DNA of 32,000 bases. Origin: Candidatus Methanoperedens sp. (GTDB taxonomy: Archaea > Halobacteriota > Methanosarcinia > Methanosarcinales > Methanoperedenaceae). The translations under genes were made by a program, and so were the position numbers. How positions within the stretch are numbered: position 1 is the first letter of the stretch; each line of letters starts with the position of its first letter. Location: assembly GCA_027460535.1 (NCBI GenBank), contig JAPZAR010000024.1:102830-134829 (forward strand). The letters are read 5' to 3'. Positions 1 to 32,000 of this stretch are shown piece after piece. Under the pieces are notes generated by a model, which ran no database searches, had not been told where the DNA came from, and saw only the letters and a program-made list of their open reading frames with translations.

Positions 1-251
1 CTACCAGCAGACATTTTCGGAGCTATTTCACTTATGGTTTTTCCGGTTATATTTATCGGGACCGAGATCATCACTATATCGCTTGTTTTTATCTCACTGT
101 CAATATCCTCGGCAAACCGAACACCCAAAGCCTCAGCTATATCTTTTCTCTTATTGATCCCCCATATCACGACTTCAAAACCATGCTTGCTATAAAATTT
201 AACGAACCACCGTCCCGTTTCGCCCGTACCGCCAATGATCAATATTTTCAT
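1..251 (-). CDS. tyrA: prephenate dehydrogenase, N-terminal part (gene runs off the left edge)
   Basis: Not in the ORF track. My reverse-complement translation from the ATG at 251 gives MKILIIGGTGETGRWFVKFYSKHGFEVVIWGINKRKDIAEALGVRFAEDIDSEIKTSDIVMISVPINITGKTISEIAPKMSAG. This is a GxGxxG Rossmann N-terminus typical of archaeal TyrA. The ATG overlaps the aroE stop (ATGA at 248-251). Confidence 0.65.
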   Translation of the reverse strand, partial: MKILIIGGTGETGRWFVKFYSKHGFEVVIWGINKRKDIAEALGVRFAEDIDSEIKTSDIVMISVPINITGKTISEIAPKMSAG

Positions 252-1063
252 GCCAGTCTCTCCCTTACTGCTTTTTCCATGACATCAACTGGCGGTGTCT
301 TCCCTGTCCATATCCTGAATGCTTCTGCACCCTGGTATACGAGCATCATTACCCCGTCGATAGTTCTTGCACCCGCTTTCCTGGCTTCCTGGAGCAGTTT
401 CGTGCTCATCGGATTGTAGACGATATCGAAAACCACCAGGCTGCTATGCATCATTTCCGAAGTTACCATGGTCTCCTCAATTTTCGGAAGCATGCCAACA
501 GCGGTGGAGTTTATGAGAATATCACAGTTTGAAATCCGTTCCTTCAGATCATCAATACCACAACCCCTGGCTTTTCCAACATTTCTTACATCTTTCGCAA
601 GAGCTTCCGCCCTCTCGACTGTCCTGTTGGCGATCGTGACACTGGCGCCATCCTTTGCCAGCTGGAACGCAATTGCACGCGCAGCGCCCCCCGCGCCAAG
701 GAGAAGTACATTTTTCCCTTTGACCTTGATGCCGTTGCTTTCAAGAGCCATTTTGGCACCGATGCCGTCAGTGTTATATCCCTGGATCCCATTTTTGAAA
801 TCCACCGTGTTCACGGCGCCTATCTGCTTTGCGAGATCTGATGGTTTTACTATTTCCAGGGCTTTTTCCTTCAGTGGAATGGTCAGGTTCAACCCGCCAA
901 ACCCAAGAGCGCATGCTCCGTGTATCGCATCTCGGAGGGCTTCAGGACTCACCCTGAATGCATGGTATTCGCACTCCAATCCCAGGGCTTTAAAGGCAGC
1001 ATTATGCATGACCGGGGAAAGGCTGTGTGATACAGGGTCACCAAGGACACCGAACAATATCAT
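248..1063 (-). CDS. aroE: shikimate 5-dehydrogenase
   Basis: 271-aa ORF. The N-terminus GVLGDPVSHSLSPVMHNAAF, then GLNLTIPLKE, NTDGIG and the GAGGAARA NADP-binding loop are the classic AroE signature. Confidence 0.9.
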   Translation of the reverse strand: MILFGVLGDPVSHSLSPVMHNAAFKALGLECEYHAFRVSPEALRDAIHGACALGFGGLNLTIPLKEKALEIVKPSDLAKQIGAVNTVDFKNGIQGYNTDGIGAKMALESNGIKVKGKNVLLLGAGGAARAIAFQLAKDGASVTIANRTVERAEALAKDVRNVGKARGCGIDDLKERISNCDILINSTAVGMLPKIEETMVTSEMMHSSLVVFDIVYNPMSTKLLQEARKAGARTIDGVMMLVYQGAEAFRIWTGKTPPVDVMEKAVRERLA

Positions 1064-1073
1064 GCTATCTTAA

Positions 1074-2054
1074 TTACTGGTGAAGGTTAAAAAAGTATTC
1101 TGACAGGTTATCATAATGCGGTGGTTCTTTATGGACTTCCTTGATGTACCTGAACTCAAATATTTCCTGTTCAGGTAATCTTCTTGAAATATATTTTAAG
1201 CTATGAAGCACGGGCACGAAAGCCATAGTTGAGGCGACAAACTCGCACGACAATGCAGCGCAGTATTTGGGCGAGACACAGTAAGCATCAAGAACAAAAT
1301 CCGCATCAACGATACCTGTGAGTTTCGATACTATCCCTGCCGCCTTCATGGGATCTTTCCGGATAAAATTACTCGCCTTTTCATGCAGCTTCAGGAATCC
1401 CAATATCAAATCTGGATCCTGCATCAATTCCCTTCTGATTACTATCCCATAGCTTGGGTTATTGGGCCAGAGAACGTACGGTGCAATGATTATCTTAGCC
1501 CCGCACGCACGCGCTGCTGCCACAGCAAGTGATGGCGTCCCGACAGCGGCATCTATCTCCCTATCCGCCAGCGCCTCCAGCACAAAGTCCGTCCAAGCGA
1601 AATTCTTCACCCCAATGTCAAGTTTCGCTTCCTCCAGAGCATTTCGGATAATGACGTCGTGAATTGAGCCTCTGGGGGGGGAGCCGATGATTTTTCCCTT
1701 AAACTGCGAGAGTGCAGAATTGAAATCCTTCAGGTCATCAAAAATCCTGTATTCCTTTTGGGCTATCAACACCGTGCCTTCGACATGTCCCCCTGCCACG
1801 CATGTTATCGGCACGCCTCGGTCAATGCCTATGATTGCGGGAGGGAGACCGATGTATCCTATATCTATTTCTTTGTTCTCAAAAGCCTTCACGATATCAG
1901 GACCTGAGGCAAAGAGTTTCCAGTTCGCCCGGATGCCAGCTTTATCGAGCCAGTCCGTGCCCATCAGGATAAAAGAGGTGTGATAGACGGTTGAGAGATG
2001 GCCGATGTTGATGGGCTTTAAGTTATCGTGATTGCCATTATCATTTTTCTTCAT
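1074..2054 (-). CDS. NMT1/THI5 (SsuA-like) substrate-binding-fold protein with no signal peptide
   Basis: 326-aa ORF. INIGHLSTVYHTSF...AGIRANWKLFASGPDIVKAFENKEIDIGYIGLPPAI resembles the periplasmic-binding-protein fold of nitrate/sulfonate/bicarbonate binding proteins. The N-terminus is hydrophilic (MKKNDNGNHDNLKP). Its start overlaps the upstream gene by 14 nt. Confidence 0.5.
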   Translation of the reverse strand: MKKNDNGNHDNLKPINIGHLSTVYHTSFILMGTDWLDKAGIRANWKLFASGPDIVKAFENKEIDIGYIGLPPAIIGIDRGVPITCVAGGHVEGTVLIAQKEYRIFDDLKDFNSALSQFKGKIIGSPPRGSIHDVIIRNALEEAKLDIGVKNFAWTDFVLEALADREIDAAVGTPSLAVAAARACGAKIIIAPYVLWPNNPSYGIVIRRELMQDPDLILGFLKLHEKASNFIRKDPMKAAGIVSKLTGIVDADFVLDAYCVSPKYCAALSCEFVASTMAFVPVLHSLKYISRRLPEQEIFEFRYIKEVHKEPPHYDNLSEYFFNLHQ

Positions 2055-2601
2055 ACTTCTTGTACATCTTCTTCAAATCCAGAAGGCCCTCATAAACCCC
2101 AATTTTTTTGCTTATCCTCTCAAGATACTCCATTTTAAGAGAATTATACTGTCTTATGTAAATACCAAGAGCATCCTTGATATCCTGTTCCCTTGAAAAA
2201 AGTAACTTGTTTGCAATTGTATCCTCTGGAGAGGCTATGTAAATCACAGTATCATCGAGCCTTACTTTCTTTTTATTTCTGAGCACTCTTTCATCCAACT
2301 CGCTGTAAACTCCCTTAATGTCCAGTCTGAGCATTGTTTCTTTATCTTCAATTGTGCTGTGAGATTTTTCCAGAAGCGCAGCTCGCATATCATTTTCAGA
2401 TGCGTAGAACCCATTTTCTTGCAGGAACTTCATTAGGACAGGTATATCTTTATCTGAAAACTGAATAACATAATCAATATCCATTGTAGTCCTAGGATTG
2501 CCATAGAACAGGACTGCTATCCCTCCTACGATGACGTATTCTATGCTATTCTCGTCCAGGAAATTACACACCAGATTTAAAATGTCTTCAATTTTCCTCA
2601 T
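2041..2601 (-). CDS. minimal pol-beta-superfamily nucleotidyltransferase (archaeal DUF2204/DUF6036-like)
   Basis: 186-aa ORF. IVGGIAVLFYGNPRTTMDIDYVI fits the G[GS]-x(9-13)-DxD nucleotidyltransferase motif. Confidence 0.55.
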   Translation of the reverse strand: MRKIEDILNLVCNFLDENSIEYVIVGGIAVLFYGNPRTTMDIDYVIQFSDKDIPVLMKFLQENGFYASENDMRAALLEKSHSTIEDKETMLRLDIKGVYSELDERVLRNKKKVRLDDTVIYIASPEDTIANKLLFSREQDIKDALGIYIRQYNSLKMEYLERISKKIGVYEGLLDLKKMYKKYEEK

Positions 2602-2758
2602 GCTGGGCCTTCTTTACTCGCAAGGCGAAATCGATCAGGTCCATCCCCTGACGAAGGGTTGCAAGACCAGAGAATTTCCTTGCCCTGAATGCATCGCGTA
2701 CCAGTTCTTTTTCTGTGGTTTCCCTGACTTTTTTCCTGAGTTCTTCTAAATCCATCAT
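2588..2758 (-). CDS. 56-aa small protein, possible partner or antitoxin of the nucleotidyltransferase
   Basis: Below the ORF-track cutoff. My translation is MMDLEELRKKVRETTEKELVRDAFRARKFSGLATLRQGMDLIDFALRVKKAQHEEN. Its 3' end overlaps the nucleotidyltransferase start by 14 nt, which suggests translational coupling. Confidence 0.4.
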   Translation of the reverse strand: MMDLEELRKKVRETTEKELVRDAFRARKFSGLATLRQGMDLIDFALRVKKAQHEEN

Positions 2759-2895
2759 TTATAATATCAATAATTCTTTTATTATTCTAATAGCTTGCTC
2801 AGGTTCAGAGGTCACTATTGGCCAAAAGTGACCGACAGACTTTAGCATCGATATAATAAACTCTTATATCCCCCCTCCAACAATCCATATCCCCC

Positions 2896-3372
2896 ATGAT
2901 ACCGATAGAAAAATCCTCAGGCATAGGCGGCATGCTCACGGCATTCAGGAAACTTGTACGGGGCAGGGAAAAGATAACCTTCATAGGCTGCCCGGGCTGG
3001 TGCAACCCTTTCGCTGAGCTGCTTGGTTATGTCCTGCGCGATGCAGGGAAAGAAATGGTCTTTATTCCGAACCTGAGGAAAGGTATGGCTGTAAAGGTAA
3101 TAATGACAGATTACGGCATGCAGCTCGGAGAGAAAGCCGATCCTTCCTCTGACACGGTGGTACTTCTTGGAGGCCTTGCGATGCCCAAGATGGAAGTTGA
3201 TGTTAATGATCTCAAGACACTGATCAATGAGGTCACGGATGGGCATTCCGGAAAGCAGATACTTGGGGTCTGCATCGGCGGGGTTTTCCAGAAAGCAGGA
3301 TGGGATAAGCTGGTCGATTTTGATTACCTGATGGACGCAGATATGGAAGTCACGACATACGCGTTCAAATGA
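2896..3372 (+). CDS. conserved archaeal hypothetical protein (DUF2124-like)
   Basis: 158-aa ORF containing ITFIGCPGWCNPFAELLGYVLRD. Its 3' end overlaps the next gene (ATGA at 3369-3372). The family assignment is from memory only. Confidence 0.4.
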   Translation: MIPIEKSSGIGGMLTAFRKLVRGREKITFIGCPGWCNPFAELLGYVLRDAGKEMVFIPNLRKGMAVKVIMTDYGMQLGEKADPSSDTVVLLGGLAMPKMEVDVNDLKTLINEVTDGHSGKQILGVCIGGVFQKAGWDKLVDFDYLMDADMEVTTYAFK

Positions 3373-3923
3373 GTCCAGAAGTAAACAATATATTGTCAAA
3401 GAATAAAGCTGTAAGTGATAAAATGGAATGGGAAACCGATGCGGCCAGAGAGCTTGAGAAAGTACCCGAGCATGTACGAAAAATGGCAAAAATGGGTATC
3501 GAAGCATCTGTAGAAAAGAAGGGAAAAAACATTGTAACCCTGGGCGATGTTAAAGAAGCTGCGGAGCGTTTTGGCGCTTTAATGGAAAAGGATGAAAAGG
3601 CAAAGAAGATTGCTGTGGTCAGGTGTGATATCGTAAGTGAGACCTGCCCCGGCGTGGCATGCTTCAAGGCTTTCAATAAAAGGAAAGTTCATTTCAGCGG
3701 GTACGGCGAAGCTGAGATCATTGGATTTTTCACATGCGGAGGATGCCCTGGCAGGCGGGTCTTCAGGCTTGTGGACAGTCTTCAGAAGCACGGCGTGGAT
3801 GCGATTCACATAAGTTCATGCATGTTGATGGAAGGCGGTTATCCAAAATGCCCCCATATAGACGAGATAAAGCAGATGATACTTAAAAAAGGAGTGAAGG
3901 TCGTCGAGGGGACGCATCATTGA
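3369..3923 (+). CDS. CGGC-domain protein with an N-terminal PCP-reductase-C-terminal-like domain
   Basis: 184-aa ORF. The N-terminus WETDAARELEKVPEHVRKMAKMGIEASVEKKG matches the protochlorophyllide-reductase C-terminal-domain pattern. The C-terminal half has CPGVAC and FTCGGCPGRR (CGGC motif). Confidence 0.65.
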   Translation: MSPEVNNILSKNKAVSDKMEWETDAARELEKVPEHVRKMAKMGIEASVEKKGKNIVTLGDVKEAAERFGALMEKDEKAKKIAVVRCDIVSETCPGVACFKAFNKRKVHFSGYGEAEIIGFFTCGGCPGRRVFRLVDSLQKHGVDAIHISSCMLMEGGYPKCPHIDEIKQMILKKGVKVVEGTHH

Positions 3924-4009
3924 GAGGCTTTATGTCTGGAAAAAGACAGTAATGGAGCTATTAGAAAGCTTTATTAATGTTCGTTAATATACGAATGAAT
4001 GGAGAAATT

Positions 4010-4216
4010 ATGACCATAACAAAAGATACAACAATAGAGGATGTAGTCAGCCAGTATCCTGAGACCATGATGGTATTTATGAGGCACGGCCTCCATTGCG
4101 TGGGATGCCACGTATCCGCGTTCGAGAGCATAGAAGATGGTGCATCGGCGCACGGGATAAACGTGGATGCGCTGGTGGAAGACCTGAATAAGGTCATATC
4201 GGCGAGAAAGAAATAA
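4010..4216 (+). CDS. DUF1858 / hybrid-cluster-protein-associated redox disulfide domain protein
   Basis: ITKDTTIEDVVSQYPETMMVFMRHGLHCVGCHVSAFESIEDGASAHGINVDALVEDLN is the canonical DUF1858 pattern with its CxxC. I chose the ATG at 4010, preceded by GGAG, rather than the track start at 3977. Confidence 0.6.
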   Translation: MTITKDTTIEDVVSQYPETMMVFMRHGLHCVGCHVSAFESIEDGASAHGINVDALVEDLNKVISARKK

Positions 4217-4295
4217 TCTTTTGGCATAAGCTACGTGTGGAATTCTGATGAATTATCTGCGGGATTAAAAATTTTTTGAGTTGCTGCCGGGGAGG

Positions 4296-5213
4296 TTATG
4301 CTACTACCCTTGTACCTGTTTTGCCCGCGAGAGCAGGCAGCGCCTTATCCAGGCTTGAGATAATGGCAGTCTTCCCTCCGGATCTGACGAACCAGAGCGC
4401 TGCAAGTACCTTTGGTTCCATGCTGCCTTTTCCGAAATGTCCTTCCTCAATATATTTTTCAGCCTCTGAAACAGATATTTTATCAAGGTCTATCTGATCC
4501 TCTTTTCCAAAATTCAGGGCCGCTTTCTCAACATCGGTTAGTATGAGAAGGATCTCTGCCCCAACCGCGGTCGCTATCAGGCTGCCCGTAAGATCTTTGT
4601 CAATGACCGCTTCGACGCCAGAAAGCAAATTGTTTTTTCTAATGACAGGGATCCCGCCTCCTCCTCCGGCTATAACTACGACACCTTCCTCAACCAGTTT
4701 TTTTATAATTTCTTCCTCAACTATCTGTCTGGGCAGTGGTGAAGCCACGACCCGCCTGTAACCTTTTTTATCCTTTATCATTTTCATGCCTTTCTCCATC
4801 ATCTTCCTTGCTCTGAATTCGGGATAATAAAGGCCGATCGGCTTGGTGGGAACCGAGCAACATGACTCATCCACAATCACCTGCGTGAGGATCGTCACGA
4901 CCTTTTTCTCTATTCCCTCCTCTTTCAGCCGGTTATCAAGGGATTGCTGAAGCAAATATCCAAGCATCCCCTGCGTCTGGGCCCCGCAAAGATCAAGGGG
5001 TTGCGGATGAACAAGACCGCACTCTTCCTGCATCGCAAGGATATTCCCTATCTGAGGGCCATTGCCATGGGTCACAACCACATCAAAATCATTTTGGATG
5101 ATCTGCGCGATCTCCCTGCAGGCTTCATCGATCATTCGCTGCTGCTCAACCGGACTTCCCTTTTCGGGATTCAATATCGCGTTACCACCAATTGCAATCA
5201 CTATTCTGGTCAT
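4296..5213 (-). CDS. arcC: carbamate kinase
   Basis: MTRIVIAIGGNAIL...VVTHGNGPQIGNIL...IAGGGGGIPV are carbamate kinase signatures. I chose the start at M14 of the track ORF (ATG 5213, preceded by GGGGAAA). Confidence 0.85.
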   Translation of the reverse strand: MTRIVIAIGGNAILNPEKGSPVEQQRMIDEACREIAQIIQNDFDVVVTHGNGPQIGNILAMQEECGLVHPQPLDLCGAQTQGMLGYLLQQSLDNRLKEEGIEKKVVTILTQVIVDESCCSVPTKPIGLYYPEFRARKMMEKGMKMIKDKKGYRRVVASPLPRQIVEEEIIKKLVEEGVVVIAGGGGGIPVIRKNNLLSGVEAVIDKDLTGSLIATAVGAEILLILTDVEKAALNFGKEDQIDLDKISVSEAEKYIEEGHFGKGSMEPKVLAALWFVRSGGKTAIISSLDKALPALAGKTGTRVVA

Positions 5214-5246
5214 TTTCCCCTGAATGTTCAATGACTTACATGGCTT

Positions 5247-5264
5247 TAACATATTATAATTTCG
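5247..5264. repeat. left copy of the 18-bp perfect direct repeat TAACATATTATAATTTCG
   Basis: An identical 18-mer occurs at 7722-7739. The two copies sit at the two edges of the AT-rich two-gene segment. The repeat contains a TATA-like core (ATATTATAAT). Confidence 0.85.
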
Positions 5265-5329
5265 GGTACTGTTAAGTTAATGAGTATGTAAAATACTATC
5301 TAAAGTTCTCAAAAATATAAAAATTTTTT

Positions 5330-6445
5330 TTAATTTACTTCAAAACCAAAATCACCTAATTCTCTATCTTTTTGCCTCTCTGTTTTATACTTTGATTGAA
5401 TTTCTTCAATAGCAGTCTCCTTCATACCATCAAGTTCTTCTTCCAATTGATTTTTTATCCATTTTTCTTCAAATATCTGTGCCAGTTTATCTGCTCTATA
5501 GCTTTTAGCTTTTATGCGATATTGATTGGGTTCTATAGTTGTTTTTTCTAAGAAATCAATTCTTAAACCCAAACTTAAAATTGATTTTGCTTCATTTTTT
5601 ATCACTCCATCATCCAGATAGAAAAGCTCTTTTGATAAATTTTCTATCAATTCATCTTCGCTCACAGTGAGTCCGGTTTCCTCAATTCTTGCAGCGAATA
5701 TAAGAGAATCAAGTTTAGAAACTGGATGACTTTGTGGGAAAAAATTAAACATCTTTCTATTTGATAAAACACGATTCTTCATTCTTTTATTGAGTTCATG
5801 GTCTCGGTGTATCATACTATTTTTTATAGTGGGTGGAATTATTTTTGGTGGGAAGGCTATAGAAATACCTTCTAATCCTGTAATAGGAGCATGCCAAACA
5901 ACAATTCCGCCACCTTTATCAATTGTTTTTCTTAAAATGTTTGGCGCATCTATAGAAGGTACTGCGATTACATATTCGAAATATACCATTTCATTTATAG
6001 GTATCTTGAGATATTTGGTTTTTATGTAATCCGTGTATTGAGTTATTGTAATAATTCTATCCTTATACTCATTTATTATCTTATCAGGATTTTTTGAAAT
6101 ACTTCCTTTTGCTTCTCCGAAAATTGCAATTCTTACTCTTTCTGTCGATTTATAAAGAAGAAAATCTACGTTTGGAATACTAAGTTCAGCCAAAGGGCTG
6201 GCTCGAATAAACCGATAATCAATACTTCTTAATGTTCCCTTCTCAGTAAACGGAGCAACACAAACATTTATCATCACTCTATGTTTTCGGTCAATTTCTA
6301 TGGCATTTTTTTTAGCTTTCTCGAGAAAATCTCTTTTAGAGTTGAAATTTTGTTCCACTTGGTATAATAGGTGTTTCTTTTCTTCTCTATATGCTTCTAT
6401 TAGACTTGGAGAGTGTAGGAACTTGATAAATTCCTCGTCGTCCAA
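5330..6445 (-). CDS. hypothetical protein with a PD-(D/E)xK-like nuclease motif and a possible C-terminal wHTH
   Basis: 371-aa ORF with a TTG start preceded by AGGAGAG. The segment AELSIPNVDFLLYKSTERVRIAIFGEAKGS fits E...D-x(n)-ExK of restriction-endonuclease-fold nucleases. The C-terminal half (SEDELIENLSKELFYLDDG...YRIKAK) is helix-rich. I recognised no family. Confidence 0.45.
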   Translation of the reverse strand: MDDEEFIKFLHSPSLIEAYREEKKHLLYQVEQNFNSKRDFLEKAKKNAIEIDRKHRVMINVCVAPFTEKGTLRSIDYRFIRASPLAELSIPNVDFLLYKSTERVRIAIFGEAKGSISKNPDKIINEYKDRIITITQYTDYIKTKYLKIPINEMVYFEYVIAVPSIDAPNILRKTIDKGGGIVVWHAPITGLEGISIAFPPKIIPPTIKNSMIHRDHELNKRMKNRVLSNRKMFNFFPQSHPVSKLDSLIFAARIEETGLTVSEDELIENLSKELFYLDDGVIKNEAKSILSLGLRIDFLEKTTIEPNQYRIKAKSYRADKLAQIFEEKWIKNQLEEELDGMKETAIEEIQSKYKTERQKDRELGDFGFEVN

Positions 6446-6457
6446 AAATTATCTCTC

Positions 6458-7531
6458 CTATTGTCTTTCATCGATTGTAGAGAGTTCTGCTTGTTCATCA
6501 ATAGATTCTGCTATTCCTCGATAGAAACCCAAAAGTGACTCAAAAGTCATTCGATATTTAGGTACAATAAGGATTTCAGACTCGCTTGCGCTAATATCAA
6601 ACACTGAACCTTTAATTTCATCAATTACTGTGGAAGTAAAACTCAATGACCCGATTTCAATATTTTTATCAATAAATGAAAAATCTTTAAGCTCCTTTGC
6701 TAAACTCTCTACAGTATAAGCGTCAATTTCTCGTTTATGGAGTTTAATTACTCCGACATCGACTGATGCAGATTTTAGATTTGATTCTCCAGAAGCGATG
6801 TTAAAGTTCAACGATTTAGAGATGTTTCTCATTTTTAAAATTGGGTCTTTTATTTCATCTAAGTAATTGAAGAATAATGAAAGCGCGGGGGATGATGGTT
6901 CTTGTGCTGAGAATAGACCCTCATTTGTAAGATGAAGTTTCAAATTTTCATTCACTTGGATATAAATGGAAGTGGGTAAAACCCCATATAATTCTTCAAT
7001 TTCCAACATTGTTTGCGTACCGTCATCACCTGTATAGTTGAATCGTCTTTCATAATTAGGCCTAATTCTGCTTGGTGTATCATCCAATAACTTTCTCTTA
7101 CTAGTGAATCTATACACAAAACTTCCATTATTCTGTTCAATTGTTTCTTTCCAAAAACGTCTAAAAAAGTCTGGTTTTATCCACATAGGAGTGGTGCCTC
7201 TTGACTTTTTTATTTTATTTTCTACAGATTTTTTATATCTCTCGTTATTTGCTGTTGTGAATAATAATAATAAACCCGGACTATATTCCAAAGCATAGTA
7301 TATTTCTTCAATTTCATCAGAAGATTCTACCTCTGGTGTAACTTTAAAAATTGCGCCTAATTGCGTAATCTCATCTATTTTAAACAAGGTGGTTTGCCAT
7401 GAATTATCCGAAACAAGAATGCAATAAATTTTAAGCCAATTCTTTCTTTCCTCTTCAAATATTTCATCGGAGTGTTCCATGAGATAATCTAAAAACTCAC
7501 CCACTGAATATTCTTTTTCAGGAATTTTCAT
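6458..7531 (-). CDS. hypothetical protein, first gene of the inserted operon
   Basis: 357-aa uninterrupted ORF in AT-rich DNA, which makes a chance ORF unlikely. It lies 12 nt upstream of the 371-aa gene. I could find no recognisable motif. Confidence 0.55.
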   Translation of the reverse strand: MKIPEKEYSVGEFLDYLMEHSDEIFEEERKNWLKIYCILVSDNSWQTTLFKIDEITQLGAIFKVTPEVESSDEIEEIYYALEYSPGLLLLFTTANNERYKKSVENKIKKSRGTTPMWIKPDFFRRFWKETIEQNNGSFVYRFTSKRKLLDDTPSRIRPNYERRFNYTGDDGTQTMLEIEELYGVLPTSIYIQVNENLKLHLTNEGLFSAQEPSSPALSLFFNYLDEIKDPILKMRNISKSLNFNIASGESNLKSASVDVGVIKLHKREIDAYTVESLAKELKDFSFIDKNIEIGSLSFTSTVIDEIKGSVFDISASESEILIVPKYRMTFESLLGFYRGIAESIDEQAELSTIDERQ

Positions 7532-7721
7532 TTTATTATCATTACTTCTTTTTTGTATATATAATATACTGCATAAACTTTATTTAACTCAGTGTTGGTT
7601 TTTAATGTTTTGTTCATCTTTGGGGTATACCAAATTGAGGAAGCCAAATACCTAACAAAATTAGATGGTTTGGAGGTTTAATGTTTTAAATCCGAGGTTA
7701 TTTTACCCCTACTCCTTAATC

Positions 7722-7739
7722 TAACATATTATAATTTCG
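7722..7739. repeat. right copy of the 18-bp perfect direct repeat TAACATATTATAATTTCG
   Basis: Identical to 5247-5264. It lies 45 bp upstream of the ATG at 7784. Confidence 0.85.
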
Positions 7740-7783
7740 TTACCTCTATATACTGTGAGATTAATTTCAACTGGGTACCTGAA

Positions 7784-8959
7784 ATGAAGACATGCATAAT
7801 GTGCGGCGGCGAGGGAACAAGACTTCGGCCTCTTACTTTTGACAGACCAAAACCAATGATCCCGCTTTTGAACAAGCCATCGGTCGTGCATCTGGTGGAA
7901 CACCTTGCCAAGGAAGGTTTCAACGACATTGTGCTCACCCTGGGTTATCTCGGCGGGGAAATAGAAAATGCGCTGGGCGACGGGAGTATGTACGGTGTTC
8001 ATATCGAATATGTACATGAAATAGAAAAACTGGGAACCGCAGGCGGTGTAAAGAATGCAGAGGAACTCTTCGAGGGCGAGCCTTTCATGGTGGTCGGGGG
8101 AGACCATGTCATGAACCTTGGATTGCGGGAGTTCGTGCGCTTCCATGAGGAGAACGATGCCATCGTGACGATCGGTTTAATCCCCATAGACGACCCGCGC
8201 GAATACGGCATCGCGGATATGGATGTCAATAACAGGATCAACCGGTTCTTTGAAAAACCCGGGCCAGGTGAAATTTTCAGCAACCTTGCAAGCACAGGCA
8301 TATACGTCTGCGATCCCGAGATCCTTGATCTGATACCCGGGAAGAAATACGATTTTGCAAAAGACCTTTTCCCTGATATCATGAAAAAAGGCGAGATAAT
8401 CAACGGTTTCCTTGTGCATGGGAGGTGGACTGATATCGGGAACCCGCAGGCTTACAGGGAAGCATGCAGGTGGATGCTTGAGCAGATGCCCGGGACAAAG
8501 ATATCCGGGCGATTTAATATCAAGGACGCAAAAGTGACTGGGCCGATAGACATCGCCCATGATGTTTCGCTGGGCTCGAATTCCTCCATTGTCGGGCCGA
8601 TAGTGATAGGAGAGAACACCTCCATAGGGGATAATGTATTGATAGGCCCTTATACGTCCATCGGGTCAAACTGTAAAATCGGCAATAACTCAAGGATACT
8701 TTCATCGTATATCTATGATAATGTGGAAATCGGCGAAAACACAGCTGTTTCCAGTGCGACCATCGATAATGCCACCAAGATAAAGGATTCCTGTATACTT
8801 GAAACCGGTACTGTCATCGGTCCGCGGGTAATAATCGGGAATGATGTCACGGTTAACTCGCAGGTGAGGATATGGCCGGAAGTAAGAGTAAAGAATGGAA
8901 CCAGGGTCACGGAGAACCTTGGAAATGAGGACTTCGGGAACGAGATAAAAGGCTCCTAA
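7784..8959 (+). CDS. NDP-sugar pyrophosphorylase (sugar-1-phosphate nucleotidyltransferase) with a C-terminal left-handed beta-helix
   Basis: CGGEGTRLRPLTFDRPKPMIPL is the GxGTRLxPLT nucleotidyltransferase motif. The C-terminal third has hexapeptide repeats (IGENTSIGDNVLIGPYTSIGSNCKIGNNS). Confidence 0.8.
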   Translation: MKTCIMCGGEGTRLRPLTFDRPKPMIPLLNKPSVVHLVEHLAKEGFNDIVLTLGYLGGEIENALGDGSMYGVHIEYVHEIEKLGTAGGVKNAEELFEGEPFMVVGGDHVMNLGLREFVRFHEENDAIVTIGLIPIDDPREYGIADMDVNNRINRFFEKPGPGEIFSNLASTGIYVCDPEILDLIPGKKYDFAKDLFPDIMKKGEIINGFLVHGRWTDIGNPQAYREACRWMLEQMPGTKISGRFNIKDAKVTGPIDIAHDVSLGSNSSIVGPIVIGENTSIGDNVLIGPYTSIGSNCKIGNNSRILSSYIYDNVEIGENTAVSSATIDNATKIKDSCILETGTVIGPRVIIGNDVTVNSQVRIWPEVRVKNGTRVTENLGNEDFGNEIKGS

Positions 8960-9639
8960 TCTTCAAGTATTTCTACTGAACCGTCTTTTTTCCCGACATA
9001 GACAATATCGATTTTTGTGAATATCCCGTGCTCCACGATGCCGGAACATTGCGAAAGCTTCTCGCTCAGGGTAAGCGGGTCCTCTATCGTTCCAAAATCA
9101 GCGTCAAGGATGAAATTCCCATTATCAGAAATGACAGGCCCATCTTTATTGACTCCCATGCGTACCACTGCTTTTCCTCCAAGCTCTGACACCTGTTTAA
9201 TAACTAATTTTCGCGCGAAGGGCAGTACCTCTAGGGGAACAGGATGGCTGAGAACATCTGCGATCTTGGATTCATCCACAACTATTGCGAATTTCTTTGA
9301 AGATAGAGCCACGATCTTTTCCCGCGTATGCGCCGCACCGCCGCCTTTGATCGCGGTGAAGCGGGCTATCTGGTCCGCGCCGTCGATGTCGATATCGAGA
9401 ACAGGATGCTCATCCAGCGTGGTGAGCGGGATTCCGCTCTCGGCCGCCAGGAATGCGGACTGGTATGAAGTGGGAACGCCAAGTATTTTCAGGCCGTCAG
9501 CAACGCGCCGCCCGAGTTCTTTGATGGCGTATGCCGTGGTGGAGCCGGTGCCAAGTCCAACCACCATGTTGTTTTTTACGAGCTGGGCTGCTTTTTCTCC
9601 TGCGACCTGTTTGGGATTGATTTGAGTAGAGTTTTTCAT
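8956..9639 (-). CDS. rpiA: ribose-5-phosphate isomerase A
   Basis: VVGLGTGSTTAYAI, DIDIDGADQI and KGGGAAHTREKIV are RpiA signatures. Confidence 0.9.
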   Translation of the reverse strand: MKNSTQINPKQVAGEKAAQLVKNNMVVGLGTGSTTAYAIKELGRRVADGLKILGVPTSYQSAFLAAESGIPLTTLDEHPVLDIDIDGADQIARFTAIKGGGAAHTREKIVALSSKKFAIVVDESKIADVLSHPVPLEVLPFARKLVIKQVSELGGKAVVRMGVNKDGPVISDNGNFILDADFGTIEDPLTLSEKLSQCSGIVEHGIFTKIDIVYVGKKDGSVEILED

Positions 9640-9821
9640 CAGACCATTCTTTGCCTTTTAATTTATAAATTTTTAAAACTTAGCTTTATTTATGTTTGGA
9701 TTTCCGTAGTGAGAATCCTTTAGACATAGCATAATTGATTGGTTTATTTTTATCTTTAGTTGTAAGCGTCTCTATATAATGGCTTTTGATGGCTTAAAGT
9801 TTAAAAAAGGATAGATTTTCA

Positions 9822-10100
9822 TTACTTCATTGAAAGATGAATAGACGAGGAAATTTCGAATATACTTTCCCTTGCAAAATGAATTATTAATGCTGCTTCA
9901 GAGATGTATAGTAAAATTTTAACTGTAAAGGGCAAATTCGGAAACAATAGCTCAGTAAATTTAATCGTAAACCAAATGATTAAAATTGTTAGAAAAAAGA
10001 GGAAGGTATGCTTAACTAAATTAATTGTATAAGGATATGTTTTAACCCAAATATCATGGTGAATAGATGGTACTTCAGGTTTTTTTATTTTATTAGCCAT
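9822..10100 (-). CDS. small membrane protein with two predicted TM helices
   Basis: 92-aa ORF with hydrophobic stretches HTFLFFLTILIIWFTIKF and FTVKILLYISEAALIIHF. It lies 24 nt downstream of the RHH-fusion gene, in AT-rich DNA. Confidence 0.45.
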   Translation of the reverse strand: MANKIKKPEVPSIHHDIWVKTYPYTINLVKHTFLFFLTILIIWFTIKFTELLFPNLPFTVKILLYISEAALIIHFARESIFEISSSIHLSMK

Positions 10101-10124
10101 TAATTCACCATTAATTTATTAAGA

Positions 10125-10637
10125 TTATTTTGATAATCCAGATAATTCTAAAATATTTTTTAAAATCTGTAATTTATCAAGAACTTCTTTATTTTTATTA
10201 GCCGTTTCGTACAATTCATTTATTAGATTAGTTATTATTTTATCAGGCTCATCAAAAATATGAATTGGTAGATTTTTATCATTAAGATGCCAAGTTTGTT
10301 CTGGGGATTCATCAGATTCACTAGACCACATACGAACCTCATCTTGATACAGAATATATGTATAATTAACACCGTTAAATGGATTGGAAGATGAGCCTAT
10401 TTGCAAAGACGTTTCCCATTTTTTTAGAATTTCTGATATTTTTTTAAGTACATCAGTATAAACGTCTCGTAATTTATCAGAAGTCACAATTTTATCATTA
10501 TCATGACCAAGCGAATATAATTTTAATGAGTTCTCAGTCACTTCAGAAAGATTAAGACCTAACTTTTTCGCTTTTTCAATTACTTCTGAATTAATTGAAA
10601 GTGTTAATTTCTTTTTTTCGGATTCCATACGTATCAT
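10125..10637 (-). CDS. ribbon-helix-helix (CopG/VapB-like) N-terminal domain fused to an unknown C-terminal domain
   Basis: 170-aa ORF. KKKLTLSINSEVIEKAKKLGLNLSEVTENSLK matches the archaeal RHH antitoxin/regulator pattern. The remaining ~120 aa are unrecognised. Confidence 0.5.
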   Translation of the reverse strand: MIRMESEKKKLTLSINSEVIEKAKKLGLNLSEVTENSLKLYSLGHDNDKIVTSDKLRDVYTDVLKKISEILKKWETSLQIGSSSNPFNGVNYTYILYQDEVRMWSSESDESPEQTWHLNDKNLPIHIFDEPDKIITNLINELYETANKNKEVLDKLQILKNILELSGLSK

Positions 10638-10710
10638 TATTTCATTATTTGCACGTATGTTTAAATAGTTTTCTGTACATACGTATGTTTTTATTATTAT
10701 TAGTACGTAT
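10627..10710. promoter_or_regulatory. four spaced copies of a palindromic ATACGTAT-type motif around a TATA-like box (candidate operator array)
   Basis: The ACGTAT core occurs at 10629-10634, 10653-10658, 10681-10686 and 10705-10710, with spacings of 24, 28 and 24 bp. The copy at 10678-10687 is a perfect 10-bp palindrome, CATACGTATG. A TATTTAAA element (minus sense, plus-strand 10661-10668) lies between two copies, about 25-30 bp upstream of the ATG. Confidence 0.5.
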
Positions 10711-10994
10711 AAATTAATATTTCAGAAATGGCTAAAATGCATAAGTTTGTTTGAAACCGAAAATATAATATCAACTTCAGTATATTGTTATCCTAAATAA
10801 CTACCAACAAGAATAGAAACGGTCAAAACAAACGTCCATTTGTTTGTACTTTTTTCTTTAAAGGGACAGAAACAAGCTTTTTGATATACCCCTTTTTATC
10901 GCTGAAAATTTCTTATTTCTCTTTTTTTCTTTAATTTAAGATAATTGACCGTTGATATCGGGAGATTGCTTTTTATGAGAATATTAATCATGTA

Positions 10995-11465
10995 TTAATA
11001 TCCGTATTCATGCGAACGAGAGATAAAATTATCCCACTCTTTTCTCTTCGGAAAATTTGAATTCAAAGGAGGAAGTTCGCCATGAGTTTTAAAATATTTC
11101 ACAATAGCTTCTCCCTCAAATTGTTCTATTTCTTTTGTTTTATAATATGAATATTCCAAGTCCTTTGATTCAATTTTTATATTCACTTTTCTTAACAGAT
11201 AAATCATATTACTCGCGGGGTGACCACCCATGTTTTTTAAAGCCCCTCCGGCTTCGAACCCCTTTAGAAACCTTTTACGTCCTTTTTCCATATCGCCATT
11301 TTTACCAATATAAAGTACACCTTCCGAATCTTCCTTTAACCATCGAGGTATTACGACTGGTTTTTTATCTTTAAGAAGTCTTATTCTATATACTGCTGGA
11401 TTCGATTCCGCGGAATCTTCAATGTTTCTCCATTCTGTCCAATAAAGAATAGGGGTAATATCCAT
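10995..11465 (-). CDS. GIY-YIG-like nuclease-domain protein (tentative)
   Basis: 156-aa ORF. PAVYRIRLL...GVLYIGKNGDMEKGRKRF, then FEGEAIVKYF...LPPLNSNF, resemble the GIY...YIG...R...E...N motifs. The GIY-YIG spacing is about 25 aa, longer than canonical. Confidence 0.4.
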   Translation of the reverse strand: MDITPILYWTEWRNIEDSAESNPAVYRIRLLKDKKPVVIPRWLKEDSEGVLYIGKNGDMEKGRKRFLKGFEAGGALKNMGGHPASNMIYLLRKVNIKIESKDLEYSYYKTKEIEQFEGEAIVKYFKTHGELPPLNSNFPKRKEWDNFISRSHEYGY

Positions 11466-11633
11466 ATTATCACTCAGCTTTCATTACAAAATTAAACATG
11501 ATAAAATTATCGAAATTATCCCCCGACTTTTGACATGTCATTCTATCCCCGAAGACTCGACGGAACCTCTCAGTAGAAACATATATATATATTAAATTTC
11601 AGAATCATGTGTTAATAGATAGAAAATTTAAAT

Positions 11634-11676
11634 AAATTGGGTGGTATATTAAGAATGAAATTGGGTGGTATATTAA
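11634..11676 (+). repeat. 19-bp tandem direct repeat AAATTGGGTGGTATATTAA (2 copies, 24-bp period)
   Basis: The copies at 11634-11652 and 11658-11676 are identical and straddle the ATG at 11655. Confidence 0.85.
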
Positions 11677-12317
11677 AAATAGTTCCTGAAGATGATAGAA
11701 ATTTCACTCAAATCGATAATCTTGCTACGTTGAAACAAAAAGTCAAAGAAAGTAAAAGAAATATCATAATAATCCCTTTCGCTTCCGTAATTATTCTTAT
11801 TGTAACAGCAATAGTAATAGCGAAATTCTTTTCGGCACCCGTTCCCCCTCCACCTAGTTTAACAGGGATAACCATATTTGCGGTAATCTACTTTATCGCA
11901 CAGTTATCCGAAAGAGTCACCGAACTATTCAGCGACGTTTCAGTAAAGGGAAGTTCTCCAAGATTAGGTGAATACACGAGACATATAAGTTACATTGATA
12001 TGGTTATTAAAAATACCATTGATAAAAACACGAGAACTCTATTAGAGTTAGACCATCCGTCAATACATGATATGAGACAACTTATTTACTATAATGAGTT
12101 ACAAAGTTACTATGACAAGAGAAATAGGGAGATTATACTTTGGGCTGTCCCCTCATTATTCGCAGTTATATTCACATCACTGACATTAGGGTTGTTTGGG
12201 ATTATTGGAATAACTTACATACCACACGTATGGGATTCGTTATTCAGCGGGATGATCATTGGAGGCGGAACAAAGCCATTACACGATTTAATATCTTACA
12301 TACAAAGTAAACCATAA
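11655..12317 (+). CDS. hypothetical integral membrane protein
   Basis: The ORF has hydrophobic segments IIIIPFASVIILIVTAIVIAKFF, ITIFAVIYFIAQL and ILWAVPSLFAVIFTSLTLGLFGIIGITYI. I preferred the ATG at 11655 over the TTG at 11637 used by the track. Confidence 0.5.
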   Translation: MKLGGILKIVPEDDRNFTQIDNLATLKQKVKESKRNIIIIPFASVIILIVTAIVIAKFFSAPVPPPPSLTGITIFAVIYFIAQLSERVTELFSDVSVKGSSPRLGEYTRHISYIDMVIKNTIDKNTRTLLELDHPSIHDMRQLIYYNELQSYYDKRNREIILWAVPSLFAVIFTSLTLGLFGIIGITYIPHVWDSLFSGMIIGGGTKPLHDLISYIQSKP

Positions 12318-12450
12318 AACCACATTCAGTGGCAACTGGCAATATTTATAGTCGCAGATAATCTACATTAATGAGGTCGTAAGCTCTCTTTTTTTTTGCG
12401 GATGAAAAAAACGATAAAAAAAGAGAACCTGGTTTACCACACCAAGTCGA

Positions 12451-12520
12451 ATAAGAAAGAGTGATTGCTCACTCTCTCTCTTCCAAGAACCGTACTTGCG
12501 ACTTTCACCGCATACGGCTC
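12451..12520 (-). mobile_element. group II intron 3' remnant: domain V (12487-12520) plus a domain VI-like hairpin (12451-12480)
   Basis: The minus strand reads GAGCCGTATGCGGTGAAAGTCGCAAGTACGGTTC, 34 nt. It has the AGC triad, a GAAA tetraloop and a 2-nt AA bulge, which is the textbook domain V architecture. It is followed by GAGAGAGAGTGA-GCAA-TCACTCTTTCTTAT, ending in AT. No RT ORF or 5' GUGYG is found upstream. Confidence 0.7.
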
Positions 12521-12662
12521 AAGCGTTCGATAACCCTTTAAATAGGCCAGCAGTTATTTGTCATATATATGAATCATTTGATTCATGGTCAGTTTCCCAT
12601 ACGTTAAAAAAGTCACAAGATTTATAACTGTTTCATGACATTGCATAATTGCAGGTGAAAAA

Positions 12663-12845
12663 ATGCCTTACATATATAAAGTTAAAAATATCGGAGGAAC
12701 AAAACCAGGGAAAGCGATAGAAAAAAAGTTGAATGACCTTGGAAGCGAGGATTGGGAGTTAATAGCTTTCCAATGCAATAATGATAAGACTTTAACAGGA
12801 ATATTCAAAAAGGTCAAATTGTCATCAGAGAATTCTGGCGCATAA
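12663..12845 (+). CDS. DUF4177-like small protein
   Basis: 60-aa ORF preceded by AGGTGA. YIYKVKNIGG...KLNDLGSEDWELIAF resembles the DUF4177 pattern. Confidence 0.5.
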   Translation: MPYIYKVKNIGGTKPGKAIEKKLNDLGSEDWELIAFQCNNDKTLTGIFKKVKLSSENSGA

Positions 12846-12885
12846 TAGCTATTTCATTCATAGCTACAAAGAACTTCCAGCCTTT

Positions 12886-13815
12886 TCATCTGGCCAATTT
12901 AAGGAACACATCCTCGAGGTTCGGCTGCGAAATCTCAATGTTTTTAATATGGACCTCGCAGAACTTCTTCAATACATTATCAATTATCGACTCCACATTC
13001 TCCGCCACGAGCTTTATTTTTCCATCCTCATGTACGATGTCAAGTATTCCATTAATATCCTTCAAAACCGCAATATCGAACCTCCCTTCATAATCTATTG
13101 TTATGGTCTCACCGAGTTTCATCTGCCTTTTAAGTTCACCCGGCGTCGCATTTGCAATTATCTCCCCTTTCTTGATAAAGGCAATGCGTCCGCAGAGCTC
13201 TTCGGCTTCCTTCATATAATGCGTGGTAAGGACGATGGTTATTTCCTTTTCCTCGTGTATACGTTTGATGAGTCTCCTTATCTTTATGGACATGTCCGGG
13301 TCAAGACCCATGGTGGGTTCATCCAGAAAGAGAAGTCGCGGTTCGTTCAGAAGAGCTTTTGCGAGGGAGAGGCGCTGCTTTGTCCCCGTTGAAAGGGAAT
13401 CGAACCTGGCATTTCTGAAAGGCTCAAGTTCGAGCATGCTAATGACATTATTTATGGACTTCTCCTTGTTTTTCAACCCATACAGCATCGAAAAGTACCG
13501 CAGGTTCTCATAGACGGTGAGGCTCCATGGGAAATTCGGGTTCCCGCTACTGATGTTCACAATGCTTTTCACGCGGTTCGCCTCTGCGAGCGTATCAAGC
13601 CCGAAGATACGTATTTTGCCGCCATCCGGTATCGTGAGCGTGGCAAGAATGGAGATAAGGGTTGTCTTGCCCGCGCCGTTTGGGCCAAGGATGCCGAATA
13701 TCTCTCCTTCCTCTATATCGATGGAAACATTCTTCAGGACCTCTTTTTTCCCGTGGGCCCCCTCTTTGAAGTGCTTATATATTCCCTCTGCCTTGACTGC
13801 GAACATAAACACCAT
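12886..13815 (-). CDS. ABC transporter ATP-binding protein (ABC-2/DrrA-like with a C-terminal extension)
   Basis: Walker A GPNGAGKTT, signature LSTGTKQRL and Walker B LLFLDEPT are present. I chose the start at M22 of the track ORF, because the track start would leave only 15 bp to the divergent gene. No permease gene is adjacent. Confidence 0.85.
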   Translation of the reverse strand: MVFMFAVKAEGIYKHFKEGAHGKKEVLKNVSIDIEEGEIFGILGPNGAGKTTLISILATLTIPDGGKIRIFGLDTLAEANRVKSIVNISSGNPNFPWSLTVYENLRYFSMLYGLKNKEKSINNVISMLELEPFRNARFDSLSTGTKQRLSLAKALLNEPRLLFLDEPTMGLDPDMSIKIRRLIKRIHEEKEITIVLTTHYMKEAEELCGRIAFIKKGEIIANATPGELKRQMKLGETITIDYEGRFDIAVLKDINGILDIVHEDGKIKLVAENVESIIDNVLKKFCEVHIKNIEISQPNLEDVFLKLAR

Positions 13816-13893
13816 ACTGGTTTGAAGAGCAAAAAAGCTTCTTTTCCATTCTTGAGAACAACTTAAATTCGATTCCATCCATACTACAAATTT

Positions 13894-15054
13894 ATGGAGG
13901 GTAAAAAAAGCTATAAAAAATCGCTTGGTCTATACGAACTTGTAAGCCTGGGCGTGGGCGGGACAATTGGTTCAGGAATATTCGTTGTTCCCGGCATAGC
14001 CGCTGGCATAGCAGGCCCAAGTTCTCTATTCGCCTGGTTCTTCGTTGCAATTTCCGCATCCTGTGTCATGTTCTCATTAGCATGGGCTTCTTCCAGATAT
14101 CCCTCCACCGGGGCTTTCTATTCCATCTTTTCAAAGGTATTCGGCACAAAAACATCCACATCCCTTGTGATACTGTATTTGATATCCTCGGTATTCGGGA
14201 TAGCCACTATAGCATCCGGAATAGGTCAGTATCTCTCTTATTTCGGTATCCAAAATATCCTAATTATCGAAATGCTGATAATCGCTATGTTCTGCCTTAT
14301 CAATATAATCGGCGTCTATCTTTCAGGGACCACTGAGATTATCCTGACAACCATCAAAACAATTCCTCTCGTAATTCTCGCCGTCCTGCTGATGCAATAT
14401 ATCCAAAAAAGCAATTTTTCACCCTTCTATCCTGCCGCCCCCACGGATTTCCTGAAGGCTCTGATCATCGTTTACTGGCCTTTTACAGGCTTTGAAATAA
14501 GTGCGATACCTGCTGAGGAAACAAAAGATAAGAACTTAATATTCAAGTCTCTTATTATAGTGATGTCCATTGTTGTATCCGTATATCTTTTATTGAACAT
14601 CTCCTTGATCGGCAGCGTTGGGAGCAGAGTTCTTGCAAGTTCTCCTGCGCCTCTCGCCACGGCGGCGGGATTGATCCAGAAGGAATCCGGATGGATCGTG
14701 GGAATTATCGGGATCGCTGCAATGCTCTCGGCTTTGAACGCCTACGTGCTCGGGACATCCAGGGTGATGCAGAACATATCCCACAGGTTCAGATTTCCGA
14801 TATTGAAAGATATTGGTGACAGGGGGACACCTGTGGCTGCCATATTATTGAGCGCTTTTTTTGGCGGAGGATTATTGCTCTTCTCTAACCATTTCAACGA
14901 GCTTGCAAGCATATCTGTCATAACGACCCTCCTGCCCTATATTTTCTTATGCCTTTCTGCATACATGCTTTTCATTGAAACAAAGATAAGGCTGATCGCG
15001 GGTATAGGTGCCGTCACGACTATTGCTATCCTGGTATTATATTTCATATTCTGA
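13894..15054 (+). CDS. APC-family amino acid permease
   Basis: 386-aa polytopic ORF whose N-terminus [24 protein letters not shown] is the APC-family signature. Confidence 0.8.
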
Positions 15055-15116
15055 AGAAGACTCCCGTACACACAACAACCTTTACATATCCGCAAGCATT
15101 TTTAGTACCGACCACT

Positions 15117-16400
15117 ATGACCACACTCGACCCATGGGGCGCAGTCAAGATCGATAATTACTCAAAACTGTTCGATGAGTTCGGGATATCGAAGTTCGAT
15201 GAGCTTCTCGATAAAATACCAAACCCGCACAGGTACATGCGCAGGCATGTTATTTTCGGGCACAGGAGCTATGATTCCGTCCTCAATGCCATGCTTTCAG
15301 GCAAGCCGTTTGCAGCCATGAGCGGCTTTATGCCTTCGGGTCGCGCGCATCTCGGTCATAAGATGGTGATGGAAGAGATCATATGGCATCAGCAGCAGGG
15401 CGGTGATGCATTCCTTGCTATTGCGGACATGGAGGCGCACGCTGTCAGGGGGAAAAGCTGGAAGGAGTGCAGGGAACTGGGGATAAACGAGTATATCCTG
15501 AGCGCGATCGCGCTCGGATTCGAACCGGGTGGGCATATTTATTTCCAGTCAAAGTCAAACAATGTAAAGGAACTGGCCTTTGAGCTTGGCATAAGGGCAA
15601 ATTTCTCGGAGCTGAGCGCCATATACGGTTTCAACGGGGAGACGAACATCGCGCACATGATCAGCGCGCTCACGCAGAGCGCAGATATTCTGCAGCCCCA
15701 GTTAATGGAATTTGATGGGCCGAAACCCGTCGTCATTCCGGTCGGGGCTGACCAGGACCCGCATATCAGGCTGACGCGGGGGCTTGCCTATAAAGTCAAC
15801 ATGTTCATTGTTGAGGAACGCCGGGGCGCCGGGAAGGCATACGTAAGCGTTCGAGGCAAAATGGCACCGAAGGATGCTCTTTCTGAAATTGCCAGGCGCA
15901 CGGATGGTAAACTTTATGAAGAGCATGTGGACGTTTTCGCCCTGGATTCCCGGGAAGTGGAATCTATCGTTCGAGAAGTGGAATTGAAATATCATGGTTA
16001 TGCCTTCATGCCTCCCGCATCCACCTACCACAAGTTCATGACAGGCTTGCAGGGCGGCAAGATGTCAAGCAGCATCCCTGATAGCTACATCGCCCTCACC
16101 GATAAACCTGAAGATGGGGGAAAGAAAGTGATGCGCGCAAAGACGGGCGGCAGGGTAACGCTTGAGGAGCAAAAGGTGAAGGGTGGTGAGCCTGATGTCT
16201 GTACGGTATACGAGTTGCTGCTTTACCACCTGATCGAGGATGATAATGAACTCAAGGAAGTCTATAAGGACTGCGTTGGTGGGACGCGCGTGTGCGGCAA
16301 CTGCAAGAAATATACGGCAGAATTGATGCGGGAGTTTTTGAGAGACCATCAAGAGAAAAGGGAGATGGCGAGGGAGAAGCTTGGGGAGTTCGGGCTCTGA
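15117..16400 (+). CDS. trpS: tryptophan--tRNA ligase (archaeal/eukaryal type)
   Basis: [13 protein letters not shown] (HIGH-like) and GGKMSSS (KMSKS-like) motifs are present. 427 aa. Confidence 0.9.
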
Positions 16401-16560
16401 TATCATATTACCAGATTCTTTAAGGGCTTTCTGGCATTCACCACATTTTTGAAGATCAAAACAATAAAAACTACACAGTCTAATTTCGTTTCATATTACC
16501 AAAATTATATAAACTAAAGCAGCAAGATAATCAGTGGATGCACATAAAGGAGGATACACT

Positions 16561-16803
16561 ATGGTACGATTAGAAAAACAGGGGGATTCCTTCGTACTGG
16601 TGACAGGTACAGCACAGAAACAGGACATAAGCGTTTTAGTTAATGCTATGGCAGAGCTTCAAAAAAATTCCCCGGACAGGAATAAGATCAAGGATGGCCT
16701 CTTGTACCTTGATAATTCTTCGGGGACCGATATTAGAAAAGAAATTAAAACTGTGCTGCAAAAGGCTATCGAGTATAGGGAACTGACCATCACAGACTTA
16801 TAA
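16561..16803 (+). CDS. hypothetical small protein
   Basis: 80 aa from the ATG at 16561, preceded by AAGGAGGA. This is in frame with the track ORF that starts at GTG 16534. I recognised no motif. Confidence 0.45.
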   Translation: MVRLEKQGDSFVLVTGTAQKQDISVLVNAMAELQKNSPDRNKIKDGLLYLDNSSGTDIRKEIKTVLQKAIEYRELTITDL

Positions 16804-16824
16804 TCACAGACCAATATTTTACTG

Positions 16825-17931
16825 ATGCCAGATCTGTTCCTGATTCCGATTATAAACATATTTGATGTTCACGATGTTGCTATCAGGGATTGGCTCAATA
16901 AACTTGACGTGTATGATCTGAAGCCTCATCTTGAATATCCTTTCAGGCTTGACAGGTTTTTCCCTGAGAGTACAAAACACGCCCTGAAATGCGTGGATGA
17001 TGTCCACGGGGAAATCCTGCGTTTGCTCGATATTACCGATCCGCAGGCGGTCTTTTTTGATATATCGGTTGATTTTGTTGATCTTGAGAACAGGTATAAC
17101 AAAAGACTTATTTCACCTCTCGAGTTCTGGTCCGAGTATTACCAGATATCAGCCGGGAAAGGTGGCTCACAGGCTTTATATTGTATTTATATCAAAGGAA
17201 TTATTGACAGGAACATAAGACTTATTGAAGGCAAAGACCACCTTCCATTAAGCGTGGTTTTTTATGGCCAGGATATTAAGACCAGGGAAGAGTTCATTCC
17301 AGTCTATGAAAACATTCTCGAAAAGGACGATGATTTCTTATTGCAGATGGTGAGGGTGGTCAATGAAATTGCTACATTCCGTACATTGCCAAAACATCTC
17401 TGGTATACCCCTATGCAGATAAGACTGATGGCAATTTCATACGAGGAAACAGAGAAATTCTACAACGAACTCCTAAACCGTCTTGGAGAAATGCTGAGAT
17501 TCAAAATAAGGGATTACATAGTTAGAAATTTGAAAGATCGTGCGCTTGAGTTGTCGTTGGCATACGAGAGATTCCTTGAGCATAAGATAAGAGCTGATGA
17601 AATAAAATTCTCAAATATCCTCGAAGGGCTGAATATACTCACAACCCAGTTGGAGAATCCCTCGATCGTGATATTCTGCGCACCCATGCACTACTGCGCC
17701 CTTTTGGATGCATTAAAAAAAGAAAAAAGTCTGGGCGAGCTTGCGATCACTATCAGGGAGATCGATATATCATCATTGCTGGATAAGATGAAACCCTTCA
17801 CGCAAAAGAATAGAATAATGCAGAACGACTACGATGTTGCCTTGAACATACTCGGATACAAAAAGCCCGCAAAATATGATACGCCTGGAGCAATTCTTAA
17901 TCCTGCGCCAGGTATTCCACATTTGGCCTGA
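16825..17931 (+). CDS. hypothetical protein
   Basis: 368-aa ORF 21 nt downstream of the 80-aa gene. I recognised no motif. Its 3' end overlaps the convergent protease gene by 35 bp. Confidence 0.5.
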   Translation: MPDLFLIPIINIFDVHDVAIRDWLNKLDVYDLKPHLEYPFRLDRFFPESTKHALKCVDDVHGEILRLLDITDPQAVFFDISVDFVDLENRYNKRLISPLEFWSEYYQISAGKGGSQALYCIYIKGIIDRNIRLIEGKDHLPLSVVFYGQDIKTREEFIPVYENILEKDDDFLLQMVRVVNEIATFRTLPKHLWYTPMQIRLMAISYEETEKFYNELLNRLGEMLRFKIRDYIVRNLKDRALELSLAYERFLEHKIRADEIKFSNILEGLNILTTQLENPSIVIFCAPMHYCALLDALKKEKSLGELAITIREIDISSLLDKMKPFTQKNRIMQNDYDVALNILGYKKPAKYDTPGAILNPAPGIPHLA

Positions 17932-18727
17932 CCGCCCTGAAATTCTTCATGAATTCATGGATCTCAGGCGGGAGTTCTGTTGAGACCGGAAGCCCAAGGT
18001 CTATTGCATCCTTCGCCGAGATAAGGTGCGCATGCACCATTTCTCCACCTATCAGTTTTTCCACCACCTTTCTTTGCTTTTCTATATCATCGAACTTCCC
18101 GTCAAGCAGTTCGTTCACGGTAGCTCTCATGAAATTCAATACTTTTTCCGAGATATCACTCATCATAAGGGTAGTATCGTCCGCTTCAAGTCCTTTTTTA
18201 CTGGCAACGTGGAGCCACGAGGGCGCTGGAAAAACGCCCCTCAGGAAATCGCCAACCTGCGGGTCTATCGGACCGAGGGAGGCATCCTTGTCCATTATTA
18301 TTTCATTTGCCGCAAGGGCGATGATCGTCCCGCCCGACATGGAATAATGAGGAATGAAAACCCGGGTCCTGGATTTGTGATTCTTCAATGCTCTTGCTAT
18401 CTGCACCGAGGCATGAAGCTGTCCCCCCGGCGTATGGATGATGAGATCTATAGGTTTATCTTTTGCCTCGCGTATACCTCTTAGAACCTCCTCCGCATCC
18501 TCCACATCTATATACTGATAGACAGATAAGCCCAGCATGGAGATCGCTTCCTTTCGATGTATCATCGTAAGCACTTTTGTACCCCATTTTTCCTCCATAT
18601 CCCGGATCTTGGAGAGCCTTTTTCTCCGCGCCGCACGCATCTGGAATTGCGGATACATCAGGAGATACAGGAAAACCAGCGCACCGAGGATGATCAGGAA
18701 ATCCGTAGTATTCAGTTGCTCGAACAT
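17897..18727 (-). CDS. membrane-anchored ClpP-fold serine protease (SDH / serine dehydrogenase proteinase family)
   Basis: N-terminal TM (FLIILGALVFLYLLMY), then LIIHTPGGQLHASVQIARAL...IPHYSMSGGTIIALAANEIIM...LGPIDPQ, typical of this family. Confidence 0.65.
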   Translation of the reverse strand: MFEQLNTTDFLIILGALVFLYLLMYPQFQMRAARRKRLSKIRDMEEKWGTKVLTMIHRKEAISMLGLSVYQYIDVEDAEEVLRGIREAKDKPIDLIIHTPGGQLHASVQIARALKNHKSRTRVFIPHYSMSGGTIIALAANEIIMDKDASLGPIDPQVGDFLRGVFPAPSWLHVASKKGLEADDTTLMMSDISEKVLNFMRATVNELLDGKFDDIEKQRKVVEKLIGGEMVHAHLISAKDAIDLGLPVSTELPPEIHEFMKNFRAVRPNVEYLAQD

Positions 18728-18749
18728 ATACGAATCATTGCTTTCCCTA

Positions 18750-20039
18750 CTAAATATAGGTTATGAAAATTCCCCACGCTATCAGGATGATCGTTCCTAT
18801 TACAATAAAACCTGGGAAGGTCTTCCTGGTCAGACCGGCAAGCTCCGCCGGACCTGACCATCTCACCAGCAGCATCTTGTTTCCTGTGCTTATTATGCTT
18901 GCAAGCACCGCGGTCAGCGCCGCCGTGCTGAAAGGAATAACCCCGCTTACAGCCAGTGCGGTGGCAGACGCTGTCACTACAGCGCTGCTGATAAACCCTC
19001 CAAGTGCGGTGGCATAAATGCCGGCAACCCCGGCCCACATATTGGCGAATCTTGAAACTATAGATAATGCCGCAAAGCCGAAGCCGAATTTTATGGCTGA
19101 AGACAGGGCAAAAGGTGATTCCAGTTTGATGGTCTCGTTTGCATGTATATCGTCCCTTGATTTTATTACCGCTGCGACCGAAACGGCTGTAATTGCCAGC
19201 TGCGCCGGTGCCATCAGCCAGAATACCCTGCCGCTTGGGTCAACTATGAGCGTTATGACAAGATTGCGTATCAGCATTGCTGCATTTGAAAGGATGATCC
19301 CGACATAGCATGATTCCACCAACAAGTTCTTTTTTTTAGCAATTGCTGCGAGTGCTCCTGTAGTTGCTTCGCTGTTCACGAGACCCCCCAGAAGCCCTGA
19401 GAGTGGTATACCGAAGCTCGTCCCCATTTTTTTCATTATTATGAAACAGATGAAACTGATGGTCGAGACAATGATTACGATTAGGAGTATCCATCGCGGA
19501 TTAATTACGCCCATGAAAAGCTCATTGGGAGTTATTGGGTAAAGTATGAAAATGACCGCAAGAAAACGCACAGCGCTCAGGATCTCATCATCTGTGAGGT
19601 TTGTGGCAAATGAATGAAGCGGGCGTTTTTCAGCAAGCAGAAGGGTTATCAAAACCCCGCCCACTATAGCGATAAGATACAGGTTGTAGGTTATCAAAAT
19701 GCCGAGGAGAAATGTGCAGTAAAGCGCAATCGGGCCTGTTATACCGGCCTGCTTTAAAGTAACATTTTTTACATATACGTAAATCACAGCTATTGCCGCA
19801 AAAAATCCAAGGGAGATAAGTAAAACGCCGGAATTCACGATCTGCGCCAAATACGAAGAGATCATCCCAGCGATGCATGCTATGGTAAACGAGCGAACAC
19901 CTGCTATCAGCTCTTCGCCTTCAGGGCGCCTGTGCTCTCTTTCTATGCCGATGAGGATGCCGATGAGGGATGCAAGAGCCAATTTCTGGAAAAATTCGAT
20001 GTCTATGTTGGTGAGGGACTGTGATACCAGGTCAACCAT
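18750..20039 (-). CDS. MgtC/SapB-family membrane protein with a DUF4010-like C-terminal region
   Basis: 429-aa polytopic [21 protein letters not shown] is the MgtC N-terminal motif. Confidence 0.6.
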
Positions 20040-20125
20040 TAATAACCAATGGTCAATACTTTTTTATATACTTATTGCAGCATAAACCGTTAACTACATA
20101 CGCCCATGCAAAGTATTCAACCCAA

Positions 20126-21649
20126 ATGATAAAAAAAAGACCCCTTTTGATGATGATACTCGATGGTTATGGCCTGAGCGAGAAAGAGGAAGGGAATGCC
20201 ATAGCAGCAGCAAAAACACCGAATATGGACGGGCTTTTTTCAAGCTATCCTTATTCCGTGCTCAATGCATCGGGCGAATCTGTGGGACTGCCGAAAGGCC
20301 AGATGGGTAATTCTGAAGTCGGGCATCTCAATATAGGCGCGGGAAGAATAGTTTACCAGGACCTGACCCGGATCACGAAATCCATCCGCGATGGGAATTT
20401 CTTCAGGAATAGAACGCTTCTTGATGCAATGGAAAAAGTCAAAAGCCAGGGTTCATCGCTGCATCTCATGGGTTTGCTTTCAGACGGCGGTGTGCACAGC
20501 CACATAAACCACCTCTATGCACTGCTTGAGATGGCAGGAAATCTTGGCCTGAAAAAGGTTTACGTGCATGCATTTCTTGACGGCAGGGACGTGCCTCCAA
20601 AAAGCGCTCTTACGTATATAGCGGAAGCTGAAATCAAATTGAAAACTCTGGGCGGTGAGTTCGCAACAATCATGGGGAGATATTATTCCATGGACAGGGA
20701 CAAACGGTGGGACAGGGTGGAAAGAGCCTATTCTGCTATGGCGCAAGGCCAAGGAATTACAGCAGAAAGCGCCATTCTTTCCGTGGAAAAAGCCTATGAA
20801 AGAGGAGAGACGGATGAATTTGTCATACCAACGGTGATCCTGAAAAACGGGAAACCTGTTTCCTGTGTCTCGGACAAGGATTCCGTGATTTTCTTTAATT
20901 TCCGCTCGGACCGGGCGCGAGAGATCACCCGCACCTTTATTGACAATGATTTCAAGGATTTCAGGCGAAATTCGTTCCCACGAACGTATTTTGTGTGCTT
21001 CACGCAATACGATGAGACCTTCAATGTTCCCGTCGCATTTCCGCCAGAATCCCTGAAGAATATTCTTGCGGTTGTGCTGGAGGAGCATCATTTAAAGCAA
21101 CTCAGGGTTGCCGAGACTGAGAAATATGCTCACGTCACATTCTTTTTCAATGGAGGCATGGAAGCGCCGGTTGCAGGGGAGGATAGAATACTGATACCAT
21201 CTCCAAAAGTCGCGACGTATGATTTGCAGCCTGAAATGAGCGCCTTTCTGGTGACCGATGAAGTGGTGAAGGCGATAGCGCAAAGGAAATATGATATCAT
21301 CATCCTGAACTATGCTAATCTTGATATGGTGGGGCATACCGGTATTCTCGAAGCTGCTGTGAAAGCTGTTGAGGCAGTCGACCAGTGCGTAGGACGGGTA
21401 TACGAAGCAATGAGAAAAGCTGGCGGCTTATTGATTCTCACTGCCGATCACGGGAATGCGGAAAAGATGCTTGACAATAACGGGGGGATCCACACAGCGC
21501 ATACATCAAATCCCGTGCCTTTCCTGGTATGCAAGAAAGAGATCATGCTCCGTAACGGAATTCTAGCTGACATAGCCCCCACACTTCTTGATATTCTCGG
21601 GATAGAAAAACCGAAAGAAATGACGGGGCAGTCTTTAATAAAGATATAA
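20126..21649 (+). CDS. gpmI: 2,3-bisphosphoglycerate-independent phosphoglycerate mutase
   Basis: [31 protein letters not shown] and ADHGNAE are iPGM signatures. I chose the start at ATG 20126 (M36 of the track ORF). Confidence 0.9.
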
Positions 21650-21680
21650 CTTAATATAGTTTTCAAACATATTTTTATAC

Positions 21681-22793
21681 ATGGATGCCGCATCCGACCT
21701 GACCATCTTCCACGGCAAGCTCACGATACTCGTGGTTTTCGGGCACGGGGGAGAAGTGGACAAAAGCCAGCTAAAAAAATTCATAGGTTCTGAGGTAATT
21801 GCTGAACGCTGGAACAAACCAATAGAAATAGAACAGTGTGAAGGTGTAGGGGTAATTGTTTCAGGGAGTGAAAAGATAACCTGTAACGTAAATAATTACA
21901 CCGATGTTTTTGTGGCAGGTGTGTCGATCCTGAGGACAGAGATCGAAATCAGAGATAAGATTTCATTCAACGACATACTTGTGTCGCTTCATTCAAACAC
22001 TATTATTGTCGACGGGCTTGATTTCCAGTCATTTGCCAACAAGAAAATCAGCGAGATTCGCGAAAAGCTTAATCCAGGCAAGAAGGTATCGTATTATCCA
22101 ATTACAAAGAGATACACGCTCTTAAAAATTAAAGAATTCACTCCGAAGCTGGAACATAGGGGGCTGAAAGAGCAGTACGGCGAGATCATCACACGTTTCC
22201 TTTCCGGGGAGACATCTATAAGACCGTTGCACAGTAAAGAGATCACGGAAAAACTTGGCAACGACCTCTCGTACTATGACGAAGACCTGTTTCTTACCTC
22301 TCCCGAAGGTGTATTTATCCTGGGCTGTGATGATTATATCAAAGACCTGCGCGAACTGCTTGAACTTGCCATCTCGCTTTTGTTGTTATTCCAGATCTAT
22401 GACCGTAAGATAGATTCAGAGATCACCAATGCGTTTGATGCGATAAAAAAAATGCATATTTCAAAGCTTTATTTCCTCACACTTGCCCCTCGAAAGCTTG
22501 AAAAAGCCCTGCTTAATGTGAGCGAGATCGGGCTCGTAATCCTTGACGATATCGAGGATCTGATGAATCCCCATAAGATAACCCAGGACTGGTATTACCA
22601 GTCAACTTACCAGAAAATGCTGAACACCCTTAAAGTGAATGACTTTGAAAAGGTCGTGCAGCATAAGATTGATTCCCTGCAGGAGCTCTACTCCACGGCA
22701 AGGGAACTTTCCACCGAGCAATTGATGTTGATCCTGGAAGTTGTTGTAGTATTGTTGATCCTGTGGGAAGTTATATCTCCCGTAATAAAATGA
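21681..22793 (+). CDS. hypothetical protein with a C-terminal TM anchor, possibly RMD1/DUF155 (YagE)-like
   Basis: 370 aa. The C-terminus STEQLMLILEVVVVLLILWEVISP, preceded by long helical segments, resembles the DUF155 C-terminal pattern. The assignment is from memory and is weak. Confidence 0.35.
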   Translation: MDAASDLTIFHGKLTILVVFGHGGEVDKSQLKKFIGSEVIAERWNKPIEIEQCEGVGVIVSGSEKITCNVNNYTDVFVAGVSILRTEIEIRDKISFNDILVSLHSNTIIVDGLDFQSFANKKISEIREKLNPGKKVSYYPITKRYTLLKIKEFTPKLEHRGLKEQYGEIITRFLSGETSIRPLHSKEITEKLGNDLSYYDEDLFLTSPEGVFILGCDDYIKDLRELLELAISLLLLFQIYDRKIDSEITNAFDAIKKMHISKLYFLTLAPRKLEKALLNVSEIGLVILDDIEDLMNPHKITQDWYYQSTYQKMLNTLKVNDFEKVVQHKIDSLQELYSTARELSTEQLMLILEVVVVLLILWEVISPVIK

Positions 22794-22814
22794 TCTATAA
22801 TCAAATGTCCTTGC

Positions 22815-23498
22815 TCATTCTTCTTTAGTTTTGGGTTCCAATACTTCCTTGTTGTATCTCTCAAGGTAAATTACTTCCTTGATATCCGTATTGGCGATGA
22901 GCTCACTTGCTATCTGCCTTTTGGACATGAGCCATCTCTGATTATATGTCATATCAGGGTCGATTTCAACAGTCGCTGTTTCGCCATTTATCTGGATGGA
23001 AAGATCCCTTCCAAGATAAAGGCCCAGAAGACCATGCACTTTGCCTTCATTATCCTCGATTTTTTCTTTTATCTCGTAATCGTAGGTAACCGTGACCCCT
23101 GCCAGGAACCTGTTAAAATCAACCTGTGCCATCCTCCCGATAACTCTTATTATTGTCCCGGCGCGGCCGTCTACCTGCACGGGCATACCAACCTGTGGTC
23201 TATCCTTGAATTTGGTAATGGGAATGGTCTCGATAAGTTCCGGATTCCTGTGGCCAAAGGCTTTCTCAGGCGGGAGAGTAATGCTTCCTTTGTATCCAAC
23301 ATCCTTGCCTATCAAATCCTCATCAAGCCCAAGAACCGTATGCCCCGCGCCAACAACTATTACATCTCCGCCATATTTTCCTTTCTCGTTGTAGATTCCG
23401 CTGGCTCTGGCAACCTCTTCTTCCGTGGTATCGAAAATACGATCCTCGGTTTTTCCTGTGTATGATACTTTAATGAAATCTCCTTTTTGAATGCTCAT
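22815..23498 (-). CDS. FKBP-type peptidyl-prolyl cis-trans isomerase (archaeal long type with insert-in-flap)
   Basis: MSIQKGDFIKVSYTGK...FDTT...VIVVGAGHTVLGLDEDLIGKDVG...ITLPPEKAFG...AQVDFNRFLAG is the SlyD/archaeal FKBP pattern. I chose the start at M14 (ATG 23498). Confidence 0.85.
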   Translation of the reverse strand: MSIQKGDFIKVSYTGKTEDRIFDTTEEEVARASGIYNEKGKYGGDVIVVGAGHTVLGLDEDLIGKDVGYKGSITLPPEKAFGHRNPELIETIPITKFKDRPQVGMPVQVDGRAGTIIRVIGRMAQVDFNRFLAGVTVTYDYEIKEKIEDNEGKVHGLLGLYLGRDLSIQINGETATVEIDPDMTYNQRWLMSKRQIASELIANTDIKEVIYLERYNKEVLEPKTKEE

Positions 23499-23615
23499 TA
23501 TTATTCCTGTTCCTTTTTTCCGCTCTTGATGTATCAATGGTATAAAATACTTACTTAAATGTCATTTCAGAAAGCATTATTGTATATCCTGTTCTTTAAG
23601 AGGGGAGGAATCGTA

Positions 23616-24377
23616 TTGAAAGCAACTGCATTTGCTGTGGAAGACATACCGCTGATCAAACCGGGCGCAGATATTGGCCGCCTCATCTCCGAAAAAGCTG
23701 AAGTGATGCAAAACGATATTGTCGTTGTTTCTTCGACGATAGTGTCAAAATCCGAGAACAGGATTCTTTCCCTGGATAAAGTGAACGCGACGGACCTAGC
23801 AAAAAAAATCGCAAAAAAGAACGGCAACGACCCGAGATTCGTTCAGGCTGTGCTTGATGAAAGCAGTGAAATATTACTCGAATCGCCCTTTATTCTTGTC
23901 CGCACAAGGAGCGGAAGTATTTGTGTTAATTCAGGCATAGACCACTCAAATGTAGAAGGCCAGGAGAACATCCTTCTGCTTCCGGAAGATCCTGATAAAA
24001 GTGCACGAGCAATAAAGGATTCCATATTCAAGCACACTGGAAAGAAGGTCAGTGTAATTATCACGGATACTAACGGGCGTGCTTTCAGGATCGGCCAGAC
24101 CGGTGCAGCCATCGGGATAGCGGGAATAATGCCGACCCGGGACTGGAGGGGGACAAAGGACCTTTTCGGGAAGGTACTTGAAGTAAAAAACGAAGGCATC
24201 GTGGATGAGCTCGCATGCTTTGCAAATATCCTGATGGGAGAGGGGGACGGAGGGACGCCGATCGTGATCGTTCGAGGATTGGATCTTTACAGCGAATCTT
24301 ATGGTATTAAGGAATTATACAGGCCTGAGAAAGAAGATGTGATACGAAAGGCGCTTCTCAGATCTCTGTCAGTTTGA
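23616..24377 (+). CDS. cofE: coenzyme F420-0:L-glutamate ligase
   Basis: IPLIKPGADIGRLI...IVVVSSTIVSKSE...ITDTNGRAFRIGQTGAAIG are CofE signatures. The likely start is TTG 23616, 6 nt after GGAGGA. The alternative is the track start at ATG 23559. Confidence 0.8.
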   Translation: MKATAFAVEDIPLIKPGADIGRLISEKAEVMQNDIVVVSSTIVSKSENRILSLDKVNATDLAKKIAKKNGNDPRFVQAVLDESSEILLESPFILVRTRSGSICVNSGIDHSNVEGQENILLLPEDPDKSARAIKDSIFKHTGKKVSVIITDTNGRAFRIGQTGAAIGIAGIMPTRDWRGTKDLFGKVLEVKNEGIVDELACFANILMGEGDGGTPIVIVRGLDLYSESYGIKELYRPEKEDVIRKALLRSLSV

Positions 24378-25545
24378 ATTGTTTTCTGTCCTTTTTCACT
24401 TCAAAGAATTCCCGCGCCGCTCTGCTCACCTTTTCCCTGGATTCAGCCGGTGCAAAAACCCCCAGGCGCCAGTTATCAAGCTGCGCTTTTTCAAGGGATG
24501 CGACCAGGTTTGAGGCTTTATCTATGGATTCCATTTTACCGTTTATCATTACCTTGGCTTTCATTTCAATTATATGGGGTTTTTCGGGTATGTCAACGAT
24601 CACATACTCTGGTGATATGCCTGCGCCTTCTGCTATTTCCATTTCCACTCTCTTTATGTTCTTCCTGAATTTTAATACATCCGCGTTCAAGGAATCAAAA
24701 CCGGTATAAAGCGCTCGTTTGAACAGGCGCCGCTCATCCAGCCTTTTTGCTATTTCCGCCGCATAACCCTTGGAACTCTTCATTTCCATCATGAACATGA
24801 TATCATCCATCCTCTGAAACGATAGCGGCGAGAGACCTTCATTCTCGATCAGGTATTGCGCCGCCCGGATGCACATGGATTCCGCGATCCTGCTTACGTG
24901 ATGGAAGTAAACAGTAAGATGCATCAGGAAACGAGATACGAGCAGTGACTCGGCGGCCTGCAACCCCCCCGGGTTCAGAACGAGTCTATTCTCGTTGAAC
25001 TTCAACTCGTGTATCAACCTCACATGGTCCACAAGACCGAAGGCTACGCCGGTGTAGTGAGCATCCCGTACAAGATAATCCATTTTATCAACATCTATCT
25101 CACTGCTCAGGATCTGTCCGGGATAGGTTTCCCCCCTGATATGTGCGGCTATGGAAGATGGTGATAAACCATGCTCTTTCAGCACATCAGCAATTGTGCC
25201 TTTTTTTAAAAGTTCCCCCACACTGTCATGGCTTTTTCTTGTGTACTTCTCTATGATATCCTCGGTCGCATGGGAAAATGGCCCGTGCCCGATATCATGA
25301 AGCAGCGCCGCTGCTAGCAATTCTTTCTGCTGTTGCTCATCTACCTGCCTGGCCAATTGCCGTGTGAGATGGTATACTCCGAGTGAGTGCTCAAACCTGG
25401 TATGGTTCGCCCCAGGGTAAACTAGATTGGAAAATCCGAGCTGCCTTATCCTCCTGAGCCTCTGGACCTCAGGCGAGTCGATAAGAGAAAGTGCAAGTTC
25501 ATCAAGTTCAATATAATCGTGGACCGGGTCGCGTATTACTTTCAT
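24358..25545 (-). CDS. HD-domain phosphohydrolase (dNTP triphosphohydrolase-like)
   Basis: IRDPVHDYIEL...QRLRRIRQLG...TRFEHSLGV...LLHDIGHGPFSH...DVDKMDYLVRD are HD-superfamily motifs. Confidence 0.8.
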   Translation of the reverse strand: MKVIRDPVHDYIELDELALSLIDSPEVQRLRRIRQLGFSNLVYPGANHTRFEHSLGVYHLTRQLARQVDEQQQKELLAAALLHDIGHGPFSHATEDIIEKYTRKSHDSVGELLKKGTIADVLKEHGLSPSSIAAHIRGETYPGQILSSEIDVDKMDYLVRDAHYTGVAFGLVDHVRLIHELKFNENRLVLNPGGLQAAESLLVSRFLMHLTVYFHHVSRIAESMCIRAAQYLIENEGLSPLSFQRMDDIMFMMEMKSSKGYAAEIAKRLDERRLFKRALYTGFDSLNADVLKFRKNIKRVEMEIAEGAGISPEYVIVDIPEKPHIIEMKAKVMINGKMESIDKASNLVASLEKAQLDNWRLGVFAPAESREKVSRAAREFFEVKKDRKQFKLTEI

Positions 25546-25639
25546 GAAATTTCTCTTTATAAAATTCCATAAACTATATACAATGAAGAATTATAAACCT
25601 TATTGAATTACGGTATTAAGTCTGATTTACAGAGGTTAG

Positions 25640-26068
25640 ATGGACATTGAGATCAGAAAAGCTACACTATCAGATATCAAGGACATAAAAAAGATCCTTT
25701 CTTTTTATTGCCTTGATACTGAAAACGTGGAAAAAAATCTGCCTGAATTTATTGTAGCTGTTCTGGATTGCAGGATTGTTGGATGCGCCTGCCTGGATAT
25801 GGGGGAAATTATAGAACTGCGGTCGATTGCAGTGCTTCCAGGTTTTCGAAATAAGGGCACAGGCTCAAAGCTCGTGGATTCTATCTTAAGGCGTGCAGCC
25901 GATTCGACACAGGCAGTCTATCTTCGAACCACATCGCCCTCCTTTTTTCAGAAGAAAGGATTCCGGAAACTCCAGGAAGATGAGAAAAAAGTCATCTGGA
26001 AAGAGTGCGCCGAATGCGATAAGTTCAACGTCTGTAAACAAACTCTCATGAAAATCAATATTGGCTGA
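25640..26068 (+). CDS. GNAT-family N-acetyltransferase
   Basis: LRSIAVLPGFRNKGTGSKLV is the acetyl-CoA-binding motif A (Q/RxxGxG/A). Confidence 0.75.
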   Translation: MDIEIRKATLSDIKDIKKILSFYCLDTENVEKNLPEFIVAVLDCRIVGCACLDMGEIIELRSIAVLPGFRNKGTGSKLVDSILRRAADSTQAVYLRTTSPSFFQKKGFRKLQEDEKKVIWKECAECDKFNVCKQTLMKINIG

Positions 26069-26316
26069 TGTTTTTGATTTTAACAATTAAATATTATTTA
26101 TCAAGTCTGTTACCGGTATGTTCAATGTTGGGCTACATTATTTATGTTTTGGGGTACTAAATGAAAGCCAGAGTATATCCGGAAAGAAAAATCCGATGTT
26201 TTCAATGCTATTCTGGATGCTGAGAAGGATTTCATTGAAGAACAGCAATGGAACACGAGGAAAGGATTATTAAGCATGGAAAGTGATTGCTAATCATGAA
26301 TAAAGGGTGTGAGTGA

Positions 26317-26694
26317 TTGTTCAGGAGATTTTTGGAATCGTACATCGATGTCTGCAATAATATCGTGACAGAATCCGCCAATTCGGTTCTGATGTTCGAG
26401 GCAGGGGAGCAGGCCGCGATGGACCTTAAGACCACGAAGCTTGAGGATATAACTCTGGAATTTGAGAAAGACGAACTAAAAGTATCAATTGAGGTATCCG
26501 AAAAAAAAGTCGCGTTCAGGATCAAAGGCCTGCCGTTGTCCGGGAAAAAATGTAAATATTGTGATATCCTGAGAGGATTCCTGGGTGGAGTATCGCGAAA
26601 ACATCTCGATACCAGGTATTATTGCAAAAAGGGCGAGGAATGCGCTCTTGAAGGGTCGGATGAATGCCTTTTCATGGCGGAGCTGATCGAATGA
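26317..26694 (+). CDS. V4R-domain (4-vinyl-reductase-like) small protein
   Basis: SVLMFEAGEQAA...CDILRGFLGGV...EECALEGSDECLFMAEL resembles the V4R pattern. The TTG start sits directly after a stop codon, so the start is uncertain. Confidence 0.45.
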   Translation: MFRRFLESYIDVCNNIVTESANSVLMFEAGEQAAMDLKTTKLEDITLEFEKDELKVSIEVSEKKVAFRIKGLPLSGKKCKYCDILRGFLGGVSRKHLDTRYYCKKGEECALEGSDECLFMAELIE

Positions 26695-26762
26695 ATAAAT
26701 GCTTATCCGCAGGGATAAAAAGCTGGTCTGCCAGATAGCAGCTTCTACGGAAAAGGTGTGAA

Positions 26763-27371
26763 ATGCCAAAGGATTTGACTGTAACCCTGAGCGACCTGGA
26801 ATACGAGATTCTCAAAAGGTTAAAAATAGTTGAGGGCGAGGATGGAGTAAAGCTAAGAAATCTTTTGAGACTTTATGTTTCCACAATCCCCGAGCTGAAA
26901 TCATCTGAATATGCCCTGAAAAGGGCTGAAAACAAGGAAGAGATCGAAACGATCCTCAGGAATGTGTGGGCTTCATATGAACTTACAGATAATCCTACAG
27001 AGCAGTGGAAAGAAGAGAAAATAAACAAATTGATCAGCGACCTAACGGAGATCAACGCACTTGTAAAAATCGGGGAAAAACAATTCATTCCAACAAATAA
27101 ATTCAGAAGTCTGTTCAAATCATTGCTTCATGATATTGCATCCGAAATGAAGGATGTGGATGAATATACAGCAGCGTGCATAGCCACGATCCAGCTTCTG
27201 ATGGAGTTCGGTGCAGGAAGCCTGAGTAACGAGACCATAAGCGACGGAACCATCCTGATCAATGAAGGATGGATGTTTGCATATGCGACAGCGATGAAGA
27301 AGGCGAGGGAGTTCATGAAAACAAAGAAAATATTCGCAGAAATACCCGCGCAGATACCATCACAGGTATGA
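26763..27371 (+). CDS. hypothetical protein with a possible RHH-like N-terminus
   Basis: 202-aa ORF preceded by AAGGTG. The N-terminus KDLTVTLSDLEYEILKRL loosely resembles a ribbon-helix-helix strand-helix. Its 3' end overlaps the convergent radical SAM gene by 12 nt. Confidence 0.4.
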   Translation: MPKDLTVTLSDLEYEILKRLKIVEGEDGVKLRNLLRLYVSTIPELKSSEYALKRAENKEEIETILRNVWASYELTDNPTEQWKEEKINKLISDLTEINALVKIGEKQFIPTNKFRSLFKSLLHDIASEMKDVDEYTAACIATIQLLMEFGAGSLSNETISDGTILINEGWMFAYATAMKKAREFMKTKKIFAEIPAQIPSQV

Positions 27372-28535
27372 TAGAACACCGTTGACGTGGCACAATACGG
27401 GGTCTGGCGCGAATATGCCTTTATACTGTTTTGCCCTGAACCTGCAGCCTCCCCTGCATTCGCAAACCATTTCGCAATCACGGCAATCCAGTTTATCCAG
27501 CCCCCATAGATAAGCTCTGCACAGTTCATTCCAGGCTTTTCTTAAGTCGTTGACATCCCCCACTGGTTCATCATCAAAAAACCCGCATTTACTGACACTA
27601 CCGTCAGGGGAGACGGAACACAGATGCGAGCCGCAGGTGTAATCGCCAGTGCTTTCATGGGCTCCTCCCCCGAACCCGTATTTTAATAATGATGCCGCTT
27701 CATCCATATCGGGCATATAATCCGGGTTCTCTTCCAGATTCCCGACAATTGAGGGCACATCCACACTCCATGAAAGGATTTCCATTTCTGAAAAGAGCTT
27801 GTGCATCTCGTCGAATTCCCCTGTATTGTATCTATGAACCATCGTAGCGATCGAAACGGGTATGTTGAAACCGGAGAGTGCTGAAATCCCGGAGATGGCT
27901 TTATCAAAGGAACCTTTTCCACGCAAAATATCATGAGACCTGATGCCGTCAATACTCACCTGAACTTCGTGTACATATTCTGAAAGTTTTTTTGCCGTTT
28001 TCCTGTCTATTAAAGTCCCGTTTGAGAGAATCACTATCCTCAGTTCATGGGAACTCAGGGATTCCAGGAGTTCCCAGAACCTTGCATGCATCAAAGGTTC
28101 CCCGCCTGAGATCATGAGTTTCAGACCTCCCATTTCTTCAAACTGGGAGACTGCTTTTTCAAAAAGGCCGATTTCAATATCTTTATTTCCTGATCTTCCA
28201 AGATAGCAATGTTTGCATTTGAGATTGCATTTCTCGGTGATGTTCAAAAGAAGGTAACGCAGCGAAGGGTTTGGAGATTTGCTAACTTTTATTTTTCTCA
28301 CCCCCGCCGACATCAGAAGCATACCCTCGCTTTGCATGTATTCTATTGATTCTTTCTCACTTTCAGGGATAATTCTAGATGAGGAATGCTTGCCATCGCA
28401 TTTTTTCAAGAACTCAAATGCTTCTTCGTCCAGCTCATATAATTGATCTTCGGCTATGTTGTAAACATAAGGCGCTTCAAGCGACCTCAGCACAAAATCA
28501 GGTGAAAGAACAGGGAAGTACTCAGCCGAGGGCAT
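27360..28535 (-). CDS. radical SAM/SPASM-domain enzyme with an N-terminal PqqD-like (RRE-like) domain: putative peptide maturase
   Basis: The CNLKCKHC (CxxxCxxC) radical SAM cluster motif is present. The C-terminal CSVSPDGSVSKCG...CRDCEMVCECRGGC...C is a SPASM-type auxiliary-cluster region. The first ~85 aa (LYELDEEAFEFLKKCDGKHSSSRII...IEYMQSEGMLL) resemble PqqD/RiPP recognition elements. Confidence 0.8.
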   Translation of the reverse strand: MPSAEYFPVLSPDFVLRSLEAPYVYNIAEDQLYELDEEAFEFLKKCDGKHSSSRIIPESEKESIEYMQSEGMLLMSAGVRKIKVSKSPNPSLRYLLLNITEKCNLKCKHCYLGRSGNKDIEIGLFEKAVSQFEEMGGLKLMISGGEPLMHARFWELLESLSSHELRIVILSNGTLIDRKTAKKLSEYVHEVQVSIDGIRSHDILRGKGSFDKAISGISALSGFNIPVSIATMVHRYNTGEFDEMHKLFSEMEILSWSVDVPSIVGNLEENPDYMPDMDEAASLLKYGFGGGAHESTGDYTCGSHLCSVSPDGSVSKCGFFDDEPVGDVNDLRKAWNELCRAYLWGLDKLDCRDCEMVCECRGGCRFRAKQYKGIFAPDPVLCHVNGVLSYL

Positions 28536-28680
28536 CTCTAATCTCTTCCTGGGAAATTTTGCCGCTCTTCAGCATACTTTTTAAAACTTTAAATGCGGCA
28601 CATTCAAGCTCCATGTCATCTTCTTTGAAAAACTCGCAATGAGTGCAAATGAGCTCGACACAGGGATTCTTATTGGTCAT
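28522..28680 (-). CDS. 52-aa Cys-motif small protein (candidate substrate or accessory protein of the maturase)
   Basis: Below the track cutoff. My translation is MTNKNPCVELICTHCEFFKEDDMELECAAFKVLKSMLKSGKISQEEIRDALG. Its stop (TGA 28522-28524) lies inside the maturase gene, a 14-nt overlap. Confidence 0.5.
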   Translation of the reverse strand: MTNKNPCVELICTHCEFFKEDDMELECAAFKVLKSMLKSGKISQEEIRDALG

Positions 28681-28745
28681 CGGTTCACTTTAAACAGGTT
28701 ATTCCTTGATATCCTTAGGCATTTAGAGCAACGGCTATGCTTTTC

Positions 28746-28769
28746 AAAAAAAATGAAAGAAATCATTTT
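28746..28769 (-). terminator. hairpin plus T8 run immediately after the 21-aa peptide gene (candidate attenuator or terminator)
   Basis: The minus strand reads AAAATGA-TTTCTT-TCATTTT-TTTT, a 7-bp stem (plus-strand 28750-28756 / 28763-28769) running into eight T. Oligo-T tracts terminate archaeal transcription. Confidence 0.4.
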
Positions 28770-28773
28770 CTTT

Positions 28774-28839
28774 CTATGCGCATGAGGAATGACACTTGCA
28801 GGTTCCTTTTGCGATTTTCTTGAGTTTAAGAATCTTCAT
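28774..28839 (-). CDS. 21-aa Cys-rich peptide, candidate RiPP precursor
   Basis: Below the track cutoff. The minus strand reads GGAGGAAATTAC-ATG AAG ATT CTT AAA CTC AAG AAA ATC GCA AAA GGA ACC TGC AAG TGT CAT TCC TCA TGC GCA TAG, giving MKILKLKKIAKGTCKCHSSCA. It has a strong SD at ideal spacing and lies upstream of the rSAM/SPASM gene on the same strand. Confidence 0.45.
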   Translation of the reverse strand: MKILKLKKIAKGTCKCHSSCA

Positions 28840-28889
28840 GTAATTTCCTCCCATTGAATATTCGGATTGATTACTTATGTAGTTTATGG

Positions 28890-29522
28890 TCATATCCCCT
28901 CGATTTCCTGCGTTTTCCGAATCATCGATTTGCACACAGCCATTTCAGCCTGCGTGTTGACATTCAGCGCCAGTTCTTCATCTTCCAGGACGAGAACGAA
29001 TTCGTCCTGTTCCTCCCTTATCCTGTCCGCCTCAAGGATATTTATGCCGCAGGGAACCACAAACATATTGTTCTTGCGGAAAACAGTATCGGGGCGAAGA
29101 CCCAATCTGGTGCACACATCCAGTTTCATATTGACCGAAAGAGCTGGCTTTTTCATATATCCATGTTTTTCTATAATCCTGTCTATGAGCTCTGAAGTAA
29201 CAAGGGGCAGATCGGCCATTATGAAAAGCACGTGTCCCTTAATTTTGGCTTTTTCCACGGCTGAGACCATATCATTAACGAAACCACGGCCTGAGGTCGG
29301 GATTATCTCTATGTTCCCATGATTTTTCTTAAAATCGGAAAGCCATGAAACCGTTTCTTTGACCTTTGGTGAGGTTGCAACGAATATCCTGCCTATTTTT
29401 TTTGAGCCAAGAAGAGCTGAGAGGACATAATGGATCATCGGTTTCCCGCATAGATCGGTGAGAGGTTTCTCTTTCTCACCAAGCCTTTTCCCCATGCCGC
29501 CAGCCATCACTATTGCATCCAT
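28890..29522 (-). CDS. cobY: adenosylcobinamide-phosphate guanylyltransferase (archaeal CobY type)
   Basis: MDAIVMAGGMGKRLG is a nucleotidyltransferase N-terminus. The gene is ~200 aa, lies immediately downstream of cobS and overlaps it. Confidence 0.7.
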   Translation of the reverse strand: MDAIVMAGGMGKRLGEKEKPLTDLCGKPMIHYVLSALLGSKKIGRIFVATSPKVKETVSWLSDFKKNHGNIEIIPTSGRGFVNDMVSAVEKAKIKGHVLFIMADLPLVTSELIDRIIEKHGYMKKPALSVNMKLDVCTRLGLRPDTVFRKNNMFVVPCGINILEADRIREEQDEFVLVLEDEELALNVNTQAEMAVCKSMIRKTQEIEGI

Positions 29523-30268
29523 AAGACACCTGCAATGAAAAGCAAACAGGCAAGACGCCCTATTTCATTGGAAGCCCCCATGACATCCCCGCTTACCCCA
29601 CCAAAATGGCGGTTCGCGGTATTGAGGACAAGGAGCGCAGCAACCTGCGCAACTATCAATGATTCCAATCCCGGGACGCCAAGAAAAACGAAACAAACAA
29701 CTGCCGAAAACACCATTCCTATGACAAAATCCGAAAGTTTCGTGTTGTCAACCGACATCGCCCCGAAGCCTTCGTGTATTTTCCTGCCAAATGCCGCAAC
29801 CGTGACCATTGACTGTTTTGCGCTTGTCTCTGCCACGACCAGTGCCAGCGTAAAAACCACGGCACTACTTTCCAGAATGGAGAAAAGCGAAGAGAAAATC
29901 CCAAGAATCGCGATTATGCAAAATACGACACCTCCCGTGCCAACAGCAATATCACGCATTGCCCGGACCTTTTTTTCCCTCGTGCCGTGCGCTGCGATAC
30001 CGTCCCCGAAATCGGCCAGGCCATCGATATGATTGAACCCCGTGAGAAAGTAAATGGCTGTAATGACCACAAAGGAAGTCACCATCGGGGGAAATAATGC
30101 CGAGGATGCGAAACCTATCAGGGCAAGGATAATCCCGATGACCGCTCCCACGACGGGAAAGAAGTAAATGTGTTTCATGAGTTTCTCCACGCCTTCCTTG
30201 GTTATGCCTACCGGTATTGTGGTAAGGAAACCAAAACCGCTTCGGAGGGCAGAGAGCAGCTCACTCAT
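29510..30268 (-). CDS. cobS: adenosylcobinamide-GDP ribazoletransferase (cobalamin synthase)
   Basis: 252-aa polytopic ORF. FGFLTTIPVG and HIDGLADFGDG are CobS motifs. Confidence 0.85.
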   Translation of the reverse strand: MSELLSALRSGFGFLTTIPVGITKEGVEKLMKHIYFFPVVGAVIGIILALIGFASSALFPPMVTSFVVITAIYFLTGFNHIDGLADFGDGIAAHGTREKKVRAMRDIAVGTGGVVFCIIAILGIFSSLFSILESSAVVFTLALVVAETSAKQSMVTVAAFGRKIHEGFGAMSVDNTKLSDFVIGMVFSAVVCFVFLGVPGLESLIVAQVAALLVLNTANRHFGGVSGDVMGASNEIGRLACLLFIAGVLWMQ

Positions 30269-30846
30269 CCCGCGAACCCGCTCCGTCTTTTCCCGGGAAG
30301 TGCTTTCTTTGCCTTTCCTCCGTCATCTTTTCCTCGCGAGTACATGTTCGCTGAGGCTCCACCGATGAGCCCTGCTACAACATCGTCCATGAAAGGCCCG
30401 AGTTTTGATAAGATTCCCGGCTTTAACTTATCAAACCTGACGTATTCAAATATCCCCTTGTCGCCGCTGATATATTTTGCTATGCTCATTCCTATCACTT
30501 CATCCACTATCAGAAAGGTCAGGTCCTTTTTGAAGGTCTCTTTGCTCATGCCGGGAAGTTCCCCCTTCTCGCCCTCCTTTTCAAGGAGCAGGCCTGCATA
30601 AAGCAGTATGCACAGGTTTGGGTCGGAGAGCGCAAGCCTGAGTTCCCTTTTAAAGACCTGCTGCGCAATATCCTTGTTTTCGACCCCGGGATGGGGGACA
30701 TACAGCTCCATGGCTGCCGAGACCAGCACTTCTTCCGGGAGACCGGCGTCTTCAAGGACTTTCATGATGCCTTTCACATTATTATCTTCGACTTCCTCTG
30801 GCTGGTTCTTTTTCTTTTTTTCTTTCTTTATATCGGATAATTTCAT
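30265..30846 (-). CDS. cobZ: PgpA-like phosphatase, probable alpha-ribazole-5'-phosphate phosphatase CobZ
   Basis: FDKLKPGILSKLGPFMDDVVAGLIGG resembles the PgpA/CobZ C-terminal motif. It is the first gene of the operon with cobS and cobY, with a 4-nt overlap. AGGTGA precedes the ATG. Confidence 0.6.
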   Translation of the reverse strand: MKLSDIKKEKKKKNQPEEVEDNNVKGIMKVLEDAGLPEEVLVSAAMELYVPHPGVENKDIAQQVFKRELRLALSDPNLCILLYAGLLLEKEGEKGELPGMSKETFKKDLTFLIVDEVIGMSIAKYISGDKGIFEYVRFDKLKPGILSKLGPFMDDVVAGLIGGASANMYSRGKDDGGKAKKALPGKRRSGFAG

Positions 30847-30881
30847 TATTTCACCTGCTAACTTCTATTAGCAAAAATTCT

Positions 30882-31170
30882 GCTTTGAAACGTATTTAAA
30901 CTGCAGATAAAAGCACATAAATGCAGATGATTCTTAATGAAACTAATGCCGTTATCCTTTAGCTTTGAATTGAATTTTAACCGCAGATTGGCGCTATGAA
31001 ACGTATTTAAACCGCAGATGAACGCAGATAAACGCAGATGGTTTTTAATGAAACTGCTGTCATCATTTTTTTTCTTTGAAACCAATTTCAACCGCGAATT
31101 GATGCTTTGAGAAATATTCAACCGCATATCGGCGCTATAAAACGGTTTTAGTCCGCAGATGGGCGCAGAT
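30882..31170 (+). repeat. array of degenerate ~27-bp repeats ending in (C/T)GCAGAT
   Basis: Six units of consensus GCTTTGAAAnnTATTTAAACCGCAGAT lie at 30882-30908, 30962-30988, 30991-31019, 31073-31099, 31104-31129 and 31132-31160. A tandem CGCAGAT-GAA-CGCAGAT-AAA-CGCAGAT lies at 31013-31039. Further heptamers lie at 31164-31170, 31210-31216 and 31350-31356. Confidence 0.75.
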
Positions 31171-31219
31171 AAATAATGATAACATAAGTCGTTTCGGACA
31201 TTTTTTAACCGCAGATGAA

Positions 31220-31342
31220 CCTCCCGAGTCGCGCCTCGGGAGGGGGCATCCACGTCAACCGTTGCGCCAGTTGACGTCGCCCACACGTATGGTTTTGCCA
31301 TACGTGGAGATACGTGTCTATGCGTCACGGCGAGCATGACGC
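31220..31342. other. cluster of four consecutive GC-rich hairpins
   Basis: The stems are 31220-31228/31235-31243 (9 bp, CCTCCCGAG/CTCGGGAGG), 31252-31259/31270-31277 (8 bp, ACGTCAAC/GTTGACGT), 31284-31292/31298-31306 (9 bp, CACGTATGG/CCATACGTG) and 31322-31327/31337-31342 (6 bp, GCGTCA/TGACGC). They lie just downstream of the GxxExxY gene stop. Confidence 0.6.
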
Positions 31343-31401
31343 CGATAAACGCAGATGCGTATTGGACAATTCTGCGCATGTCAGCGGGTATATGTGGTTT
31401 T

Positions 31402-31797
31402 TTATATACCATTCACTATCCTCTTAATTTCAACTCTTGGCTTGCTGAAATTGATAAGCAAGCACAGTTTTAGACCCGTAATTCTAAGATAATTCAAGCA
31501 CTGTGCAATATGAATATCATCGAATTCCTTAACGGTTTTTAATTCAACTAAGATTTCATCCTCAACCAGAATATCCGCGATGTAATCGCCGACTAATTCA
31601 TTTTTGTAATATACCTTTAACGGCGCCTGCGGGAATGTTTTTAGCCCTTTCAGGTTAAGCTCCACCGACAGTGCATTTTCATAGACTTTTTCAAGAAAGC
31701 CAGCGCCAAGAATATTGCTTACTTCAAACGCCGCGCCAATAATCTTCTCTGATAATTGATTCAATCTATCTTCGTTCGCATTTACCTGGAGTGCCAT
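31402..31797 (-). CDS. GxxExxY protein (PD-(D/E)xK_3 family)
   Basis: 131-aa ORF. IIGAAFEVSNILGAGFLEKVYENAL carries the eponymous GxxExxY motif, and ...DILVEDEILVELKTV... is a D...ExK-like core. Confidence 0.8.
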   Translation of the reverse strand: MALQVNANEDRLNQLSEKIIGAAFEVSNILGAGFLEKVYENALSVELNLKGLKTFPQAPLKVYYKNELVGDYIADILVEDEILVELKTVKEFDDIHIAQCLNYLRITGLKLCLLINFSKPRVEIKRIVNGI

Positions 31798-31851
31798 ATT
31801 CTCAAAACCTTGATCTCATGCAACCATTTTCCATACTCACCGATTCATTAA

Positions 31852-31881
31852 ATCTGCGTTCATCTGCGTTTATCTGCGTTC
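31852..31881 (-). repeat. three tandem 10-mers containing ATCTGCG, the inverted counterpart of the CGCAGAT array
   Basis: The plus strand reads ATCTGCGTTC ATCTGCGTTT ATCTGCGTTC. Its reverse complement, CGCAGAT-AAA-CGCAGAT-GAA-CGCAGAT, matches 31013-31039 apart from swapped spacers. Confidence 0.8.
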
Positions 31882-32000
31882 GTATATACAACATCCATGC
31901 GAGAAATATAAAAACGTTCTTGCACCTACATAAAAGTAGGTCGAGAGGGTAACAAACATTGCGTTTGGGATCCGTTCCCGTAGATTAACCTGTTGCCCTC

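Follow-up and report, generated by a model that had tools for sequence, protein, structure and literature searches.

A transposase-less, transposon-like cassette in the arcC promoter of Candidatus Methanoperedens and its candidate two-gene defence module

Between arcC and a divergent sugar-phosphate nucleotidyltransferase (NTP-transferase) gene of Candidatus Methanoperedens sp. lies a segment of 2,457 bp (2.46 kb), which carries two genes, here referred to as A and B. We analyzed it within a stretch of 32,000 nucleotides of contig JAPZAR010000024.1, here called the window. The segment (window positions 5265-7721, here called the cassette) has a GC content of 0.317 (31.7%), while its flanks have 0.466 and 0.492. 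The locus raises the question of how the cassette came to lie in this place and what its two genes do. We favor, with a probability of roughly 60%, the reading that it is a mobile cassette without transposase that sits in the arcC promoter, and that A and B, as transposon cargo, form a so far uncharacterised defence module of two genes that targets DNA. The features are listed below by position.

4296..5213, minus strand: arcC, carbamate kinase, 305 aa, native gene of the left flank (TIGR00746, E 5.6e-108)
5247..5264, minus strand: direct-repeat copy 1, arcC side, minus strand CGAAA-TTATAATA-TGTTA; native BRE and TATA box of arcC, whose ATG (5213) is 34-51 nt downstream
5265..5286, plus strand: intact terminal inverted repeat, GGTACTGTTAAGTTAATGAGTA, at the end downstream of gene B; 20/22 identical to the repeat GATACTGTTAAGTTAAGGAGTA of the related cassette in L095 (see below), with 0 matches expected by chance
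5311..5323, minus strand: oligo-T tract (TTTTTATATTTTT on the transcribed strand), directly after the stop codon of gene B
5330..6445, minus strand: gene B, 371 aa, TTG start; modelled with a long N-terminal helix, a PD-(D/E)xK core (E87, D94, E111-A-K113), a winged-helix-like domain and a long C-terminal helix
6446..6457, minus strand: gap of 12 nt between A and B, with Shine-Dalgarno-like AGGAGAG over the stop codon of A
6458..7531, minus strand: gene A, 357 aa, ATG start; repeated alpha/beta domains in the model, PF27341 (AF_0896_M), PHROG 24372, conserved motif R157-PNY-x-RRFNYTGDDGTQT
7556..7569, minus strand: TATA-like element, minus strand TATATTATATATAC, about 25-38 nt ahead of the ATG of A
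7700..7721, minus strand: degenerate terminal inverted repeat, minus strand GATTAAGGAGTAGGGGTAAAAT, at the cassette end upstream of gene A; compared with the L095 repeat, about 10 nt lost or about 6 substitutions
7722..7739, minus strand: direct-repeat copy 2, NTP-transferase side; duplicate of the arcC BRE/TATA, now directed into the cassette
7745..7753, plus strand: TATA box of the divergent NTP-transferase gene (TCTATATAC), native flank, kept in the related genomes L022, L027 and L034
7784..8959, plus strand: sugar-phosphate nucleotidyltransferase, 391 aa, native gene of the right flank (PF00483, E 9.7e-50)

The operon and its two proteins

Both genes are on the minus strand, and the AGGAGAG that overlaps the stop codon of A suggests that A and B are translationally coupled. 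The TATA-like element upstream of A is probably the cassette's own promoter, and elements of the TATATA(C)AAAAA type are also present upstream of A in two other loci (L204 and L205; loci are given L numbers here). The oligo-T tract is probably an archaeal terminator. An earlier note, made from the letters of the window alone, had described a coupled operon with this gap, this ribosome-binding site and a TTG start, and the sequence agrees with it; the start of B is also backed by homologues beginning with MDDEEF or MDEEEF.

For protein B, structure prediction gives with confidence a PD-(D/E)xK endonuclease that also has a winged-helix-like domain. The AlphaFold2 model (pLDDT 92.7) has the strand and helix order of the PD-(D/E)xK core, namely strands 77-82, 95-100 and 105-112, helix 120-146, strand 155-163, helix 164-176 and strand 182-186; D94 stands where the second strand begins, and E111-x-K113 where the third ends. 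Among 39 diverse members of the B family, none departs from D94 and K113, and conservation of E111 is 90% or higher; E87 is invariant in the 27 closer members. The nuclease fold that the note had placed around FGEAKG is therefore supported by the core in the model and by motif residues that are invariant or nearly so, and the helix-rich tail that it had proposed gives way to a winged-helix-like domain followed by one long helix. The best Foldseek matches of B are PaqCI, XisH, FokI, MspJI, Cap4 and winged-helix proteins, and these matches are weak (best E 4.8e-3, TM about 0.2). For A and B together, no Foldseek hit is at E <= 1e-3 against the PDB and TM is about 0.2-0.3, which counts against the preferred reading. 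By sequence, protein B of the window matched nothing in Pfam and NCBIfam. HSDR_N_2 is weakly matched by 7 of the 39 members (best E 5.7e-4), and YhcG_C and NOV_C by one member each. The family is compact, with about 313 clusters at 50% identity and a fixed architecture. We infer that B cleaves DNA.

As for protein A, the note had seen no recognisable motif. In fact A contains PF27341 (AF_0896_M), a catalogued domain of unknown function, and is matched by PHROG 24372, likewise of unknown function. The Pfam and NCBIfam scans yielded nothing usable for A. Its model consists of repeated alpha/beta domains, with a weak likeness to RdgC, to TBP and to the N-terminal domains of RnlA. Over its whole length (about 300 columns), A is best matched by RdgC and by phage "recombination associated" proteins (probabilities 0.95-1.0, TM about 0.3); the matches at domain level are the NRD domain of RnlA and viral TBP/TFIID models. 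We rejected membership in the RdgC family, for there is no Pfam RdgC hit at E <= 0.1 and the fold resemblance is weak. Membership among the RnlA/LsoA toxins was rejected as well, since the Pfam scan gave no HEPN domain in A and the structural match is confined to a TBP-like domain of the NRD type. Foldseek found no RNase-H/DDE, HUH or recombinase fold in A, and profile searches against PDB sequences returned noise only. A may be a nucleic-acid-binding sensor or a regulatory partner of B.

Distribution of the gene pair and its neighbors

The note had proposed to check whether the two genes co-occur. Wherever the gene order could be judged, B comes directly after A, that is, in the window, in L088, L090, L092, L095, L096 and L205, and on five haloarchaeal plasmids, and the tight spacing is kept in L088, L090, L092, L095, L096, L205-L207 and L216. 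The two proteins may interact physically. Both are under purifying selection, with dN/dS of 0.07-0.11 for A and 0.16-0.20 for B. The pair ranges from Methanoperedens to haloarchaeal plasmids, including megaplasmids, and its distribution is mostly archaeal; it is patchy, and occurs on plasmids and beside insertion sequences, with one copy per replicon or contig. Among the plasmid homologues are those of the culturable Halorubrum lacusprofundi and H. ezzemoulense. In L204 an IS240-type transposase adjoins a relative of A, and matching terminal repeats were not detectable in that locus. Neither IMG/VR, searched with profiles of A and B, nor a phage collection yielded any relatives.

The pair is usually found among defence genes. 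According to PADLOC models, the neighbors are RmrA, DrmD-like and GmrSD/HEC-06 genes in L090, three SIR2 genes in L092, and MkoA/MkoB/DrmC-like genes in L088; on the plasmids L206 and L215 the annotated neighbors are a restriction endonuclease, DUF499 and DUF1156. The plasmid copy L216 is surrounded by metabolic genes and not by defence genes, and the association as a whole comes from a small sample, counted without statistics. In the window, the cassette is flanked by housekeeping genes with no defence island, which we count against a defence reading. The neighbors in other genomes point to a defence role of the pair and lend support to the note's view of an anti-virus or selfish system. No family among 5,027 PADLOC v2 (v2.0.0) models matched A or B at E <= 1, so the pair stands outside the known systems in that collection, as the note had supposed; this lack of homology to a known system likewise weighs against a defence role. 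Moreover, we found no description of the pair in the literature on PF27341, AF_0896 and RdgC-like defence or in archaeal defence surveys.

The same data can be read in terms of addiction or maintenance and not immunity: A and B would form a toxin-antitoxin-like module, or an RdgC-like modulator and a nuclease acting in recombination, in the service of plasmids or other elements. The whole-length matches of A to RdgC and to phage "recombination associated" proteins (0.95-1.0) fit such a module, and so do its matches to the N-terminal domains of the RnlA toxin and to PHROG 24372, the presence of the pair on haloarchaeal megaplasmids, and a CcdA-like gene in the neighboring AT-rich island. However, with 357 and 371 aa and high conservation the two proteins differ from typical small antitoxins, and A lacks both the RdgC and the HEPN hit. 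The neighbors of the pair are mostly dedicated defence genes rather than genes for replication or partition, and the IMG/VR and phage collections held no relative. We consider this module unlikely, and prefer the defence reading.

Ends and mobility of the cassette

Even at up to 3 mismatches, the window has exactly two copies of the 18-mer TAACATATTATAATTTCG, at 5247-5264 and 7722-7739, and two or more matches to it were found in 0/100 shuffles. Among 207 loci it is present only in contigs of the same strain, each time in two copies at the cassette edges. The note had named a promoter motif repeated throughout the genome as an alternative; the 18-mer does derive from a promoter, with the BRE (CGAAA) and TATA (TTATAATA) of arcC, and is found only at the two edges. 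As read from the sequence, it is arcC's own promoter, duplicated upon insertion of the cassette. Copy 1 is homologous to the empty site TAACGAAATATATCATGTAT of L027. Some gene callers extend arcC to 318 aa through an ATG inside the repeat, and homology favors the 305-aa start at 5213.

The corresponding site without cassette was found in related genomes. In L022, L027 and L034 the NTP-transferase gene adjoins arcC, with the gene order rpiA-NTP<->arcC-DUF1858. When the cassette and one repeat copy are deleted in silico, an intergenic region of 94 bp is restored, which aligns over its full length with the NTP-transferase/arcC intergenic region of L027, likewise 94 bp long. The note had expected a region of about 95 bp with a single TATA-like element; the length holds, and the region proves to have two TATA elements, one for each divergent gene. 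A and B are not syntenic core genes, as none of 32 Methanoperedens-type arcC loci has a homologue of either. The repeat restricted to the two edges and the AT-rich composition between them, both described in the note, were confirmed; its reading as an insertion with target duplication is supported by the empty sites, and terminal inverted repeats that the note had missed strengthen it.

These terminal repeats are best seen in L095, another metagenome contig, in which a cassette 79.7% identical in nucleotides lies at an unrelated locus. The inverted repeat of that copy is perfect over 21 bp (z = 12.5 against shuffles). The copy also has direct repeats of 9 bp; in part a palindrome, the 9-mer could instead extend the inverted repeat. 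The window cassette is bounded by the same repeats, one intact and one degenerate, and its own inverted-repeat signal is weak (z = 2.5). The synonymous divergence between the two cassettes reaches 0.7-1.0, yet the intact terminal repeat matches at 20/22 positions. Because the L095 copy lies at a different locus with inverted and direct repeats, the cassette is, on these sequence grounds, a transposon-like element without its own transposase. In agreement with the note, profile scans found no transposase in the cassette and no integrase or recombinase domain in it or next to it, and the transposase of another element may have mobilised it in trans. We found no further copy of the terminal repeat and no cognate transposase in 1.2 Mb of loci. 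When metagenome and viral contigs were scanned for the terminal-repeat 17-mer, 107 and 7 hits resulted, all of them single, and extended matches were at chance level; blastn of the cassette against plasmids gave no match. The missing partner element, the unequal duplications, the palindromic 9-mer and the degenerate upstream repeat of the window weigh against the preferred reading. At the edges of a second AT-rich island, the match is only 8 bp, which is chance level. The start of the terminal repeat, GGTACTGTT, presumably resembles the IS6-family consensus (IS26-type repeat). IS6 elements have a DDE (IS240-type) transposase and 8-bp target duplications; we rejected this family, as the cassette has no transposase and the duplications are 18 and 9 bp.

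Could A and B themselves be the mobility machinery of an autonomous transposon of a new type? B, comparable to TnsA of Tn7, would then cut at the terminal repeats, and A would bind DNA or join strands. Such an element would account for terminal inverted repeats and target duplications with no recognisable transposase, integrase or Cas1, for the patchy pair on plasmids and beside insertion sequences, and for duplications of 18 and 9 bp, a variation unusual for a single transposase and unfit for a standard DDE transposase. The nuclease and winged-helix layout of B is, we assume, also that of TnsA. However, no inverted repeat around the distant pairs L088, L090, L092, L205, L206 and L207 is significant (z <= 1.5), which is evidence against this explanation; a single copy per replicon or contig gives no sign of proliferation, A has none of the RNase-H/DDE, HUH and recombinase folds searched for with Foldseek, and TnsA is absent among the top 50 structural hits of B. 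No transposase is known to rely on a PD-(D/E)xK domain only. On balance we hold an autonomous element to be improbable, and give slightly less credit still to its fuller form, in which A and B perform cut-and-paste without a DDE, HUH, serine, tyrosine or Cas1 enzyme, produce duplications of 9-18 bp, and have become domesticated or immobilised in defence islands. A casposon or Tn7-like element was rejected, as there are only two genes and no match to the Cas1 casposase, PolB or TnsB/TnsC families.

Equally doubtful as that fuller form is site-specific integration or illegitimate recombination, in which case the 18-mer would be either an att core or a duplication from microhomology, and the inverted repeats at the ends would be incidental. 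For a transposition target duplication 18 bp is long, and it is typical of an att core; the degenerate upstream repeat and the weak signal of z = 2.5 would also suit this origin. Against it, the empty site has the 18-mer once, as part of the native promoter, and the L095 copy does not share it; L095 combines a different flanking repeat with the same terminal inverted repeats, as fits target duplication beside the ends of an element. An integrase-mediated island, an integron cassette and an att site used through a tRNA or an integrase were all ruled out, for neither the cassette nor its immediate surroundings have a recombinase domain, and the window has no tRNA. Finally, the view of a native segment that relatives have lost, with repeat and AT-richness coincidental, might seem to agree with its presence in all sampled contigs of the source strain, but is effectively refuted by the empty-site alignment, with three independent relatives colinear and cassette-free in this intergenic region, which equals the restored site in length, a perfect 18-bp repeat exactly at the composition boundary, and the same cassette at a different locus in L095.

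Proposed mechanism and comparison with known systems

The reading that we prefer, a transposase-less cassette with a defence module as cargo, gives the following course of events. In this Candidatus Methanoperedens lineage the cassette landed in the BRE/TATA promoter of arcC, with an 18-bp duplication of the target. These 18 bp make up the promoter itself, so that arcC has kept one copy of it, and the second now reads into the cassette. The cargo would be expressed as a tightly coupled operon, A then B, between its own promoter and the oligo-T terminator, with A as nucleic-acid-binding sensor or regulator and B as nuclease. The pair would act against viruses or plasmids, and would have spread horizontally as cargo of transposons and plasmids.

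Archaeal immunity beyond CRISPR and restriction-modification is poorly charted, and the A-B pair is a clean candidate for a new system. A 2026 survey emphasises that in many archaeal genomes no defence system has been detected and that archaea-adapted discovery strategies are needed (PMC12988326). The strengths of this candidate are a clear, mutable nuclease active site, a partner with an unusual fold, and recurrence beside validated defence genes; moreover, the plasmid homologues in culturable haloarchaea make genetics feasible. The locus is also an unusually complete record of an insertion, with empty sites, target duplication, terminal inverted repeats and a second copy elsewhere, and it appears to show how a cargo element lacking a transposase can enter a promoter without silencing the downstream gene.

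Among known systems, the cassette compares first with non-autonomous transposable elements that carry passenger genes. As in such elements, its ends are inverted repeats of about 22 bp, direct repeats flank it, empty sites exist, copies lie at different loci, and there is no internal transposase; the differences are that no partner transposase or same-ended element was found and that the duplications of its two copies are unequal (18 vs 9 bp). Second, B has the core order of PD-(D/E)xK nucleases (the catalytic domains of FokI and PaqCI, XisH, HSDR_N_2), with E...D...ExK and an added winged-helix-like, putatively DNA-binding domain. However, it has no significant sequence match or whole-chain structural match to them, its nuclease forms the N-terminal half between two helices of about 50 residues, and, unlike the restriction enzymes compared, it has no methyltransferase partner and is always paired with protein A. 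Third, the likeness of A to RdgC and to the RnlA/RNase LS toxin is one of fold only, as A lacks the Pfam RdgC and the HEPN RNase domain and, unlike both, has its own signature motif RRFNYTGDDGTQT. Fourth, the pair differs from the catalogued two-gene nuclease-based anti-phage systems, of the kind held in PADLOC and DefenseFinder, in matching no PADLOC model, in being mostly archaeal and in owing its putative defence role to context. It resembles them in its small operon, in joining a predicted nuclease effector with an uncharacterised partner, and in its patchy occurrence on plasmids and transposons and beside SIR2, GmrSD, Mokosh-like and restriction genes.

Insertion between arcC and a nucleotidyltransferase gene

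The 18-mer TAACATATTATAATTTCG has two copies in the window and no third even at three mismatches, so its exclusivity to the two segment edges, as claimed in the earlier note, holds here; two matches were obtained in 0 of 100 shuffles. The cassette between the copies comprises 2,457 bp with a GC content of 31.7% versus 46.6% and 49.2% in the flanks, which also agrees with the AT-richness reported before. The features are as follows:

One flank: arcC, start at 5213, 305 aa (TIGR00746, E 5.6e-108)
5247-5264: 18-mer, first copy
5265-7721: cassette
5330-6445, minus strand: gene B, 371 aa, TTG start
6458-7531, minus strand: gene A, 357 aa
7722-7739: 18-mer, second copy
Other flank: sugar-phosphate nucleotidyltransferase (NTP-transferase) gene

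Genes A and B are spaced by 12 nt and AGGAGAG overlaps the stop codon of A, in line with the tightly coupled operon and TTG start of B already described. A hypothetical protein from a Candidatus Methanoperedens MAG matches protein A at 100% identity, and all contigs with that protein or the identical NTP-transferase have the same arrangement. The 305-aa start of arcC at 5213 is backed by homologues and TIGR00746 and is preceded by GGGG; public gene calls give 318 aa, from an ATG inside the 18-mer (window 5213-5252).

An arcC scan with one genome per species yielded 32 Methanoperedens-type loci, in three of which the gene order matches the window (rpiA, NTP-transferase divergent from arcC, DUF1858) without the insert:

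L022: NTP-transferase identity 89%, intergenic region 287 bp
L027: NTP-transferase identity 82%, intergenic region 94 bp
L034: NTP-transferase identity 76%, intergenic region 56 bp

Removal of the cassette and one 18-mer leaves a 94-bp intergenic region in the window, as against the ~95 bp foreseen in the earlier note, and it aligns to L027 end to end in the order NTP-transferase TATA CAGTATATAGA, TAACGAAAT..., GGGGAA-ATGACCAGAAT. The three empty sites and this alignment bear out the claim of an insertion with duplication, and segment 5265-7721 is almost certainly inserted. On the arcC strand the 18-mer reads CGAAA-TTATAATA-TGTTA, a BRE and TATA box. They lie upstream of the arcC ATG by 34-51 nt, as is normal for archaeal promoters, and the repeat is therefore native promoter sequence duplicated on insertion. 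As a consequence arcC retains its promoter, and the second copy points into the cassette. Though promoter-derived, the 18-mer is not a common motif, being missing from every other fetched locus.

At the nearest empty site (L022, 4771-5057) the intergenic region is 287 bp rather than 94 bp and includes what may be a small hydrophobic ORF on the other strand, which suggests that the arcC/NTP-transferase promoter region is prone to repeated change. A second AT-rich island, 9640-12885 (GC 31.4%), separates rpiA from an ABC-transporter ATPase gene. Since these genes are just 44 bp apart in L022, it is also an insertion; no convincing flanking repeats were found, with 8-bp matches at most. Besides several ORFs without family match, it contains:

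10125-10637, minus strand: gene of a CcdA/RHH-like protein
11634-11680: near-perfect tandem 23-nt repeat AAATTGGGTGGTATATTAAGAAT, two units, at the start of ORF 11637-12317
12446-12522, minus strand: domain V/VI of a group II catalytic intron (Rfam RF00029, 62.9 bits, E 2.7e-10)

Terminal repeats and probable mobility of the cassette

A related cassette on another metagenome's contig (L095) shows 79.7% nucleotide identity to the window cassette across 2.2 kb and has different neighbour genes and flanks of 44-46% GC. Its ends form a perfect inverted repeat of 21 bp, AAGATACTGTTAAGTTAAGGA (z = 12.5 versus shuffles), and it is flanked by a 9-bp direct repeat, TTTCATGAA. In the window, the end downstream of B, GGTACTGTTAAGTTAATGAGTA (5265-5286), equals the L095 repeat at 20 of 22 positions, with 0 chance matches expected, and the upstream end (7700-7721) keeps just ...TAAGGAGTA..GTAAAAT, ~10 nt being lost or ~6 positions diverged. 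The two cassettes have a synonymous divergence of 0.7-1.0, yet the terminal repeat is conserved, which implies selection on it.

Family-model scans found no transposase, integrase or Cas1 in the cassette, confirming what had been said of the first two, and the window contains no tRNA. We thus regard the cassette as probably transposon-like, a non-autonomous TIR element mobilised in trans. No partner element was found: further copies of the terminal repeat were absent from 1.2 Mb of loci, and collection scans for the repeat gave chance-level single matches alone. The direct repeats differ in length, with 18 bp in the window and 9 bp in L095, and the shorter one, being partly palindromic, might instead belong to the inverted repeat as an extension of it. 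In both cases (n = 2) the cassette sits between divergent genes, in AT-rich promoter DNA, and its A-then-B operon reads toward the downstream host gene. On the low-GC contig of comparison locus L204, an IS6-family (DDE_Tnp_IS240) transposase gene (974-1843) precedes a gene A homologue of 77% identity by 105 bp; terminal repeats like those of the cassette were not found there.

Predicted structures of proteins A and B

The AlphaFold2 model of B (pLDDT 92.7, pTM 0.86) consists of:

13-66: long helix
Core: strands 77-82, 95-100 and 105-112; helix 120-146; strand 155-163; helix 164-176; strand 182-186
241-311: helix-and-hairpin region
318-366: last helix

In this model the second strand starts with D94 and the third ends with E111-A-K113, a predicted placement that is the PD-(D/E)xK arrangement. 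P84, L85, E87, N92, D94, G110, E111 and K113 are invariant in 27 homologues; among 39 members, with identity down to 17%, D94 and K113 still show no variation and E111 reaches at least 90% conservation. The model and these residues uphold the E...D...ExK assignment of the earlier note, and a nuclease fold is very likely. Foldseek returned 0 PDB matches at E <= 1e-3, and the top matches, all at E > 1e-3, were PaqCI, XisH, AF2093, FokI, MspJI and Cap4, with many winged-helix proteins. Pfam HSDR_N_2 weakly matched 7 of the 39 members. The family comprises 313 clusters at 50% identity by exhaustive profile search, and full-length members among the best 150 of 313 matches are all ~360 aa without extra domains.

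The model of A (pLDDT 87.1) shows three alpha/beta units in succession. Its structural matches are weak, yet consistent: RdgC (Foldseek probability 0.97), phage RdgC-like "recombination associated" proteins (1.0 and 0.95) and the RnlA NRD domain (0.99). Moreover, A resembles TBP/TFIID models from giant viruses as well as an RNase LS-like protein. Pfam RdgC and HEPN gave no match in A, and PF27341, AF_0896_M is its sole public annotation. Its best-conserved stretch, the arginine-rich R157-PNY-x-RRFNYTGDDGTQT, is plausibly a nucleic-acid-binding surface, to judge by those arginines.

The A-B pair, its neighbours and proposed function

The two genes do co-occur: A comes just ahead of B, the genes overlapping slightly or standing no more than 15 nt apart, in the window, in six other loci (L088, L090, L092, L095, L096 and L205) and likewise on the haloarchaeal plasmids L206, L207 and L216, whose B has 25-27% identity and retains PNFDFLL...IFGEAKSS. 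A shows a dN/dS of 0.07-0.11 and B one of 0.16-0.20. B is split or truncated on two plasmids; its state varies among the haloarchaeal plasmids L215 (9102-10217), NZ_CP084467.1 (293979-294455) and CP050018.1, being two ORFs, at 47% coverage, or absent beside a partial gene A. Such genes point to frequent decay of the pair. Defence-type neighbours were found at five loci, the exceptions being the window, with housekeeping flanks, and L216, with metabolic genes:

Neighbours of the A-B pair at defence-associated loci
L088: MkoA-, MkoB- and DrmC-like genes (PADLOC models)
L090: RmrA, DrmD-like helicase, GmrSD/HEC-06 (PADLOC models)
L092: three SIR2 genes (PADLOC models)
L206, L215: restriction endonucleases, DUF499, DUF1156, AAA ATPase with endonuclease (annotations)

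We propose, with a probability of roughly 0.5-0.6, that A-B serves defence. It would be a two-gene, DNA-targeting module in which B would act as the endonuclease and A as a nucleic-acid-binding sensor or regulator of B, possibly ring- or clamp-like by analogy with RdgC. As there is no methyltransferase, the module would have to tell self from non-self by other means, perhaps through being activated by infection or through recognising DNA ends or modified DNA.

That the pair serves mobile elements in addiction or recombination is unlikely but conceivable. That A and B form a new autonomous transposon is much less probable, because the distant A-B pairs have no flanking inverted repeats and each replicon carries one copy, from which we take A and B to be cargo rather than transposition machinery. 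Integration at an att site or by illegitimate recombination ranks marginally lower still. A defence module remains our preferred reading.

In line with the first reading, no PADLOC model matches A or B; solved structures gave no match to either by sequence, and no description of the pair was found in the literature. This pairing, the fold of A and the transposase-less carrier are not familiar; the general kind is, namely a nuclease with a partner that resides in defence islands and travels on a mobile element.

Follow-up and report, generated by a model that had tools for sequence, protein, structure and literature searches.

A conserved three-gene cassette of a 21-residue cysteine-containing peptide, a three-cysteine helper and a radical SAM/SPASM enzyme in Candidatus Methanoperedens and uncultured anaerobic bacteria

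Introduction

Could a peptide of only 21 residues, encoded beside a radical SAM/SPASM enzyme in an archaeon, be the substrate of a peptide-modification system? The question is raised by a 32,000-nucleotide stretch of a Candidatus Methanoperedens metagenome-assembled genome (hereafter, the window), in which a sequence-only reading had proposed an unannotated RiPP-like locus consisting of two small cysteine-containing ORFs and the enzyme. Ca. Methanoperedens is important for anaerobic methane oxidation, and we know of essentially no characterised archaeal system in which a radical SAM enzyme acts on a peptide. Our evidence is computational only; no experimental or expression data stand behind the RiPP-type reading that we develop here.

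Layout of the locus

The features of the locus are as follows.

28847..28851, minus strand: Shine-Dalgarno-like GGAGG, 7 nt before the peptide ATG
28774..28839, minus strand: peptide gene, presumed substrate, MKILKLKKIAKGTCKCHSSCA (homologues adjoining the enzyme family, metagenome search, positional conservation, codon changes)
28746..28773, minus strand: A-U-rich stem-loop with a T8 run (28746-28753) at its end or overlapping it (fold energy, shuffles)
28522..28680, minus strand: 52-aa three-Cys protein, predicted helical, putative accessory (homologues, position, fusions, AF2)
27360..28535, minus strand: 391-aa radical SAM/SPASM enzyme, presumed maturase (MCZ7357376.1, Pfam match)
28266..28535, minus strand: enzyme N-terminal domain, residues 1-90, predicted RRE/winged-helix-like topology (AF2, Foldseek, profile)
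28206..28229, minus strand: CxxxCxxC (C103, C107, C110), radical-SAM [4Fe-4S] cluster motif (invariant in alignments)
27390..27635, minus strand: SPASM domain, residues 301-382 (TIGR04085, Cys conservation)

Both small ORFs lie where they had been placed, the GGAGG is exactly 7 nt upstream of the peptide ATG, and the proposed overlap between the stop of the 52-aa ORF and the start of the enzyme gene measures 14 nt. The description of the locus as unannotated holds for the peptide, which, like the five relatives tested with it, is absent from a collection of 15 billion proteins. It fails for the 52-aa ORF, to which NCBI has given a hypothetical-protein record (P0121, O8C66_10025, Ca. Methanoperedens sp.).

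A very short peptide conserved across phyla

As many as 123 ORFs of at least 20 aa occur in 8 kb. A 21-codon ORF is therefore not significant alone, and the reality of the peptide gene rests on its conservation across genomes. The peptide and its relatives (122 unique sequences of 20-21 aa) follow the consensus M-x-I-x-K-V-x-K-K-x4-C-K-C-x-x-S-C with fixed length, start and stop, and GGAGG or GAGGTG precedes the start at the same distance in all 20 homologues tabulated. The division into a basic leader-like half and a cysteine-containing C-terminal half, suggested from the single sequence, is borne out by the alignment: M-x-I-x-K-[VI]-x-K-K is followed by an invariant C14-K15-C16-x-x-S19-C20. 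Across phyla, all 20 residues are unusually conserved in the 122 unique peptides, the 'leader' half included. A reading of the same frame as a 53-aa product from an upstream GTG (28774-28935) was rejected, as every homologue starts at the methionine of M-x-I-x-K behind the Shine-Dalgarno sequence.

Lack of conservation at the protein level would have refuted the proposal. Between the window and the peptide gene of another locus, L086, synonymous codon differences outnumber non-synonymous ones by 12 to 4, and the core GTCKCHSSCA is identical though 7 of its 10 codons differ. Judged by these codon changes, the peptide is under purifying selection at the protein level. No Pfam or NCBIfam model matches the peptide or the bacterial counterparts that were scanned with it. 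It has no cleavage motif, and neighbour clustering found no protease or exporter conserved with the cassette. The missing protease and exporter, together with the extreme conservation of the entire 20 residues, could also be explained if the peptide were a micro-protein partner and not a substrate.

The peptide gene travels with the enzyme family

Had homologous enzymes in other genomes lacked an adjacent, conserved small cysteine-containing ORF, the proposal would likewise have fallen. Starting from the enzyme, we find a 20-21-aa ORF of the type M-x-I-x-K...CKCxxSC adjoining 17 of 23 enzyme-family loci and none of 57 other radical SAM/SPASM loci fetched in the same scan (Fisher p ~1e-12, a value inflated by relatedness between loci). 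The family loci scored come from Methanoperedens-like archaea, Dehalococcoidia, Nitrospirota, Thermoleophilia and other Actinomycetota, Rokubacteria, Desulfobacterales and Geobacteraceae, and the family covers six or more bacterial phyla. The ORFs at these loci have a strong Shine-Dalgarno sequence and lie a few hundred nucleotides or less from the enzyme. Three Methanoperedens loci (L001, L003, L087) have no peptide gene within 4-10 kb of the enzyme.

Starting from the peptide, a DNA pattern built on it alone retrieves at least 120 metagenome loci. Among the matches listed, a stop codon falls 0-1 codon after the last cysteine in 118 of 120, although the pattern did not require one, and the enzyme family is present at 81 of 120. 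Thirty-nine loci among the matches listed have at least 1.5 kb on both sides; the enzyme is found in 31 of these and the small module in 26, and about one-fifth of such well-flanked peptide genes are isolated. The position of the gene varies: it may be upstream or downstream of the enzyme, be encoded on the other strand, or lie in another part of the genome; among the matches listed it is downstream in 64 of 81 loci, and some copies are on the other strand or stand by themselves. A RiPP system calls for a short ribosomal precursor genetically linked to a modifying enzyme, and linkage in both directions satisfies this; modification itself is inferred.

All-against-all clustering of neighbouring genes leaves only the peptide, the helper and the enzyme recurring across phyla; beyond these it returned only lineage-specific associations and antisense shadow ORFs. 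By sequence comparison, the three genes thus form a conserved cassette, present in Methanoperedens and in many uncultured anaerobic bacteria. The description of a RiPP-like locus in an archaeon is correct as to its presence in Methanoperedens, but the locus is not specifically archaeal, being widespread in uncultured anaerobic bacteria. Metal-related genes (TRASH, YHS, NifU, rubrerythrin) occur near the cassette in some lineages.

A three-cysteine helper coupled and sometimes fused to the enzyme

The 52-aa protein has 56 homologues that share an invariant core, ICxxCEFFKEDD-LECAAFK, and across the family the module follows [LIV]-C-x2-C-x-[FY]-[FY]-K ... E-x-C-x-[GA]-[FY]-x-[VIL]-L. The conserved cysteines are those of the CxxC and one further residue; the first cysteine of the window protein (C7) is not conserved. 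Its gene holds the same position at L001, L003, L005, L086 and L087, and the 14-nt overlap indicates, at the level of gene arrangement, translational coupling to the enzyme. Bacterial modules are single or tandem, and in at least seven bacterial loci (L013, L124, L129, L130, L131, L148, L183) helper and enzyme share a single reading frame as a fusion with the helper at the N-terminal end. Because of these fusions, we read the 52-aa protein as an accessory subunit of the enzyme and not as a precursor; its role is inferred. AF2 predicts three helices (pLDDT 70), for which Foldseek finds no match in the PDB, and the protein belongs to no Pfam or NCBIfam family and carries no PqqD signature.

The enzyme is a radical SAM/SPASM protein with a possibly RRE-like N-terminus

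The enzyme (MCZ7357376.1, annotated 'radical SAM protein', 391 aa) is a member of Radical_SAM PF04055 at 80.6 bits against a cutoff of 29.5. The combination of CxxxCxxC and a multi-cysteine SPASM region that had been noted is present: C103-x3-C107-x2-C110 and a GGEP motif (residues 144-147) do not vary among 29 archaeal and 24 cross-phylum sequences, and the SPASM model TIGR04085 matches at 37.7 bits (cutoff 27, E = 2e-9). To count as SPASM, a C-terminal domain had to exceed the model threshold and show the pattern C-x9-15-G-x4-C ... C-x2-C-x5-C-x3-C ... C. Seven cysteines of this region are conserved family-wide (C301, C317, C351-x2-C354-x5-C360-x3-C364 and C382); of two additional ones, C339 occurs only in Methanoperedens-type sequences and C306 in these and in L006, L007 and L027. 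The Pfam SPASM model does not match the enzyme.

The closest solved structures, SkfB, CteB, SuiB and TigE, are peptide maturases with N-terminal RREs, and SkfB is the best PDB match both by sequence (E = 1.4e-21) and by fold. The AF2 model behind the structural comparison is of moderate quality (pLDDT 66), with the SPASM part poorly modelled.

The N-terminal segment had been likened to PqqD-type RiPP recognition elements (RREs). Our criterion for an RRE was an N-terminal winged helix, made of a three-stranded sheet and three helices, with homology to PqqD. In its favour, AF2 predicts four short strands followed by three helices for residues 1-90 (pLDDT 50-70), whole-length Foldseek alignments of the enzyme are with SkfB, CteB and SuiB, and the PDB entry that best matches a profile of residues 1-149 is CteB, collinear from query residue 42 and chain residue 48. 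The other sequence matches are weak: PqqD of Pfam in 1 of 24 members (E = 0.019), TIGR03859 (E = 0.08), the CcpM N-terminus (E = 0.02) and, in scans of individual members, 'actinodefensin-associated protein B'. No PqqD match is significant, however, and the profile of the N-domain alone finds nothing in the PDB. The domain may therefore be RRE-like in predicted topology, with weak support from sequence. A control locus that had been chosen as a source of PqqD (L078) proved NirJ-like.

The cassette matches no catalogued system

Membership of the enzyme in the sulfatase, heme or cofactor maturase families would also have refuted the proposal. The enzyme reaches no NCBIfam equivalog, all of which score far below cutoff, and its nearest structures are RiPP maturases. 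The comparison with radical SAM/SPASM maturase families includes models for maturases of Cys-rich peptides, namely the methanogen-type TIGR04083, CcpM TIGR04068 and TIGR04463 (12-14 bits against 300-525). The anaerobic sulfatase maturase model TIGR03942 scores 12.5 bits against 349, and the C/S-x-P/A-x-R target motif is absent from peptide and helper. NirJ (NirJ1, NirJ2), AhbC and AhbD reach 83-102 bits against cutoffs of 500-650, over the radical SAM core only.

The SCIFF/ranthipeptide systems, represented by TIGR03973 (peptide) and TIGR03974 (maturase), by the precursor CteA with its maturase CteB, and by Tte1186, resemble the cassette in several respects. Both have a short Cys-rich precursor highly conserved over a broad taxon, a minimal cassette without conserved exporter or protease, and an rSAM-SPASM maturase whose N-terminal domain is an RRE in SCIFF and possibly RRE-like here, CteB being the top PDB sequence match for the N-terminal half of our enzyme and among the top structural matches. 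However, the SCIFF precursor has ~45 aa and six cysteines, against 20-21 aa and three (CxCxxxC) here; the three-Cys helper is an extra component; and SCIFF is found in Clostridia, whereas the present family spans Methanoperedens and uncultured Nitrospirota, Desulfobacterota, Chloroflexota and Actinomycetota. The models are not met either: the peptide has no NCBIfam match, and TIGR03974 gives 11.7 bits against 425 (E = 0.09), in the SPASM part only.

With PQQ (PqqA/PqqD/PqqE) and mycofactocin (MftA/MftB/MftC) the cassette shares a very short and strongly conserved peptide, a small accessory protein that in some cases forms one chain with the enzyme, a radical SAM-SPASM enzyme, an apparent intracellular role and the absence of export genes. 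It differs in that the accessory is a Cys-containing module, predicted to form three helices, without a PqqD signature, and in that the enzyme already has a domain that may be RRE-like; in that the core is cysteine-based and not Glu/Tyr or Val-Tyr; and in lacking conserved downstream tailoring genes. MftC TIGR03962 (92.8/265, window enzyme) and PqqE TIGR02109 (58-60/381, bacterial members) are missed, and the peptide is unrelated.

The sactipeptide maturases SkfB, AlbA and StsB form thioethers from cysteine, the chemistry suggested here by analogy, and have an N-terminal peptide-binding domain, a role that is inferred for the domain here. In contrast, SkfB has a twitch domain instead of a full SPASM domain, sactipeptide clusters usually contain genes for export, immunity and proteolysis and have much more variable cores, and the maturase models are not reached (StsB NF045574 83/625 and AlbA NF012164 66/850 with the window enzyme; SkfB TIGR04403 62/300 with the bacterial L023). 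Finally, the thio(seleno)oxazole maturase SbtM (TIGR04082) is a radical SAM/SPASM enzyme that acts on cysteine in short peptides without forming a thioether, which shows that SPASM enzymes can do more with cysteine than cross-link it; its model gives 60 bits against 350, and its precursor family and architecture are unlike those of the cassette. No relevant paper emerged when the literature was searched by organism, class or core sequence. The cassette is not catalogued: peptide and helper have no protein-family model, and no Pfam or NCBIfam model names the enzyme's subfamily.

Neighbouring cobamide genes and a terminator-like signal

The cob genes are directly adjacent, as had been pointed out; 50 nt separate the end of the cobY-like gene (28890) from the peptide ATG, and cobS scores above its model cutoff and cobZ essentially at it (152.2 against 152.5 bits). 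This adjacency is seen only in the window and in a 94%-identical relative (L085), being absent at L001, L003, L086 and L087. Since it is not conserved, we reject a functional link to cobamide synthesis; by this comparison the adjacency is lineage-specific and probably incidental.

Directly after the peptide stop is a stem-loop of -12.8 kcal/mol (z = -3.1) that none of 200 shuffles equals, and T-runs of 6-8 follow the peptide gene in the window, L085, L086 and L136. Stem-loop and T8 resemble the oligo-T terminators of archaea and may form a leaky terminator that separates the peptide gene from the enzyme genes, a function we infer. A scan for bacterial-type promoters and G+C-rich terminators, not designed for archaea, returned nothing around the peptide gene.

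Discussion

We think it probable, without regarding the matter as settled, that the cassette is a three-component peptide-modification system of the RiPP type. We observe the genes and their joint conservation, selection at the protein level, the fusion of helper and enzyme, and the motifs of radical SAM and SPASM; that the peptide is the substrate, that an RRE-like domain binds it, what chemistry follows and what the helper does are all inferred. In such a system, the product of the 21-aa gene would be the substrate, with its basic N-terminal half (M-x-I-x-K-V-x-K-K) as the recognition or leader segment held by the enzyme's RRE-like domain and the invariant C-K-C-x-x-S-C as the part modified. 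The enzyme would split S-adenosylmethionine at the CxxxCxxC [4Fe-4S] cluster to a 5'-deoxyadenosyl radical that takes a hydrogen from the peptide, and two SPASM auxiliary clusters would manage the substrate thiol and the electron. The most likely product would be at least one intramolecular Cys-S-to-carbon thioether of the sactionine or ranthionine type; a thio-oxazole or C-terminal oxidative chemistry are alternatives. The thioether is our best guess by analogy, and the acceptor residue cannot be deduced from sequence. The 52-aa protein would act as an obligatory subunit that probably binds a metal or Fe-S centre, helps to present the very short peptide, or both.

Might the peptide instead go unmodified and be a small component, structural or metal-binding, of a complex that acts on another substrate, its cysteines serving for instance as ligands to a cluster? 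Conservation of the supposed leader half along with the rest, and the absence of cleavage motif, protease and exporter, would suit such a part; a metal centre could be ligated by three cysteines from the peptide together with three from each helper module, and metal-related genes lie near some cassettes. These neighbourhoods are lineage-specific, however, and the varying position of the peptide gene, as well as its own Shine-Dalgarno sequence and the terminator-like signal apparent in the window, is more usual for a substrate that is dosed separately. The combination of RRE-like domain and SPASM points to peptide modifiers, of which it is, as far as we know, characteristic. We consider an unmodified subunit unlikely, though worth keeping in mind.

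There is precedent for protein substrates of such enzymes, in QhpC for QhpD and the sulfatase for anSME, and the 52-aa protein could be the true substrate, with the peptide as an accessory or regulatory micro-protein. It is the enzyme's most constant neighbour, is translationally coupled to it, has three invariant cysteines and, in Methanoperedens, stays with the enzyme even where no peptide gene is nearby. Yet tandem duplication and fusion to the enzyme are typical of domains or subunits, the protein is predicted to be folded, and short peptides with a leader are the substrates of the maturases structurally closest to the enzyme. A substrate role for the 52-aa protein thus seems to us quite improbable.

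That the enzyme belongs to the non-peptide radical SAM/SPASM proteins (heme or cofactor enzymes like NirJ, AhbC or AhbD) or the anaerobic sulfatase maturases, with the small ORFs incidental, is very hard to sustain. Its best partial NCBIfam scores do include NirJ1, NirJ2 and AhbD and the locus follows a cobamide operon in the window, but the NirJ/AhbD-type scores, limited to the core, are 4- to 8-fold below cutoff, the sulfatase maturase model gives 12.5 bits against 349, the cob adjacency is not conserved, and the co-occurrence of peptide and helper genes with the enzyme across phyla effectively refutes this reading. A chance ORF, or an attenuator-like leader regulating the downstream genes in cis, would fit the abundance of short ORFs and the hairpin and T-run after an ORF upstream of an operon, but is refuted by the conserved homologues, the codon changes and the positions of the ORF, since one that mostly follows the enzyme in bacterial loci, or lies on the opposite strand or alone, cannot be an attenuator.

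Returning to the peptide-modification system, the product is probably not a secreted antibiotic but an intracellular peptide, cofactor-like or active with metals or in redox reactions, since no protease or exporter is conserved and the core is almost invariant across phyla; the latter, with the lack of export genes, suggests a housekeeping role (cofactor, metal handling, redox). Much more tentatively, and with real doubt, the cassette may make an intracellular peptide-derived cofactor, or a metal- or redox-active prosthetic peptide, from the ultra-conserved 20-residue CxCxxxC peptide, with the three-Cys module, unrecognised until now, as a possibly Fe-S- or metal-binding chaperone, and may have passed between Methanoperedens and uncultured anaerobic bacteria that share its sediments.

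Should the proposed modification of the peptide prove true, the cassette would represent a new RiPP-like family common to Archaea and at least six bacterial phyla, with a precursor of 20 aa so short that no gene caller recorded its gene. It would add a well-supported archaeal radical SAM-peptide system, the enzyme and helper pair having many close homologues in Ca. Methanoperedens assemblies, and would introduce a new accessory for radical SAM maturases, a small Cys-containing module whose fusion to the enzyme in some bacteria is Rosetta-stone type evidence that the two work together. With only three genes, the system is small enough to be reconstituted directly. If the cofactor reading is true, the product would be the anaerobes' new counterpart of PQQ and mycofactocin.

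Gene order of the cassette

A sequence-only reading had placed two small ORFs, the first with a Shine-Dalgarno sequence, ahead of a radical SAM/SPASM enzyme gene. This arrangement was confirmed on the minus strand, and we refer to the three genes together as the cassette:

28839-28774, minus: 21-codon peptide ORF, MKILKLKKIAKGTCKCHSSCA, with GGAGG and a 7-nt spacer before the start
28680-28522, minus: 52-codon helper ORF, 3' of the peptide ORF
28535-27360, minus: 391-codon enzyme gene with CxxxCxxC, overlapping the 52-codon ORF by 14 nt
ending at 28890, minus: cobY-like nucleotidyltransferase gene, 50 nt before the 21-codon ORF

The enzyme is deposited as MCZ7357376.1, 'radical SAM protein [Ca. 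Methanoperedens sp.]', and NCBI lists an identical copy of the 52-aa product as a hypothetical protein of a Candidatus Methanoperedens MAG. The cassette had also been described as appended to a cobZ-cobS-cobY operon. This operon does precede it in the window (by NCBIfam, cobS scores above its cutoff, cobZ essentially at cutoff and the cobY-like gene below the equivalog cutoffs), but it lies 5' of the cassette only here and in L085, a 94% relative. As the upstream genes in other Methanoperedens are unrelated, we consider the adjacency incidental. At the other end, a 202-aa gene (26763-27371, plus), which overlaps the enzyme stop by 12 nt, and a 125-aa gene (26317-26694, plus) with a weak V4R-like C-terminus (E = 0.016) converge on the enzyme's 3' end. 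Both are syntenic in Methanoperedens contigs L001, L003 and L087 and absent from bacterial loci.

The peptide gene is conserved and linked to the enzyme

Because 8 kb of sequence contains 123 ORFs of 20 aa or longer, the 21-codon ORF alone is not significant. Starting from the enzyme, we therefore relied on six-frame translations of 84 loci, searched for a C-terminal C-[KR]-C-x2-4-C followed by a stop and with a looser pattern. In this genome scan, a 20-21-aa ORF adjoins 17 of 23 family enzymes (homologues of the 391-aa enzyme) and none of the 57 unrelated radical SAM/SPASM enzymes fetched alongside them (Fisher p ~1e-12, inflated by relatedness); two further Methanoperedens contigs, L085 and L086, also carry a matching ORF. 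All peptide ORFs found share an M-x-I-x-K-[VI] N-terminus, which was not in the search pattern, and a GGAGG or GAGGTG Shine-Dalgarno sequence at equal distance. From the opposite direction, a search with only the peptide's DNA pattern recovered at least 120 loci from JGI metagenomes. Among the matches listed, the stop codon falls 0-1 codon past the last Cys in 118 of 120; its position was not imposed by the pattern, and the expectation for an immediate stop is 3/64. The family enzyme is present in 81 of these 120 listed loci, and where the listed matches are well flanked (1.5 kb or more on each side) the enzyme is found in 31 of 39 and the small Cys module in 26 of 39. Linkage of peptide and enzyme is thus demonstrated from both search directions, which supports the RiPP-like reading of the locus, with corrections.

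Across 122 unique peptides, whose mean net charge is +6, M1, K5, C14, C16 and C20 are invariant and I3, K15 and S19 near-invariant. The window and L086 peptide genes differ by 12 synonymous and 4 non-synonymous changes, and the core GTCKCHSSCA is identical in the two despite 7 of 10 codons changed. Such comparisons demonstrate, at the sequence level, purifying selection on the 21-aa peptide, and we conclude that its gene is genuine and conserved. Six of the peptides were looked up among 15 billion predicted proteins, and none was present. The position of the peptide gene varies: of the 81 enzyme-bearing loci among the matches listed, 64 have it downstream of the enzyme, as most bacteria do, and the window and 14 others have it upstream. 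Now and then it sits on the strand opposite the enzyme, and some copies stand alone. These variable positions rule out a cis-regulatory leader. Stand-alone copies, with no enzyme within 2.5-10 kb flanks (L141 2696-2761 (-), L094, L104, L118, L122, L127, L132), include the Methanoperedens-type peptide MKIRKIKKTSRGTCKCHSSCA, and they probably explain the Methanoperedens enzyme loci without an adjacent peptide (L001, L003, L087). In the window, an A-U-rich stem-loop and a T8 run directly follow the peptide stop codon, and T-runs lie 3' of the peptide gene in 4 of 6 Methanoperedens-type loci, a pattern that, by inference, would fit a separately dosed small transcript.

The 52-aa protein is probably an accessory module

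The second small ORF had been read simply as a Cys-motif protein. Its 56 homologues share an invariant core, ICxxCEFFKEDD-LECAAFK, while C7, the first Cys of the window protein, is not conserved; the 14-nt overlap with the enzyme start is identical in other Methanoperedens contigs. An iterated profile revealed that the module also adjoins bacterial family enzymes, with three invariant Cys (C-x2-C-x-[FY]-[FY]-K ... C-x-G-[FY]), either singly or in tandem; in Nitrospirota the tandem pair is often transcribed divergently. In bacterial loci L013, L124, L129, L130, L131, L148 and L183, we observed a tandem module in frame with, and N-terminal to, the enzyme (in L129 the starting Met lies at the module); L027 combines a fused module with a separate one. 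These fusions disfavour the module as the maturase's substrate, and on this comparative evidence we argue that it is instead a subunit or domain of the maturase. No Pfam or NCBIfam model covers it, and among 1.84 billion representative proteins its profile found only 71 clusters, all of 38-180 aa. AF2 predicts three helices for the 52-aa protein (pLDDT 70), and Foldseek found nothing similar to this model in the PDB. Antisense to the junction of the 52-aa and enzyme genes runs an 87-94-aa ORF 'conserved' between loci (window 28379-28642 (+); L001 and L003 3873-4157 (-)), which we consider a shadow of the conserved coding strand.

The enzyme and its distribution

In Pfam, the enzyme matches only Radical_SAM and Fer4_12. 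It reaches no NCBIfam equivalog (best, ScmE, 110 bits vs a cutoff of 400), scoring far under the cutoffs of the NirJ, AhbD, MftC, WgkB, StsB and AlbA models. Its C-terminal 112 residues match the SPASM model TIGR04085 above threshold (37.7 bits vs 27), and all seven canonical SPASM Cys are conserved family-wide. Among solved structures, the sactisynthase SkfB is nearest in sequence (1.4e-21); whole-length structural alignment of a moderate AF2 model (pLDDT 66, SPASM part poorly modelled) places SkfB, CteB, SuiB and TigE ahead of viperin, anSME and MoaA. A PqqD-type RRE, or peptide-recognition domain, had been proposed at the N-terminus. Residues 1-90 are predicted by AF2 to form four short strands and then three helices, and CteB is the top PDB match to a profile built from residues 1-149, collinear from residue 42. 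The only family matches of the N-domain (PqqD, the N-terminus of the Cys-rich-peptide maturase CcpM and 'actinodefensin-associated protein B') are all sub-threshold, and its profile alone matches nothing in the PDB. We therefore grade the domain as likely RRE-like, but not proven.

Many homologues share 63-94% identity and, where the organism is named, come from Methanoperedens or related Methanosarcinales assemblies. Full-length bacterial relatives, N-domain included, occur at 36-52% identity in MAGs of Dehalococcoidia, Nitrospirota (Ca. Magnetobacterium among them), Thermoleophilia and other Actinomycetota, Rokubacteria, Desulfobacterales and Geobacteraceae. The system is not restricted to archaea: both enzyme and peptide are found in bacterial MAGs. 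All of the relatives' hosts are uncultured, which may be why no curated family exists. A second, shorter radical SAM paralogue (333-343 aa) that lacks the N-terminal domain adjoins or lies near the family enzyme in L010 (1761-2762 (+)) and L011 (6427-7458 (+)).

Neighbouring genes

All-against-all ORF clustering of more than 100 loci revealed no further cassette component common to phyla, and no transporter or protease conserved with the cassette. Neighbour associations are lineage-specific. In one bacterial lineage, with the order helper, radical SAM, peptide, ATP-grasp and the peptide MTIKKVAKKFSGLCKCKASC, an ATP-grasp gene (PF02655, 37 bits) lies directly 3' of the peptide gene on the same strand (L128 1156-2070 (-); 10 similar loci, including L091, L092, L098, L108 and L120) and may encode an extra tailoring enzyme. 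Rubrerythrin/ferritin-like genes adjoin the cassette in L133 (6873-7373), L009 (499-969) and ~20 further Nitrospirota-type loci, forming clusters of 12, 7 and 5 loci, and a NifU-type Fe-S scaffold gene lies nearby in 5 loci (L101 2126-2968); their recurrence may reflect shared ancestry rather than function. In Methanoperedens contig L086, a 45-aa TRASH-domain gene follows the peptide (3201-3338 (+)), with YHS, PCYCGC, DsbD and cupredoxin genes near this locus (also listed, 11326-12885). Stand-alone CKCHQSC-type peptide genes adjoin a YHS-fused pyridine-nucleotide-disulfide oxidoreductase and a Met/Gln-rich secreted protein; L150 3106-4663 (-) and L115 2159-2800 (+) are listed among the loci with metal-related neighbours. 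A heavy-metal or copper connection remains an anecdotal hint.

Elsewhere, at 12446-12522 (-), the window matches the Rfam group II catalytic intron RF00029 (62.9 bits; gathering score, 40), suggestive of a group II intron or retroelement. A GxxExxY-family gene (TIGR04256, 142 bits; 31402-31797 (-)) is flanked by CGCAGAT(G/A)AACGCAGAT-type short-repeat arrays (30865-31357 and 31852-31881), among which are a tandem duplication of 111 nt and, separated by 812 nt, inverted arms of 27 nt. The long ORF seen at 30858-31412 is probably an artefact that arises from translating the repeats.

Proposed mechanism and relation to known systems

The cluster motifs are observed in the sequence; in the mechanism we propose, the enzyme's radical-SAM cluster would generate a 5'-deoxyadenosyl radical. 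We infer that the peptide is the substrate and, as to binding mode, that the RRE-like domain would hold its basic N-terminal half while the C-K-C-x-x-S-C end is modified with help from the SPASM clusters. The three-Cys module would be an obligatory partner, binding a metal or Fe-S centre or helping to present the short peptide. The chemistry is likewise inferred: by analogy with CteB, SkfB and AlbA, the product would most likely be one or more Cys thioethers, with K15 and S19 as candidate acceptors, since they are the only other near-invariant core residues. Thio-oxazole formation (SbtM-like) and C-terminal oxidative chemistry (MftC-like) cannot be excluded, though 10 of 122 peptides have one extra residue past the last Cys, which counts against the latter.

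The cassette resembles SCIFF/ranthipeptide and sactipeptide systems in its rSAM-SPASM enzyme with a likely RRE and its short Cys-rich precursor, and PQQ and mycofactocin systems in its short conserved peptide, sometimes-fused small accessory protein and lack of export genes. It is a member of none of these, because all equivalog models tested fail by a wide margin. We found no description of it in the full-text literature by organism, class or core sequence; many subscription papers and most supplements were not covered, so a mining study could already have mentioned it. We class the cassette with the rSAM-SPASM RiPP-like systems, to which it brings a cross-domain, near-invariant and never-annotated 20-aa peptide and a new accessory module.
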